Assembly: GCA_042095375.1 (NCBI GenBank)
Contig: JBELBJ010000001.1
Coordinates: forward strand, 44,945-108,944
Length of the DNA stretch: 64,000 nt
Direction: 5' to 3'
Source: Marinoscillum sp.
GTDB lineage: Bacteria; Bacteroidota; Bacteroidia; Cytophagales; MED-G16
Part shown: positions 1-64,000 of the stretch, one piece after another
Layout of the letters: every line of letters starts with the position of its first letter
Position numbering within the stretch: the first letter of the stretch is position 1
Program-made: the position numbers and the translations under genes
The notes under the pieces: model-generated
What the model was told of the DNA's origin: nothing
Databases searched by the model: none
Seen by the model: only the letters and a program-made list of their open reading frames with translations

Positions 1-67
1 TAGCTTTCATAGCAGCAACGTAGTGATCTGTGTATCCAAAATCAGAAATAATAGTAATTATTGACAT
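1..67 (-). CDS. SAM hydroxide adenosyltransferase (DUF62) family protein, N-terminal 22 codons only; the gene runs off the window start
   Basis: Minus-strand ATG at 65-67. The translation MSIITIISDFGYTDHYVAAMKA resembles the conserved DUF62 N-terminus (TDFG..D.YV..MK). Only a fragment is visible. Confidence 0.5.
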   Translation of the reverse strand, partial: MSIITIISDFGYTDHYVAAMKA

Positions 68-140
68 ATAAAATATTGAAATTACTTAATTTGCATTTCA
101 AAAATAAACTATTAAAATAATAAATTGTTAAATTAAAGTA

Positions 141-1058
141 TTGGTTGAAAAAACAATTAGTTTAGATAAAATTGATCTTGTTGAGTTCTTAGGTGTTGAA
201 AACAAAAATTTCATATATTTAGAATCTATATTTCCTAATTCAAAAATATTATCTAGAGGAAATAAAATAGTAATTAAAGGAAATAATTCTGAAACCGTCA
301 AAATTCAAAAGTTGATTCTATCACTAATAAAAAAATATGAAATTTATGGTAGTATAAATGAAGAAGACATCAATTCTATCCATAAAAATGGAAAAATTAA
401 TGATGAAAAAAAATTACTTTATTATGGTTCAAAAGGAAAAAGAATTAATGCGCTAAGTAAAAATCAAAATAAATTTGTTGATTCTTGCGCACACAATGAT
501 ATTGTTTTTGTTATAGGACCAGCAGGGACTGGTAAAACATTTTTAAGTGTAGTATTAGCTGTAAAAGCATTAAAAGAAAAAATAATTGAAAAAATTGTGA
601 TAACTAGACCTGTAGTTGAAGCTGGCGAGAATTTAGGTTTTCTTCCAGGTGACCTACAAGATAAAATTAATCCATATTTAAGGCCTATTTATGATTCATT
701 GGATGAAATATTACCAAAAAAGAAAATAAAACAATTTATTGATAATGGTATAATAGAAATTGTTCCTCTTGCATATATGAGAGGTAGAACGTTGAAGAAT
801 TCTTACATCTTATTGGATGAAGCTCAAAATACTGTATCATCTCAAATAAAAATGTTTTTAACTAGAATGGGTAAAAATTCAAAGATGATCATCACAGGAG
901 ATATTACTCAAATTGATTTAAAATCAAGAAAAGAATCTGGATTAGTAGATGCAATAAAGAGATTCAATAATACTGAAGGAATTGGAATTGTTCAACTAAA
1001 AGAACAAGATGTATTAAGGCATAAACTTGTGAAAAAGATATTATCTAAATATAATTAA
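141..1058 (+). CDS. phoH: PhoH family ATPase
   Basis: 305-aa ORF with Walker A GPAGTGKT, Walker B LLDEAQN and the PhoH block ITGDITQIDL. A TTG start is forced: there is an in-frame TAA at 129-131 and no in-frame ATG before the P-loop. Confidence 0.9.
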   Translation: MVEKTISLDKIDLVEFLGVENKNFIYLESIFPNSKILSRGNKIVIKGNNSETVKIQKLILSLIKKYEIYGSINEEDINSIHKNGKINDEKKLLYYGSKGKRINALSKNQNKFVDSCAHNDIVFVIGPAGTGKTFLSVVLAVKALKEKIIEKIVITRPVVEAGENLGFLPGDLQDKINPYLRPIYDSLDEILPKKKIKQFIDNGIIEIVPLAYMRGRTLKNSYILLDEAQNTVSSQIKMFLTRMGKNSKMIITGDITQIDLKSRKESGLVDAIKRFNNTEGIGIVQLKEQDVLRHKLVKKILSKYN

Positions 1059-1074
1059 TCATAAATTTTAGATT

Positions 1075-1728
1075 TTGAAAGACTATATAATATTAGATTT
1101 TGATAGCACTTTCATTAAAATTGAATCACTTGATGAACTTTTAATTACTTTTATTCGTGATAGAGATTCATTAATTAAAATTCAAAATCTTACTAAAATG
1201 GGAATGAATGGAGAAATATCATTTCAAAAATCTCTAACAGAGAGAATCAAGTTTTTAAATACAAATAAAAAAGATTTAGATTTAGTTATAGACACTCTAA
1301 ATAAAAATATTACAGATTCATTTAAAAAAAATAAAAAATTTTTTCAAGAAAATAATGAAAAAATCTTCATAGTCTCTGGAGGTTTTTTTGAACTTATATA
1401 TCCAGTAGTTTCAAAATTTGGAATAAAGAAAAAAAATATTTTTGCTAATAAATTCATTTACGATACAGATGATAAAATAATTGGTATAGATAAAAATAAT
1501 CCTCTAAGTAAAAATAATGGTAAAGTGAAAATCATAAAAAATTTAAAATTAGATGGTAATGTTATTGTTATTGGAGATGGTTATACTGACTATGAAATTA
1601 AAAAATATGGTTATGCAAATAAGTTCTATTTATTTATTGAAAACATAAAAAGAAAAAAAATTTTAGATAAAGGAGATTTTTTATTAAAATCGCTTGATGA
1701 TTTTATAAATAATTATAGCAATGAATAA
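1075..1728 (+). CDS. serB: HAD-IB hydrolase, phosphoserine phosphatase-like
   Basis: 217-aa ORF with HAD motif I DFDST at residues 8-12 and motif IV GDGYTD. It overlaps serA by 8 nt. A TTG (or ATT) start is forced by TAG at 1069-1071. The substrate assignment rests mainly on the serA/serC context. Confidence 0.6.
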   Translation: MKDYIILDFDSTFIKIESLDELLITFIRDRDSLIKIQNLTKMGMNGEISFQKSLTERIKFLNTNKKDLDLVIDTLNKNITDSFKKNKKFFQENNEKIFIVSGGFFELIYPVVSKFGIKKKNIFANKFIYDTDDKIIGIDKNNPLSKNNGKVKIIKNLKLDGNVIVIGDGYTDYEIKKYGYANKFYLFIENIKRKKILDKGDFLLKSLDDFINNYSNE

Positions 1729-2950
1729 AAAACTTTCCTATCCTAAAGAAAAAATCAATGTTCTTCTATTAGAAAATGTAGATGAAATTGCAAAAAAAAA
1801 ATTTATAGAAGAAGGTTATAAGGTTGAGGTGATTTCTTCAAGTCTTAACGAAAAAGAATTAATTGAAAAAATTAAGAATGTATCTATTATTGGAATTAGG
1901 TCTAAAACAATTTTAAATAAAAAAATTTTATCTAGTGCAAAAAGACTTTTAGCTATAGGAGCATTTTGTATAGGAACAAACCAAATCGATTTAGAATTCA
2001 CTAAAAAAAAAGGAATTATAGTTTTCAATGCACCTTATAGTAACACAAGATCAGTTGTAGAAATAGTTATAGGACAAATTATTTTTTTAATTAGGAATAT
2101 TGTTGATAAAAATAATCAAATGCAAAAGGGTATATGGAAAAAAAATTCAAATAATAGTTTTGAAATAAGAAATAAAGTGCTTGGTATTGTTGGTTACGGT
2201 AATATTGGATCGCAACTTTCAACTATAGCTGAATCAATTGGGATGAAAGTAATTTATTACGATAAAAAAGAAAAACTTTCACTTGGAAATGCTAAAAAAT
2301 ATAATTCTCTTAATCAACTAATTAAAGCTTCGAATATAATTTCAATTCATGTTGATGGTAAAAAAGAAAACACAGATCTTATTGACAAAAATGAATTTGA
2401 AATTATGAAGAAAGGAACTATTCTTATTAACTATAGTAGAGGAAATGTTGTTAATATAAATGAATTAAAAAAAAATATCTTATTAGGTAAAATTCATGGA
2501 GCTGCTATAGATGTATTTCCAAAAGAACCAAAAAATAATAATCAAAAATTCTCATCAGTTTTGATTGGTTTACCTAATACAATCTTAACACCACATATAG
2601 GAGGTAGTACAAAAGAAGCACAAAAAAATATTGGAGCATTTGTGCCAAATAAAGTTATAGATTTTATTAACACTGGAGCAACATCAAATTCTGTGAATTT
2701 CCCTTCTTTAGTTTTACCAGAACTTAAAAATGTTCACAGATTTATACACATACATAAAAATATTCCAAATGTCATGTTGAAAATAAATAAAATATTATCA
2801 GAATTTGAAGTAAATATATTAGGCCAATATCTTAAAACTAATGACAAAATTGGATATGTAATAACCGACATAAATAAAAAGTATAATAAAAAAGTAATTA
2901 AAAAATTAAAAGACATAAATGGTACAATTAAACTTAGAGTTTTATATTAA
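1721..2950 (+). CDS. serA: D-3-phosphoglycerate dehydrogenase (E. coli-type, with C-terminal ACT domain)
   Basis: 409 aa, collinear with enterobacterial SerA. It has the NAD fold GIVGYGNIGSQ, LTPHIGGSTKEAQ, and a C-terminal regulatory domain ending GTIKLRVLY. Confidence 0.92.
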   Translation: MNKKLSYPKEKINVLLLENVDEIAKKKFIEEGYKVEVISSSLNEKELIEKIKNVSIIGIRSKTILNKKILSSAKRLLAIGAFCIGTNQIDLEFTKKKGIIVFNAPYSNTRSVVEIVIGQIIFLIRNIVDKNNQMQKGIWKKNSNNSFEIRNKVLGIVGYGNIGSQLSTIAESIGMKVIYYDKKEKLSLGNAKKYNSLNQLIKASNIISIHVDGKKENTDLIDKNEFEIMKKGTILINYSRGNVVNINELKKNILLGKIHGAAIDVFPKEPKNNNQKFSSVLIGLPNTILTPHIGGSTKEAQKNIGAFVPNKVIDFINTGATSNSVNFPSLVLPELKNVHRFIHIHKNIPNVMLKINKILSEFEVNILGQYLKTNDKIGYVITDINKKYNKKVIKKLKDINGTIKLRVLY

Positions 2951-2962
2951 TTTACCAATTAA

Positions 2963-4036
2963 ATGAAAAATAAGATATACTTTACCCCTGGACCATCACA
3001 ACTATATTTTACAGTCGAAGAACACATAAAAAATGCATTAAAAAAAGATATTTTATCAATTTCGCACAGAAGTAAAATATTTAAAATTTTATATCAAGAA
3101 TGCGTTGAAAATATCAAGATATTATTCAATTTGAATAGTAATTACCACATAGCATTTACATCCTCAGCTAATGAAATATGGGAAAGAATTATTCAGAACT
3201 TAATAATAAAGTCATCAATCCACTATGTAAATGGATCATTCTCAAAAAAATTTTTTGATTATACAAAAAAGTATAAGATAAATTCTAAAATAATTGAATC
3301 TTATTATGAACCTTATAACTATAATATTAAATATTCAGATGAAGAATTAATAGCAATTACCTTAAATGAGACAAGTACAGGAATATCATGCCCTAATGAT
3401 AAAATAAAAGAAGCAAGATTAAAATTTAAAAACTCACTAATAGCTCTAGATTGTGTTAGTGGGAGCCCAGCAATACCATTTGAAATAAAAAATGTAGATA
3501 CTTTTTATTTCTCGGTTCAAAAATGTTTTGGGTTACCTTCAGGTTTAGGTGTTTGGGTCTACAATAATCAATGTATTGATAAATGTTTTAAAAAAATTGA
3601 AAAAAAAGAAATTGTAGGATCATATCATTCTTTAGTAAAGCTTAATGAATTAGGTAAAAAAAATCAAACACCAGAAACTCCTAATGTTTTAGGTATCTAT
3701 TTATTAAAAAACGTAATTAATGATATGTTAAAAAAAGGTATTAAAAATATTATTAATGAAACAAATTATAAATCAAAAATTATTGACTATACAATAAAAA
3801 ATCATAATCAAATTTCCCATCTAATTAAAAATGAAAACATCAGATCTAAAACAGTAAAAGTTGCTAAAACAAATAAAATTTCTAATAATTTGATTAAAAA
3901 ATTGATTAAACAAAATCTAATTATAGGAAAAGGATATGGAAAGAACAATTATCAAATAAGAATAGCTAACTTTCCTACTCATTCTAAAGAAAATATAGAA
4001 ATGTTATGTGATATAATATCTAAAACTAATTTTTAA
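2963..4036 (+). CDS. serC: Phosphoserine aminotransferase (class V aminotransferase fold)
   Basis: 357 aa with N-terminal FTPGPS and SHRS motifs typical of SerC. It lies immediately downstream of serA. Confidence 0.75.
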   Translation: MKNKIYFTPGPSQLYFTVEEHIKNALKKDILSISHRSKIFKILYQECVENIKILFNLNSNYHIAFTSSANEIWERIIQNLIIKSSIHYVNGSFSKKFFDYTKKYKINSKIIESYYEPYNYNIKYSDEELIAITLNETSTGISCPNDKIKEARLKFKNSLIALDCVSGSPAIPFEIKNVDTFYFSVQKCFGLPSGLGVWVYNNQCIDKCFKKIEKKEIVGSYHSLVKLNELGKKNQTPETPNVLGIYLLKNVINDMLKKGIKNIINETNYKSKIIDYTIKNHNQISHLIKNENIRSKTVKVAKTNKISNNLIKKLIKQNLIIGKGYGKNNYQIRIANFPTHSKENIEMLCDIISKTNF

Positions 4037-4041
4037 AAGAG

Positions 4042-4818
4042 ATGGAAAAATTTTCGATAGTAACTGGAGGTGCTAGTGGATTAGGTTTCGAATTTGTAAA
4101 ATTATTACTTATTGATAAGTATAATGTTGTTATTATTGATAATGATAAAAAAGAATTGAATAATATAAAATCAAAGATTGATTTGAAACATAATAGAAAA
4201 ATTATTCTTATGCATAAAAATCTTTCAAATCCTGATTCATCAATAGAAATTTTTAAGGAGTTAAAAAATAAAAATGTTGAAATACTAATTAATAATGCTG
4301 GATTTGGATTATTTGGAAAGTTTAAGGATACAAATTGGGAAATTGAAAGAAATATGATAATGGTTCACGTTATGTGCACAACTGAATTGACAAAACTTTT
4401 TTTAAATAATATGATTAAGAAAAAAAAAGGAAAAATTTTAAATATGGCCTCTCTTGCTGCTTTTCAACCTGGACCTTTAATGTCAATTTATTATTCAACA
4501 AAGGCTTTTATACTTCATTTTTCAGAATCCATTTCTAATGAATTAAAAGGAAGTGGGGTATCTGTCACAGTATTATGTCCTGGCCAAACAAAAACAAATT
4601 TTCAAAAAAAAGTATCTAGTAAAGAAAAAAAAATAAATTTTAATTTTTCAACAGCAGAAGAAGTGGCAAAATATGGATATGAGGCTATGATGAACGGAAA
4701 AACAATTGCAATTCCTGGAATAATTAATAAAATTTTATCGACGATTCATAGATTTATTCCAAGATCACTTACAACAAAATTGATGAGAAAAATTCAAGAA
4801 AAAAACAGAAATTCTTAA
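4042..4818 (+). CDS. Short-chain dehydrogenase/reductase (SDR) family oxidoreductase
   Basis: 258 aa with the TGGASGLG cofactor motif, NNAG, and catalytic YYSTK (YxxxK). It starts 5 nt after serC. Confidence 0.85.
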   Translation: MEKFSIVTGGASGLGFEFVKLLLIDKYNVVIIDNDKKELNNIKSKIDLKHNRKIILMHKNLSNPDSSIEIFKELKNKNVEILINNAGFGLFGKFKDTNWEIERNMIMVHVMCTTELTKLFLNNMIKKKKGKILNMASLAAFQPGPLMSIYYSTKAFILHFSESISNELKGSGVSVTVLCPGQTKTNFQKKVSSKEKKINFNFSTAEEVAKYGYEAMMNGKTIAIPGIINKILSTIHRFIPRSLTTKLMRKIQEKNRNS

Positions 4819-4877
4819 ATAAGAAATTAGCTTATTTACTAAATTTAAGTATTAATCTTAGAATGTTTTTCAAATAA

Positions 4878-6926
4878 ATGAATAATAAAGATCAGATAGT
4901 AAAACAAAAAATTGAAGATTTAAAATCGGAAATAGAATATCATAATAATCTTTATTATAATGAAGACATTAATGAAATTTCAGATTTAGAGTTTGATAAA
5001 AAATTAAGTTGTTTAATTGAACTCGAAAAAAAATATCCTGAATTCAAAACAAATGACTCTCCATCTCAAAGAATTGGAGGTACAATAACAAAAAAATTTG
5101 AAACAAAAAATCATGAAAACCCAATGCTTTCTTTATCAAATACATACTCAGAATCAGAACTGATTGATTTTGATAAAAGAATGAAAAAAAATTTACCAAA
5201 TCAAAAGATAGATTATACATGTGAAATAAAATATGATGGTGTTGCCTTAAGTTTAATTTATGAAAATAGAAAACTAAAGTATGCATTAACTAGAGGTGAT
5301 GGAAAAAAAGGAGATAATATTACTACAAACGCATATACAATTAGATCTATTCCGTTAAAGTTATCATCAATTGCCCCAATTTATTTGGAAGTTAGAGGAG
5401 AAGTATTTATTTCTAAATCAAATTTTAAAAAATTAAATAATTATAAAAAAAATAATAATGATACATTATTTGCTAATGCTAGAAATGCTGCCTCTGGAAG
5501 CTTAAAACTTCAAGATTCCTCTGAAGTTGCTAAAAGAAAATTAGATTGTTTTGTGTACTCATTAAATAGTAAATTTGAATCAGTAAATAATCATAATGAA
5601 GCTCTAAAAACATTAAAAAATTTAAATTTTAATGTCCCTGATTCTTATAAAAAATGTAATAATATTAAGGAGGTTATCTCCTATATAAAATTTTGGGAGA
5701 ATAAAAGAGAAAATCTTGATGTAGAAACTGATGGAATTGTTATTAAGGTTAATAATTTAAATCAACAAAAAGAACTTGGTTTTACAAGTAAAAATCCTAG
5801 GTGGGCAATTGCTTATAAATATAAATCAGAAAGTACTGAAACATCTCTAGAAGATATAACTTATCAAGTAGGAAGAACTGGAGCAATTACACCTGTAGCA
5901 CAACTTAAACCAATTAAGCTAAGTGGTTCAATAATAAGAAAAGCTTCATTACATAATTTCAATGAAATAAAAAGACTCGATTTAAGAATTGGTGACACTA
6001 TAACTATTGAAAAAGGTGGAGAAATTATACCTAAAATAACAGGAGTAAAGATTGATAGGAGATTAAATGAAAGTAAGGCAATCAAATTTATAAGTAAATG
6101 TCCATCTTGTAATTCTCCAATTTCAAAAATAAAGAATGAAGTAAATTATTATTGCAGAAATCATAAGAACTGCTTACCTCAAATTGTAGGTAAAGTCCAA
6201 CATTTTATAGGAAAAGAAGCAATGAATATTGAATTTTTAGGTCCAGAAACAATTAAAGGGTTAATTAATAATAACTTAATCAAAAATATTGCTGACTTAT
6301 ATAAATTAAATTATGATGACCTTTTCGATTTAAAAATAGAATTTAAAAACTCAGAGGGAAAAAGAAAAATCAGAACTTTAAAAGAAAAGTCTTGTCAAAA
6401 TATTTTAAACAGTATTATTAAATCAAAAAACTCCAGTTATTCAAACATTCTTTTTGGTCTTGGAATAAGATATGTAGGAAAATCAACAGCTGAAGTACTC
6501 TCAGAAAACTTTAAGAGTATTGAAAAATTAATTAATGCAAAATATGATGATATTATTCAAATTAGTGAAATTGGAAATAAAATAGCGGAAAGTATTACTG
6601 ATTTTTTCAGTGATAATGATAGCATTTCAATTATTTCTGAACTTGAAAAAAATGGACTTAAATTATATAGTGAAAAAAATATCAATATTAACTCATCAAT
6701 AAAGGATATAAAATTTGTTATCACTGGTACATTTACTGATTATAGTAGAAATGAGTTAAAAAATATTATTAAAAGATATGGGGGTAAAATATCTTCTAGT
6801 ATTTCAAAAAATACTGATTTTTTAATATTAGGGAAAAGTTTTGGATCATCAAAAAAATCAAAAGCAGATAACTTAGGAACAAATATTATCTCCATAAACG
6901 ATTTTAAAAATTTACTATTGCAATGA
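4878..6926 (+). CDS. ligA: NAD-dependent DNA ligase
   Basis: 682 aa with the adenylation motif CEIKYDG, an OB fold, a Cys4 zinc finger (CPSCNS...CRNHKNC), HhH repeats and a C-terminal BRCT domain. Confidence 0.95.
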   Translation: MNNKDQIVKQKIEDLKSEIEYHNNLYYNEDINEISDLEFDKKLSCLIELEKKYPEFKTNDSPSQRIGGTITKKFETKNHENPMLSLSNTYSESELIDFDKRMKKNLPNQKIDYTCEIKYDGVALSLIYENRKLKYALTRGDGKKGDNITTNAYTIRSIPLKLSSIAPIYLEVRGEVFISKSNFKKLNNYKKNNNDTLFANARNAASGSLKLQDSSEVAKRKLDCFVYSLNSKFESVNNHNEALKTLKNLNFNVPDSYKKCNNIKEVISYIKFWENKRENLDVETDGIVIKVNNLNQQKELGFTSKNPRWAIAYKYKSESTETSLEDITYQVGRTGAITPVAQLKPIKLSGSIIRKASLHNFNEIKRLDLRIGDTITIEKGGEIIPKITGVKIDRRLNESKAIKFISKCPSCNSPISKIKNEVNYYCRNHKNCLPQIVGKVQHFIGKEAMNIEFLGPETIKGLINNNLIKNIADLYKLNYDDLFDLKIEFKNSEGKRKIRTLKEKSCQNILNSIIKSKNSSYSNILFGLGIRYVGKSTAEVLSENFKSIEKLINAKYDDIIQISEIGNKIAESITDFFSDNDSISIISELEKNGLKLYSEKNININSSIKDIKFVITGTFTDYSRNELKNIIKRYGGKISSSISKNTDFLILGKSFGSSKKSKADNLGTNIISINDFKNLLLQ

Positions 6927-7423
6927 ATTATTTTTTGAATTTAATAAATTATTTAGAGGCTAAAAAACATAGAATAAATAGAAAATCTATTAGCTATAAA
7001 AAATCTTTATCTATAGCTATAGTTTATTATTATGAATCTGAAATAAAACAAAAATTTGTTAACAAATTTTTAAATAATTTTAAAAAGGATAATAAAAGAA
7101 TAGATTTATTTCCAATAATTGAATTTACTAATGCTGAAAATAGATATTTATATTCTTTTAAAACAAAAGATTTAAGTTTTTGGGGGAAATGGAAAAGTAA
7201 AAATGCAAATAATTTAATTTACCATCCGTATGATTATCTAATTTATATAGATTTAAATCTTAATGAAGAAGTTAAAAATATATTGATTCGATCATTAGCT
7301 AAATGTAGGATAGGATTTAAAAATGAGAAAACACTATTTGATTTTATTATTAAATCAAAAAATGAATTTGATTTAGAATATAGATTGGTTGAGCTAATTA
7401 AATATTTAAAAATGATAAAATAA
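6923..7423 (+). CDS. Hypothetical protein, translationally coupled to ligA
   Basis: 166-aa ORF whose ATG overlaps the ligA TGA (ATGA at 6923-6926). I recognise no motif. It is followed by a terminator hairpin. Confidence 0.5.
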   Translation: MNYFLNLINYLEAKKHRINRKSISYKKSLSIAIVYYYESEIKQKFVNKFLNNFKKDNKRIDLFPIIEFTNAENRYLYSFKTKDLSFWGKWKSKNANNLIYHPYDYLIYIDLNLNEEVKNILIRSLAKCRIGFKNEKTLFDFIIKSKNEFDLEYRLVELIKYLKMIK

Positions 7424-7452
7424 AATAGGGCAGTGATTATCACTACCCTATT
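7424..7452. terminator. Bidirectional intrinsic-terminator-like hairpin between convergent genes
   Basis: AATAGGGCAGTG (7424-7435) pairs with CACTACCCTATT (7441-7452), with one mismatch and a 5-nt loop. It sits exactly between the stop at 7423 (+) and the stop at 7488 (-), flanked by A/T runs on both sides. Confidence 0.6.
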
Positions 7453-7487
7453 AATAAAATTATAATTTAAAATTATAATTTCGTTTC

Positions 7488-7664
7488 TTATGAAGCATTC
7501 TTTTTAGATTGGACTTCCTTTCTTACGTCTTGAGCCCAAATCTTTAAAGCTTGCATTCCTTTTCTTACTCTTGTTCCAGCAGCTTTATTTCCTTTGTCAT
7601 AAAACTTTGAGAAGTCTCCACCGAGACCTTCAACTAAATTAGTTAATTCATCATATCTACCCAT
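7488..7664 (-). CDS. Histone H1/Hc1-like small DNA-binding protein (58 aa; below the ORF-track length cutoff)
   Basis: My own translation of the minus strand is MGRYDELTNLVEGLGGDFSKFYDKGNKAAGTRVRKGMQALKIWAQDVRKEVQSKKNAS, with ATG at 7662-7664 and TAA at 7488-7490. The KGNKAAGTRxRK core and lysine-rich tail match the bacterial histone-H1-like family common in Bacteroidota. Confidence 0.75.
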   Translation of the reverse strand: MGRYDELTNLVEGLGGDFSKFYDKGNKAAGTRVRKGMQALKIWAQDVRKEVQSKKNAS

Positions 7665-7762
7665 AATATATAAATTTAAGTTATTAAAAATTGGTAATTA
7701 TTTAACACAATTTACTCAAAATGTTATTAAAAAAAGAAATAGAAAGGGTTTTTTTAGGTTTT

Positions 7763-9013
7763 TTAAGACAAAATTGAGCCTTTTTGACCCATTTTTTTAT
7801 AAATTCCTGAGTCTAATTGCTTTTTTACTTCTTTAAAAGCAGAAATTGTTAAATCTACATCTTCTAATGTATGAGAGGCTGTGGGAATAATTCTTAACAT
7901 AATTACTCCTTTTGGAACAACAGGATAAATAACACCTGAACAAAAAATTCCATGATTTGATCTTAAATCTTTAATTAAGTTAGTACATTCATATACACCT
8001 CCTTTTAATATAATTGGAGTAACTGGTGATTTAGTAGTTCCAATGTCAAAACCATTATTTTGTAACTCCATTTGAATTTTATCTACTATTTCCCAAAGTT
8101 TAGTTCTAAAACTAGGATTATCTATTAAAAGTTCTAATCTCTTAAGATTTCCTATTACTATAGGCATTGGTAAGGATTTTGCAAAAATTTGTGACCTTAG
8201 TTTATACCTTAAATTATTAATAATATCTTTATTTCCAGATACAAAAGCACCAATACTAGCCATTGATTTAGCAAAAGTTGAAAAATAAAGATCTATATCT
8301 TCTTGTACATTTTGATGTTCTCCAACTCCAGCTCCAGTCTCTCCCATCGTACCAAATCCATGAGCATCATCAACTAATAAACGAAAATCATATTGATTTT
8401 TTAAATTTACAATTTCTGAAAGTTTTCCCATATTACCTAACATACCAAATACTCCCTCAGTAATAACTAAAATACCTCCTTTAGACTCAGAAACAATATT
8501 TTCAGCTCTTTTTAATTGCTTCTCAAGACTATCAATATCATTATGGGAAAATACAAATCTCTTTCCAATATGTAATCTTAGACCATCAATTATACATGCA
8601 TGACAATCTGCATCATAAACTATAACATCATTTCTGTCAACTAAAGAATCAATTATTGATAATACACCTTGATATCCATAATTTAAAAGAATAGAATCTT
8701 CTTTTTTTACAAATAATGATAAATTTTTTTCTAATTTCTCATGATAAATAGAATTTCCAGACATCATTCTTGCACCCATTGGATACCCTAAACCCCATTC
8801 TTTAGATGCTTCTGAATCAACTTTCCTAACCTCAGGATGATTTGCTAACCCCAAATAATTATTTAAACTCCAATTTAATACTTTTTTACCTTTAAATTTC
8901 ATCCAAGGTCCTATATCACCTTCTAATTTTGGAAACATATAATAGTTATCATCCATATCAGAATGAACACCCAAATGACCTTTATTTTCTAAAATTTTTT
9001 TAAATAAGTCCAT
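7763..9013 (-). CDS. Alpha-oxoamine synthase family PLP enzyme (KBL/BioF/Spt-like); candidate serine- or cysteate-fatty-acyl transferase
   Basis: 416 aa with NNYLGLANHPEV, DDAHGFG and the PLP-lysine context STFAKSMAS. The family assignment is firm. The substrate (glycine, alanine, serine or cysteate) cannot be read from the sequence alone. Confidence 0.85.
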   Translation of the reverse strand: MDLFKKILENKGHLGVHSDMDDNYYMFPKLEGDIGPWMKFKGKKVLNWSLNNYLGLANHPEVRKVDSEASKEWGLGYPMGARMMSGNSIYHEKLEKNLSLFVKKEDSILLNYGYQGVLSIIDSLVDRNDVIVYDADCHACIIDGLRLHIGKRFVFSHNDIDSLEKQLKRAENIVSESKGGILVITEGVFGMLGNMGKLSEIVNLKNQYDFRLLVDDAHGFGTMGETGAGVGEHQNVQEDIDLYFSTFAKSMASIGAFVSGNKDIINNLRYKLRSQIFAKSLPMPIVIGNLKRLELLIDNPSFRTKLWEIVDKIQMELQNNGFDIGTTKSPVTPIILKGGVYECTNLIKDLRSNHGIFCSGVIYPVVPKGVIMLRIIPTASHTLEDVDLTISAFKEVKKQLDSGIYKKMGQKGSILS

Positions 9014-9084
9014 ACTAAAACATTAAGACTTCAAATTTACAAATAATATTTTTTTATAGAAAAAATTAAATTATAAAGATTTAA

Positions 9085-10398
9085 TTAATTAGTTACGTTA
9101 ACCTCTACTTTTGATTTATTAGATTTCTTTTTTTCCTTTATTTCAATTTTACTTCCATCCTTTAAATCTTTTGAAATCGCTATATATGGACCACTAATAA
9201 TTTTATCATTTTCATTCAAATTCGATAATATTTCTATATTTTCAAAGTCACTAATACCTGTTTCAATCTCTAATTCTTTTACTTTATCATTCTCTTGAAT
9301 AAAAATAATTTGCTTAATTAACTCTTTGTCTAAAGAGTCTTTTTTATTTCTTGTTGTAACTGATGAGATAGGAACTATTATAATATCATCTTTTACCTGA
9401 GTTATTATTTCAACACTAGCTGTCATTCCAGGTTTAAAAGGATTTGTTATACCATCTTTCTGAAGATCAACAAATGATTCATTCAATATTCTTATTTTAA
9501 CTTCAAATTCGGTCACAGCATCAGCAGATGGTTTTGGATTTGCAGTACTTGCAATCTCGGTAACTGTTCCTTTAAATTTTTTATCAAGATTCATATAGGA
9601 ATCGACATCAATATCAACTTCATCTCCTAGACTTACTCTCACAATATCATTTTCATTAACATCAACTTTCACTTCCATTTTATTTAAATCAGCAACTCTT
9701 AATAATTCTGTACCAGCCATCTGAGATGTACCAACAACTCTTTCTCCAAGCTCAACACTTAGTTTAGAAACTGTTCCATTCATAGGAGCTAATATACTAG
9801 TTTTACTTAGATTTTCTTCGGCATCATCAACTGAGGCTGAAGCACTTTTAACAACATATTGACTTGCTTTAACACTTTGTTTGCTAGATTCTAAATCCTG
9901 CACAGAAATTTTATAATTTGTTAAAGCAACTTCATAGTCAGAATCAGAAATAACTTTTTGTTCATATAATTTTTTTTGTCTATTGTATTCTAATTCTGTC
10001 TTGAGAAATTGAGCTTCTGCTCTAGCAAGACTTGATTTTGCACTAGAATAATTAGCTAATTGTTGATTATAAGTTGCCTTAGCTCTTTCTAAAGCATTTA
10101 TATAATTATCTGGTCTAATTTGAACTAATAAATCCCCTTCCTTAACAGAATCACCTTCCATAATATTGAGTTCAATAATTTCACCAGGAACTTCCGGACT
10201 AATATTTACTTCAACTTCTGGTTGAATTGAACCAGATGCTGTAACTAACTCAACAATTTTACCACGTTTTATATCAGATAATTCTACCACTATAGCATCT
10301 TCGCCACCTATCCAACCTCTCGACTTAGCTATCAAAATGAATATAATAGTCCCAATTATACAAGATCCAAGAATAATAAGTAATTTTTTATTTTTCAT
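9085..10398 (-). CDS. Efflux transporter periplasmic adaptor (HlyD/MacA-type membrane fusion protein)
   Basis: 437 aa with an N-terminal TM anchor, a lipoyl-like segment, a long coiled-coil hairpin and a beta-barrel domain. It is 3 nt downstream of the TolC-like gene. Confidence 0.85.
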   Translation of the reverse strand: MKNKKLLIILGSCIIGTIIFILIAKSRGWIGGEDAIVVELSDIKRGKIVELVTASGSIQPEVEVNISPEVPGEIIELNIMEGDSVKEGDLLVQIRPDNYINALERAKATYNQQLANYSSAKSSLARAEAQFLKTELEYNRQKKLYEQKVISDSDYEVALTNYKISVQDLESSKQSVKASQYVVKSASASVDDAEENLSKTSILAPMNGTVSKLSVELGERVVGTSQMAGTELLRVADLNKMEVKVDVNENDIVRVSLGDEVDIDVDSYMNLDKKFKGTVTEIASTANPKPSADAVTEFEVKIRILNESFVDLQKDGITNPFKPGMTASVEIITQVKDDIIIVPISSVTTRNKKDSLDKELIKQIIFIQENDKVKELEIETGISDFENIEILSNLNENDKIISGPYIAISKDLKDGSKIEIKEKKKSNKSKVEVNVTN

Positions 10399-10401
10399 AT
10401 T

Positions 10402-11868
10402 TTAAAAAGTTAAGGGTTTCCCTTCGTAAAAATCTAATATTTTTAATTTAACAATATAATCATATTTTGACCTAAGCATATCACTTTTTGCATTAACCAA
10501 ATTATTATTAGAAACTTGATATTCAGTAAAGTTTACTACACCAAGATTATATTGAGTTTTAATAACTCTAAAAGATTCTTCTAAAGCTTCTACTTGTTTT
10601 TTAGATGCAATAAAAGTTTTCGAAGCAGCAACAGCATCATTATAAGCTGTTTCTATGCTTTGTCTTAATTGATTTTTTGATTCTAAAATATTTAATTCAG
10701 TAAGTCTCCTATTTACTTTTGCTCGTTGAATATTTGATGATACTTGAAATCCATTAAATAATGGTATACTAATTGACAAAGTTAATCGCTTACTCAAATA
10801 ATCTTTCCATTGTTCAAGTAGGGTAAAATTATTATCAGAGCCAGATATTACAGGAACTGATGTAACTGATGAAACTGTTTGAGAAGGATCATTAGTTAAA
10901 AAACCAATTGGAATAGTTTTTGAGTCAAATTGATCTTTAACATAAAAATTTCTTTGTCTATCAGCAAAGCTTGAATAATTTGTAGAAATATTAGTGCTTG
11001 CACTGACTGATGGAAATCTTCCACTTCTAGAAATCTTCAAATCATAATCAGCACTTTTCATACTCAAATCAAGACTTTTAATTTCAGGCAAAACATCTAA
11101 AGATGATTTATATATGTCAATAGGGTTTGATCCAATAAAAATATTTGGATTAAAATCAATATTTGGTTTTATAATTTCTAATTCAACATCTGAATCAATT
11201 AGCATTATTTGCTTCAATCTTAATATTGATAATTTATAATTATTTTCTTGTTGGACTAAGTTTAATTCATCACCAGCCAATTGAGCTTCAATGTTTAATT
11301 TATTTATAATAGGTAATGAACCAGCATCTACTAACTTAGTTGTTCTAATTAATTGTTCACTTGTAGATTCTAACTGATTTTGAGCATTTGATACTTGTTC
11401 CATACTAAATAAAACAGTGAGGAATAAATTAACAACATTTAAACTCAAATCGTTTCTTGCTTTTTCTAAATCATAAGAACTTTTTTCTAAATCATTTCTT
11501 GATTTTTTTATTGAATTTCTAATTTGAAAACCATTAAATATTTGAAATTGAGAAAAGCCTCCAATACCAGAATTATAAGATTCACTAGTAGTAAATTGAT
11601 TAGTTGTTGGATCAATAGATCTCCCCCAATTGTTTCCATAATTACCAGATAAATTCAATGAGGGTAACTGATTTAGTTTTGATTGTAATAAATTAATCTT
11701 TTGATTTTTAAGATTTAATTCACTTTGTTTTAATTGTAGATTATTCTCTAAAGCTATTTCTATACATTGTTCAAAAGATAAGGTAATAATATCATCAGTA
11801 TTTTGAGCTTTTAAACAAATACTTGAAAGTAAAAAAAATGTAGAAATAAAATACAGTTTAATCTTCAT
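10402..11868 (-). CDS. TolC family outer-membrane efflux protein
   Basis: 488 aa with a signal peptide (..ICLKAQN) and two tandem OEP-type repeats with coiled-coil-rich segments. Confidence 0.85.
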   Translation of the reverse strand: MKIKLYFISTFFLLSSICLKAQNTDDIITLSFEQCIEIALENNLQLKQSELNLKNQKINLLQSKLNQLPSLNLSGNYGNNWGRSIDPTTNQFTTSESYNSGIGGFSQFQIFNGFQIRNSIKKSRNDLEKSSYDLEKARNDLSLNVVNLFLTVLFSMEQVSNAQNQLESTSEQLIRTTKLVDAGSLPIINKLNIEAQLAGDELNLVQQENNYKLSILRLKQIMLIDSDVELEIIKPNIDFNPNIFIGSNPIDIYKSSLDVLPEIKSLDLSMKSADYDLKISRSGRFPSVSASTNISTNYSSFADRQRNFYVKDQFDSKTIPIGFLTNDPSQTVSSVTSVPVISGSDNNFTLLEQWKDYLSKRLTLSISIPLFNGFQVSSNIQRAKVNRRLTELNILESKNQLRQSIETAYNDAVAASKTFIASKKQVEALEESFRVIKTQYNLGVVNFTEYQVSNNNLVNAKSDMLRSKYDYIVKLKILDFYEGKPLTF

Positions 11869-11915
11869 AGATTATATAAAATCGCTTTTAGACAATTTTC
11901 AGCAAAGCTAATTAA

Positions 11916-12710
11916 TTATACTGAAACTTTAGCTTTAATATGTGGGTGAAATTTATAATCAATCAATTTAAAATCATCATATTGAAATGAAAATATATTA
12001 CTTACCTTTTTATTTATTTTCATTTCAGGCAAAAGATATGGTTTTCTAGTTAATTGTAATTTAGCTTGATCTAAATGATTTAAATACAGGTGTACATCTC
12101 CAAACGTATGAACAAAGTCACCATATTTAAGTCCACAAACATGAGATATCATCATTGTTAACAATGCATAAGAAGCTATATTAAAAGGTACTCCTAAAAA
12201 TACATCTGCACTCCTTTGATATAATTGGCAAGATAATTTATTTTCATTAACATAAAATTGAAACATGGTATGGCATGGAGGCAAAGCCATATTATTTAAA
12301 TCACCTACATTCCAAGCACTAACTATATGTCTTCTAGAATAAGGATTATTTTTAATATCAAAAATTAAATTTTTAATCTGATCCAATAAATTTCCATTTT
12401 TATCTTCCCATTTTCTCCATTGGACACCATAAACTGGCCCAAGATCACCTTTTTCATCTGCCCACTCATCCCAAATTCGAACCTTGTTATCTTTCAAATA
12501 TTTAATATTTGATTCACCTTTTAAAAACCATAATAATTCATAAATAATAGATCTAAGGTGAAGTTTTTTTGTCGTTAAACATGGAAAACCTTTGGTTAAA
12601 TCAAATCGCATTTGATAACCAAAAACGCTTAAAGTTCCTGTACCAGTTCTATCAGATTTTTTTTTGCCATTTTTTAAAATATGTTTTAGTAAATCATGAT
12701 ATTGCTTCAT
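11916..12710 (-). CDS. thyA: Thymidylate synthase
   Basis: 264 aa, full-length match to ThyA, including RTGTGT, the catalytic ALPPCH and DVHLY. Confidence 0.97.
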
Positions 12711-12788
12711 AAATGAATTAATTTATACAAGTATAAATAATATAATTTGTTTTGATTAGCTTAATTTTAAAATATAATTTTTTATTAA

Positions 12789-13244
12789 ATGTCTTTAAAA
12801 TTAAATGATAAATTACCGTATTTTATCCTTAAAAATCAATACGGTAAAGAAGTAAATATTAAAAATTTTTATGGAAAAAATTTAGTTGTTTTCTTTTATC
12901 CTAAAGATGACACTCCTGGATGTACAATGGAAGTATGTAATTTTAGAGATAATTACAGTGAAATAAAAAAATATAATTCTAACGTAGTTGGAATTAGCTC
13001 AGACTCAGTAAAATCACATAAAAACTTTTCTAAAAAATTTAATGTGACATATGACTTATTAAGTGACTATGAAAATAATGTTAAAAAATTATTTGGAGTA
13101 CCAAAAAGTTTTTTTGGTTTATTGCCAGGAAGAGTAACCTATATATTTAATAGAAATGGAATTTTATTAAAAATTATTAACTCACAAATTAATATTTATG
13201 AGCACCTATCACAAACTATCAAATTTTTAAAAAAAATAAAATAA
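12789..13244 (+). CDS. bcp: Thioredoxin-dependent peroxiredoxin (Bcp/PrxQ)
   Basis: 151 aa with FYPKDDTPGCTMEVC, which carries the peroxidatic and resolving Cys in CxxxxC spacing. Confidence 0.9.
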   Translation: MSLKLNDKLPYFILKNQYGKEVNIKNFYGKNLVVFFYPKDDTPGCTMEVCNFRDNYSEIKKYNSNVVGISSDSVKSHKNFSKKFNVTYDLLSDYENNVKKLFGVPKSFFGLLPGRVTYIFNRNGILLKIINSQINIYEHLSQTIKFLKKIK

Positions 13245-15872
13245 ATGAAAAATGTCTTAATTTTTATTTTTTTATTATCCCTAACTTTTCTCATTGTATA
13301 CAAATATTTTATAGAAAAAAAAGAAATTAAAGATGCTATTAATTTAGTGCCTAAATCTGCAATTATTATTCATGAAATAAATGATCCTATTAATAAATAT
13401 AAAAAGATAAAAAATCTAAAAAATTATGATTCAACTTTTTTAGTAAAAAGTATAGCTCAAAAAATAAAATTTATTGATAACGTACTTAATAATAATATTG
13501 AAAAACTTTCTTTAAATAATAAACTAATAACATCATTTCATATAACATCAAAATCAAATTTTGATGTAATTTTTTATTTAGATATTTCTATTGTTGATAA
13601 AAATAATTTAATTGATAAGTTAAGAGAAAATAAATTCAATATCCAAAATAGAATTTATAATAATCATGAAATATTTGATGTAAGTTTTGATGATAAAGTT
13701 TTTACATTTCTATTCATTAATAATTTTTTTATTGGTAGTTATTCTTCTGTATTAATTGAGGATGTTATAAGATCAATAAGTGAATCTAAGAATAGTTTTA
13801 GAGAATCCCACCAAAAACTATTTGAGTTCATCAAAACACAAAATGATTTTGGAAACATCTATGTCAACTCAAATAAAATTGAAGACTTTTTAGGGGTTTT
13901 TATTCAAGAAAATAAATTTAGCTTTAAAGATTTTAGTAATCACCTAGATGAAACATTTTTAGATTTTTCAATAAATAAAAATAAATTTTTTTTTAATGGA
14001 TTTTCATTAAATAATTCAAATAACAAAATAGCTTATTTATTAAATAACAAAAATATTAGAGAATCAAACTATTTGGAATATATACCTAATAATTGTCTTT
14101 GGTTATACCGATTATCTTTTGATAATAATAGAAATAAATGGAAGAGTTTGCTAATAAATGAAGAGGATACTCTTGAAAATTATCAAGAGGAAATAATAGA
14201 AAATATAGATAATGAATTAATTCTAATAAAATTAGAAAGTAATCTTAAAGATAAAGAGAATGATCTTATCATTTTAAGATCTAAAAACATTGATGAGTTT
14301 AATAAATATTATATAAATGAAAATAATGATAGTATTGAAAAATATAATTTTAATTCTAATGATAAAATAATTTATCGATCAAATAAAAATTTTTTATTTA
14401 AAAAATTTTTAAAAAATAAAATAGAAGATGATTTTTTTTTCACAAATGTTGATAATTATATAATAATTTCAAGTTCACTATTAAACATAAATGAATATTT
14501 AAAAAAATTAGAGTCTCAAGAGATTTGGACTAAATCTATTTTCTATAATAATTTATTATCAAATTTAAATAATCAATCAAACGTTGATTTTTTTATAAAT
14601 ATCTCTAAAACACTAATTTATTTTTTATCAAAGGTTGAATACAATTTCAAAGATAATATTATTGAAATATTTAAAGACTTTAATTTTTTATCTGTTCAAC
14701 TCACAAAATTAGATGATAAATATTACACCAGTATAGTTTTAAATAAATCTGAATTTTCTAATGAAGATCCAAAACAAACCTCTAATCTAAAAGTAGATAA
14801 CCAGATAGAAATCGATGAAAAAATTACCACAAAACCTTATCTTATAAAAAATCATTTAGATAATTCTATAGAAATAATCATGCAAGATAATTCTAATAAA
14901 TTATATCAAATCTCATCTGATTTTAATAAAATTTGGGTTGATTCAATATCATCAAAAATTAATAGTTTGATTTATCAAATTGATTATTATAAAAACAATA
15001 AAAAACAAATAATTTTTTCAACTAAAAACATGTTACATTCATATGATAGAAATGGTAATAAATTAATAGAATATCCAATAAATAACCCTTCAAATTTTGA
15101 ATTAGAACATTTCAATATAATTGATTATAATAAATCAAAAAATTATAGAATTATTTTAAGTGATATAAAAGGAAATGTTTTTTTAAAAGATAAAACTGGA
15201 AAAAATCTTAATGGATGGAACCCTTTAAAATTTAGTCCTCTAAGTGAGTCGCCTTTTCATGTAAGAATATCAAATAAAGATTATATAATTGTTACTGAAG
15301 AAAAAGGAGTACTTAACGTACTAAATCGAAAAGGAAAAAATTATCCTGGATTTCCAATAAATTTTAACACAAATATTAATAGCAATATATTCATAGATCA
15401 AAAATCAACTTCAAAAAAATCTTTAATTACAGTTTTATTAACTAATGGAAAAATTATTAAAGTAAATATGAATGGAGATATAATTGAAGAAAACCAACTT
15501 TATAGACCCTCGGTAAATTCAAAATTTAATTTATTAATTGATCCAACAAAAAAAAATTATAAAATAGTTGTTAGTGATGAGTCATCAATTTATTTCCTTG
15601 AAAAAAATGAAGTGCAGTTTAAATATGACTTGTTAGAAACAAAAGGTTTATATTATCAATACTATTATTTTGGAGGAAATAATGAAATGTTATCAATAAT
15701 AAATAAATCAAAAAAAATTATTTCAATATTTAATTTTAAAAATAATTCAATTTCTAAAATTAATCTTCTAAGTGATCAATTAATTTCAATACTATATTAT
15801 GATTATAGAAAAGAGTTTGAGATTTATTCTATATTAGACAATAAACTATTAAAAAATAGTTTAAAAAATTAA
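13245..15872 (+). CDS. Large membrane-anchored hypothetical protein with C-terminal propeller-like repeats
   Basis: 875 aa. The ATG directly abuts the bcp TAA. It has an N-terminal hydrophobic anchor and is very N/K/I-rich. The C-terminal ~330 aa carry recurring [DN]xxGxxxxG[FW]P-like units (DRNGNKLIEYPI, DKTGKNLNGWNP, NRKGKNYPGFPI, NMNGDIIEE). Confidence 0.7.
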   Translation: MKNVLIFIFLLSLTFLIVYKYFIEKKEIKDAINLVPKSAIIIHEINDPINKYKKIKNLKNYDSTFLVKSIAQKIKFIDNVLNNNIEKLSLNNKLITSFHITSKSNFDVIFYLDISIVDKNNLIDKLRENKFNIQNRIYNNHEIFDVSFDDKVFTFLFINNFFIGSYSSVLIEDVIRSISESKNSFRESHQKLFEFIKTQNDFGNIYVNSNKIEDFLGVFIQENKFSFKDFSNHLDETFLDFSINKNKFFFNGFSLNNSNNKIAYLLNNKNIRESNYLEYIPNNCLWLYRLSFDNNRNKWKSLLINEEDTLENYQEEIIENIDNELILIKLESNLKDKENDLIILRSKNIDEFNKYYINENNDSIEKYNFNSNDKIIYRSNKNFLFKKFLKNKIEDDFFFTNVDNYIIISSSLLNINEYLKKLESQEIWTKSIFYNNLLSNLNNQSNVDFFINISKTLIYFLSKVEYNFKDNIIEIFKDFNFLSVQLTKLDDKYYTSIVLNKSEFSNEDPKQTSNLKVDNQIEIDEKITTKPYLIKNHLDNSIEIIMQDNSNKLYQISSDFNKIWVDSISSKINSLIYQIDYYKNNKKQIIFSTKNMLHSYDRNGNKLIEYPINNPSNFELEHFNIIDYNKSKNYRIILSDIKGNVFLKDKTGKNLNGWNPLKFSPLSESPFHVRISNKDYIIVTEEKGVLNVLNRKGKNYPGFPINFNTNINSNIFIDQKSTSKKSLITVLLTNGKIIKVNMNGDIIEENQLYRPSVNSKFNLLIDPTKKNYKIVVSDESSIYFLEKNEVQFKYDLLETKGLYYQYYYFGGNNEMLSIINKSKKIISIFNFKNNSISKINLLSDQLISILYYDYRKEFEIYSILDNKLLKNSLKN

Positions 15873-15890
15873 TTTTATTATTTTTATAAT

Positions 15891-18800
15891 ATGAAAACAA
15901 TAAATCAAATCTTCCCAATTTTATTATTATTAATAGCTTTTCCACTAATTACATTTAGCCAAAAAGAAAAGAAAAATAAAGCATCAAATTCTTTAGTATC
16001 TATTGAAGTACCAAAAAGTATTGAATGGAGATCAATAGGCCCTTTCAGAGGTGGTAGAGCATCTAGTGTAGCTGGCGTTATTGGTCAATCAGACACTTAT
16101 TATTTTGGAGCTACAGGTGGTGGTGTTTGGAAAACTAAAGATGGTGGTCAATCTTGGAAAAATATATCCGATGGGTATTTTGGTGGTTCAATAGGTGCAG
16201 TTTCCGTTAGTATGTCCGATCCAAACATTATTTATGTTGGTACAGGAGAAGAAACTGTTAGAGGAAATGTTTCGCCCGGATATGGTGGTTTTTGGAAATC
16301 TTATGATGCGGGAAAAACCTGGAAAAAATTAAATTTAAATATTGATCAAGTTCAAGTTGGAAGAATTATTATTCATCCAAAAAATCCTGATGTTGTATTA
16401 ATAGCTGTAATTGGAGATTTATTTAAAAACTCAAAAGAAAGAGGAATATATAAAACATCGGATGGTGGAAAAAATTGGAAAAAAGTTTTATATGTAAACG
16501 AAAGGTCTGGTGGAAATGATATTATTTTTGATCCTGGAAATCCAAGAGTTATTTATGCGTCAACTTGGAATATTAGAAGAACTCCATTTAGTCTTGAAAG
16601 TGGAGGTAATGGATCCAATCTATGGAAATCAACAGATGAAGGAAATACATGGAAAAATATATCAAATAACGATGGCCTACCAAAAGGAATATTAGGCAAA
16701 ATAGGTATTGCTGTTTCACCAGTTAATCCAGATATAGTTTATGCATTGATAGAAAATAAAAATGGTGGTCTTTTTAAATCACTTGATGCTGGAAAATCAT
16801 GGAAGCTAATAAATAAAGATAGAAATCTTAGACAGAGAGCTTGGTATTACACTAGAATTTATGCAGATACAAAACTTGAAGATAGAATATATGTTATGAA
16901 TGTTCAATTCTGGAGATCAGAAGACGGAGGTAAAACATTTAAAAGTTACGCTACACCTCACGGGGATCATCATGATCTATGGATTGACCCTCTAAATAAT
17001 AAACGAATGATAGTAGCAGATGATGGAGGTGCTCAAGTAAGTTATGACGATGCAAAAAATTGGAGTACTTATATGAATCAACCCACTGCACAATATTATA
17101 GGGTAGCTACTGATAATAGTTTTCCTTATAATATTTTAGTTGCTCAACAAGATAATAGTACTCAAAGAATACCGCACAGAGTAAACAGAGGTGGAATATC
17201 AGAAAAAGATTGGAAATCTTCTGCGGGAGGAGAAAGTGCACATTTAGCTGCCGATCCACTAAATCCAAAAATAGTCTACGGAGGTAGTTACGGAGGGTAT
17301 CTAACCAGATTAAATCACGAAACCGGAGAATCTAGATCAATAAATGTTTGGCCAAATAACCCAATGGGTCATGGAGCTGAAGATATGAAATATAGATTTC
17401 AATGGAATTTCCCAATATTTTTTTCTCCTCATAATAAAGAAAAATTATATACTACATCAAATCATTTCCATCAAACAACTAATGAAGGTCAAACATGGGA
17501 AGTAATTAGCCCTGATTTAACTAGAAATGAAAAAGAAAAGCTAGGTCCTTCTGGAGGTCCAATCACAAAAGATAATACAGCCGTTGAATACTATGCCACA
17601 ATATTTGCAGCATGTGAATCACCATATGAAGAAGGTTTATTATGGGCAGCATCAGATGATGGCCTTATTCATATATCAAAAGATAGCGGAAATAATTGGG
17701 AAAATGTTACACCAAAAAACTCTCCAACCCATATAATGTGGAATAGTGTTGATCCTGATCCTTTTGTAAAAGGTGGACTTTATGTTGCGGGAACACTTTA
17801 TAAAACTGGTGATTATGAACCATATTTGTATAAAACAAAAGATTATGGAAAAAGTTGGGAAAAAATTGATTTTGGAATACAAAAAAATCATTTTACTAGA
17901 GTACTAAGGGCAGATCCAAAAAGAAAAGGTTTACTTTATGCTGGAACTGAATCTGGTGTATATATTTCATTTGATGATGGAAAAAGTTGGAACTCGTTTC
18001 AACACAATCTACCTTTAGTTCCAATTACAGACTTAACAATTAAAAATAATAATTTAATTGCTGCTACTCAAGGAAGATCAGTTTGGTTAATAGATGATTT
18101 AACACCTCTTCACCAACTAAATTATGATGTTTTAAGATCTGATTTTCATATTTTTAAACCTATTGACTCTTACAGAATGGGATATCCAAGTTGGAGAACA
18201 AATTCATCAAAAAATGGAATTAATCATCACAATGGAGTGAAAGTTTTTTTTAATATTGATTCAACTAAGGTATGGAAAGACTCGTTAAGGGTTACTCTTG
18301 AGTTTATGGACTCTAATAAAAAAACTATAAAAGTATTTTCGAGTTTTTCAAAAGAAAATACTTTAAAAGTTAACAATGGTTCAAATTCGTTTGTTTGGAA
18401 TATGAGATATAATAATGCAAAAGGTTTTGATGGATTAATTATGTGGGCCGCAAGTTTATCAGGACCAAAAGCAATTCCAGGTAAGTATTTTGCAAAGCTT
18501 TCAATAAATGGAAAATCTAAAGAAACCGAATTTTTTATTTTAAAGGATGAAAGAAGTAAATCAACAATTGATGATTTAAAAGATCAGTTTAATTTTTTAA
18601 TTGAAATTAGAGATAAGATATCTGAAATTCATCAATCTATTTCTGATATGAGACTTGTAATAAGTCAAATAAATACTTTTAAAAGTAAAATTGAAAATAA
18701 TGAAGAAATTATTACCAAAATGAAAAATTTAATTGATGAAATAAAAATTATCGAAAACGAATTATATCAAACAAAAAATAAAAGTAGACAAGATCCTCTA

Positions 18801-19019
18801 AACTATCCAATTAAATTAAATAACAAATTAGCTCATTTATCTAGTGTTGCAGGAAACGGGAATTATAAACCAACAGATCAAATGATTGAAGTTAAAAATG
18901 AATTAATTGAAAAAATAAATCAGGAACTGAAAAAATGGGATTTAATTAAAAAAGAAAAATTAAAAAATCTCAATAATGAAATCAAAAACATTGATATTGA
19001 TTTAATATCAATTAATTAA
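15891..19019 (+). CDS. Secreted BNR/Asp-box repeat protein (sortilin/VPS10- or GH74-like tandem beta-propeller)
   Basis: 1042 aa with a signal peptide and about ten SxDxGxTW Asp-boxes (TKDGGQSW, SYDAGKTW, TSDGGKNW, STDEGNTW, SLDAGKSW, SKDSGNNW, TKDYGKSW and others). The C-terminal ~200 aa are coiled-coil-like. Confidence 0.85.
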   Translation: MKTINQIFPILLLLIAFPLITFSQKEKKNKASNSLVSIEVPKSIEWRSIGPFRGGRASSVAGVIGQSDTYYFGATGGGVWKTKDGGQSWKNISDGYFGGSIGAVSVSMSDPNIIYVGTGEETVRGNVSPGYGGFWKSYDAGKTWKKLNLNIDQVQVGRIIIHPKNPDVVLIAVIGDLFKNSKERGIYKTSDGGKNWKKVLYVNERSGGNDIIFDPGNPRVIYASTWNIRRTPFSLESGGNGSNLWKSTDEGNTWKNISNNDGLPKGILGKIGIAVSPVNPDIVYALIENKNGGLFKSLDAGKSWKLINKDRNLRQRAWYYTRIYADTKLEDRIYVMNVQFWRSEDGGKTFKSYATPHGDHHDLWIDPLNNKRMIVADDGGAQVSYDDAKNWSTYMNQPTAQYYRVATDNSFPYNILVAQQDNSTQRIPHRVNRGGISEKDWKSSAGGESAHLAADPLNPKIVYGGSYGGYLTRLNHETGESRSINVWPNNPMGHGAEDMKYRFQWNFPIFFSPHNKEKLYTTSNHFHQTTNEGQTWEVISPDLTRNEKEKLGPSGGPITKDNTAVEYYATIFAACESPYEEGLLWAASDDGLIHISKDSGNNWENVTPKNSPTHIMWNSVDPDPFVKGGLYVAGTLYKTGDYEPYLYKTKDYGKSWEKIDFGIQKNHFTRVLRADPKRKGLLYAGTESGVYISFDDGKSWNSFQHNLPLVPITDLTIKNNNLIAATQGRSVWLIDDLTPLHQLNYDVLRSDFHIFKPIDSYRMGYPSWRTNSSKNGINHHNGVKVFFNIDSTKVWKDSLRVTLEFMDSNKKTIKVFSSFSKENTLKVNNGSNSFVWNMRYNNAKGFDGLIMWAASLSGPKAIPGKYFAKLSINGKSKETEFFILKDERSKSTIDDLKDQFNFLIEIRDKISEIHQSISDMRLVISQINTFKSKIENNEEIITKMKNLIDEIKIIENELYQTKNKSRQDPLNYPIKLNNKLAHLSSVAGNGNYKPTDQMIEVKNELIEKINQELKKWDLIKKEKLKNLNNEIKNIDIDLISIN

Positions 19020-19059
19020 TTTCGTATTTATTTCATTAATATTTCTAATTCATTAAAAG

Positions 19060-20373
19060 ATGAGTAACATAGTAGCTATTGTAGGAAGACCAAATGTTGG
19101 TAAATCTACTCTTTTCAATAGATTAGTTGAAAAAAGAAAAGCTATTATAGATGATGAAAGTGGTGTTACAAGAGATAGACATTATGGCATTTCGGAATGG
19201 AATGGAAAGAGTTTTACAGTTATTGATACAGGTGGTTATGTAGAAGACAGTAAAGATATTTTTGAAAAAAAAATAAAGGATCAAGTTATTCTAGCATTAA
19301 ATGAAGCTTCAATTATTCTTTTCATGGTAGACTGTAAAGATGGTTTAACTAACTTAGATATAGATTTTTCAAAAATAATTAGAGTATTAAACAAAAAAAC
19401 AATTATTGTTGTCAATAAAGCTGACAATTATAAAATTTCATTAAATTCTAATGAGTTTTTTGAATTAGGATTCAAAGAATCAGAATTAATGCCAATTTCA
19501 TCTCAAAGCGGATCTGGAACCGGAGAATTACTTGATTTAGTTATTAAGAATTTAGATGATAATTCAAATAAACTTCAAGAAAATAAAATACCAAGAATTG
19601 CAATTATAGGAAGACCAAATGTTGGTAAATCATCACTTATTAATTTATTACTTGGGGAAGAAAGAAATATAGTAACTAATATTTCAGGAACAACAAGAGA
19701 CTCTATAGATTCTATTTACAAACTATTTAATAATGAATTTATTCTTACTGATACAGCTGGTATAAGAAAAAAAGCTAAAGTAAAAGAAAATATTGAATTT
19801 TACTCAGTAATGAGATCTATTCAAGCTATAGAAAATAGTGATTTATGTATTATAATGATCGATGCTAATCAAGGCTTTGAAAGTCAAGATATGAATATTT
19901 TAAGTCTCGCAACTAAATACAAAAAAGGTATTATTTTAATGATCAATAAATGGGATTTAATAAAAAAAGAAAATAATACATCTAAATTATTAGAAGAAAA
20001 AATTAATAATAAAATTCAACCTCTTAACTACGTTCCTATCATATTTACTTCAGTTGTAAAAAAGCAAAGAATTCATAAATTATTAAATATCTGTCAAGAA
20101 GTTTATGAAAATAGAAAGCAAAGAATTAGCACATCTAAACTAAATAATACTATTCTACCGGAAATTAAAAAATACCCACCTCCTGCAAAAAAAGGGAAAC
20201 ATATTAAAATTAAATATATAACGCAATTGCCAACTAATACACCAACGATTGCTTTTTTTTGTAATCTCCCACAATATATTAAAGAACCTTATAAAAGATA
20301 CCTATTAAATAAAATAAGAGAAAAATTTTCATTTGAAGGAGTTCCTATTTCACTTGTATTTAGAAAGAAATAA
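19060..20373 (+). CDS. der: Ribosome-associated GTPase Der (EngA)
   Basis: 437 aa with two tandem GTPase domains, each with GRPNVGKS and DTAG/DTGG, plus a KH-like C-terminus. Confidence 0.95.
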   Translation: MSNIVAIVGRPNVGKSTLFNRLVEKRKAIIDDESGVTRDRHYGISEWNGKSFTVIDTGGYVEDSKDIFEKKIKDQVILALNEASIILFMVDCKDGLTNLDIDFSKIIRVLNKKTIIVVNKADNYKISLNSNEFFELGFKESELMPISSQSGSGTGELLDLVIKNLDDNSNKLQENKIPRIAIIGRPNVGKSSLINLLLGEERNIVTNISGTTRDSIDSIYKLFNNEFILTDTAGIRKKAKVKENIEFYSVMRSIQAIENSDLCIIMIDANQGFESQDMNILSLATKYKKGIILMINKWDLIKKENNTSKLLEEKINNKIQPLNYVPIIFTSVVKKQRIHKLLNICQEVYENRKQRISTSKLNNTILPEIKKYPPPAKKGKHIKIKYITQLPTNTPTIAFFCNLPQYIKEPYKRYLLNKIREKFSFEGVPISLVFRKK

Positions 20374-20417
20374 AATCGATAATAATGATAATTTAATAGT
20401 ATTTTTGTTTGAATATT

Positions 20418-23105
20418 ATGCAATACGATTTCTCTAAAATAGAAAGCAATTGGCAAAAATTTTGGTTAAAAAATAAATCATATAAAACTAAAATAAATAA
20501 TAAGCCCAAATACTATATTATGGATATGTTTCCATATCCATCTGGTTCTGGTCTACATGTAGGTCATCCTTTAGGATATATTGCATCCGATATTATTTCA
20601 AGATATAAAAAATTAAAAGGATTTAATGTCCTACATCCAATGGGATTTGATTCTTTTGGTCTACCTGCAGAACAATATGCAATTAAAACAGGTAAACATC
20701 CAAAAGAGACAACTAAAGAAAATATTGATATTTTCAAAAAACAACTTAATACAATTGGATTATCTTTTGATTGGGACAGAGAAGTTAGAACTAGTGATAG
20801 TAAGTATTATAAATGGACTCAATGGATATTTTTAAAATTGTATAACAGTTATTTTGATAAAGAAAAAAATAAGGCTTTACCAATTATAAAGCTATCAATA
20901 CCAAAAAATTTAAATTTAAAACAGAAAAATGACTTTATTGATTCAAAAAGACTAGCTTATATTGATGAAATAAATGTTAATTGGTGTGAAGAACTAGGAA
21001 CAGTTCTTTCTAATGAAGAAGTAATTGGAGGCCTAAGTGAAAGAGGTGGTTTTCCTGTTATAAGAAAACCAATGAAACAATGGGTAATGAGAATAACCGA
21101 ATATTCAGAAAGACTTTTAAATGATCTTAAAAATTTAGAATGGCCTGAATCAATCAAGATTTCTCAAAAAAATTGGATAGGAAAATCTGAAGGAGCTGAA
21201 ATCTCATTTAAAATTAACAATGATAAATCAATTAAAGTTTTTACTACCAGACCTGATACAATTTTTGGTGCTACATATTTGGTTCTTGCACCAGAACATA
21301 AACTTATTCCAAAGATAGTTTCTAATGACAAAAGCAAATTAGTTAAAGATTATATAAATAAAACTTTATCAAAAAGTGAACTTGAAAGACAAGAAAATGA
21401 AAAAAACAAAACTGGTATTTTTATAGGAAATTATGCTTTAAACCCTATTTCAAATAAAAAAATTCCTATATGGATATCTGATTATGTTTTGTCAAGTTAT
21501 GGTACTGGTGCAATAATGGCAGTCCCTGCCCATGATGAAAGAGATTTTCAGTTTGCAAAAAAATTTAATCTAAAAATAACTAAAGTAATTGAAAGTAAAA
21601 ATGATGAAAAATGTTATACTGGAAATGGGAAAATCATAAATTCAGGTGAATTCAATGGAATTGATAATAATGATTTCAAAAATATTGTTTGTGATAAATT
21701 AAAAGAGATAGGTCAAGGTAAAAAAACAATAAATTATAAACTTAGAGATTGGATATTTACTAGACAAAGATATTGGGGTGAACCCATACCTATTTTACAT
21801 TCAGGTGATGAAAGAATAGCTTTAAAAGAAAATGATTTACCTTTAAAATTACCACCTGTTAATAGTTATTTACCAACTGATGATGGATCATCTCCATTAG
21901 CTAGAAATAAAAAATGGATATCAATTAAAATAAAAGGTAAAAAATATACAAGAGAATCAAATACTATGCCTCAATGGGCAGGTTCATGTTGGTACTACCT
22001 AAGGTATTTAGACCCAAATAATGATGAGGTTTTTGCTCAAAAGAAAAAAATTAAATATTGGATGCCAGTTGATTTATATATTGGTGGAGCTGAACATGCT
22101 GTTCTGCATTTGTTATATTCTAGATTTTGGCATAAGGTATTATATGATTTGGATTATGTTAATACAAAAGAACCTTTTAAAAAATTAGTTAATCAAGGAA
22201 TGATACTTGGAAGATCTAATTTTGTATATAGAATTAAAGGAACTAATAAATATGTATCTTATAATTTAAGAAATAAATATAAGTACACAAGATTACATGT
22301 AGATGTAGATTTTGTTGAAAATGATGAATTAAATATAAATAAATTTAAAAACTCATCGAAAGAATTAGAAAATTCTGAATTTGTTCTAGAAAAAAATAAA
22401 TATATATGTGGATCTGAAGTTGAAAAGATGTCAAAATCAAAAAGTAATGTTGTAAATCCAGATAAAATCATTAAAAAATATGGCGCAGATACACTTAGAA
22501 TGTATGAAATGTTTTTAGGTCCAATTGAGCAATCTAAACCATGGAATACTAACGGAATTGAAGGAGTATTTAAATTTTTAAATAAATTTTGGAGTCTATT
22601 TCATATTAATAAAAATTTTGAAGTAAGTGAAGAAAAAGCAAACAATCAAGAATTAAAAATTTTACATAATGCTATTAAAAAAATAGAACAAGATATTGAA
22701 AGGCTATCTCTTAATACTTGTATTAGTCAATTAATGATAACAATCAATGAGTTATCAAAGTTAAAGTGCAATAAAAAAGAAATACTTAAACCTATAATTA
22801 TAATTTGTTCTCCTTTTGCACCTCATATTTGTGAAGAATTATGGAAAAAAATTGGAAATAAAGAATCTATAACCAAAGAAATATATCCAGAATATAATTC
22901 TGATTATCTTATTGAAAATGAATATGAATATCCTATTATGATAAATGGAAAATTAAGGACTAAGCAAAAATTTTCTCTTAATCTTAAAAAACAAGAAATT
23001 GAAAAACTAGTAATGAAAAATGAAACTGTATCAAAATGGGTTAAAGAAAGTAAGATTAAAAAAGTTATAATTATCCCAAATAAAATAATAAGTTTAGTTT
23101 GTTAA
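20418..23105 (+). CDS. leuS: Leucine--tRNA ligase
   Basis: The HIGH motif (HVGHP) and KMSKS are present, and the sequence is collinear with LeuS. I prefer the ATG at 20418 (MQYDFSKIESNWQKFW) over the TTG at 20409 in the ORF track. Confidence 0.95.
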   Translation: MQYDFSKIESNWQKFWLKNKSYKTKINNKPKYYIMDMFPYPSGSGLHVGHPLGYIASDIISRYKKLKGFNVLHPMGFDSFGLPAEQYAIKTGKHPKETTKENIDIFKKQLNTIGLSFDWDREVRTSDSKYYKWTQWIFLKLYNSYFDKEKNKALPIIKLSIPKNLNLKQKNDFIDSKRLAYIDEINVNWCEELGTVLSNEEVIGGLSERGGFPVIRKPMKQWVMRITEYSERLLNDLKNLEWPESIKISQKNWIGKSEGAEISFKINNDKSIKVFTTRPDTIFGATYLVLAPEHKLIPKIVSNDKSKLVKDYINKTLSKSELERQENEKNKTGIFIGNYALNPISNKKIPIWISDYVLSSYGTGAIMAVPAHDERDFQFAKKFNLKITKVIESKNDEKCYTGNGKIINSGEFNGIDNNDFKNIVCDKLKEIGQGKKTINYKLRDWIFTRQRYWGEPIPILHSGDERIALKENDLPLKLPPVNSYLPTDDGSSPLARNKKWISIKIKGKKYTRESNTMPQWAGSCWYYLRYLDPNNDEVFAQKKKIKYWMPVDLYIGGAEHAVLHLLYSRFWHKVLYDLDYVNTKEPFKKLVNQGMILGRSNFVYRIKGTNKYVSYNLRNKYKYTRLHVDVDFVENDELNINKFKNSSKELENSEFVLEKNKYICGSEVEKMSKSKSNVVNPDKIIKKYGADTLRMYEMFLGPIEQSKPWNTNGIEGVFKFLNKFWSLFHINKNFEVSEEKANNQELKILHNAIKKIEQDIERLSLNTCISQLMITINELSKLKCNKKEILKPIIIICSPFAPHICEELWKKIGNKESITKEIYPEYNSDYLIENEYEYPIMINGKLRTKQKFSLNLKKQEIEKLVMKNETVSKWVKESKIKKVIIIPNKIISLVC

Positions 23106-23771
23106 TTTTTTAATTATTTTATTAAAAACTGGTTGATTGATCTTTTCAACCCATAGGTTATACATTTTTCTAGAAGGATGCAAATTATCAAAAGCAATTA
23201 GACTTGTATCAAATTCAGCTAATCTTGAAATTTCTGTAATATCAAAATACATTATATTATATTTTTTTGAAATCATTTTATTAATAGAATTATAAGAATT
23301 TATCTCATTATATATATTTTTTTTCTCTTCTTCAGTACTAATAAATGACGTAACGCCATAATCAGGTATTGATAGTACAAAAACATTGTTTTTATTCTTT
23401 GAATATCCTATTGCTTTAATTAATAGCTTTTCAAAATCTATACTATAATTTGAAATATCATAACCTCGATACTGATTATTTACTCCTATTAAAAGAGAAA
23501 CTAAGTCATATTTTTCTTTGATTCCTAATAAATTTAATGAATCGAGTAATTCATCAGTTGTCCAACCTGTCTTTGCAACTACAGTTACTTTATCTATAAT
23601 TTTTTCTTCAAAATTTAATTTATTTTTTAATTGAATAGGATAAGAATATAAATAATTGACAGATTCTCCAATGGTATAAGAATCTCCTAACGCAAGATAT
23701 GAAATATTATTTTCAAGGTCTTTGTTATAGGAACATGAAAATAAAATTAAAAAAAATAAAAATCTTATCAC
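23094..23771 (-). CDS. SGNH/GDSL family hydrolase (lipase/esterase)
   Basis: 225 aa with a signal-like N-terminus, block I LGDSYT (GDS), block III GVNN and block V DNLHPS (DxxH). Its 3' end overlaps leuS by 12 nt, convergently. Confidence 0.8.
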   Translation of the reverse strand: MIRFLFFLILFSCSYNKDLENNISYLALGDSYTIGESVNYLYSYPIQLKNKLNFEEKIIDKVTVVAKTGWTTDELLDSLNLLGIKEKYDLVSLLIGVNNQYRGYDISNYSIDFEKLLIKAIGYSKNKNNVFVLSIPDYGVTSFISTEEEKKNIYNEINSYNSINKMISKKYNIMYFDITEISRLAEFDTSLIAFDNLHPSRKMYNLWVEKINQPVFNKIIKKLTN

Positions 23772-23956
23772 TAGATTAATCTTCTCAGGATTATAAATAA
23801 AACACCTAATAAAAACATAATAATAGATATTTTATTAACAGTATGCATTGCTTTAATACTAAAGTTTGTTTTTCTATTAGGGTCTTTTTTTCTGAAAAAA
23901 TAATTTGCTACTTCAGAAAAATCAAAATAATAAGATATTTTTTTCTTTTTACTCAT
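23771..23956 (-). CDS. Small tail-anchored membrane protein, hypothetical
   Basis: 61 aa with a basic N-terminus and one C-terminal TM (ISIIMFLLGVLFIIL). It is wedged between ispG and the SGNH gene, with a 1-nt stop/start overlap. Confidence 0.55.
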   Translation of the reverse strand: MSKKKKISYYFDFSEVANYFFRKKDPNRKTNFSIKAMHTVNKISIIMFLLGVLFIILRRLI

Positions 23957-23962
23957 AACTAT

Positions 23963-25888
23963 TTATTTAGGTTCTGTCCAATTTCCATCTTCTTTAATTA
24001 ATTCAATAAGTTCATCGACACCATCTTTATAATGAACTGAACGTTTAACAACTTCTTTTCCTCTATAAAGTGTAATTTTGTCTTTACCAGATCCAACATA
24101 TCCATAGTCTGCATCTGCCATTTCACCAGGACCATTTACAATACAACCCATTATTCCAATTTTCAATCCTTTTAGGTGATCCGTTCTGCTTCTTATATTT
24201 TTAGTAGTTTCTTGTAAATCAAATAAAGTTCTTCCACATGAAGGACAAGAAATAAAATCTGTAGATGTAACTCTGACCCTAGAGCCTTGTAATATTTTAA
24301 AGCATAAAAAATTAATTTTTGCAAGCTCATCAATTTGATTTTGATTTGAAGAAACAAATATTCCATCTCCAAATCCTTGAAGAAACAAACCACCAATATC
24401 AGTTGATGAATAAACTATGGTGTTATCATATGATATATTTTCATAATTATTATAAATAATTACAGGATTATCTAAATCAATAATTTTCATAAAAAATGAA
24501 CGAATATCAGGCATAAAATGTTCATTTTTTGACTCTATAATTAATACAAAATTTTTGGGTAGTTTTAATTGTTTTAAAAATTTTAAATCACCCGTTTTTA
24601 ATTTTAGAAAATTTATCTTATCGGAATACTCATTATCTATATTATCAAAATCAAAAATATTAATTAAAGGATAACATGATTTTCTATTATCCAATTCCTT
24701 CCAAGTATTATAATCATAAATGACATTATACTCAAAATGAATTAAACTTGATTTATTACTCCCTAAATATAAATAGTCTGGAGATGTATCTATCTTCGTA
24801 AAAGATTTTTTATTGCTATCAAATAATATACCTAACTTATTTAAATTGGTATTAGTTAACTTTTCAATTTTTGACAAATCAGAAATTACAATAGGCACAT
24901 TTTCTCCTCCAATATTTTGAATTCTTTTTGATTCTCTTTTTTCATATTGAAATGGTGAAAAAACAATATTTTTTGGAACTTTTATCTTTTTGTGGTTTTT
25001 CCTGGTTTTATACCTATCAACCAAAATTTTTGCTATTGGAGGTTCAAATTCTGGAGGTTCAGTAAGCGAAACTCTTACAGTATCACCTATTCCCTCATCA
25101 AGTAGTGTTCCAATACCTATAGCAGATTTAATTCTTCCGTCCTCTCCTTCTCCAGCTTCAGTAACACCCAAATGAAGCGGATAGTTTTTTAAATTCGAAT
25201 TATCCATTTTTTCAACAAGCAGTCTATAAGCATGGACCATTACTAGAGGATTACTTGCTTTCATTGATAAAACAATATTATAAAAATTATGATCTTCACA
25301 TATTCTAAGATATTCTAAAGCTGACTCTACCATACCTAATGGGGTATCACCAAATCTACTCATTATTCTATCAGATAAAGAACCATGATTAGTTCCAATT
25401 CTCATAGCAGTACCATTAGTTTTACATATTTTAATTAGTGGAGAAACTCTTTCATAAATTCTTTCAATCTCAGCATGATAAGAATCATCATCATATTCTA
25501 TATTTTTAAAACTTTTTTTATCAGCAAAATTTCCAGGATTTATTCTAACCTTTTCAACTATTTGAGCAGCAATTTCCGCTGCATTTGGAGTGAAATGAAT
25601 GTCTGCTATTAAAGGGACTTCAAAACCTTTTTTTTTCAATATGTTTTTTATATTTCTTAAATTTTTTGCCTCATTGATACTTGGAGCGGTGATTCTTATA
25701 TATTCCGAACCGGAATTAATCATTCTTATTGCTTCTTCAACTGTTGCATTGGTATTCATTGTATCAGAAGTAGTCATTGATTGAATCCTAATAGGATTAT
25801 CACCTCCAATTACAGAATCACCAATAGAAACAGGAAAAGATTTTCTTCTTTTATAATTGAATAGATAATTATTATAGATATTAATCAA
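23963..25888 (-). CDS. ispG: 4-hydroxy-3-methylbut-2-en-1-yl diphosphate synthase, long form with inserted domain
   Basis: 641 aa with an N-terminal TIM-barrel (IRIQSMT..., RINPGN) and a large insertion as in Bacteroidota, Chlamydia and plant GcpE. The C-terminal 4Fe-4S domain has CPSCGR and GCIVNGPGE. Confidence 0.95.
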   Translation of the reverse strand: MINIYNNYLFNYKRRKSFPVSIGDSVIGGDNPIRIQSMTTSDTMNTNATVEEAIRMINSGSEYIRITAPSINEAKNLRNIKNILKKKGFEVPLIADIHFTPNAAEIAAQIVEKVRINPGNFADKKSFKNIEYDDDSYHAEIERIYERVSPLIKICKTNGTAMRIGTNHGSLSDRIMSRFGDTPLGMVESALEYLRICEDHNFYNIVLSMKASNPLVMVHAYRLLVEKMDNSNLKNYPLHLGVTEAGEGEDGRIKSAIGIGTLLDEGIGDTVRVSLTEPPEFEPPIAKILVDRYKTRKNHKKIKVPKNIVFSPFQYEKRESKRIQNIGGENVPIVISDLSKIEKLTNTNLNKLGILFDSNKKSFTKIDTSPDYLYLGSNKSSLIHFEYNVIYDYNTWKELDNRKSCYPLINIFDFDNIDNEYSDKINFLKLKTGDLKFLKQLKLPKNFVLIIESKNEHFMPDIRSFFMKIIDLDNPVIIYNNYENISYDNTIVYSSTDIGGLFLQGFGDGIFVSSNQNQIDELAKINFLCFKILQGSRVRVTSTDFISCPSCGRTLFDLQETTKNIRSRTDHLKGLKIGIMGCIVNGPGEMADADYGYVGSGKDKITLYRGKEVVKRSVHYKDGVDELIELIKEDGNWTEPK

Positions 25889-25897
25889 TTTTTAAAA

Positions 25898-26608
25898 TTA
25901 AATATCACCAAGTTGAGGTCTAATGATAATTTCTTCTACAGTGGAACCACTAGACATATTATAAATAGAAAATATTGATTCTGCTATATCATTGGGTTGT
26001 ACAAAACGATTTTTATCAAATTCTGAACCATCCCAGCTAGATGTTAATGTTGCTCCTGGAAGAACAGATGTTACTTTTATTCCTTTATCTTTCAACTCTT
26101 CTCTTAATCATAAACTCATACCATATAAAGCAAACTTCGAAACACAATATGATCCACCATTACTGTAAGCAATTTTACTAGCTATTGAGCAAATATTGAA
26201 TATGTGGCCTTTTTTTCTAGATAACATAGATGGAATTAAACCCCTACTTATATAATAGTTCGAATATAGATTGGTATTGATCATTCTTTCCAAAACACCC
26301 TCATCCTCATTATAAATTTTTCCAGGTGAAAAAATACCTACATTATTAACTAATAAATCTAAATTTCTTTTAAAAGATTTAACATAATCAATAAAATTTT
26401 GGCATTCTTTTTCTTTTGAAAGGTCTGACTGAATAAAATTAACTGAAACAGTTTTAGATTCTTTATTTACATCTTCTTTTAACTTAGATAAATCATCTAA
26501 ATTTCTCGAACAAGTAATTATATCAAAGTTCATTTTTGCAAACTTTAAAATAATTGATCTTCCAATTCCTTTAGATCCACCAGTAATTACTAACAATTTA
26601 TTTTTCAT
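25898..26608 (-). pseudogene. SDR family oxidoreductase interrupted by a single in-frame TGA
   Basis: The 166-aa ORF (TGGSKGIG, NNVG, YCVSK) and the 65-aa ORF are in the same frame. My reading across the junction is ...FALYGMSL-TGA-LREELKDKGIKVTSVLPGA. The TGA is at 26108-26110 (complement). The restored length is 236 aa, typical for an SDR. Confidence 0.8.
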
Positions 26609-26671
26609 TAATTTAAATTATGATAATTATTTACGAAATTGTAAAACATTGTTTAAAAATATATCAAATAA

Positions 26672-27400
26672 ATGAAAAATTTTGGAAAATATATCATCTT
26701 TATTTTCTCACTTTTTCAAAGAAGAGAGTCATTTAAAACTTATTTTAACCTATCCATTAATGAATGCATTAAGATTGGATATGAAAGCTTAGTTATAGTA
26801 GCAATAGTTTCGATATTTATGGGAGCTGTAACAACATTACAAACGGCATTTAATCTTGTAGGACCTTTAATACCTGATTATGTAATTTCATTAGTAGTTA
26901 GAGACATGACATTACTAGAATTATCCCCAACAATAATTGCAATTGTTTTTGCTGGAAAAGTAGGATCAAATATAGCTGGAGAGCTTGGAACAATGAGAAT
27001 TACGGAACAAATAGATGCTCTTGAGGTAATGGGAATCAATTCAAGTTCATACCTAGTTTTGCCTAAAATAATTGCATCTATTTTAATGTATCCAATTTTA
27101 GTTGTTATGTCAGCATTTCTTGCAATTTTAGGAGGTTATATTGCAGGAACAATATCTGAAGTTATAGCTGGAGCAGAATATATTTATGGATTAAGATATG
27201 AATTTAACCCTTTTAATATTCCATTTGCTTTGATTAAATCATATGTTTTTGCTTTTCTAGTTGCATCTATTTCATCTTTTCAAGGTTATTATACTGAAGG
27301 AGGTGCTTTAGAAGTTGGAAAATCAAGTACCCAAGCTGTAACTAAAAGCTGCATTGCTATTTTAATTGCTGATTATCTTTTAGCACAAATTTTGTTATAA
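26672..27400 (+). CDS. mlaE: MlaE-family ABC transporter permease
   Basis: 242 aa, polytopic, with conserved MlaE blocks (GPLIP..., ELGTMRITEQIDALEVMGI). Confidence 0.85.
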   Translation: MKNFGKYIIFIFSLFQRRESFKTYFNLSINECIKIGYESLVIVAIVSIFMGAVTTLQTAFNLVGPLIPDYVISLVVRDMTLLELSPTIIAIVFAGKVGSNIAGELGTMRITEQIDALEVMGINSSSYLVLPKIIASILMYPILVVMSAFLAILGGYIAGTISEVIAGAEYIYGLRYEFNPFNIPFALIKSYVFAFLVASISSFQGYYTEGGALEVGKSSTQAVTKSCIAILIADYLLAQILL

Positions 27401-27401
27401 T

Positions 27402-28148
27402 ATGATTGAAATAAAGAATATAGATAAATCATTTAATAAAAAACAAGTCTTGTTTAATATATCTGGACGATTTGAAAAAGGTAAAACAAATCTAATTATT
27501 GGTGCAAGTGGAACAGGAAAAAGTGTACTATTAAAATGTTTAGTTGGCCTTTTAAAACCAGATAAAGGAAATGTTCTATTCAATGATAGAGACTTCACAA
27601 ATGGTTCTAAAAAACTAATTACGGAATTAAGAAGAGAAATTGGTATGTTATTCCAAGGTGGAGCTTTATTTGACTCAAAAAATGTAGAAGAAAATGTAAT
27701 GTTCCCACTAAATATTTTAAGTAAATTAAATAAAGATGAAAAACTAAAAAGAGTAAACCATTGTTTAAAACTTGTTGGACTAGAAAATGTAAATAATAAA
27801 ATGCCTTCGGAGTTAAGTGGAGGTATGAAAAAAAGAGTTGGAATTGCTAGAGCTATAGTAAATAATTCTAAATATTTATTCTGTGATGAGCCAAATTCCG
27901 GATTGGACCCTCTAACTGCTATAAAAATAGATAATTTAATTCAAAAACTTACTCATGAACTAAAGACAACAACTATTGTTGTTACTCATGATATGAATTC
28001 AGTTATGGAAATTGGAGAAAAAATTATGTTTATACACAAAGGAAAAAAATTATGGGAAGGAAATAATAAAAATATTTTTAACAATAAGATTAAAGAATTG
28101 AATGAATTTATTTTTTCAAATAAACTTATGAAAAAACTTAAATCTTAA
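27402..28148 (+). CDS. mlaF: ABC transporter ATP-binding protein (MlaF-like)
   Basis: 248 aa with Walker A GASGTGKS, signature LSGGMKKR and Walker B LFCDEP. It starts 1 nt after mlaE. Confidence 0.88.
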   Translation: MIEIKNIDKSFNKKQVLFNISGRFEKGKTNLIIGASGTGKSVLLKCLVGLLKPDKGNVLFNDRDFTNGSKKLITELRREIGMLFQGGALFDSKNVEENVMFPLNILSKLNKDEKLKRVNHCLKLVGLENVNNKMPSELSGGMKKRVGIARAIVNNSKYLFCDEPNSGLDPLTAIKIDNLIQKLTHELKTTTIVVTHDMNSVMEIGEKIMFIHKGKKLWEGNNKNIFNNKIKELNEFIFSNKLMKKLKS

Positions 28149-28435
28149 TTATGAATTGACGCTACTCTTTCTGATATTTTATTCATTATTTCAAGATTTT
28201 TTTGATCTTTTTTACTCCTAAAGTACCATAGAAGTCCTCCTGCTATCAATAATAAATAAGTAGAAGTAAATAAATAAATAATGCCAAAATTAATACCAGA
28301 GGAAATCCCTTCATTTCCAGCACTTATTTCACTTTGAACTATACTCTTACACATCGAACATCCTTGAGAATTCAACTCAAAATTTAATGATAGAATTATA
28401 ACAGAAATAATTAAAAGTTTTAAATGCATAAACAA
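28145..28435 (-). CDS. Small membrane protein with CxxC motif, last gene of the oxidase block
   Basis: 96 aa with an N-terminal signal/anchor, then QGCSMCKS, one further TM (FGIIYLFTSTYLLLIAGGLLWYF) and a basic tail. It overlaps mlaF by 4 nt, convergently. Confidence 0.55.
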   Translation of the reverse strand: MFMHLKLLIISVIILSLNFELNSQGCSMCKSIVQSEISAGNEGISSGINFGIIYLFTSTYLLLIAGGLLWYFRSKKDQKNLEIMNKISERVASIHN

Positions 28436-28471
28436 TTATTGATACGAAAATTAATAATAAATGTTCAAAAA

Positions 28472-28993
28472 TTAATAAAAAGGACTTATCATTAAATATA
28501 CAATCACACCAGACACTGATACATATAACCATATTGGAAAAGTATATTTTACAACTTTTTTATGTTTGTTTATTTGATTAGTTAAAGCAAAATAAAATGC
28601 AAACAAAACAAATGGTACAACTACGATAGATAGTAAAATATGTGAAATTAAAGTTGGATAATATATATATGCAAGATTTCCTTGATATGAAGTACTATCT
28701 ACAGAAGAATGATATATTATATAAGAAACTAAAAATATAGAACCAAAAATAAAAGATAATGTGTTTAGTGATTGATGTAATTTCACATTCTTCTTTACTT
28801 TAATTACATAAAAAGAAAATAAAAGAAAAATTGAAGTCAAAGTATTAATAATAGCATTAAAATGAGGAAGCTTAGATGTCCAATCTCCAAAAATTATAAT
28901 TTTACTAGGCATAAATAGTAAAATAGCAACTAGAATAGGAACTATAATTGAAACTGAAATAATTAAATTTTTATAAATACTTTCATTTTTCAT
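28472..28993 (-). CDS. DUF420 family membrane protein (oxidase-cluster associated)
   Basis: 173 aa with 4-5 TM helices. Its size, topology and position after an SCO-like gene match DUF420 proteins found in heme-copper oxidase clusters. Confidence 0.65.
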   Translation of the reverse strand: MKNESIYKNLIISVSIIVPILVAILLFMPSKIIIFGDWTSKLPHFNAIINTLTSIFLLFSFYVIKVKKNVKLHQSLNTLSFIFGSIFLVSYIIYHSSVDSTSYQGNLAYIYYPTLISHILLSIVVVPFVLFAFYFALTNQINKHKKVVKYTFPIWLYVSVSGVIVYLMISPFY

Positions 28994-29514
28994 ATTGACA
29001 TTAATATTTTAAGTTCAGCGGATAGTCTTTCAAATTCATCTTCAGAATTACTTTCATAATAACCTCTTATTCTTCCAAATTTATCAATTAAAATTAAGGA
29101 TGAAAAGTTGATGTCATATAAAAATTTACAATTAACATACTTAATTAATTCAGGTTTATTTAGCGTTAATATTTTCCAATCATTATCGAGGCTAGAGGAT
29201 GTTATAGAATATAAATCAATGATAAAATTATTGTTTAATAATCTTTCTATTTCATTATTAATAAAGTTTTGATTTTCATCATCTAATCTAATATCTATAA
29301 GTATAAAATTCTCTCCTATTTCAAAAATACTATCAGATGTTACATAAAATGGAAATTCAACTTTTGAAAAACAAAAAGAATAATTTCCAACACTTTCTTC
29401 GTGGAAAATTGGAACTTCATAATTGTTTTTACCAAAGAAATGAAGGAAAAAACTTATAATTAATGGAATAATTATTGAAATTGATAAAACAAACCATTTT
29501 AAACTAGGTTTCAT
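28990..29514 (-). CDS. SCO/thioredoxin-fold-like protein lacking the CxxxC copper site
   Basis: 174 aa with an N-terminal TM anchor and an SCO-like C-terminal block LILIDKFGRIRGYY. No CxxxC motif is present anywhere in the ORF. Confidence 0.5.
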   Translation of the reverse strand: MKPSLKWFVLSISIIIPLIISFFLHFFGKNNYEVPIFHEESVGNYSFCFSKVEFPFYVTSDSIFEIGENFILIDIRLDDENQNFINNEIERLLNNNFIIDLYSITSSSLDNDWKILTLNKPELIKYVNCKFLYDINFSSLILIDKFGRIRGYYESNSEDEFERLSAELKILMSI

Positions 29515-29849
29515 TAAGAATATATTGCTTGATAAATCGCATCAGCTTGAATTACCATAGCACCTAATAACCACATTACAAAAACTGTTGGAATTAAGAT
29601 AGTCCACATTAAAGATTTTTTCTCGTGAGCAAGATGCATAAATTCTCCTACAATATATCCAGCCTTTATAAAAGTCATTCCAATAAATAATAAAAGTTTA
29701 AAGTCTTTCCATGATTCTGGAAACTGAAGGGCAACATAAAATTCTGCTGCCGTTACAACACCTAGGATTATAGCAACTTTCCAAATTTTCCAAATTTTGG
29801 ATTTATCGGCAGGTTTAGGTGTTACAAATGAACTTTCTGGCTCTAACAT
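29514..29849 (-). CDS. Cytochrome c oxidase subunit IV family protein (prokaryotic type)
   Basis: 111 aa with three TM helices. It lies directly after the subunit III genes with a 1-nt overlap. Confidence 0.75.
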   Translation of the reverse strand: MLEPESSFVTPKPADKSKIWKIWKVAIILGVVTAAEFYVALQFPESWKDFKLLLFIGMTFIKAGYIVGEFMHLAHEKKSLMWTILIPTVFVMWLLGAMVIQADAIYQAIYS

Positions 29850-29853
29850 AATA

Positions 29854-30600
29854 TTAAACTAAATAAAAAAAAGTAAATACAAAAACCCAGACTAAATCAA
29901 CAAAATGCCAATATAAACCAACCTTTTCAACCATTTCATAATGGCCTCTTTTCTCATATATACCAACGGTTGTTTGATAAAAAATTAAAAAATTTAAAGC
30001 AACACCAGAAAATACATGAAATCCATGAAATCCTGTAATGAAAAAGAAAAATGCTGCAAAGTCAGGGGGACCATATTGATTTAACTCCAAATTTGCACCG
30101 TAAATAATAGAACCATCTAATAATCTACTTCCAAGATCAGTTCCATGAATAAAATGCGACCATTCCCAAGCTTGACAACCTAAAAAAGTAAATCCACCTA
30201 CAATAGTCCAAAGCATCCACTTTTCAACCCCTTTCCTATCCATTCTATGTCCAGCTTCAACAGCTAAGACCATAGTAACACTACTAAGTATTAAAATAAA
30301 TGTCATTAATCCAACAAAAACTAGTGGTAACTCAACTCCATGAAAAAATGGAAATGCTTCAAAAACTTTTTCTGGGACAGGCCAATAAGATTGAGAAAAA
30401 TTAAACTCAGATAAAGTACCTTCATAAGCAGGATGTTTTAATCTAATAACACCATAAGCAATTAAAAATGCAGAAAATGTAAAAGCATCTGATATTAAAA
30501 AGAACCACATCATGAGTTTGCCATAACTGGCTTTAAATGGTTCAACACCACCACCCCATAAGTTTTTATTAGTTGATTTTAAAGAAATAGAATCTGACAT
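29854..30600 (-). CDS. ctaE: Cytochrome c oxidase subunit III
   Basis: 248 aa with subunit-III family blocks (FFFITGFHGFHVFSG, YWHFVDLVWVFVF). Confidence 0.9.
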   Translation of the reverse strand: MSDSISLKSTNKNLWGGGVEPFKASYGKLMMWFFLISDAFTFSAFLIAYGVIRLKHPAYEGTLSEFNFSQSYWPVPEKVFEAFPFFHGVELPLVFVGLMTFILILSSVTMVLAVEAGHRMDRKGVEKWMLWTIVGGFTFLGCQAWEWSHFIHGTDLGSRLLDGSIIYGANLELNQYGPPDFAAFFFFITGFHGFHVFSGVALNFLIFYQTTVGIYEKRGHYEMVEKVGLYWHFVDLVWVFVFTFFYLV

Positions 30601-30608
30601 AATTAAAA

Positions 30609-31175
30609 TTAATTATATAAGTATAAAGTTACATATAAATACAACCATAAACCAGTAAGAAAGTGCCAATATGTTGTTGACATTTCAATTAAATTTAAAT
30701 TTTTTGAGTGAACATCTAATTTTAAACTCCTAAATAAAACTATTGAAATAAAAACTAAACCAGTAATTAAATGAAATGCATGAACTCCGGTTATAACGTA
30801 TATAAAAGAACCATCAGGATGACCAACTAAATAGATACCAGAATTAACTAATTCTCCCCATGAAAAATATTGAAGAACTAGGAAAGATAATCCTAACAAA
30901 ATAGATGCTAACAAATAAATATTTAATTTATTTAAATCATCTTTTTTTGCAGAAAAATATGCTAGCTGTTTAAATAAACTACTCAATACAACAACAATTG
31001 TAGAATAAATAAACATATTAGGTAAATTAATAATTAATCCACCTGGCTCTCCTTTTTTAACAATATAAGCGCTAATTAAGGAAACAAAAATCATAGAAAT
31101 AGAAATAATAAATATCCAAGTAATAAATATATTTGGATTCATTCTTAAAATTTTAACATTTGATTTCATAGGCAC
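30609..31175 (-). CDS. Cytochrome c oxidase subunit III-like protein (short form)
   Basis: 188 aa with ITGVHAFHLITG and YWHFLTGLWLYLY blocks. It is the second subunit-III paralog, as is usual in Flavobacteriia oxidase clusters. Confidence 0.85.
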   Translation of the reverse strand: MPMKSNVKILRMNPNIFITWIFIISISMIFVSLISAYIVKKGEPGGLIINLPNMFIYSTIVVVLSSLFKQLAYFSAKKDDLNKLNIYLLASILLGLSFLVLQYFSWGELVNSGIYLVGHPDGSFIYVITGVHAFHLITGLVFISIVLFRSLKLDVHSKNLNLIEMSTTYWHFLTGLWLYLYVTLYLYN

Positions 31176-32023
31176 TAAATTTTATCTAAAATATAACTTA
31201 TCTGTACAATTGGTAAATAAATAAATGAACCAATCATAACTCTCAACGCAGATTTTTTTGAAAAATCTTTTATTAAATGAATAGTTTGTATCAAAAAAAG
31301 AACACCACATAATATTGCAACAAAACCCGAAATTAAACCAGTTATCCCAAAAATAGTTGGTAATAGTCCTAATGGTAAAAGAATCAATGTATAGGTCATA
31401 ATATTAATAGCTGTTGAAAAATTTTTACCTCCGCCATTAGGCAATAATTTAAAACCTGCTTTTTTATAATCCTCATCTGAAACCCATGCGATAGCCCAAA
31501 AATGAGGAAACTGCCAAATAAATTGAATAGAAAAAATTATAATTGCCTCAATAGATATTTGATTAGTAGCAGCAACCCACCCAATTAAAGGAGGTAAGGC
31601 TCCAGGAATCGCGCCTACAAAAACAGCAATCGAACTAACTTTTTTTAAAGGAGTATATACAAATGAATAAATTATCAAAGATAAAATAGATAAAAATGCG
31701 GAGTAAAAATTATGGAAATAATATAAAATTAAAAATCCTGATAAGGAAAAAAATAAAGAAACAATTATACTGCTTTTAATGGAAATTCTTTTTGTTGGTA
31801 TAGGTCTTTTCATAGTTCTTTTCATTAAACCATCTGATTCTTTTTCCAAAATTTGATTATTTATTAAAGATGAAGAAGTAATTAACCAACCACCAAAAAA
31901 TAAAAAAAACAAATCATTATAATTTATCCCTTCGGTAGAAGCTAAAATAAATCCAAAAATAGCTGAAAAAGTTACTAATAAAGATAATCTCAATTTGGTA
32001 AGTTCAATTATAATTTTAATCAT
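31175..32023 (-). CDS. ctaB: Protoheme IX farnesyltransferase (heme O synthase)
   Basis: 282 aa, UbiA-family polytopic protein with the E..SD..M.RT..RP motif (EKESDGLMKRTMKRPIP). Confidence 0.92.
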   Translation of the reverse strand: MIKIIIELTKLRLSLLVTFSAIFGFILASTEGINYNDLFFLFFGGWLITSSSLINNQILEKESDGLMKRTMKRPIPTKRISIKSSIIVSLFFSLSGFLILYYFHNFYSAFLSILSLIIYSFVYTPLKKVSSIAVFVGAIPGALPPLIGWVAATNQISIEAIIIFSIQFIWQFPHFWAIAWVSDEDYKKAGFKLLPNGGGKNFSTAINIMTYTLILLPLGLLPTIFGITGLISGFVAILCGVLFLIQTIHLIKDFSKKSALRVMIGSFIYLPIVQISYILDKI

Positions 32024-32067
32024 GTATTTTATTTAATTCAGCAAATATATTTTTAGATAAATTAATT

Positions 32068-33126
32068 TCAAAAGTTTTCTTTTCGTGTTGAAAAATCAAT
32101 TAATAAAAATAAGTAAAACAATAAACCAAAAATAAGAAAAGCAATTAATAAATGTAGTGGTTGTAAAAAACTTGGTATTGAAAAATAAGCCATACCAGCC
32201 CCAGATATAATTTCTAATACAATTAGAGCTAATATTGACATAATAGTATTATAATTAGACTTTAAAAAGTTTTTGCTAGATAGCAACAAATAAACTAAAT
32301 ACATATTGATTCCTAAAATAAATAATGAAAAGGATCTATGTATGATAAATTCAAAACCTAAATTAGCTATCCAAGTATGTCTTAAATTTTCACCAATAAC
32401 AATCGCTACTTGATCTATAGATTCCCTCACTTGAGATCCTAAGATAATTTGAAAAAACATAGCAAATAAATTAAGGGCTAAGAAAAATTTTATTTGTTTT
32501 ATTTTAAGCAATGAATCTAAAACATATTTATTTTTTTTAGATAAATAATAAGTATAAATCATTAATGAAATTATCAATAATGCAACTATCATATGAAGTG
32601 TAATAACTCCAGGCATCAATTTTGTAGAAACAACTATTGATCCAAGCCATGCTTGAAATAAAACTAGAATTAAGGATGATAATGAAATGAGAAATATTCT
32701 GTTTTTTATTTTAAAATAACTTATTGAAGATAAGAATGTTAAAAAAATTGATAACCCTACTAATGCGCCTAATAATCTATTCAAATATTCAGTCCAAGTT
32801 TTATATACATTAAAATCTTCTTCTTCATAAATAGATTTATCTTCTAAAAGTCTTTTTGATAAGTCATTAAATCCAAAAAAAGATAAATAATTAGAGAGCC
32901 TAATATTTTTATTTTTTCTTTCTTGAATAAACTCATCTTTGTAGTTATCAGATAATTCTGAAATATGAGTTGGTGGAATAATTTTACCAAAACATTTAGG
33001 CCAATCAGGACAACCCATACCAGAACCAGTACTTCTTACAATTCCACCAGCAAAAATTAACAAGTAAAGTAATATAAGTGTGAGAAAATTAATTTGTCTA
33101 AATCGACTACCTAACCATTTTATCAT
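32068..33126 (-). CDS. ctaA: Heme A synthase (COX15/CtaA)
   Basis: 352 aa with 8 TM helices, an N-terminal periplasmic Cys pair (GMGCPDWPKC) and conserved His-bearing helices. Confidence 0.88.
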   Translation of the reverse strand: MIKWLGSRFRQINFLTLILLYLLIFAGGIVRSTGSGMGCPDWPKCFGKIIPPTHISELSDNYKDEFIQERKNKNIRLSNYLSFFGFNDLSKRLLEDKSIYEEEDFNVYKTWTEYLNRLLGALVGLSIFLTFLSSISYFKIKNRIFLISLSSLILVLFQAWLGSIVVSTKLMPGVITLHMIVALLIISLMIYTYYLSKKNKYVLDSLLKIKQIKFFLALNLFAMFFQIILGSQVRESIDQVAIVIGENLRHTWIANLGFEFIIHRSFSLFILGINMYLVYLLLSSKNFLKSNYNTIMSILALIVLEIISGAGMAYFSIPSFLQPLHLLIAFLIFGLLFYLFLLIDFSTRKENF

Positions 33127-33132
33127 TACTTT

Positions 33133-34965
33133 CTAATGCTGATCATCATCAGGTAAATTAGATTCAGGGGTCTTCGAATAAGGAATATTCTGAGGTATAA
33201 AATCTTCCTTGGATCCAGTTTTACTATAATCGTATGCCCATCTCTCTACTTTTGGAATAGGTCCATCCCAATTTCCATGTCCAGGATTAATTGGAGTTGT
33301 CCATTCTAATGTGTTAGATCTCCAAGGGTTTTCATTGGCCTTTTTACCTCTAAACATACTATAGAAAAAATTAAATAATAAAATAAATTGAGCTCCAAAT
33401 GTTATTAAAGCTGCGTAAGAAACAAAAACATTCAAATCAACGAACGATTCAATATTTCCAGCTTGAAATGTTGAGAAGGAATAATATCTTCTGGGAAATC
33501 CAGCCATTCCGATATAATGAAGAGGAAAGAACACTAAATAGGAACCAATAAATGTCATCCAGAAATGAATATAACCTAAACCATTATTCATCATTCTACC
33601 AAACATCTTTGGAAACCAATGATATACACCAGCAAATAAACCAAAAAATGCTGAAACACCCATAACAATATGAAAATGAGCAACAACAAAATACGTATCA
33701 TGTAAATTAATATCTAAAGCTGAATTTCCAAGAAATATCCCAGTAACACCACCAGAAATAAATGTAGAAACAAGACCAATAGAAAATAGCATTGCAGGAG
33801 TAAAAATTATATTGCCACGCCAAAGTGTTGCTATATAATTAAATGCTTTTATTGCAGAGGGAACAGCAATTATTAATGTTAAAACTGTAAAAACAGAACC
33901 AAGAAAAGGATTCATGCCGGAAATAAACATATGATGTGCCCAAACTACAAAAGAAAGTCCACCGATAGCAAGAATTGAATATACCATAAATTTGTATCCA
34001 AAAATTGGTTTTCTTGAGCATGTAGCAATAACTTCTGAAGCTATTCCAAGAGCAGGAAGAATAACTATATAAACTTCAGGATGTCCTAAAAACCAAAAAA
34101 GATGCTGAAATAAAATTGCACTACCTCCCTCATTTGCTAAAGCCTCACCTCCAATATAAATATCAGATAAATAAAAGCTTGTTCCAAAAGATCTATCCAT
34201 AATTAAAAGTAGAGCTGCTGATAATAAAACTGGAAATGATAAGACTCCTAAAATTGCCGTAACAAAAAATGCCCAAATAGTTAGAGGCATTCTAAAAAAT
34301 GTCATTCCTTCAGTTCTTAAATTTATAACAGTAGTAATATAATTCAGAGCACCTAATAAGGCTGATACAATAAATAATGCCATGGAAATTAACCAAAAAG
34401 TCATACCTAGACCAGATCCAGATACTGCTTGAGGTAAGGCACTAAGAGGTGGATAAATTGTCCATCCTCCACTAGCAGGACCACCTTCAACAAAAATTGA
34501 AATAAACATTACAATACTTGATAAAAAGAAAAACCAATAAGATAGCATATTAAGAAATCCAGATGCCATATCTCTCGCACCCACCTGTAATGGGATTAAA
34601 AAGTTACTAAATGTACCACTTAATCCTGCAGTTAATACAAAGAAAACCATAATGGTTCCATGCATAGTTATGAGTGCTAAGTAAACTTCAGCATCAATTT
34701 TTCCTTGGGGTGTTAGCCAGTTACCAATTATAGGACTTAAAAAACTTAAATCTAAATCTGGAAAACCAAGTTGAACTCTAAATAAAGATGAAAAAAGTCC
34801 ACCTACTACAGCCCAAAATATTCCAGTAATAAGAAACTGTTTAGCTATAACCTTATGATCCTCTGAAAAAATATATTTTCTAATAAATCCAAGATCATGA
34901 TGTTCATCATGATGTTCATCATGATCAACTTTAACCTTTTTTATTGTTTTTAATTTGGTCTCCAT
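33133..34965 (-). CDS. ctaD: Cytochrome c oxidase subunit I
   Basis: 610 aa with canonical heme-copper oxidase blocks (LFWFLGHPEVY, AHHMF, VVAHFHIVM) and a His-rich N-terminal tail (DHDEHHDEHHD). Confidence 0.97.
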   Translation of the reverse strand: METKLKTIKKVKVDHDEHHDEHHDLGFIRKYIFSEDHKVIAKQFLITGIFWAVVGGLFSSLFRVQLGFPDLDLSFLSPIIGNWLTPQGKIDAEVYLALITMHGTIMVFFVLTAGLSGTFSNFLIPLQVGARDMASGFLNMLSYWFFFLSSIVMFISIFVEGGPASGGWTIYPPLSALPQAVSGSGLGMTFWLISMALFIVSALLGALNYITTVINLRTEGMTFFRMPLTIWAFFVTAILGVLSFPVLLSAALLLIMDRSFGTSFYLSDIYIGGEALANEGGSAILFQHLFWFLGHPEVYIVILPALGIASEVIATCSRKPIFGYKFMVYSILAIGGLSFVVWAHHMFISGMNPFLGSVFTVLTLIIAVPSAIKAFNYIATLWRGNIIFTPAMLFSIGLVSTFISGGVTGIFLGNSALDINLHDTYFVVAHFHIVMGVSAFFGLFAGVYHWFPKMFGRMMNNGLGYIHFWMTFIGSYLVFFPLHYIGMAGFPRRYYSFSTFQAGNIESFVDLNVFVSYAALITFGAQFILLFNFFYSMFRGKKANENPWRSNTLEWTTPINPGHGNWDGPIPKVERWAYDYSKTGSKEDFIPQNIPYSKTPESNLPDDDQH

Positions 34966-34967
34966 AA

Positions 34968-35999
34968 TTAATCGCGTAAAGATAGTTTTTGAAAATTATT
35001 TTTTTCTTGAATTTTAGATAAATATTCAGGGTTTTTTTCAATCCATGGTTTCTGAGATTTCTTCCATTCTAAATATTCATATTCTTCTTGAACCACAACT
35101 GTATGTTTCATTGAAAAGTGAGCTCTACCACAAATTTTATTACATAAAATTTCATAATTAAAATCAGGATTGCCTGTTTCTTCTCTAATTTCTTCAGTTG
35201 TTTTAGTTGGAACAAACCAAAATTGAGTAGGCATTCCAGGAACAGCATTCATTTGAGATCTCATATAAGGCATATACACACTATGTATAACATCTCTTGA
35301 ACGAATTTTGAATAAAACGGGTTTTCCTTTAGGTACATGTATTTCTCTAGGCATAAAATCATCAAAGGAAGCAGAATCAGTAAAATCAACCCCGAGAATA
35401 TTATCAACATCAATAAGTTTGAAATTGTATGAACCTAATTTATTATCTTCTCCAGGATATCTTGATGCCCATGCAAACTGATATCCAACGACTTCAATTA
35501 CTTCAGGATCTTCAGGTGGAGGACCTGTTATTTCACCCCAAACTATTAATCCCCATCCAATTAAAACGGTAAGAACAATTGCGGGAATGATAGTCCAAAT
35601 TAGTTCAAGTTTAAGATTTTCTGGATAAAATTGGGCTTTTCTTGATTCATTATATTTATACTTATATGCAAAATAAAACATAACAATTTGAGTAACAATA
35701 AATACAAATGCAGTTACTGCTGTTGTTACCCAAAATAGTCTTTCAGTAACATACCCGTGTTCAGAAGCAATTGGTAATACATAATTATCATATTCTGCAA
35801 CAGAATACCAAACAAGACCTACAATTAGTGAGAGTAAAAATATAATCCCACCGATAGCATTTAAATTATTCAAACTGTCATTAAAGCTTGATGATTTTTT
35901 TTCTTTATCAGTAATTGCCAATAATTCAGAAGATCTAAATAATTGAAAAATTATTAGAAGGAAAAGAAACGCTGAAATAAATAAAATAATATTCATCAA
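34968..35999 (-). CDS. ctaC: Cytochrome c oxidase subunit II (CuA, no fused cytochrome c domain)
   Basis: 343 aa with two N-terminal TM helices and CuA ligands DVIHS...CNKICGRAHFSM (HxnCxxxCxxxHxxM). There is no CxxCH motif. Confidence 0.93.
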   Translation of the reverse strand: MMNIILFISAFLFLLIIFQLFRSSELLAITDKEKKSSSFNDSLNNLNAIGGIIFLLSLIVGLVWYSVAEYDNYVLPIASEHGYVTERLFWVTTAVTAFVFIVTQIVMFYFAYKYKYNESRKAQFYPENLKLELIWTIIPAIVLTVLIGWGLIVWGEITGPPPEDPEVIEVVGYQFAWASRYPGEDNKLGSYNFKLIDVDNILGVDFTDSASFDDFMPREIHVPKGKPVLFKIRSRDVIHSVYMPYMRSQMNAVPGMPTQFWFVPTKTTEEIREETGNPDFNYEILCNKICGRAHFSMKHTVVVQEEYEYLEWKKSQKPWIEKNPEYLSKIQEKNNFQKLSLRD

Positions 36000-36008
36000 A
36001 TTAAAAAT

Positions 36009-37271
36009 TTAAACATCATGATGCAAACTTTCCTCAAGCATTGGATGATTTTTTGCAACCAATCTTCGAGAACTTAAACTACGTAATACTACGAATAAAA
36101 ATGAAGAAAGATACACAACTAATATTCCAATTTCCATAAAGCCAAATCCACCGTTCTCTTTTAAAACTCCAGGCGTTACCATTAAGTAAAAATCAATGAA
36201 ATGACCAAATAAAATTATCGGACAAGCAATTTTTAAAAATCTTGTATGTCTTTTGCTAGCCCTTGTCATCAAAAACAAGAAAGGAAAGAAAAAGTTACAA
36301 ATTAAATTGAGATAAAAGAAAGGAGCATAAATGCCACTTTTAACTCTTTCTACATAATATATTGTTTCCTCGGGAATGTGTGCATAATAAATTAATAAGT
36401 ATTGAGAAAACCATATATAAGTCCAAAAAACACTGAATGCAAAAACAAATTTTCCTAAATCATGAATAACACTATGATTAATAAAATCTAAATTTCCGTT
36501 TTCTTTTAATGCTATAACTATTAACGTTATAAATGCAAGAGAAGATACCCACCAACTTGCAAAAACATACCAACCAATCATTGTACTAAACCAATGAGTA
36601 TCAATAGATAAAATCCAATCCCAAGCAGCAACAGAACTTGTAACAGCATAAACTACAACAAATACTGCTGAAATAGTAAACAATTTTCTCCAATGAGTTT
36701 CTCCTCCATTGACATCTTCTTTATCAGACTCTTTAACAATTATAATGTATAATAAATACCATATAACAAAAAATAAAATCATTCTTGATAAATAAAAAGG
36801 CACATTCAAATATGCTTTTTTACCATCAATAATAGCATCATATCTGTAATCGTTAACATCATATAAATATTCATGAGTCCAGTGAAAAATATCATGGTTA
36901 GCTATTCCAAAAACTAGAAGCATTAAAATAAAAGCATAAGGCATCCAACTTCCCATAGCTATTGGTATTCTTATCAAACCTGCTGACCATCCAGCTTGAG
37001 CTACATATTGAATTGCAAGGAAAAATACCGCTGATACTGAAATACCGGTAAAATATACATTATTAATCCATAAGTTTGAAAAGAATCTTTGATACCAATG
37101 AAATTCATAGTGTGAACTTTCTGAAGCTAAATTAGAAACCTCTTCATGATGACTATCTCCATTTATTATCATAAAAATACCAACAATTGTTAAAAGAATT
37201 CCTGAAGCAAATAAAATTAATAATTGCTTTTTAGTTTGTGATTTAAATATATAGTCTTTTCCTAAACTCAT
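36009..37271 (-). CDS. actF: Alternative Complex III subunit ActF (membrane subunit)
   Basis: 420 aa, polytopic. It lies last in the actABCDEF order and overlaps actE with ATGA. Confidence 0.8.
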   Translation of the reverse strand: MSLGKDYIFKSQTKKQLLILFASGILLTIVGIFMIINGDSHHEEVSNLASESSHYEFHWYQRFFSNLWINNVYFTGISVSAVFFLAIQYVAQAGWSAGLIRIPIAMGSWMPYAFILMLLVFGIANHDIFHWTHEYLYDVNDYRYDAIIDGKKAYLNVPFYLSRMILFFVIWYLLYIIIVKESDKEDVNGGETHWRKLFTISAVFVVVYAVTSSVAAWDWILSIDTHWFSTMIGWYVFASWWVSSLAFITLIVIALKENGNLDFINHSVIHDLGKFVFAFSVFWTYIWFSQYLLIYYAHIPEETIYYVERVKSGIYAPFFYLNLICNFFFPFLFLMTRASKRHTRFLKIACPIILFGHFIDFYLMVTPGVLKENGGFGFMEIGILVVYLSSFLFVVLRSLSSRRLVAKNHPMLEESLHHDV

Positions 37272-37870
37272 TGTTTTTGTAAAGTTTGAACATATTTAAC
37301 AACCTTCCATCTGTCTTCAATTGATATTTGAGATCCATGAGCCCACATTCTACCTTTTCCATGGGTAATAGTGTGAAAAATATCACCTTCGGTTTTATCT
37401 TTAACAGCTCTTGAATTATAGGCAGTAACACCTTTATATACGACACCAACTAACCCATCACCCATTCCTTTATCACCATGACAATGAATACAATATCTAG
37501 TATAAATAACCTTTCCTTCTATTAATACTTCTTCAGAATCTTCTAATGGGCTTTTTAACTCCGATGCTAAGTCAATACTATCTTTAGGAATTCTATATGG
37601 TAAATAATTACTTCTCCTTACTGTTCCTGGAACTGGCTCCCTCATTGTCATTTCATTATTGTTATACGGATTGGAATTATAAAATTCACCATGATTATCA
37701 TCAGGATTTGAATCCAGCCAACTTCCAATTTCTTTATCTTTAACTTGAGATAAAGGTTCATAGGGAACTGAATGATACATATTAGGAGCATATTCAACTC
37801 CAGGATAATCATCCTTAGCAGCACAAGCTGAAATAAATAAACCAATTAAAAATATTTTTATATTTTTCAT
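37268..37870 (-). CDS. actE: Alternative Complex III monoheme cytochrome c lipoprotein ActE
   Basis: 200 aa with a lipobox (FISAC) and a single CIHCHG heme site with a distal Met region. Confidence 0.85.
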   Translation of the reverse strand: MKNIKIFLIGLFISACAAKDDYPGVEYAPNMYHSVPYEPLSQVKDKEIGSWLDSNPDDNHGEFYNSNPYNNNEMTMREPVPGTVRRSNYLPYRIPKDSIDLASELKSPLEDSEEVLIEGKVIYTRYCIHCHGDKGMGDGLVGVVYKGVTAYNSRAVKDKTEGDIFHTITHGKGRMWAHGSQISIEDRWKVVKYVQTLQKQ

Positions 37871-38401
37871 TTAATCCATTTGCTTTTCATTAACTTCTGA
37901 TGCACCAGAAGCATTTAAAAGCTTTGTAATTTTAGTTTTATTTAATTTATTTTTTTCTAGTTCAATTGCAACAATGTGTTTATCATCAGTAGATCTAATA
38001 TCAAACATTTTAGCTTTTCCCCAGGGCTTCAAATCACTTATTACTAAAAAAGTCCCAACCATTCCAAATGCAGATAATAACACAGTCATTTCAAAAGTTA
38101 CAGGAATAAAAGTTGGAAAAGGTAAAAAATCTTTTCCTCCTATTATCATTGGCCAATCAATTGTCATCATATAAATCATCATTGTAAGAGCTAAACATGT
38201 TCCTGTCATACCAAAAAGAAAAGCAGCTATTGATAATCTTGATCTATTGTATCCTAAAGCTTTTTCAATACCATGTACTGGAAAGGGAGAATATACCTCA
38301 TGAATATTTACTCCTTCTTTTCTAACTTTAGTAATAGCTTTTAACAAAACATCCTCATCTTCAAATACTCCTAAAACAAAATTTTTAATACTATCAGCCA
38401 T
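37871..38401 (-). CDS. actD: Alternative Complex III subunit ActD (DUF3341)
   Basis: 176 aa with a soluble N-domain plus two TM helices. It abuts actC and actE with no gaps. Confidence 0.8.
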   Translation of the reverse strand: MADSIKNFVLGVFEDEDVLLKAITKVRKEGVNIHEVYSPFPVHGIEKALGYNRSRLSIAAFLFGMTGTCLALTMMIYMMTIDWPMIIGGKDFLPFPTFIPVTFEMTVLLSAFGMVGTFLVISDLKPWGKAKMFDIRSTDDKHIVAIELEKNKLNKTKITKLLNASGASEVNEKQMD

Positions 38402-39781
38402 TTATTTGTTTTTTTTTGTTTCTCCTGTAGGTTTTAAAATACTTTTAACTTCAGCCATATTAATTACAGGAAAATATTTTGAAAAAAGTAAGTAAGCTGT
38501 AAAGAAAAACCCAAATGAAAAAAGATACATTCCCACATCATAAATTGTCGGATAAAACATTCCCCAACTTGAAGGAATATAATCTCTATGCAAAGAAGTA
38601 ACAATTATGACAAATCTTTCAAACCACATACCAATATTTACTACAATAGAAATAATAAATGTTGCAGCTATATTAGTTCTGATTTTTTTAAACCAAAAAA
38701 GTTGAGGTGATACAACATTACAAGCCATCATAGAAAAATATGCCCACCAATAAGGTCCGGTAACTCTATTATAGAAAGCATATTGTTCATATTCAACGCC
38801 AGAGTACCAAGCTATAAATAATTCTGTAATGTATGCAATACCAACAATAGAACCAGTTACTATAATAACTATATTCATCAATTCAAGATGTTTGATAGTA
38901 ATGTAATCTTCTAAATTGTATACTTTTCTTGTAATAATTAATAGAGTAAGAACCATTGCAAATCCAGAAAAAATAGCACCAGCAACAAAATAAGGGGGAA
39001 AAATTGTTGTATGCCATCCAGGAATAACTGAAGTAGCAAAATCCATTGAAACAATAGTATGAACAGATAAAACAAGAGGTGTTGCTAAACCAGCTAAAAC
39101 CAAAGCAACAGTTTCATACCTTGACCAAGTTTTTGCAGCTCCATCCCAACCAAAACTCAAGGCTCCATATATTGATGCTGAAATTGTTCTTCCAGCTTTT
39201 ACTGCTCTATCTCTTATAGTCGCAAAGTCTGGAATCAACCCAATATACCAGAAGACAAGAGAAACTGAAAAATAAGTGCTAATCGCAAAAACATCCCATA
39301 AAAGAGGACTGGCAAAATTTACCCATAAAGAACCGTACGTATTTGGAAGTGGCAATGCCCAAAAAAACCCAAGCCATAATCTTCCCATATGAAGCAAGGG
39401 AAACATAGCAGCACAAATTACAGCAAATATTGTCATTGCTTCAGCAGCCCGGTTTATAGACATCCTCCACCTTTGTCTAAATAAAAGTAAAATTGCTGAA
39501 ATAAGTGTTCCAGCATGACCAATACCTACCCACCAAACAAAGTTTGTAATATCCCATGCCCAACCTACAGTTTTATTTAAACCCCACATACCAATACCAT
39601 CCCACAAAGTTCTATATACAGCATAACCACCAACTAAAAGCATCATTAGAGAAATACCTAGAGCTATTAACCAAGATACACTTGGCTTGTCTTCAACCCT
39701 TCTAGATATATCATTTGAAACATCATGAAGAGTTTTACCTCCGGTAATTAATGGTGTTCTTATTTTAGATTCAACATGCAT
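38402..39781 (-). CDS. actC: Alternative Complex III quinol-binding membrane subunit ActC (NrfD/PsrC family)
   Basis: 459 aa, polytopic NrfD-like protein immediately after the Fe-S subunit. Confidence 0.88.
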
Positions 39782-39785
39782 ATTT

Positions 39786-42700
39786 TTAACTTTCTTTTTT
39801 ATTTCTAATTTTTCTCATATACCAAATGTTTGGACTTACTTTTATTTCATCTAGTACATTGTAAGCTCTTTCTTCATTTACCTGCAATTTATTTTCTTCT
39901 TTCCTTTTAATTTTCAAATATTTTGAAATATTACTTTTTGAATCATTCATATCTCCAAATAATATAGCTTCTGAAGGACAGGAAGCAGCGCATGCAACAT
40001 TAATTTCTCCATCTTTTGGCCTTCTATTTTCTTTTTTAGCTTTTAATTTTCCCTCTTGAATTCTTTGTACACACATTGAGCACTTTTCCATAACACCTCT
40101 TGATCTAACGGTTACATCAGGATTAAGAACCATCTTACCTAAATCATTATTCATAGAAGAATTCTTGTCAAATTGTTCATTGTCATGGTATTTAAACCAA
40201 TTAAATCTTCTTACTTTATAAGGACAATTGTTTGCACAATATCTTGTTCCAATACATCTATTGTAAGTCATTTGGTTCAGACCTTCAGTACTATGAGTTG
40301 TTGCTGCAACAGGACAAACAGTCTCACAAGGAGCATTATTACAGTGTTGACACATCATTGGTTGAAAAGTAACATCTGGATTTTCTGAAGCTTTCTCTAA
40401 ACCTTTTAAGTCATGAACATCCGCATCACTTGAATAATATCTATCTATTCTAATCCAAGCCATCTCTCTCCTATTTAAAACTTCATCCTTTCCAACGACC
40501 GGAACATTATTTTCTGCCTGACAAGCAATTGTACATGAACCGCAACCTGTACAAGCATTAAGGTCAATAGCTAATCCCCAGTGATGATTATTATATTTAT
40601 GACCTTTCCATAAAGAAACATCTTCGGGTTTTTTATATCCTTTACTTGTATAAATTTTCATTTGATATTGACCAGAATTAGGATCTTCTACGTACTTTTT
40701 TAGAGTAGTTTCTTGAATAACACTCTCTCTACCCATAATAGTATGATGTGTTTGAGTTTGAGCTATTCTATATTCTTCATTTGAATTTGATAATTGAATA
40801 TTTTTAATAGTTAAATTTTGATAACCTTTTAAAAATTCAATCATTTCATATGCATCTTGTCCAACATTATTTCCAACAGCACCAGATTTTATACGTCCAT
40901 AACCTAAAGCTAGACCAACTGTTCCCTCAGCTTGACCGGGCTGAACAATTGCAGGTATTAAGTATTCTTTTCCAGAATCTAATTTGACTATAAGTTTCTG
41001 TGTTGTCATGTCTCCCACTTGAAGATTTAACTCTTTAGCTAATTTTGAATTTATTGATAAATAATTATCCCAACATACTTTAGATATTGGATCTGGCATT
41101 TCTTGAAGCCATGGGTTATTTGCTTGAATACCATTCCCCACACTAGAGTTTAAATATAGAACCAATTCATTTTCATTAGAAAGCGAATAGTTTTGGTCTA
41201 TCCAAAAAGAAACGTTTTTTAATAAGCTAGATATTTTACTAGTTAAATTTTTTGAATCTTTATCTTTAATCTCATAAAAACCATCATGTAAACATTGATC
41301 CCAAAAAATCTGAAAACTAGTATTTATTCCTTCACTTCTATATAATTTTTCCCAATTACTTTTAATGAAATTAAAATAATCAGAATCATTTTCGGACCAT
41401 TTTAGAAAACTTTCCTGGAATTGTCTAGTATTAAAAAGTTTTGAAATTGTTGGTTGAGAAAAACTAAAAAAACCATGAGTTGGTTCATAATCATTCCAAG
41501 ATTCTAAGTAATGATTATCTGGAGCAATAACTTTTACTTGAGATGTTGTTTCATCCATTCTATCAGAAGTAGAAATAGATAATTGAATATCATTAATCTT
41601 ACTAGATATTTCTGATCCTAATGGGTGATCATAAACTGGATTACAATTTAGGAAAATTACAGCACCAACTTTATCTGTATTTATATCTTTAATGAATTTA
41701 TTAAATTCAAAGTCATTACCATTTCTTAAATTATATGCATTATCAAATGAAATTGTTGTATTATAATTATTTAAAATTTCATTTATAGAATTTATAACAA
41801 TTTGAACATATTCATCATTAGATCCAGAAACTATAATTGAATTTCCAACATTATTAATCAAATCCTCAGCTATCATACTAAGTTTATCATCAACTATTTC
41901 ATTTTTAAATTGGATAGGAGTTTTTCCATATTTTTTAGCTAAAAGATTATATAAACTTGTAATATAAAAAGCTTGTTCAGAACTTTTAATTGGAATTCTA
42001 TAATCTGCATTTGATCCAGTCAAAGATAAATTTGATTCAAATGAATACAATCTTGACATTGTTTTTTTATTAGTATTAACTTTTCTGGTTTTTGCAAATT
42101 GATTATTAAAAAGAGTGTGATTAATTGAACTACCTAAAAAATCATAATCAAAAGAAACTATAACTTTTGCTTTAGAAAAATCATAGAAAGGAATTTTTCT
42201 GATTCCAAATGATTTACTATTTGCTTCAAGAGAACCGTGATAAGAAACTTGATCATATTGAACATGTTTAAAGTTAAATTTGTTCTTAAAACCATCTAAT
42301 ACTTTTTGAGATGAAGGACTAAAAGTAGAGTTTGAAATTATATAATTATTTTTACCCGATTTACTATTTACTTCTAAATTTTCTGATACATAATTATCAA
42401 TATCTTTCCATTCAGCTTTTTTACCATTTAATATTGGATTTTGCAACCTTTCTTTATCATATAATGATAATACAGAGGCCTCTACTTGTGATGATGTCCC
42501 TCCACCATTGACTTTTGAAAGCTTATTTCCTTCAATTTTAATTGGCCTACCTTCACGAGTTTTAACAACTACACTACAATAGTCACTACCACTTACGAAA
42601 GATGAAGCATAATAATTGGCTATTGATGCATCAATATCAACTGGTTTATTAACATATGGAATTGCTTTTTTAATGGGAGCTTCACAAGAAGCTAAAGTTG

Positions 42701-42869
42701 CTGCAGATAATCCAAATCCCATCATTTTAAGAAAGTCTCTCCTCGAGTTATTTGAACTTCCATTAATTGGTAAATATTCAGGAAATTCATTATGAGCATT
42801 TTTGATAAATTCTTTATCATTTCTCAATTGCTCTATTCCTTTCCAATATGTTTTATTTTCCTTTTTCAT
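39786..42869 (-). CDS. actB: Alternative Complex III subunit ActB (molybdopterin-oxidoreductase-like domain fused to a 4Fe-4S ferredoxin domain)
   Basis: 1027 aa with a Tat signal ([10 protein letters not shown]) and C-terminal Cys clusters [37 protein letters not shown] and CSMCVQR. Confidence 0.92.
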
Positions 42870-42870
42870 A

Positions 42871-44151
42871 TTAATAGTGACATTTTGAACATTCTAAACC
42901 TCCAATATCTTGTACTTTTAATGGGTTCTTTGAATTTTTACCATGCAAAGCAACTAACTTATCATAATATTCATTCCCTTTAGCGTTTACATTTGTTTCC
43001 CTGTGACAATTAATACACCAACCCATGGTTAATTCAGAATACTGATAAACAACATCCATTTCTTTAATTGGACCGTGACAAGTTTCACATTCAATACCAC
43101 CAACTTTCACATGTTGAGCATGATTAAAATATGATAGATCAGGTAAATTATGAACTCTTACCCACTCAATTGGTTTATTTTCTTCGTAGGCAGTTAATAT
43201 TTTTTGAATTTCTGGTTTATCCGTTTCAATAGCATTATGACAATTCATACATATATTAACTGAAGGAATATTAGCAGATTTTGAAATATTAACTCCAGTA
43301 TGACAATAATTACAATCAATTTCGTATTGACCAGCATGAATTTTATGAGAAAATGCTATTGGTTGAGCTGGTTGATAATTTTGTTGAATTCCAACAGTGT
43401 AAAGTCCATCTATACAAGATCTTACTAAAATGATTGTAAATACAAAAGTAGTTGCACCAAGAATAAAATCACTTTTAAGGAATCTTTTATAATTAAATCT
43501 GTATTCAATAAACTCTTTATCAGAATCAGATAATTTTTTTCCACTTATCGTATCTTCCAATAAGATATATTTTTTTGATAGTTTATTAAATTGAATCAAA
43601 ACAACTAAGGTGATTATTAACAACGTAATGATTAGAAAAGTAAGAATGTTAACAGTAGTATTTGAAACTGATGATTGTAAATCAGAAGAAATCCCTTGAT
43701 CATTACTCTCAGCTGCTACAGCGACTTCAATGGGCTTTGCAGATTCAGATTTTATATATTCTAGTATGGAATTTAATTCTCCATCATTAAAATCAAATGA
43801 GGTCATCAAAGTATTGTTATACTCTTTGTAAAGATTTACAGCATATTCATCACCACTTTGAATTACCTTTTGAGAATTTCTAATAAAAGCATACAACCAT
43901 TCCTCAGATTTTCTTTCATGAACATCTCTAAGGGCAGGGCCAATTACAACATCGTTAATCGCATGGCATACTGTACAATTTCCTTTAAAAATCGACTCGC
44001 CATTTTGAACAATAGAATTATCTACAGATTCAGTATCTTGGGCAAATAAAAAACTGGAGTTTAGATTTGAAAATGATAAAAAAATTGATAGAAAAAAAAC
44101 CGAAATAAATTTCATTTTGGAAGCGATTCTAAAAGAAGAATTTTTAATCAT
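42871..44151 (-). CDS. actA: Alternative Complex III multiheme cytochrome c ActA with an extra N-terminal class-I cytochrome c domain
   Basis: 426 aa with six CxxCH motifs (CTVCH, CNYCH, CMNCH, CETCH, CINCH, CSKCH), a signal peptide and a central TM segment. Confidence 0.88.
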   Translation of the reverse strand: MIKNSSFRIASKMKFISVFFLSIFLSFSNLNSSFLFAQDTESVDNSIVQNGESIFKGNCTVCHAINDVVIGPALRDVHERKSEEWLYAFIRNSQKVIQSGDEYAVNLYKEYNNTLMTSFDFNDGELNSILEYIKSESAKPIEVAVAAESNDQGISSDLQSSVSNTTVNILTFLIITLLIITLVVLIQFNKLSKKYILLEDTISGKKLSDSDKEFIEYRFNYKRFLKSDFILGATTFVFTIILVRSCIDGLYTVGIQQNYQPAQPIAFSHKIHAGQYEIDCNYCHTGVNISKSANIPSVNICMNCHNAIETDKPEIQKILTAYEENKPIEWVRVHNLPDLSYFNHAQHVKVGGIECETCHGPIKEMDVVYQYSELTMGWCINCHRETNVNAKGNEYYDKLVALHGKNSKNPLKVQDIGGLECSKCHY

Positions 44152-44280
44152 TTAGTTATAACTAAATTAAGTTAAAAACATATAAAATTATAATTCACGA
44201 CAAATGTAATTATGGAGAAATTAACATCAAAAGAATATTGAATTATCTGGTTTATTTAGAATATTTCTAAATAATTAAAT

Positions 44281-45963
44281 TTAATACTTGTTAACTTTTA
44301 AATCATTTTCTTTAATTATTCTTCTTAAAATTTTTCCAACATTAGATTTAGGTAGCTCATTAACAAAAGAAACATGTTTAGGGCATTTATAAGAAGTGAG
44401 TTTTTCCTTACAATGCTCGATAATTTCATTATCAGTTAACAACTCATCTTTTTTAACTACCACAGCTTTCACCGCTTCAGTTGTTTTTTTATCTGGCACT
44501 CCTATAACACCTACTTCTAATACTTTTGGATGTGAAGAAATAACATGTTCAACTTCATTTGGAAATACATTGAATCCTGAAACCAAAATCATCTCTTTTT
44601 TCCTATCAACTATTTTAATAAATCCATCTTTATCCATAATTGCTATATCCCCAGTTTTTAACCAATTTCCTAACATAACTTCTGATGTTTCATTTTGTCT
44701 TTGCCAATACCCTTTCATTACTTGTGGACCTTTCACACAAAGTTCACCCCTCTCACCTAAATTTACTTCTTTGTTTTTGTCATCTACAAACTTCACATTA
44801 GTACTTGGCAATGGAAGACCAATAGTACCAATTTTATCAGTTCCATCAAGTGGATTCATTGTTACTACTGGTGATGTTTCTGTTAAACCATAACCCTCTG
44901 ACAAAGGACTTCCAGTTATTTCTTTCCATTTATTTGCAACAATTTTCTGAACTGCCATTCCTCCCCCAAATGCAACTTTTAATTTTGTAAAATCTAATTC
45001 CTTGAAGCCATCTGCATTAATTAATCCATTAAATAATGTGTTAACACCAGTAATAACAGAAAATTTATGTTTAGATAATTCTTTCACAAAGCCTTTCATA
45101 TCTCTTGGATTTGTAATTAACACGTTTTTTGCACCCATTTTGAACATAACAAGAGCATTACACACTAAAGCAAATATGTGATACAAAGGCAATGCAGTTA
45201 TACAAATTTCTTTTTTATCACTTAATAAAGTTTTCATAACCTCATGAATCTGTGAAAGATTTGATAATACATTATAATGGGTAAGCATAGCACCCTTTGA
45301 AACTCCAGTTGTTCCACCTGTATATTGTAAAAAAGCAATGTCATCAGATTTAATTTTATGTTTTTTGAAATCATGTTTAGACCCGGTTTCTAATGCTTTT
45401 TTGAATGATACAGCTTCCGGAAGATTATATTTAGGAACCATTTTTTTTATATTTTTCACAACAAAATTTGTAATGAAGCCTTTAATTCCACCTAACATAT
45501 CACCTATATTAGAAACAATAACATGTTTAATATGTGTATTAGAAATTATCTTTTCTAGGTTGTAAGCAAAATTCGATAAAATTAATATTGCTTTTGCACC
45601 AGAATCTTTAAACTGATGTTGCATCTCATTTGGAGTATAAAGTGGATTTGTATTTACCACGACAATACCTGACCTTAAAGCTGCAAAAAGAGCAATGGGA
45701 TATTGCAATACATTAGGTGATTGTATTATTAACCTATCTCCTTTTTTTAATTTTAATTCTTCAGTTAGATACAGAGAAAAGTTTTTTGAGAGAATATCTA
45801 ATTCATTGTAAGTAATAGTTTTACCCATGTTTTCAAAAGCAATTAAATCAGAATAATTTTTGAATCCATCATCCAAAAATTCAGCAAAAGAATTGTATGC
45901 ATCTAGATTAGCAGAGGTATTAACTCCATTAGGGTAATTTTTTAACCAAATTTTATTTTTCAT
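44281..45963 (-). CDS. fadD: Long-chain fatty acid--CoA ligase
   Basis: 560 aa with AMP-binding motifs YTGGTTGVSKGA, GYGLTE and TGD, and a C-terminal GKILRR. Confidence 0.9.
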   Translation of the reverse strand: MKNKIWLKNYPNGVNTSANLDAYNSFAEFLDDGFKNYSDLIAFENMGKTITYNELDILSKNFSLYLTEELKLKKGDRLIIQSPNVLQYPIALFAALRSGIVVVNTNPLYTPNEMQHQFKDSGAKAILILSNFAYNLEKIISNTHIKHVIVSNIGDMLGGIKGFITNFVVKNIKKMVPKYNLPEAVSFKKALETGSKHDFKKHKIKSDDIAFLQYTGGTTGVSKGAMLTHYNVLSNLSQIHEVMKTLLSDKKEICITALPLYHIFALVCNALVMFKMGAKNVLITNPRDMKGFVKELSKHKFSVITGVNTLFNGLINADGFKELDFTKLKVAFGGGMAVQKIVANKWKEITGSPLSEGYGLTETSPVVTMNPLDGTDKIGTIGLPLPSTNVKFVDDKNKEVNLGERGELCVKGPQVMKGYWQRQNETSEVMLGNWLKTGDIAIMDKDGFIKIVDRKKEMILVSGFNVFPNEVEHVISSHPKVLEVGVIGVPDKKTTEAVKAVVVKKDELLTDNEIIEHCKEKLTSYKCPKHVSFVNELPKSNVGKILRRIIKENDLKVNKY

Positions 45964-46050
45964 TTTTAAAAGACAATTTTATTTATTTTAAAAGTAATAC
46001 TTTGAAAGTATAAAAAAAATTGTTTTATGTTCTAAGTAGGGTAAAAAGAA

Positions 46051-46077
46051 AAAGGGGATTTAAAAAAAACCCCCTTT
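46051..46077 (-). terminator. Orphan terminator-like hairpin in the fadD/lrp divergent intergenic region
   Basis: AAAGGGG (46051-46057) pairs with CCCCTTT (46071-46077), with an inner TTT/AAA extension. Read on the minus strand, the stem is followed by TTCTTTTT. It lies about 80 nt upstream of the fadD ATG, and no gene lies upstream of it on that strand. Confidence 0.35.
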
Positions 46078-46235
46078 ATGTAAACAACATTAACCCAAAA
46101 ATGAAGTCGTAATTTATTGATCCAATAATTTAAATTAGATTTTTTTAAAAAAATTGATATAATTTTTATAAAAAATTTAAATATTTATAAAAAAAAATAA
46201 TTTATTTTGAAAATTATTTAAAAATAAATAGAAAT

Positions 46236-46694
46236 ATGAATGAAAATTACCAAATTGATAATACTGATTTAAAGATTTTATCCCTACTTTCAAAGAATGC
46301 CAAGATACCTTACACTGAAATTGCAAAAAAAGTTTTTGTTTCAGGAGGAACTGTTCATGTAAGAATGAAGAAACTTGAAAAATTAGGAATAGTTAAAGGA
46401 AACAAATTAGTAATTGATTATTCTAAATTAGGATATAGCATAACATGTTTTATGGGGATTTTTTTAGAGAAAAGTTACCTATATAAAGAAACAGTCAGAT
46501 CATTGAAAATGATTCAAGAAATTGTTGAAATACATGCTATAACTGGCAGATATACTATATTCATCAAGATATTTTGTAAGGATACATCACATTTAAGAAA
46601 AGTTTTAGATCAGAAAATTCATAAAATAAAAGGTATTACAAGAACTGAATCTTTTCTTTCAATTGAAGAGAATTCTAAGGAAATCTTACTATAA
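46236..46694 (+). CDS. Lrp/AsnC family transcriptional regulator
   Basis: 152 aa with an N-terminal wHTH (DLKILSLLSKNAKIPYTEIAKKV) and a C-terminal RAM/AsnC-type effector domain. Confidence 0.9.
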   Translation: MNENYQIDNTDLKILSLLSKNAKIPYTEIAKKVFVSGGTVHVRMKKLEKLGIVKGNKLVIDYSKLGYSITCFMGIFLEKSYLYKETVRSLKMIQEIVEIHAITGRYTIFIKIFCKDTSHLRKVLDQKIHKIKGITRTESFLSIEENSKEILL

Positions 46695-46744
46695 TTAAAA
46701 AAAAACGAATAATAACTAAACTTTTTTTAAGAAATTAAGTTAAT

Positions 46745-46752
46745 TAAATTTG
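46745..46752 (+). promoter_or_regulatory. Candidate Bacteroidota -7 promoter element upstream of sufB
   Basis: TAAATTTG matches the TAnnTTTG consensus and lies 22 nt upstream of the sufB ATG. I found no clear -33 TTG partner. Confidence 0.3.
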
Positions 46753-46774
46753 TATTATAATTAGAATTTAAATT

Positions 46775-48220
46775 ATGAGTAAAGAATCGAAGATAATTAA
46801 AGAGTTTACTTCCAAAGAATATGAGCATGGTTGGTCAGTTAATTTTGATGCTGACGAAGCGCCAATTGGAATAAATGATGATATAATTAAATTTATCTCA
46901 AAAAAGAAAAATGAACCAAGTTGGTTGTTGAAGTGGAGATTAGAAGCATTCAAAATATTTAAAAAAATGGATGAGCCTAATTGGGCAAATTTAAACTATA
47001 CAAAAGTTGATTTTCAAAAAATAAAATATTACTCTGCTCCTAAACAAAAAAAATCTCTAAAATCATTAAAAGATGTTGATCCAGAATTGATTAAAACATT
47101 TAATCGATTAGGTATTTCATTAAATGAACAAAAAAAATTAACCGGTGTTGCAGTGGATGCCGTTATAGACTCTGTGTCCATAGCAACTACTTTTAAAGAT
47201 AAATTGTCAGAACTTGGAATTATTTTTTGTTCATTTTCTGAAGCTGTAAATGAACACCCTAAGCTTGTAAAGAAATATTTAGGAACTGTAGTGCCTAGAA
47301 ATGATAACTATTTTGCAGCCTTAAATTCAGCAGTATTTTCTGATGGGTCTTTCTGCTATATTCCAAAAGGTATTAGATGTCCAATGGAACTTTCTACATA
47401 TTTTAGAATTAATGCTGCAAATACTGGTCAATTTGAAAGAACTCTAATTATTGCTGAAGATAGTTCTTATGTAAGCTATCTAGAAGGATGTACAGCTCCA
47501 ATGAGAGACGAAAACCAGCTGCATGCTGCTGTTGTTGAAATTTTTGCGGCAAAAAATGCTGAAGTTAAATATTCAACAGTTCAAAACTGGTATCCTGGAG
47601 ACGAGAATGGCAAAGGGGGTATTTATAATTTTGTTACAAAAAGAGGGATTTGTTTCGGAAACAATTCTAAAATTTCATGGACACAAGTTGAAACTGGATC
47701 TGCAGTAACTTGGAAATATCCTTCATGTATATTAAAAGGAGATCATTCTGTAGGAGAATTTTATTCAGTTGCTGTAACTAACAATTATCAACAAGCGGAC
47801 ACCGGTTCTAAAATGATTCATATTGGAAAAAATTCTAAATCAAAAATTATTTCTAAAGGAATCTCTGCTGGGTTTTCCCAAAATAGTTATCGTGGACAAG
47901 TTAAGATTATGAAAAGAGCAAAAAACTCTCGAAACTTCTCACAGTGTGATTCTCTTCTACTAGGAAATAAATGTGGAGCTCACACATTTCCTTATATTGA
48001 TGTTGAAAATAAATCCTCATTAGTAGAACATGAAGCTACAACTTCAAAAATTGGAGAAGATCAGATATTCTACTGTTTACAAAGAGGAATTGATGAAGAA
48101 AATGCTATTGCTCTTATAGTAAATGGTTATGCTAAAGAAGTATTAAAACAACTTCCTATGGAGTTTTCGGTTGAAGCTCAAAAGCTTTTATCTTTAACTT
48201 TAGAGGGAAGCGTAGGCTAA
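46775..48220 (+). CDS. sufB: Fe-S cluster assembly scaffold protein SufB
   Basis: 481 aa, full-length SufB-like (N-terminal KEYEHGW..., WRLEAF, C-terminal beta-helix). Confidence 0.96.
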
Positions 48221-48231
48221 AATTTAATATT

Positions 48232-48966
48232 ATGTTATCTATAAAAAAATTAAAAGTATCAATTGAAAATAATCTAATTTTAAAAGGACTTAATCTTGAG
48301 ATTAATCAAGGAGAAGTTCATGCAATAATGGGGCCTAATGGATCAGGAAAAAGTACGCTTGCCTCAGTAATTGCTGGTAATGAAAATTATAAGGTTGAAA
48401 GTGGATCAATTTCTTTTTACGGAAAAAATATTAATGATTTTTCACCAGATGAAAGAGCAATGATGGGAGTTTTCCTTGCGTTTCAATACCCAGTTGAAAT
48501 ACCAGGAGTGTCAACTATAAATTTCATAAAAACAGCTTTAAATAGAATCAGAGAGTTTAATAAGAAAAAACCTCTCGATGCTGTAAACTTTCTAAAAACT
48601 ATGAAGAAAAAAATGAATCTAGTAAAAATTGATAGAGATTTACTTAGTCGATCAATAAATGAAGGGTTTTCAGGAGGTGAAAAAAAAAGAAACGAAATAT
48701 TTCAAATGGCTATGCTAGAACCAAAATTATCAATACTAGATGAAACAGATTCTGGATTAGATATAGACGCTCTTAAAATTGTTTCTAATGGTGTAAATAA
48801 ATTAAGAACAAAAAATAATTCAACAATAGTTGTAACCCACTATCAAAGATTATTAGACTATATTGTCCCAGATTATGTTCACGTATTAATAGATGGAAAA
48901 ATTGTAAAAAGTGGCAGTAAAGATTTAGCAATAGAATTAGAAAATAAGGGTTATGACTGGCTATAA
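48232..48966 (+). CDS. sufC: Fe-S cluster assembly ATPase SufC
   Basis: 244 aa with Walker A GPNGSGKST, signature FSGGEKKR and Walker B ILDETDSGLD. Confidence 0.96.
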   Translation: MLSIKKLKVSIENNLILKGLNLEINQGEVHAIMGPNGSGKSTLASVIAGNENYKVESGSISFYGKNINDFSPDERAMMGVFLAFQYPVEIPGVSTINFIKTALNRIREFNKKKPLDAVNFLKTMKKKMNLVKIDRDLLSRSINEGFSGGEKKRNEIFQMAMLEPKLSILDETDSGLDIDALKIVSNGVNKLRTKNNSTIVVTHYQRLLDYIVPDYVHVLIDGKIVKSGSKDLAIELENKGYDWL

Positions 48967-48993
48967 TCTCTTTATAAAAATAAAAGTTAAATA

Positions 48994-50307
48994 ATGTTTA
49001 AATCTGGTAGTCTGATATTTGATGATAAAAAAATAAAGGATTTTATTAATAAAGAATCTAATCCGTTTTTAAAAAAAAGTAGAAATAACTTTTTAAAAAA
49101 ATTAGGTGAGATGAAATTTAATATTAAAGAAGAATATAAATATACTCCGCTAAAACAGACCATTGAAAAAAACTTTAATTTAAGATTTGAAATTGAAAAA
49201 AACATTTCATCTACCACAGAGAAAAAAATTTTACCATACATTATTAACGATAATAATGTTTATCAAATTATAACTTTGGATGGTAAAATTTTGAAAAAAT
49301 TTTCAAATATTTCCTCTAAAATATCTTTTAAAAACTTCGACGAATTAGATAAAAAAGAGAAAAGTTTATTGCACCATCACTTTGGAGAAAATGATGATTC
49401 AGATGATGATATTTTTTCTGCATTAAATGGAGTACTTTGGTCTAAAGGATTATTTGTATACATTAAAAAAAATCAAGTTATTGACAGACCTATTATTGTA
49501 AATAATTTTTATACATCTGAAAAAAATATTTTCAGTTCACAATTGAGAAAATTTATTTTTATGGAAAAAAATTCAAAGCTATCAATATGTGAATTTGACT
49601 ACTCACTAATTTCTAATAATTTTAATAGTAATGTAACTGAAATTATACTTGAAGAGCGTTCAGAGTTAGATTATTTTAAAATTCAAAATGATTCAAATAA
49701 CTCAACATCTTTTAATAGCACTAATATTAAACAGAAAAAAAATAGTATTTCAAATACATTTACTTTTTCTTTTTCTGGTGATATTATTAGAAATAACCTT
49801 AATATATCTTTGATTGATGAAAATTGTTATTGTAACATGTATGGAATATATGCTTTAAATAATAAATCACATGTAGATAACCATACATCTGTAGACCACA
49901 TGCAAAAAAATTCTATTAGCAATGAACATTATAAAGGAATTATGAATGGCCATTCAAATGGTGTTTTTAATGGTAAAATTTTTGTAAGAAAAGAAGCACA
50001 AAAAACAAATGCTTTCCAATCTAATAATAATATTATATTATCTGATAATGCAAAAATTAATACAAAACCACAATTAGAAATTTGGGCTGATGATGTTAAA
50101 TGCTCTCATGGATGTACAACCGGTCAATTAGATGAGAATGCTATATTTTATTTACAGTCAAGAGGAATTAATAAAGAGAGAGCTGTTTCTATTTTAATTA
50201 ATGCTTTTTTTGATGAAATAATTCAAAAAATAAATCAAAACATAGTAAAAGATAAAATAAACAAAATTTTATCAACAAAAATTGAATCCTACCTAAATGA
50301 GCGTTAA
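48994..50307 (+). CDS. sufD: Fe-S cluster assembly protein SufD
   Basis: 437 aa, SufB/D-family beta-helix with the conserved C-terminal block (PQLEIWADDVKCSHGCTTGQLDE). Confidence 0.93.
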   Translation: MFKSGSLIFDDKKIKDFINKESNPFLKKSRNNFLKKLGEMKFNIKEEYKYTPLKQTIEKNFNLRFEIEKNISSTTEKKILPYIINDNNVYQIITLDGKILKKFSNISSKISFKNFDELDKKEKSLLHHHFGENDDSDDDIFSALNGVLWSKGLFVYIKKNQVIDRPIIVNNFYTSEKNIFSSQLRKFIFMEKNSKLSICEFDYSLISNNFNSNVTEIILEERSELDYFKIQNDSNNSTSFNSTNIKQKKNSISNTFTFSFSGDIIRNNLNISLIDENCYCNMYGIYALNNKSHVDNHTSVDHMQKNSISNEHYKGIMNGHSNGVFNGKIFVRKEAQKTNAFQSNNNIILSDNAKINTKPQLEIWADDVKCSHGCTTGQLDENAIFYLQSRGINKERAVSILINAFFDEIIQKINQNIVKDKINKILSTKIESYLNER

Positions 50308-51517
50308 ATCATTTAACTTAGTCAAAATCCGAGATCAGTTTCCAATTTTAAATAAAAAAATAAATAATCATCAATTAGTTTATTTTGACAATGCTGCTAC
50401 GACTCAAAAACCAAAAAAGGTTATTAACGCTATAAATGAATATTATTCTGAATATAATGCTAATATTCATAGAGGTATACATACACTAGCTGAAAAAGCT
50501 ACAAATGAATATGAGAAAACAAGGAAATCAATTTCCCAGTTTATAAATTCAAAATCTGAAAAAGAAATAATCTTTACTAGAGGAACTACTGAAGGAATAA
50601 ATTTAATTGCATCTTCTTTTGTTAAAAACTTTCTAAAAAAAGAAGATGAAATCATTATAAGCGAAATGGAACACCACTCTAATATTGTTCCATGGCAAAT
50701 GATTTGTGAGGAAAATGGGATAGTTTTAAAAACAATAAATGTTTTAGAAAACGGAGAGATTGATTTAGATAATTTTAAAGAATTGATTAATGATAAAACA
50801 AAATTTCTTTCCATAGTTCATACATCAAATACTCTTGGAACTGTTAATCCTATAAAACAAATAATTGAAATTTGTAAAAAAAATAATATTACTACAATGA
50901 TTGACGGAGCACAAGCTTCAGCTCACTCTAAAATAAATGTTCAAGACTTGAATTGTGATTTTTTTGTTTTATCTGCACATAAAATGTATGGTCCAACTGG
51001 AGTAGGTATTGTATATGGTAAAGAAGAAATTTTAGAAAAAATGCCTCCTTACATGGGTGGTGGAGAAATGATTAAAGAAGTAAACTTTCAAAAAACAACA
51101 TATAACGAACTACCTTATAAATTTGAAGCTGGAACACCAAATATAGGAGATGTTATTGGGTTTAATAAAGCTTTGAGTTTTATTAATGATATCGGATTTG
51201 ATAATATTTCATCATATGAAAAAAAACTAAAGGATTACGCTTCAAACTTATTAAATAAAATTGATGGATTAAAAATACTAGGTAATTCAAAAAATAAAAT
51301 TGGTATTTTTTCTTTTACATTAAATAAAGTTCACTATTATGATCTAGGATTATTACTAGATTCAAAAGGAATTGCAATTAGAACCGGTCATCATTGCACA
51401 CAACCTCTTATGGATAAATTTAATTTAGAAGGTACCGCAAGAGTTTCATTAGCTATATATAATACTAAAGAAGAAATAGATTACTTTGTTGAAAAAATTA
51501 AAAAGTTAATCAATTGA
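50297..51517 (+). CDS. sufS: Cysteine desulfurase, SufS subfamily
   Basis: 406 aa with the PLP lysine in SAHKMYGPTG and the catalytic Cys in RTGHHCTQP. It overlaps sufD by 11 nt. Confidence 0.95.
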   Translation: MSVKSFNLVKIRDQFPILNKKINNHQLVYFDNAATTQKPKKVINAINEYYSEYNANIHRGIHTLAEKATNEYEKTRKSISQFINSKSEKEIIFTRGTTEGINLIASSFVKNFLKKEDEIIISEMEHHSNIVPWQMICEENGIVLKTINVLENGEIDLDNFKELINDKTKFLSIVHTSNTLGTVNPIKQIIEICKKNNITTMIDGAQASAHSKINVQDLNCDFFVLSAHKMYGPTGVGIVYGKEEILEKMPPYMGGGEMIKEVNFQKTTYNELPYKFEAGTPNIGDVIGFNKALSFINDIGFDNISSYEKKLKDYASNLLNKIDGLKILGNSKNKIGIFSFTLNKVHYYDLGLLLDSKGIAIRTGHHCTQPLMDKFNLEGTARVSLAIYNTKEEIDYFVEKIKKLIN

Positions 51518-51936
51518 AAACTACTGATTCTATACAAAAAGATATTATAAATAATTTTCAAACACTAGATGATGATTTTGAAATGACATTAAATTATTTA
51601 ATTGAATTAGGAGAAGATCTAGATGAATTTGATGAAAAAGATAAATTGGAAATAAATCTTGTTAAAGGGTGTCAATCCAAAGTTTGGCTTAACTACAAAG
51701 TTAAAAATGATAAACTTATTTTTTCAGGAGAAAGCAATACCTCCATCACAAAAGGTTTACTTAGTTTATTAATTAAAGTTTTTTCTAATCAATTGCCTGA
51801 AGATATTATAAAAACTAAATTATTTTTTATAAATAAAACTGGACTTTGTAGATTTATAGGGACACAAAGATCTAATGGTTTAGAATCAATGGAAAATAAA
51901 TTTAAAATTATTGCTTTAGCAAACAAAAAAAACTAA
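51514..51936 (+). CDS. sufE: Cysteine desulfuration (sulfur acceptor) protein SufE
   Basis: 140 aa with the VKGCQSKVWL active-site Cys motif. The TTG start overlaps the sufS TGA (TTGA). The first in-frame ATG would delete a conserved N-terminal helix. Confidence 0.88.
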   Translation: MKTTDSIQKDIINNFQTLDDDFEMTLNYLIELGEDLDEFDEKDKLEINLVKGCQSKVWLNYKVKNDKLIFSGESNTSITKGLLSLLIKVFSNQLPEDIIKTKLFFINKTGLCRFIGTQRSNGLESMENKFKIIALANKKN

Positions 51937-52256
51937 TGAATAAAAAAGAAGAACTTAAATTGAAAGAAAAAATAATTAGAGGAATAAAAAATGTTTTTGA
52001 TCCAGAAATTCCTGTAGATGTATATGAGCTGGGATTAATTTATGAAATAAATATTTTGCCAATAAATAATATTCATATTTTAATGACTCTTACATCACCT
52101 AATTGTCCTGCTGCTGAAACAATTCCTTCAGATGTAAAGGAGAAAGTTAAAATGATAAAAGAAATTAATGAAGTTGATGTTGAAATCACCTTTGATCCAC
52201 CGTATTCGACTGATTTAATGTCTGAAGAGGCTAAACTTGAACTTGGTTTTATTTAA
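51936..52256 (+). CDS. DUF59/SufT-like Fe-S assembly protein
   Basis: 106 aa with DPEIPVDVYELGLIY and LTSPNCPAAE motifs typical of the MIP18/DUF59 family. Confidence 0.88.
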   Translation: MNKKEELKLKEKIIRGIKNVFDPEIPVDVYELGLIYEINILPINNIHILMTLTSPNCPAAETIPSDVKEKVKMIKEINEVDVEITFDPPYSTDLMSEEAKLELGFI

Positions 52257-52282
52257 ATATTGTTTAACAAAAAAAATTTATT

Positions 52283-52702
52283 ATGTATCCAGATGAATTA
52301 ACAAAACCTATGATTGAAGAACTTACATCTGTAGGTTTTAAAGAATTAAAAGACTCAGAAACTGTGAAAAAAGAACTTCACAAAGATTCGGGAAAATGTT
52401 TAGTATTGGTAAACTCTGTATGTGGTTGTGCTGCAGGAGCCGCTAGACCTGGAGTTAAAGAGTCAATTAAAGAGTCAAAATTTACACCAGACAAACTATA
52501 TACTGTTTTTGCTGGAGTTGACTTTGAAGCTGTTGAAAAAATAAGAGAAATGTGTCTTCCATATCCTCCAAGTTCTCCAGCAATCGCACTTTTTGATAAT
52601 GGTAATCTTGTTCATTTTGTAGAGAGACACCATATTGAAGGTAGAAATGCTTTGATGATTAGTGAGCATCTAAAAAACGTTTACGAAGAGTATTGTAGCT
52701 AA
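52283..52702 (+). CDS. Bacilliredoxin BrxA/BrxB (YphP/YqiW, DUF1094) family protein
   Basis: 139 aa, collinear with Bacillus YphP, with the redox motif [10 protein letters not shown] and the SSPAIALF block. Confidence 0.88.
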
Positions 52703-52721
52703 GATTAAGATGCTATATTTG
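52693..52721 (+). promoter_or_regulatory. Candidate Bacteroidota-type promoter for hppA (-33 TTG / -7 TAnnTTTG)
   Basis: TATATTTG at 52714-52721 matches TAnnTTTG and lies 22 nt upstream of the hppA ATG. ATTG at 52692-52695 sits 18 nt upstream of it. Confidence 0.35.
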
Positions 52722-52743
52722 CGCTAAATTTAAATTAACAATT

Positions 52744-54870
52744 ATGAATGAAATGTTATTATACCTTATACCTGGGTCAGGTATTGTTGCTCTATTGTTT
52801 GTTTATATAAAAAATAAATGGGTAGCATCAAAAGAAATTGGTTCTGAAAAAATGGAAAGAATTGCACAAAATATTTCTGATGGTGCAATGGCATTTTTAA
52901 GAGCTGAATACAAAATATTATCTGTCTTTGTTTTAATTACAGCTGTACTACTAGGATTCAAAGGAGAAAGTGAGGGAACAAGTTATCTTGTTGCAGTATC
53001 ATTTATTGTGGGAGCATTATGTTCAGGGCTTGCGGGTTTCATAGGTATGAAAGTAGCAACTAAGGCAAATGTAAGAACAACTAATGCTGCTAGAGAATCT
53101 CTTGGAAAAGCATTGGAAATAGCTTTTTCAGGTGGTGCTGTAATGGGACTAGGGGTAGTTGGTTTAGGTGTTCTTGGATTAGGATCACTTTTTATAATTT
53201 ATAGTAATTTATTTCAAGATATAGATACAGTTATAAAAGTTATTTCAGGGTTCTCTCTTGGTGCTTCTTCAATAGCACTATTTGCAAGAGTTGGAGGTGG
53301 TATATATACTAAAGCTGCTGATGTTGGAGCAGACTTAGTTGGAAAAGTTGAAGCTGGTATTCCAGAAGATCACCCACTTAATCCAGCAACAATTGCAGAT
53401 AACGTAGGAGATAATGTTGGAGATGTAGCCGGAATGGGAGCAGATTTATTTGAATCATTTGTTGGTTCAATAATTGGAGCTATGGTACTAGGCGCTGCAT
53501 TTATAGGCCTTCAGGAGTTTTCCGGTATTGAGACAAATGCTATTTTACTTCCTTTGTTTATAGCTTCAACGGGAATTATAATGTCAATTATTGGAACCTT
53601 ATTTGTTAGAGTGAAAGAAGGAGGAAGTCCACATGCTGCATTGAATGCTGGGGAATTCTCATCTGCTGGTTTAATGATAGTAGCTACCTTTTTTCTTATA
53701 GATTATTTTCTGCCTGATGCTTGGGTTTTAAACGGAAAAGAATATACGTCAATGGGTGTTTTTGCTGCAACTATTGCAGGATTACTAGCTGGACTAGGAG
53801 TTGGAAAAATTACAGAATATTATACTGCAACTGGTAAAGCCCCAGTTAAATCAATAGTTAAACAATCTGATACTGGTGCTGCTACAACAATTATTTCTGG
53901 ACTTGGAGTTGGTATGATGTCAACTGCAATTCCAATACTTCTAATTTGTGCTGCAATTTTAACTTCATTTTATTTTGCAGGACTCTATGGTATCGCAATT
54001 GCTGCAGTAGGGATGCTTGCTAATACTGGAATCCAATTGGCTGTTGATGCATATGGTCCAATATCAGATAATGCAGGTGGAATTGCAGAAATGGCTGAAC
54101 TACCACCAGAAGTTAGGGAAAGAACCGATAAGTTAGATGCTGTTGGTAATACAACTGCAGCTATAGGTAAAGGGTTTGCTATTGCATCTGCAGCATTAAC
54201 TGCCTTAGCATTATTTGCAGCGTTTATGCAAACTGCTAAAATTAGTACTATTGATATTTCAAATCCAATTGTTATGACAGGGCTTTTAATTGGCGCCATG
54301 TTGCCATTTGTATTTTCAGCACTTTCAATGAATGCCGTTGGTAAGGCTGCAATGAGTATGATCGAGGAAGTTAGAAGACAGTTTAATGAATTACCAAAAC
54401 TAAAAGCTGCATTAAAAATTATGAGAAAATATGATTCTGATCTATCAAAAGCATCCAAAGCTGATATGAAAATTTTCAATGAAGCTGATGGAGTTGCTGA
54501 GTATAGTAAATGTGTTGAAATTTCAACAAAAGCTGCTCTTAGAGAAATGGTTCTTCCGGGGCTAATGGCAATACTTGTTCCAGTTGGAATTGGCTTTTTG
54601 GGAGGCGCTGAAATGCTTGGTGGTCTACTTGCTGGAGTAACATCATCTGGAGTACTCATGGCTATATTTCAATCTAATGCTGGTGGGGCTTGGGATAATG
54701 CAAAAAAAATGATTGAAGAACAAGGAAGAAAAGGAAGCGATGCTCATAAAGCTGCAGTTGTAGGAGATACAGTAGGCGATCCTTTTAAGGATACATCTGG
54801 ACCTTCACTAAATATTTTATTAAAATTAATTTCTGTTGTAGCTTTAGTTATAGCACCACTTTTAATTTGA
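52744..54870 (+). CDS. hppA: Membrane-bound ion-translocating pyrophosphatase, K+-dependent subfamily signature
   Basis: 708 aa with DNVGDNVGD and [10 protein letters not shown] motifs (Ala at the K+-dependence position). It is collinear with M-PPases. Confidence 0.96.
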
Positions 54871-55763
54871 TGATAGAGAAAGAGAAAAAAATTAAAAAAA
54901 AAAAATTAGGAAATTATCCATTCCTTAGTGTAATTTTCAGCGTTTCTCTTTCCCTATTTTTGCTCGGAATTTTTTCTATTTTATTAATTTCATCTTTCAA
55001 GATGAAAGAAACAATTCAAAAAAATATTGAATTAAATATTTATTTGAATAAAGTTGTTTCATTGAATGATATTGAGAGAATTAATAAAATTATACTTTCT
55101 AAAAATTATGTTTTGAATAAAGAAGAGTCGTCAATTTTATTCATATCTAAAGAAAAGGCTGCAGATGAATATTCTAATGAGCTGGGGGAAGATTTTATAA
55201 AGTTTCTAGGTCAAAACCCATTAAGAGATTTGTTTATTTTAAAAATAGATCCTAATTACTTTGAAAGAGAAAAGTTAGTAGAAATTGAAAAAGAACTATT
55301 GGGAATTAATGGAATTTATGAAATTACTTACCCTAAAGATTTGATTGATGATATAAATAATAATGTAAACAAAATAGGTTTAATTTTGACAGTTATATTC
55401 TTTATTTTACTTTTCATATCTAGCATTTTGATTAATAATACAATTAGACTTGCTTTATTTTCTCAAAGATTTTTAATTAGAAGTATGCAACTTGTAGGTG
55501 CAACCTCATTATTTATTCAAAAACCATTTCTTATTAGAGGAATAATTTATGGTATCATTTCTGGGACCTTATCTTCGATGTTTTTATTTGTAGTTTTAAA
55601 ATTTTTAAATTCTAGGATGGAAAATATTATGGGTATCATAGATTCAAAAAGTTTTTTAATTATATCTTTAAATATGGTTTTAATAGGTATTCTAATTGTA
55701 TCATTTAGTACATATAATTCTGTAAATAAATATTTAAATTCTTCATTAGACGATTTACACTAA
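54870..55763 (+). CDS. ftsX: Cell division protein FtsX-like permease
   Basis: About 297 aa with the FtsX topology (TM1, large periplasmic loop, three C-terminal TMs). The ATG at 54870 overlaps the hppA TGA by 1 nt; the ORF track uses the TTG at 54867. Confidence 0.85.
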
Positions 55764-55776
55764 TTTTAAAAAATTA

Positions 55777-55986
55777 ATGAATAACAAATCCAACCTTCCA
55801 TTTGACAAATCAAACTATAAAATCATGATTATTGGCGTAATTTGTATTGCACTTGGCTTCATAATAATGACATTAGATCAAGAGGATTATGGATTTGGAT
55901 TTCTAGGACTTACCCTTGGTCCAATAGTTGTTCTCCTAGGTTTTATTATTCAGTTCTTTGCAATTTTTTATAATCCTAAAAATTAA
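55777..55986 (+). CDS. DUF3098 family small membrane protein
   Basis: 69 aa with two TM helices, in the typical Bacteroidota position between ftsX and uppP. Confidence 0.7.
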   Translation: MNNKSNLPFDKSNYKIMIIGVICIALGFIIMTLDQEDYGFGFLGLTLGPIVVLLGFIIQFFAIFYNPKN

Positions 55987-57474
55987 ATGAACAGTTGGGA
56001 AGCATTTATTCTTGGAATAATTCAAGGATTAACTGAGTTTTTACCAATTAGCAGTAGTGGTCATTTAGAGCTTGGTTCTTATTTACTAAATACTAATACT
56101 TCAGAAAATTTATTATTTACAATTGTTGTACATATTGCAACTGCACTTAGTATTATAATTGTTTTTAAGAAAGATATTCAACAAATTTTATACTCTTTAT
56201 TTAAGTTTTCAAATAATGAAGACACTCAATTAATTTTAAAAATAATATTATCTAGTGTACCTGTTGGTTTAATTGGAATTTTTTTTGAAGAAAAAGTAGA
56301 AACATTATTTAATGGTAATATTCTTCTTGTAGGCTTAATGCTAATAATCACATCAATTATTTTAGCTCTAACTCAAATACAAAAAAAAAGTTCGAAAAAA
56401 AAAGTTTCTTTTTTTTCTGCTTTCATAATTGGTATAGCACAATCAATAGCAATTTTACCTGGAATTTCAAGATCTGGAATAACAATTTCCACAGCTTTAT
56501 TATTAAGTATAGATAAAAAAGAAGCTACAAAATTTTCATTTTTAATGGTACTTGTTCCAATATTTGGGATTATGATTATTAAATTATTTAAAGGTTTCAG
56601 TTCTGTAGAGTCTTTGTCAAGTGATATAGAATTAAGTTCTTTAATAATAGGTTTTATTTCAGCATTAATTAGTGGAATAATAGCCTGTAAATGGATGATA
56701 AAAATAGTTCAAAAAAGTAATTTGATCTATTTTGCGATTTATTGCTTAATAATTGGTTCATTCTCAATTTTTTCAAGCTTTAACGATTTGGGATCTAAAG
56801 AAAAAGAAATTTTCACAATAGAACCTCTTCTTCCAGTACAAGAATTAAAAGAAATAGCCTTAAAATCATACCCCCCAAGAGAAGATAATTTAGAAGATAA
56901 ATCTCGTGAACTAACTGATATTTATAAGTTAGATCCATCAATAAAACTTGATATAAGATATGCCACAAAAAATAATTTTATGCAAACACCATTTTATGAT
57001 AAACCTCGAGCATTTTTGATTACTGACGCTGCTAAAATGTTAATAAAAGTTCATAAAGAATTAAATAATTATGGATATGGAATAGTAATATATGATGCAT
57101 ATAGACCTTGGTTTGTTACAAAAATGTTTTGGGATGCAACACCAGATTCATTAAAAAATTTTGTAGCAGATCCATCATTAGGATCTGTTCATAACAGAGG
57201 CTGTGCAGTAGATATTGGAATATATAATATTAAAAATGGAAAAACAATTCAAATGATTTCAGGTTATGATGAATTCACTGAAAGAGCATATCCTTCATAT
57301 AGTGGAGGTACAAAAAGAGAAAGAGAAAATAGAAATCTTTTGATTAGTACAATGAAAAAATATGGATTTGAAGTTTACAAATATGAATGGTGGCATTATG
57401 ATTTTAAATTATGTAAAAACAAAATTATGAATTTAGAATTTAATGAGATTGACTCAATAGTAAATTTAAATTAA
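55987..57474 (+). CDS. uppP: Fusion protein: undecaprenyl-diphosphate phosphatase (UppP/BacA) plus a C-terminal M15D D-alanyl-D-alanine dipeptidase (VanX/DdpX-like) domain
   Basis: One uninterrupted 495-codon frame; I checked the junction at 56761-56820 by hand. Residues 1-264 are full-length UppP (GLTEFLPISSSGH, PGISRSG). After a ~45-aa linker, the C-terminal ~190 aa carry SVHNRGCAVD (SxHxxGxAxD) and EWWHY of the VanX/DdpX family. Confidence 0.85.
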   Translation: MNSWEAFILGIIQGLTEFLPISSSGHLELGSYLLNTNTSENLLFTIVVHIATALSIIIVFKKDIQQILYSLFKFSNNEDTQLILKIILSSVPVGLIGIFFEEKVETLFNGNILLVGLMLIITSIILALTQIQKKSSKKKVSFFSAFIIGIAQSIAILPGISRSGITISTALLLSIDKKEATKFSFLMVLVPIFGIMIIKLFKGFSSVESLSSDIELSSLIIGFISALISGIIACKWMIKIVQKSNLIYFAIYCLIIGSFSIFSSFNDLGSKEKEIFTIEPLLPVQELKEIALKSYPPREDNLEDKSRELTDIYKLDPSIKLDIRYATKNNFMQTPFYDKPRAFLITDAAKMLIKVHKELNNYGYGIVIYDAYRPWFVTKMFWDATPDSLKNFVADPSLGSVHNRGCAVDIGIYNIKNGKTIQMISGYDEFTERAYPSYSGGTKRERENRNLLISTMKKYGFEVYKYEWWHYDFKLCKNKIMNLEFNEIDSIVNLN

Positions 57475-57903
57475 TTCCTCAGCCTCGACTATTGATTCTT
57501 CAAACTGTTTTCCAATTTTAAAAATTTCATCTCTTTTAAGGTTTAATTTCTGATTTATATCCTTATAAAAATCTATATTTTTTTCTTCAATTTTTTTATT
57601 CATAGGATATGAATCATAAGGAAATTGATCACTAAAATTTTTCATAAAACTCATCATTGACATGTTTGATTCCTTTAAATTTTGAATAGCTAAATCAATG
57701 TTAGAATCAATCATTTGTTTCTCAGACAAACCCTTTTCTAAGGAATTAACGGTTGACATTTTTTTCATAACTAAATCATGTTGCTCAATAATCTCAGATA
57801 ACAAAGACATATTTTCAGAATGGATATTTGAAATATCATTTGAAGTTGATGTGCATCCAACAAAAAATAAAAGTATTAAAATAGATAAAAGTAATTTTTT
57901 CAT
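57466..57903 (-). CDS. Met-rich helical lipoprotein, unknown function
   Basis: 145 aa with a lipobox (LFFVGC) and predicted helical repeats with Met clusters (HDLVMKKMS, SNMSMMSFMKNF). It is 2 nt downstream of the barrel gene. Its 3' end overlaps uppP-ddpX by 9 nt, convergently. Confidence 0.6.
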   Translation of the reverse strand: MKKLLLSILILLFFVGCTSTSNDISNIHSENMSLLSEIIEQHDLVMKKMSTVNSLEKGLSEKQMIDSNIDLAIQNLKESNMSMMSFMKNFSDQFPYDSYPMNKKIEEKNIDFYKDINQKLNLKRDEIFKIGKQFEESIVEAEELI

Positions 57904-57905
57904 AA

Positions 57906-59342
57906 TCAGTGATGTTTATTTGATCCAGGTGAAAATTGTAATCCAATAACAAAATTATTATCTACTCCCATCTGAATTCCATTATAATTTTGGAGCAAAG
58001 GTAAAAAATATTCAATACCAATTCTAATATTTTTTAATTTTCCATAAGGCGGTAAAATATTTGTTCCAATACTTGAATTAAAAACATAAAAACCGTAATT
58101 ATAAGCATTAGATTCAGGTACAATATTTGAAGTTAATTCAGGATCGTTACCTCTTATTTTATTAGAGAATTTATTTTGCAAATTCAAACTCAAACTTATC
58201 CAATTTGAGATTTTTACTGCAGCCCAATAGTTTACATCTAATATATTTCCAAAACTATAATCATTAGAGTTCTTTCCTATATGAACCTTATATGATGGTT
58301 GAAGTCCAAAAGAAAATTTTTCATATTGAAAAAAAGTAGTAAATCCAAGGTTAGTGTTCCAAGTTCCAGAACCTATTTGCATGTTATAAGGAAGTTTAGT
58401 AATACTAGAAGAAGAATACTCATCATTAAAATTTATAGATCCTATAGGAAAACTTATTCCTATATTTAAATGAGTTTTATTTCTACTTTTATCAACAAGA
58501 TTATAAAGAGCTGTAATATTAATATCATTAATTCCAGATGATTTAGGTTTAAAAGATTGATTTTTTTTTGAAAGCAAATTCATAGTTTTTAAAGTGAAAC
58601 CTATTGAGGCCATTAAATTTATTTTAGTTGACATACCATACATGAAGCCAACTTTATGAGATTCAACTCTATTTGATTCACTAATTAAATTATAGCTGTT
58701 AAATATATCTTCAATTTTTACTTCTGAATTTCCATTTAGATTACCTGACATATTTTTAAATATGTATCTGTAACTAATCATCAGACCTCCCTTATCATGA
58801 AAGTGATCTCCAGTTATATTTATAGGAGCATGTGAGTCTGGCCTTGAATAATCCCAGAGATTTAGTTCCATTTTTTTAAAGTGGTAATTAATATCTATGA
58901 ATTTATCCTCCCTATTAAATGACTTTTCTAGAATTAATTTTAATAAATTATTTACAATAATTTCAATTGTTCTATCTGTCTCTTTTGCCCTATCAGATAA
59001 AAAAGATGCTACAATTTTATCATCATTTTCCTTATCAATTATTACACCTTTAAAACTTTCAACAACTAAATCAATTTTATTTTTAAAAGACCAGCCATAA
59101 GATATGGATATAAAATATCTAGGTTTATCATTTCTTACAATTATATTATTTTTTTTAAATTCTTTAGAAAATTTATTTGAAACTATGCCCTCTCCAAATC
59201 CAAAAGATTTATCTAAATTAATTTCATCAAAAATTTCCAATTCTATTTTATGTTTTTTTAGTATTTTATCACTAAATACATCTTGGGCAAAAGAAAGTTT
59301 AGATGAAAATAGAAAAATAAAAAAAATCATAATCTTCTTCAT
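57906..59342 (-). CDS. Outer-membrane beta-barrel protein (MetA-pathway/transporter-like family) with an extra N-terminal domain
   Basis: 478 aa with a signal peptide (..KLSFAQD). The C-terminal ~310 aa have alternating beta-strand patterning and the block RPDSHAPINITGDHFHDKGGLMISYRYIF, followed by LPYNMQIGSGTW. I recognise these from Bacteroidota/Proteobacteria barrels annotated only as 'transporter'. Confidence 0.6.
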   Translation of the reverse strand: MKKIMIFFIFLFSSKLSFAQDVFSDKILKKHKIELEIFDEINLDKSFGFGEGIVSNKFSKEFKKNNIIVRNDKPRYFISISYGWSFKNKIDLVVESFKGVIIDKENDDKIVASFLSDRAKETDRTIEIIVNNLLKLILEKSFNREDKFIDINYHFKKMELNLWDYSRPDSHAPINITGDHFHDKGGLMISYRYIFKNMSGNLNGNSEVKIEDIFNSYNLISESNRVESHKVGFMYGMSTKINLMASIGFTLKTMNLLSKKNQSFKPKSSGINDINITALYNLVDKSRNKTHLNIGISFPIGSINFNDEYSSSSITKLPYNMQIGSGTWNTNLGFTTFFQYEKFSFGLQPSYKVHIGKNSNDYSFGNILDVNYWAAVKISNWISLSLNLQNKFSNKIRGNDPELTSNIVPESNAYNYGFYVFNSSIGTNILPPYGKLKNIRIGIEYFLPLLQNYNGIQMGVDNNFVIGLQFSPGSNKHH

Positions 59343-59425
59343 AGTATATTTATACTCTATTAAAAAACTTTAGGTTTAATTTTAAATATTTTCTTCAAAA
59401 CTAAATAAGATTTACTTTATAATAG

Positions 59426-60127
59426 ATGTGTTCAAATAAGAAAAAATATGAGGACGGAATGATTCTAAAAGTTGATAAACCTATTGGATGGACTTCGTTT
59501 GATATAGTTAATAAAATTAGGAGCACATTAAAATTAAAAAAAATTGGTCATGCTGGAACCTTAGATCCTCTTGCTTCTGGACTTTTGATAGTCTGTACTG
59601 GTAAGTACACAAAAAAAATTCATGAGTATCAAGATTTCGATAAAGAATATATTGGATCTTTTGTTATTGGGAAAAGTACACCTTCACATGATTTAGAAAC
59701 AGAATTCATTAGTAGCAAGAGCATAAAAAATGTTACTAAAGATAAAATAATAAAAACAACAAAAACTTTTCTTGGAAATCAATACCAGACTCCACCAAAA
59801 TATTCAGCCATAAAAATTAATGGAGAAAGGGCTTATAAAAAGGCAAGAAATAATGAAAAAGTGATTTTAAAGCCAAGAGAAGTAAGAATTAACAAATTTC
59901 AAATAACATCAATTAATTTACCAAAAATTGATTTTGTAATAAATTGTTCAAAAGGAACATATATAAGATCAATAGCAAGGGATTATGGTAATAAGCTAAA
60001 AGTAGGTGCTTTTCTAAATGAGCTAAAACGAACGAAAATTGGTAATATAAGTATTAATGATTCGATTTCGATTGAAGAGCTAATAAGTAAAATAAAAAAA
60101 GATTTAAATGAAGATAATAAAAAGTAA
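59426..60127 (+). CDS. truB: tRNA pseudouridine(55) synthase
   Basis: 233 aa with VDKPIGWTSFD and the catalytic GHAGTLDPLASG motif. Confidence 0.94.
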   Translation: MCSNKKKYEDGMILKVDKPIGWTSFDIVNKIRSTLKLKKIGHAGTLDPLASGLLIVCTGKYTKKIHEYQDFDKEYIGSFVIGKSTPSHDLETEFISSKSIKNVTKDKIIKTTKTFLGNQYQTPPKYSAIKINGERAYKKARNNEKVILKPREVRINKFQITSINLPKIDFVINCSKGTYIRSIARDYGNKLKVGAFLNELKRTKIGNISINDSISIEELISKIKKDLNEDNKK

Positions 60128-61028
60128 TACTATAAAAATCCCAAAATCAAATTTTAATATTGCAACTATTGGTTCATTTGATGGGATACATTTAGGCCAC
60201 AAAAAAATTCTTCAAACCATAACCAAAGCAGCAAAAAAAAATAATGGAAAAAGTATATTGATTACTTTTTGGCCACACCCAAGATATGTTTTAAAAAAGA
60301 ATAATGATTTTAAACTTTTAACATCATTAGATGAAAAAATTAAAATATTTGAAGAAAATAAAATTGATATTTTATATGTAATTGATTTTTCAATAAGCTT
60401 TTCAAAAGTCTCGGCAAATAACTTTGTTAAGAATATTCTTTTAGACAAGTTAAAAACGAACTGTATTCTTATTGGATACAATAATAATTTTGGTAGAAAT
60501 AGAAAAGGAAATATCAAGTATTTAGAAGAAAATAAGAATATATTCGATATTGATATTATATCAATTCCAAAGCAATCTGTTGATAAAATATCAATTAGTT
60601 CTACTAAAATAAGAGAATATTTAAATAATGGTAAAATAAAGTCAGCAAATCAATTATTAGGAAGAGAATACTCGATAAATGGTAAAGTTGTAAGGGGCAA
60701 TGGAATCGGAAGGAAAATTAATTTTCCAACAGCTAATATAGAAATAGATGAATCAAAAAAACTTTTACCAAAAAATGGTGTTTATGCAGTAGAAGTATTC
60801 TTAAATAAAAAAACATACTTAGGAATGTTAAATATTGGATACAATCCAACTATTAAAAATGAAAAAAAAACTATAGAAGTAAATATTTTCAAATTTTCAG
60901 AAGATATTTATAATAATAAAATTTCTATAAGTTTTATTAAGCGAATAAGAAATGAAAAAAAATTCAAAAATTTGAATGAATTAAAAAAACAATTAATAAT
61001 AGATAAAAAAAAGGCTGAATTAATATAA
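60108..61028 (+). CDS. ribF: Bifunctional riboflavin kinase / FMN adenylyltransferase
   Basis: 306 aa with N-terminal GSFDGIHLGH and a C-terminal riboflavin kinase domain (GRKINFPTANI). It overlaps truB by 20 nt. Confidence 0.94.
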   Translation: MKIIKSNTIKIPKSNFNIATIGSFDGIHLGHKKILQTITKAAKKNNGKSILITFWPHPRYVLKKNNDFKLLTSLDEKIKIFEENKIDILYVIDFSISFSKVSANNFVKNILLDKLKTNCILIGYNNNFGRNRKGNIKYLEENKNIFDIDIISIPKQSVDKISISSTKIREYLNNGKIKSANQLLGREYSINGKVVRGNGIGRKINFPTANIEIDESKKLLPKNGVYAVEVFLNKKTYLGMLNIGYNPTIKNEKKTIEVNIFKFSEDIYNNKISISFIKRIRNEKKFKNLNELKKQLIIDKKKAELI

Positions 61029-61038
61029 ATAGTAAATT

Positions 61039-61380
61039 ATGAAAACATCACAAATTAAATTTTTAGTTACACTTGATAAAGATAAAATTCCAGAAAAAAT
61101 CACCTGGAATGCGGAAGATAGTATGGGAAACGAATTTTCTGAAACAAAATCCATAAGTTTAGCCCTTTGGGACCATGAAAAAATGAACACATTAAAAATA
61201 GATTTATGGACAAAAGATATGGAAATTAATAATATGAAAAGGTTTTATGTAGATTGTATTGGTGGAATTGGACAGAGCATATTAAATTCAACAGAAGATG
61301 AATACATGTCTAAAGAGGTAAATAAATTATGTGATAAATTAATTGAGTATCTAAAAAATAAAGTTAACAATAATAATTAA
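61039..61380 (+). CDS. gldC: Gliding motility protein GldC
   Basis: 113 aa. The blocks IKFLVTLDKDKIPEKITWNAEDS and LKIDLWTKDMEINNMKRF match the GldC family. Confidence 0.8.
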   Translation: MKTSQIKFLVTLDKDKIPEKITWNAEDSMGNEFSETKSISLALWDHEKMNTLKIDLWTKDMEINNMKRFYVDCIGGIGQSILNSTEDEYMSKEVNKLCDKLIEYLKNKVNNNN

Positions 61381-61467
61381 ACTCATTTTTTTTAATATTT
61401 TTACATTATTAAATAACATTAATTATTTATAAAGTATACTATTATAATAAACTAAACTATAAAGAGT

Positions 61468-64000
61468 ATGAATAATTTTGTATCAAAATTAATCTGCCTT
61501 TCATTTGTATTGTTTATATCGCTATCGTCTAAGCTATATTCCCAACAAACTACTATTTCTGGGAATGTAACAGATGGTAATGAAGCTCTTATCGGAGTTA
61601 ACATTCTTGTGAAAGGAAAAGTAATTGGTACCATCTCAAATAAAGATGGTAACTTTAGTTTGAATGTTAATTCGGCGCCGCCGTTAACATTAGTTTTTTC
61701 GATTGTGGGTTATGAATCTCAAGAATTAGAAATTAATGATTCTGATTCTGATGTTTCTATAACTATGCTTGAATCGGCTATGCTTGGAAAAGAAATAGTT
61801 GTTTCTGCATCAAGAGTTGCTCAAAATATACTTGAAGCACCTGTTACAATTGAGAAAATGGACCTATTAGCTATCCAAAATGCATCAACTGCTGATTTTA
61901 TGGATCAACTAGAACACATAAAAGGTGTAAAGGTTAGTAGAGGAAGTATGAACTTCCCTGCAGTTAATACTAGAGGTTTTGCAACAGACGCAAATACTAG
62001 ATTCGTTCAACTTGTTGATGGAATGGATACTTCTGCACCTCTATTAAATTTTCCAACTGGTAATCTTGTTGGAATTAATCCTTTGGATTTAGAAAGTGTT
62101 GAGTTAATTCCTGGATCTTCATCTGCATTATATGGCCCTAATGCCTATAATGGAACAATGTTGATGGCAAGTAAAAGTCCATTTGATTATCAAGGGTTAT
62201 CTGTTCAAGTGACACAAGGAGTAACTTCCTCGCAGGCAACTGCTGATAATAATTATCATTATTCTAAATACAATATTAGATATGCTAAAGCTTTCAATGA
62301 TAAGATTGCTATAAAAGTAAACTTTGCATATGATGAAGCTCAAGACTGGACTGCTAATGATTATAATACACATAAGTTATATCCAGATTCTTCACTAAAC
62401 TTAACTGGACAACCAAATTTTGATGGTTTAAATGTTTATGGTGATGAAGTTCAAATAGCATTTCCTGCTTCATTAGGTGGTGCTCAATATGCTTCATTAG
62501 GGTTACTAGATCTTAGAAGAACTGGTTTTCCTGAAGAGTTTCTTGTAGATAACGATGCAAGTAATATGAAATACGATGCGTCAATACACTATAGAATAAA
62601 TGATAATACCGAAGCTTCTTTCTTGTATAGAAAAGGTGGAGGAAATTCAATTTATGTAGGTACTGAAAAATATGCTCTTAGAAATTTCGGTCAGCAATTC
62701 ATGAAATTTGGAATTAAAGGAGATAAACTGAATATGAATATCTACCAATCAACTACTGATGCTGGTGATTCATATAACCTTACTGCACTAGGTATTTTTA
62801 TGAATGAAAGATTCAAACCTACACTAGCAAGTTGGGTTCCAACATATTTACAAACTTACATCACTGCTATGCAAGGATACGTACCAGGAGTTCCTGCTGG
62901 ATTAGCTTCAGCGGCTCATCAAGCTGCTAGAAGTCAAGCAAATAGTGGAATACCTGCAAACGGTTCTTCAGAATTTAATACTGTTAGAGATCAAGTTATA
63001 AAAGACAGATTTCAAAGTGCTACTGGAGGTGCTGGATTTTTTGATAATTCCAAGTTAACGCACTTCGACTTAAACTTTGATGCTGCTGATTGGCTATTAC
63101 TTGGTATCAACTATAGAAATTATTCCATTTTTACTGAAGGAACAATTTTTAATGAGGATCCTGATGGAACTGGAACAAATAGCAGAATAAATATTAATGA
63201 ATATGGAGCATTTGCTCAAGTTAGAAAAGAATTGATGGAAGATATAATGTTTACTGGATCAGTAAGATGGGATAAAAATGAAAACTTTAAAGGTAGAGTT
63301 ACCCCAAGGTTGGCAATAGTTTATTCTTTTGCAGAAAACAGTCATCTTAGAATTTCTTATCAAACTGGATTTAGAAATCCCGATACTCAAGCACAATATA
63401 TATACTTCCCTTCTAGTACAGGTACTATACTTGGATCTGCTAAAGATAATGCAGAAAGGTATGGAGTTATGGAAGGTGGTGCATATTCTGTTGAATCGTA
63501 CGATGCATTTATAGCGTCAGGAGGTGTTCTAGATTCAATTTCTGGAAATCCAATTGGTGGAACTCCATCAGTCTTAGCAACCACTAACGTAAGTTATGTG
63601 AAACCAGAAAGACTAAGTGCTTATGAAATTGGTTATAAAGGTCTAATTGGAGATAACTTTTTGGCTGATATAAACTATTATAGCACAAATTATAGAGACT
63701 TTTTATCTGGAGTAAGAGTTGTATCAAAAAATGCAACGACTCATAAAGGAGCTGCACTTCCTCCAGGAACTAGATGGTCTGTTCATAGCAATGCTCAAGA
63801 TATAGTTAAATCATGGGGAATTGGTGTTGGTCTTACTTGGAATTTACCTTCTAACTTTGTGTTGCAGGGTAATTATAATTATCAAGACTACAAAGTTGAT
63901 TATACCTCTGAAGCGAGTAACTTCTTAGCATACTTCAATACACCAAAGAATATGTATGGATTTACATTTTCTAATAGACAGCTAGTCAAAAACTTAGGTT
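61468..64000 (+). CDS. TonB-dependent outer-membrane receptor with CarboxypepD_reg-like N-domain; 3' end beyond the window
   Basis: Not in the ORF track because it has no stop within the window. The ATG at 61468 gives MNNFVSKLICLSFVLFISLSSKLYSQQTTISGNVTDGNEALIGVNILVKGK.. (signal peptide plus Cna-B/CarboxypepD_reg-like domain). A plug domain follows (EAPVTIEKM..., LVDGMD, SALYGPNA). The frame stays open to 64000; I checked this at 63961. Confidence 0.88.
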   Translation, partial: MNNFVSKLICLSFVLFISLSSKLYSQQTTISGNVTDGNEALIGVNILVKGKVIGTISNKDGNFSLNVNSAPPLTLVFSIVGYESQELEINDSDSDVSITMLESAMLGKEIVVSASRVAQNILEAPVTIEKMDLLAIQNASTADFMDQLEHIKGVKVSRGSMNFPAVNTRGFATDANTRFVQLVDGMDTSAPLLNFPTGNLVGINPLDLESVELIPGSSSALYGPNAYNGTMLMASKSPFDYQGLSVQVTQGVTSSQATADNNYHYSKYNIRYAKAFNDKIAIKVNFAYDEAQDWTANDYNTHKLYPDSSLNLTGQPNFDGLNVYGDEVQIAFPASLGGAQYASLGLLDLRRTGFPEEFLVDNDASNMKYDASIHYRINDNTEASFLYRKGGGNSIYVGTEKYALRNFGQQFMKFGIKGDKLNMNIYQSTTDAGDSYNLTALGIFMNERFKPTLASWVPTYLQTYITAMQGYVPGVPAGLASAAHQAARSQANSGIPANGSSEFNTVRDQVIKDRFQSATGGAGFFDNSKLTHFDLNFDAADWLLLGINYRNYSIFTEGTIFNEDPDGTGTNSRININEYGAFAQVRKELMEDIMFTGSVRWDKNENFKGRVTPRLAIVYSFAENSHLRISYQTGFRNPDTQAQYIYFPSSTGTILGSAKDNAERYGVMEGGAYSVESYDAFIASGGVLDSISGNPIGGTPSVLATTNVSYVKPERLSAYEIGYKGLIGDNFLADINYYSTNYRDFLSGVRVVSKNATTHKGAALPPGTRWSVHSNAQDIVKSWGIGVGLTWNLPSNFVLQGNYNYQDYKVDYTSEASNFLAYFNTPKNMYGFTFSNRQLVKNLG

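Follow-up and report, generated by a model that had tools for sequence, protein, structure and literature searches.

Does a single open reading frame of Marinoscillum sp., an uncultured marine bacterium of the Cytophagales, encode both a complete C55-PP phosphatase (UppP) and a complete D-Ala-D-Ala dipeptidase of the VanX/DdpX type (M15D), and if so, on which membrane face does the peptidase lie and what does it cleave? The frame is found in a 64,000-nt stretch of DNA (here called the window). The original prediction, made from the sequence alone, described one continuous 495-codon frame with ~264 residues of UppP carrying both catalytic motifs, a hydrophilic linker, and an M15D domain with its zinc and catalytic signatures. 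The central claim of that description, a complete UppP joined in frame to a complete M15D peptidase, is supported by domain matches and intact residues in both halves. Its account of the linker and one of its functional suggestions had to be revised. Both component enzyme families are well known.

Gene and gene neighborhood

The fusion gene (uppP::M15D) starts with ATG and encodes 495 aa without interruption (Table 1). The identical protein (P0001) was found on nine contigs of up to 136 kb, and a single-cell genome (L002) carries a collinear gene with 94% nucleotide identity. No paralog of the UppP or M15D half was found elsewhere in the 64-kb window. The stop codon of the upstream DUF3098 gene directly abuts the start codon of the fusion (TAAATG), and the fusion gene is a member of a tightly packed gene string that includes ftsX. 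Neighborhood comparison indicated that ftsX-DUF3098-uppP-truB is an array conserved across Bacteroidota, into which, among the loci compared, the M15D module is inserted in the fusion clade only. Two convergent genes for a lipoprotein-like and an outer-membrane-like protein lie between uppP and truB. They are present in L002 and in two metagenome-assembled genomes (L001 and L081) and are missing at all stand-alone uppP loci; the pair is clade-specific and was inserted together with the M15D module. Its sole family match in Pfam is a weak one to PF13557 (E 2e-4), and no match was found in NCBIfam. A promoter and terminator scan of 52.4 to 60.3 kb gave counts equal to the shuffled expectation. 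The fusion locus has no van or ddp operon context, whereas DdpX adjoins the ddpABCDF transporter genes.

Table 1. Features of the fusion gene and its neighbors (positions in the window; residues of the 495-aa protein)
Feature	Position	Strand	Basis or remark
ftsX-like gene, upstream	54867..55763	+	Pfam
DUF3098 gene, upstream	55777..55986	+	Pfam
Whole fusion gene, uppP::M15D	55987..57474	+	495 codons plus stop, one ORF
UppP/BacA domain, residues 1-264	55987..56778	+	Pfam, PDB matches, AF2 model
BacA1 motif QGLTEFLPISSSGH, residues 13-26	56023..56064	+	Alignment to E. coli BacA
BacA2 motif PGISRSG, residues 158-164	56458..56478	+	Alignment to E. coli BacA; R162 = E. coli R174
Inter-domain linker FNDLGSKEKE, residues 265-274	56779..56808	+	Ends of stand-alone UppPs, pLDDT
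N-terminal element of exported M15D subfamily, residues 275-305	56809..56901	+	FxIxP, then helix, then PP
M15D (VanX/DdpX-type) zinc dipeptidase core, residues 306-495	56902..57471	+	Pfam, VanX and DdpX matches
YRP, R373 = VanX Arg71	57100..57108	+	Alignment to VanX; family invariance
SVHNRGCAVD, residues 400-409	57184..57213	+	S400 = VanX S114; H402 and D409 = zinc ligands His116 and Asp123
EWWH, residues 467-470	57385..57396	+	E467 = catalytic base Glu181; H470 = zinc ligand His184
Convergent lipoprotein-like gene, 145 aa	57466..57903	-	Between uppP and truB
Convergent outer-membrane-like gene, 478 aa	57906..59342	-	Between uppP and truB

The UppP half

Residues 6 to 258 match BacA (PF02673, E 7.7e-72) over profile positions 1 to 256 of 257, and the score of 242.5 bits against a curated cut-off of 33.4 places the half in this family. 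The score to the NCBIfam equivalog TIGR00753 is lower (196 bits, cut-off 217.5). The sequence matches the E. coli BacA structures (PDB 5oon/6cb2) with E 2e-32, and the AF2 model aligns to 5oon/6fmt with E 1e-11 and a TM score (target) of 0.81 to 0.87. The model predicts six transmembrane helices plus two re-entrant helix pairs. In the BacA1 motif, Q13 corresponds to E. coli E17, E17 to E21, S22/S23 to S26/S27 and H26 to H30. Residues Q13, E17, P20, S22, S23, H26 and P158 to G164, among them R162, are invariant in 43 fusion-family members; thus the nucleophile Ser of BacA1 and the catalytic Arg of BacA2 are both in place. Among the matches listed in the scan, each of the 73 stand-alone UppP loci, almost all labelled Bacteroidota, has these BacA1 residues too.

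The half shares with E. coli BacA the full-length match, both motifs, the predicted fold and the charge topology with a periplasmic C-terminus, and differs from it by a C-terminal extension of 230 residues and by two substitutions. Glu17 is replaced by Gln13, and the essential buried Arg261, which links the two re-entrant loops, by Cys253. Loss of UppP function through these changes was considered and rejected: the stand-alone UppP loci have Gln at the first position in 73 of 73 cases and Cys at the second in 72 of 73 (Thr in one), and both other fusion loci also have Cys. Since Q13 and C253 are the normal state of Bacteroidota UppPs, there is no sign of decay in the UppP half.

The M15D peptidase half

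Peptidase_M15 (PF01427) was matched at residues 306 to 472 with E 1.4e-27 and a score of 97.2 bits, compared with a curated cut-off of 27. A sequence match to VanX (PDB 1r44) was found with E 9e-20. VanX 1r44 is also the best non-UppP match of the AF2 model in Foldseek (E 1.3e-9, TMt 0.69, 30% identity), and the modeled domain has the VanX fold. The core is 33% identical to E. coli DdpX (E 1e-33), with three gap positions. The original prediction had named non-conservation of the zinc ligands as a way in which it could fail; H402, D409 and H470 are invariant in the fusion family and common to DdpX, and so are E467 and R373. The counterpart of R373 in VanX (Arg71) has been implicated in assisting substrate binding. 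Equivalents of VanX Y21, D68, R71, S114, D142 and E181 are all invariant in the fusion family. Three of these, Y325, D428 and S400, correspond to Y21, D142 and S114, which in VanX hold the dipeptide by its free amino and carboxyl termini.

The domain therefore carries the elements originally described, judged by Pfam, by alignment to VanX and by collinearity with DdpX. It scores 133.9 bits with the DdpX equivalog NF007557 (cut-off 176) and 85.2 bits with the VanX equivalog NF033115 (cut-off 320). By sequence, the peptidase half is assigned to a distinct exported subfamily lying below both equivalog cut-offs. The His-Asp-His zinc site, the Glu base, Arg71 and the catalytic core are common to all three enzymes. 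DdpX and VanX, however, are soluble and cytoplasmic and lack an element of ~30 residues (FxIxP, helix, PP), whereas the fusion domain is predicted to be periplasmic and membrane-tethered.

The junction and membrane topology

The linker of ~45 residues in the original description turned out to be mostly a conserved part of the peptidase, and the real linker has only ~10 residues. Stand-alone Bacteroidota UppPs end at 261 to 267 aa and the linker is therefore placed at about residues 265 to 274; pLDDT is below 50 at residues 269 to 274 of the AF2 model. Residues 275 to 305 (IFTIEPLLPVQELKEIALKSYPP...) align with TFRIxPxRPxxEL..AL...PP, an N-terminal element conserved in the exported M15D subfamily and absent from cytoplasmic DdpX. 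In relatives, this element is placed directly after signal peptides or upstream domains. F276, I278 and P280 are invariant in the fusion family, and the linker and the periplasmic H8-H9 loop are variable. The AF2 model of the fusion has moderate confidence (pLDDT 77.8, pTM 0.51), without reliable inter-domain geometry.

The original prediction left the membrane side of the peptidase open. In E. coli BacA the C-terminus is periplasmic in crystal structures, and BlaM fused at the last residue (Phe273) conferred ampicillin resistance. The fusion family keeps the positive-inside pattern, with 1.2 K+R on the periplasmic side versus 12.2 on the cytoplasmic side, and no transmembrane segment was found in it after residue 262. 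Because the C-terminus of E. coli UppP is periplasmic and the positive-inside pattern is kept, the peptidase half is predicted to be periplasmic, with UppP replacing its signal peptide. The outer-face option is thus favored computationally and by homology, through the BacA C-terminus and the BlaM fusion, the charge pattern and the exported relatives described below.

Relatives of the peptidase module

The nearest relatives of the module all have Sec or lipoprotein signal sequences, and most of them are fused to PF00144 serine hydrolases. This exported DdpX-like family has 472 representatives at E < 1e-30, mostly PF00144-fused, and includes lipoproteins (P0173 with LPAC, P0186 with ALAC); public names in the subfamily are automatic. 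The closest relatives are PF00144-M15D proteins of Planctomycetota, Acidobacteriota, Gemmatimonadota and Bacteroidota, with 50 to 54% identity including the N-terminal element. In Telmatocola sphagniphila (WP_213498054.1), for example, the M15D module is likewise C-terminal in an extracytoplasmic protein. The partner in these proteins is a soluble serine hydrolase with a signal peptide, whereas in the fusion it is a polytopic membrane enzyme. Among relatives the module is joined to many unrelated partners. The statement that the two enzymes are normally separate proteins is therefore correct only in part: members of this M15D subfamily usually form the C-terminal part of exported proteins with several domains.

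Recurrence and selection

The architecture recurs, as a search for UppP and M15D in one polypeptide revealed, in at least 119 protein clusters with 57 to 100% identity. Their sources are one single-cell genome, a number of MAGs, and assemblies from Tara, ENA, JGI and Logan; clustered at 50% identity, all of the fusion proteins fall to one representative. All named carriers are marine planktonic Cytophagales. The same junction is present in the single-cell genome (L002) and the MAGs L001 and L081, the last with an intact frame of 489 aa, and independent projects supply hundreds of contigs that carry it. Selection is purifying on the UppP half (dN/dS 0.155) as well as on the M15D half (0.128), and the halves have equal GC3.

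In relatives, a separate M15D gene of 233 aa appeared as a candidate (P0143 and P0146). It was rejected as a gene-calling artefact because the two starts lie inside the same frame and the L081 frame is intact. A stand-alone M15D gene beside uppP, as a precursor of the fusion, was not found within ±8 kb at 73 loci. Database labels of the fusion sequences are "undecaprenyl-diphosphate phosphatase" or "hypothetical" only. The original prediction knew of no described UppP-DdpX architecture; our literature search likewise found no paper describing UppP-M15D, and the sequences were already public.

Discussion

We consider it somewhat more probable than the opposite that the fusion combines a tethered, PcgL-like periplasmic D-Ala-D-Ala dipeptidase and an ordinary UppP in a single inner-membrane protein. 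The N-terminal 264 residues would be an ordinary Bacteroidota UppP converting C55-PP to C55-P in a cleft open to the periplasmic leaflet. The last UppP helix would exit to the periplasm and, after ~10 residues, be followed by the DdpX/VanX-type zinc dipeptidase, which would be displayed there while tethered to the membrane. Its source was probably a family of M15D modules exported by Sec or as lipoproteins. The ancestor of a single marine planktonic Cytophagales clade may have gained such a module after uppP, with loss of the module's signal sequence; export and anchoring would since have fallen to UppP. The most likely substrate is free D-Ala-D-Ala (possibly D-Ala-D-X) in the periplasm, which would be split to D-Ala in peptidoglycan-turnover salvage or in scavenging, and the two active sites are probably independent. 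Against this reading, canonical transpeptidation releases no free D-Ala-D-Ala in the periplasm, and the scores lie below the DdpX, VanX and UppP equivalog cut-offs.

The best functional analog is PcgL of Salmonella. PcgL is reported to be a periplasmic D-Ala-D-Ala dipeptidase that enables use of D-Ala-D-Ala (attributed to Hilbert 1999 and Mouslim 2002). PcgL and the fusion peptidase have in common the VanX-family D-Ala-D-Ala dipeptidase class and the Gram-negative periplasm, a comparison at the level of function. PcgL is soluble, stand-alone and PhoP-controlled, whereas the fusion peptidase is predicted to be membrane-tethered.

Cleavage of a peptidoglycan stem instead of the free dipeptide is an unlikely alternative. 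The peptidase would then be a D,D-carboxypeptidase of the VanY/VanXY kind that removes the terminal D-Ala, or D-Ala-D-Ala, of lipid II or of growing pentapeptide stems beside the site of C55-PP release and so tunes cross-linking. VanY and VanYn offer a precedent: an N-terminal membrane anchor keeps these zinc D,D-peptidases on the outside of the cytoplasmic membrane, and they act on pentapeptide precursors and have the same SxHxxGxAxD and ExxH motifs. They belong, however, to a different M15 subfamily (PF02557) with a single-helix anchor, and their fold and sequence similarity to the fusion is much weaker. The very short tether and the joining of relatives to PF00144 domains of the serine DD-peptidase/beta-lactamase family also speak for a stem substrate. 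Several relatives, including the fusion representative P0159, have weak PF02557 matches, mostly under the family cut-off, but the window protein has none at E <= 0.01 in Pfam. The folds of VanY, VanXY and LdcB are much weaker matches in Foldseek (TMt <= 0.56, E >= 1e-3) than that of VanX. The collinearity of the core with the dipeptidase DdpX and the invariance of the residues equivalent to VanX Y21, D142 and S114 also argue for a dipeptide. VanXY-like action on lipid II, as raised in the original prediction, thus found no positive support. As a counter-point to the dipeptidase reading, a ~10-residue tether near the membrane and DD-peptidase-like PF00144 partners would fit a peptidoglycan-stem substrate as well.

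It is decidedly unlikely that the protein is cut after the last UppP helix, an event that would make UppP an oversized signal peptide and release the peptidase in soluble form, or lipidated in members with a Cys. The last helix runs N-in/C-out like a signal peptide and is preceded by a K-rich loop (before H10). A lipobox-like [LIMF]-x-[GS]-C lies exactly at the junction in 30 of the 119 clusters, where stand-alone UppPs stop without a Cys, and the donor family includes the two lipoproteins named above. In the window protein the Cys position after the signal-peptide-like helix is F266. As S or F replaces Cys here and in ~75% of the family, lipoprotein processing is not the general mechanism. 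We know of no established route by which Lsp or signal peptidase I would cut within a protein of 10 helices.

The most far-reaching reading is a long shot. In it the fusion would do more than anchor the peptidase: with the zinc peptidase fixed within ~10 residues of the enzyme taking up C55-PP, this streamlined marine lineage would link carrier-lipid recycling to the removal, where polymerization takes place, of D-Ala-D-Ala from lipid II or nascent glycan strands. In Cys-bearing relatives the polytopic enzyme would double as a cleavable lipoprotein signal peptide.

Functional coupling of the two halves, such as docking of the peptidase over the UppP cleft or joint recruitment to a peptidoglycan-synthase complex so that the halves regulate or feed each other, appears very improbable. 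The fusion persists, with constraint on both halves, in a clade whose members have diverged to 57% identity, both enzymes would handle peptidoglycan-cycle metabolites at the periplasmic face, and the gene is packed with ftsX, all of which would suit such coupling. A docking surface on UppP was sought and rejected: clade-specific conserved residues number 3 of 78 on the periplasmic face versus 7 of 109 in the core, with no enrichment. The variable H8-H9 loop and linker, and the lack of a confident interface in the AF2 model, also argue against it. The same M15D module is found on many unrelated partners, and a self-contained module is therefore favored. That the fusion reflects faulty assembly, a sequencing error that runs two genes together or a decaying pseudogene, as the entries for the C-terminal 233 aa named "M15 family metallopeptidase" in some databases might suggest, is refuted for practical purposes by the common frame of those entries, the junction shared among independent genomes and assemblies, and dN/dS values far under 1 in both halves.

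The fusion alone overturns no view of cell-wall synthesis. If the tethered-dipeptidase reading is right, the protein would be nature's parallel to the BacA-BlaM fusion made in the laboratory, would support the contested periplasmic location of the UppP C-terminus in a distant phylum, and would indicate that a complete polytopic membrane protein can take the place of an exported enzyme's signal peptide. If true, coupling to lipid II trimming would provide a new point of control over cross-linking and might stand in for low-molecular-weight PBPs. With labels of UppP only, or with split genes, the predicted peptidase activity has been overlooked in abundant marine Cytophagales. The large exported DdpX-like family would further suggest that breakdown of D-Ala-D-Ala or D-peptides in the periplasm is common in environmental bacteria.

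Domain composition and authenticity of the fusion

The original prediction of one continuous 495-codon frame with a complete UppP and a complete M15D domain was confirmed by the ORF, Pfam and structure matches, and the four quoted motifs were all found in place. By Pfam, residues 6-258 form a full-length BacA/UppP domain (E 7.7e-72, profile positions 1-256 of 257) and residues 306-472 a Peptidase_M15 (D-Ala-D-Ala dipeptidase) domain (E 1.4e-27). The top NCBIfam matches are the UppP and DdpX/VanX models, every one under its equivalog cut-off. The solved structures matched were those of E. coli UppP for the N-half (5oon/6cb2, E 2e-32) and of VanX for the C-half (1r44, E 9e-20). An AF2 model of the fusion protein (pLDDT 77.8, pTM 0.51) gave TM (target) values of 0.81-0.87 with BacA and 0.69 with VanX (E 1.3e-9); VanY, VanXY and LdcB were far weaker matches than VanX.

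The fusion is real, conserved and mis-annotated. It is not an assembly artefact, as the same junction is present in a single-cell genome, in MAGs and in many independent database sources. Proteins of 485-495 aa with both Pfam domains make up at least 119 clusters at the 90% level in a large protein database; they are 57-100% identical to the query and derive from NCBI, JGI, ENA, Tara, Logan and MetaClust. The identical protein is found on nine contigs, the longest being 136 kb. The single-cell genome 'uncultured Marinoscillum sp. AG-343-C10' (locus L002) shares the junction and aligns collinearly with the window along 16 kb (94% nucleotide identity); the MAG loci L001 (59% identity) and L081 have this junction as well. 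The dN/dS values between the window and L002 are 0.155 (UppP half) and 0.128 (peptidase half), and GC3 is 0.117 and 0.121, respectively. Across 43 aligned members, neither half varies at its catalytic residues. In public records the protein appears as UppP or as hypothetical, or is split. In L081 (GCA_029243745.1, JAQWRL010000023.1) only the last 233 aa are annotated, as 'M15 family metallopeptidase', and the UppP part is uncalled; P0146, from JGI, is a comparable 233-aa call. A separate M15 gene in L081 was rejected: the complete 489-aa frame is intact and the 233-aa entry is a gene-calling artefact.

Coordinates of the fusion gene, its sites and neighboring features (window positions unless indicated)
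Feature	Position	Strand	Remarks
uppP::M15D fusion ORF	55987-57474	+	ATG start, 495 codons, uninterrupted
Q13 (E. coli Glu17 position)	56023-56025		
Y252-C253 (C253 = E. coli Arg261 position)	56740-56745		
Junction site, lipobox-like in some family members	56779-56808 (F266)		Lipobox-like in P0019, P0022-24, P0028-31, P0033, P0037, P0048, P0049, P0062, P0077
145-aa lipoprotein-like gene + 478-aa outer-membrane-like gene	57466-59342	-	Convergent with fusion
hppA, ftsX, DUF3098, fusion	52744-55990		Packed head to tail
Antisense 224-aa ORF within H+-PPase gene	53985-54659	-	Low-complexity translation
Fusion ORF in L081	2233-3702 (L081 contig)		489-aa frame

Catalytic residues

The UppP half keeps the nucleophile Ser, the Glu, the His and the PGISRSG Arg. 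E. coli Glu17 is replaced by Gln and the essential buried Arg261 by Cys in the fusion. Decay of the UppP half was considered and rejected, because Gln is found in 73/73 and Cys in 72/73 of the stand-alone UppP loci examined (L003-L080; the remaining one has Thr). Gln plus Cys is therefore the normal state of UppP in this phylum. Since stand-alone Bacteroidota UppPs differ at both positions, the published E. coli active-site scaffold is not universal.

In the peptidase half, alignment showed that the zinc ligands H402, D409 and H470 are invariant, as had been claimed from the signatures, and so are the base E467 and R373 (the Arg71 equivalent). The equivalents of VanX Y21, D68, S114 and D142, which bind the dipeptide ends according to the VanX/DdpX mutagenesis literature, are also invariant in the fusion family. 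Aligned to the characterised D-Ala-D-Ala dipeptidase DdpX of E. coli, the core is collinear, with 33% identity and three gap positions in 168 residues (E 1e-33).

Junction and linker

Stand-alone Bacteroidota UppPs stop at 261-267 aa, directly past the last helix. The hydrophilic linker, thought at first to be about 45 residues long, turned out to be mostly peptidase module, because residues 275-305 (IFTIEPLLPVQELKEIALKSYPP...) correspond in alignments to TFRIxPxRPxxEL..AL...PP, a conserved element found before the catalytic core in all close peptidase relatives. E. coli DdpX, which is cytoplasmic, lacks this element. This leaves about residues 265-274 as the true linker, the low-confidence stretch of the AF2 model.

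A lipobox-like motif, [LIMF]-x-[GS]-C, is present in 30 of the 119 fusion clusters, in several sublineages, exactly where stand-alone UppPs end. The remaining clusters, the window (F266) among them, have Ser or Phe at the Cys position, each a single-base change from a Cys codon. The last UppP helix, just before the junction, resembles a signal peptide in its N-in/C-out orientation and in coming after a Lys-rich loop. The junction lipobox may be left over from a lipoprotein donor, and it could be an Lgt/Lsp processing site in some members.

Source of the peptidase module and distribution of the fusion

An exhaustive search of 1.84 billion 50%-identity representatives with the peptidase part yielded 5012 relatives. 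The closest (50-54% identity) are extracytoplasmic proteins: short relatives of ~250 aa have Sec signal peptides, some are lipoproteins (LPAC, ALAC), and those of ~350 aa have an additional N-domain. Most are ~650-830 aa or >1000 aa, with a signal peptide, then a PF00144 serine beta-lactamase/DD-peptidase-family domain, then M15D; examples of ~650-1200 aa are P0164, P0165, P0168, P0172, P0174, P0188, P0193 and P0276 and loci L058, L065 and L077. One relative has two TonB_C domains (P0197) and another has tandem M15D (P0160). Ceramidase-like or PHB-esterase-like additions occur in further PF00144-M15D variants. The exported relatives, found in Planctomycetota, Acidobacteriota, Gemmatimonadota and Bacteroidota, carry automatic names only. 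Those with PF00144 and a C-terminal DdpX-like M15D domain form a large, uncharacterised family of exported proteins. Judging from the signal sequences and varied partners, the M15D module is a self-contained unit that is habitually exported and habitually fused.

The UppP architecture was seen in only one (P0159) among the best 150 of the 5012 relatives. P0252 was rejected as a second fusion; it is of similar length and has no BacA domain. A scan of 185,579 species-representative genomes gave at least two fusions (L001 and L002) among the best 80 loci. The source names are Cytophagales bacterium, Flammeovirgaceae bacterium TMED290, Marinoscillum sp. and Bacteroidota bacterium; NCBI taxonomy places Marinoscillum in Cytophagales, family Reichenbachiellaceae. 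From these search results and names, the fusion appears to have a single origin, in an uncultured clade of marine planktonic Cytophagales. The fusion-clade genome is very AT-rich (26.9% GC) and tightly packed.

Genomic context

The ftsX-DUF3098-uppP-truB array is conserved across Bacteroidota, with truB directly after uppP. Only the fusion clade (window, L001, L002 and L081) has the M15D module and a convergent gene pair between uppP and truB. The pair overlaps the fusion 3' end by 9 bp; the signal sequence of the lipoprotein-like gene ends FVGC, and the outer-membrane-like gene has a weak PF13557 match. In 73 other loci, the 8 kb on either side of uppP contained no stand-alone M15D gene. Upstream, hppA shares 4 bp with ftsX, and the DUF3098 stop runs straight into the fusion start (TAAATG).

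In L001, identity is only 53-66% for the neighboring genes but still 94% for the H+-pyrophosphatase. The antisense ORF within its gene (Ala/Ser/Pro/Ile-rich translation) is almost certainly not a gene. The short contigs L014 (Verrucomicrobiota MAG) and L026 (Roseobacteraceae MAG) carry typical Bacteroidota-type uppP, and L026 also has DUF3098 and truB in Bacteroidota order; both look like bin contamination.

Topology and proposed role

Both E. coli BacA termini are on the periplasmic side in the two crystal-structure papers, and the active-site cleft opens to the periplasm (PMC5852022, PMC5861054). A BacA-beta-lactamase hybrid joined at the terminal Phe273 conferred ampicillin resistance (PMC4641660). 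In the fusion family, loops homologous to the E. coli cytoplasmic loops contain a mean of 12.2 Lys+Arg vs 1.2 in the periplasmic loops. No hydrophobic 19-residue window was found past residue 262 (maximum Kyte-Doolittle 0.64). These independent lines of evidence, together with the export of all relatives, predict a periplasmic peptidase, and UppP has probably taken the place of the peptidase's own signal peptide.

The fusion is proposed to be a bifunctional inner-membrane protein: the UppP half would recycle C55-PP at the outer leaflet, and the zinc dipeptidase tethered to it would cleave D-Ala-D-Ala in the periplasm. Salmonella PcgL, a periplasmic D-Ala-D-Ala dipeptidase that permits growth on the dipeptide, is the best functional analogue. 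One rival is a VanY-like carboxypeptidase that would act on lipid II or on nascent stems, with anchored extracytoplasmic M15 enzymes as precedent. It is ranked below the dipeptidase, as is release of the peptidase by proteolysis. True coupling between the halves is also ranked lower: the many other fusion partners of the module argue for independent halves, and the UppP periplasmic face, searched for a co-evolved docking surface, showed no enrichment of clade-specific conserved residues (3/78 positions vs 7/109 in the membrane core).

Full-text literature searches turned up no account of either a UppP-M15D protein or the exported PF00144-M15D family. The two domains themselves come from well-known families, and there are precedents for a VanX homologue in the periplasm and for M15 peptidases anchored to the membrane. 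For the dipeptidase, UppP would most likely serve as anchor and export signal, and anchor capture in a streamlined genome is a plausible, ordinary explanation of the fusion.
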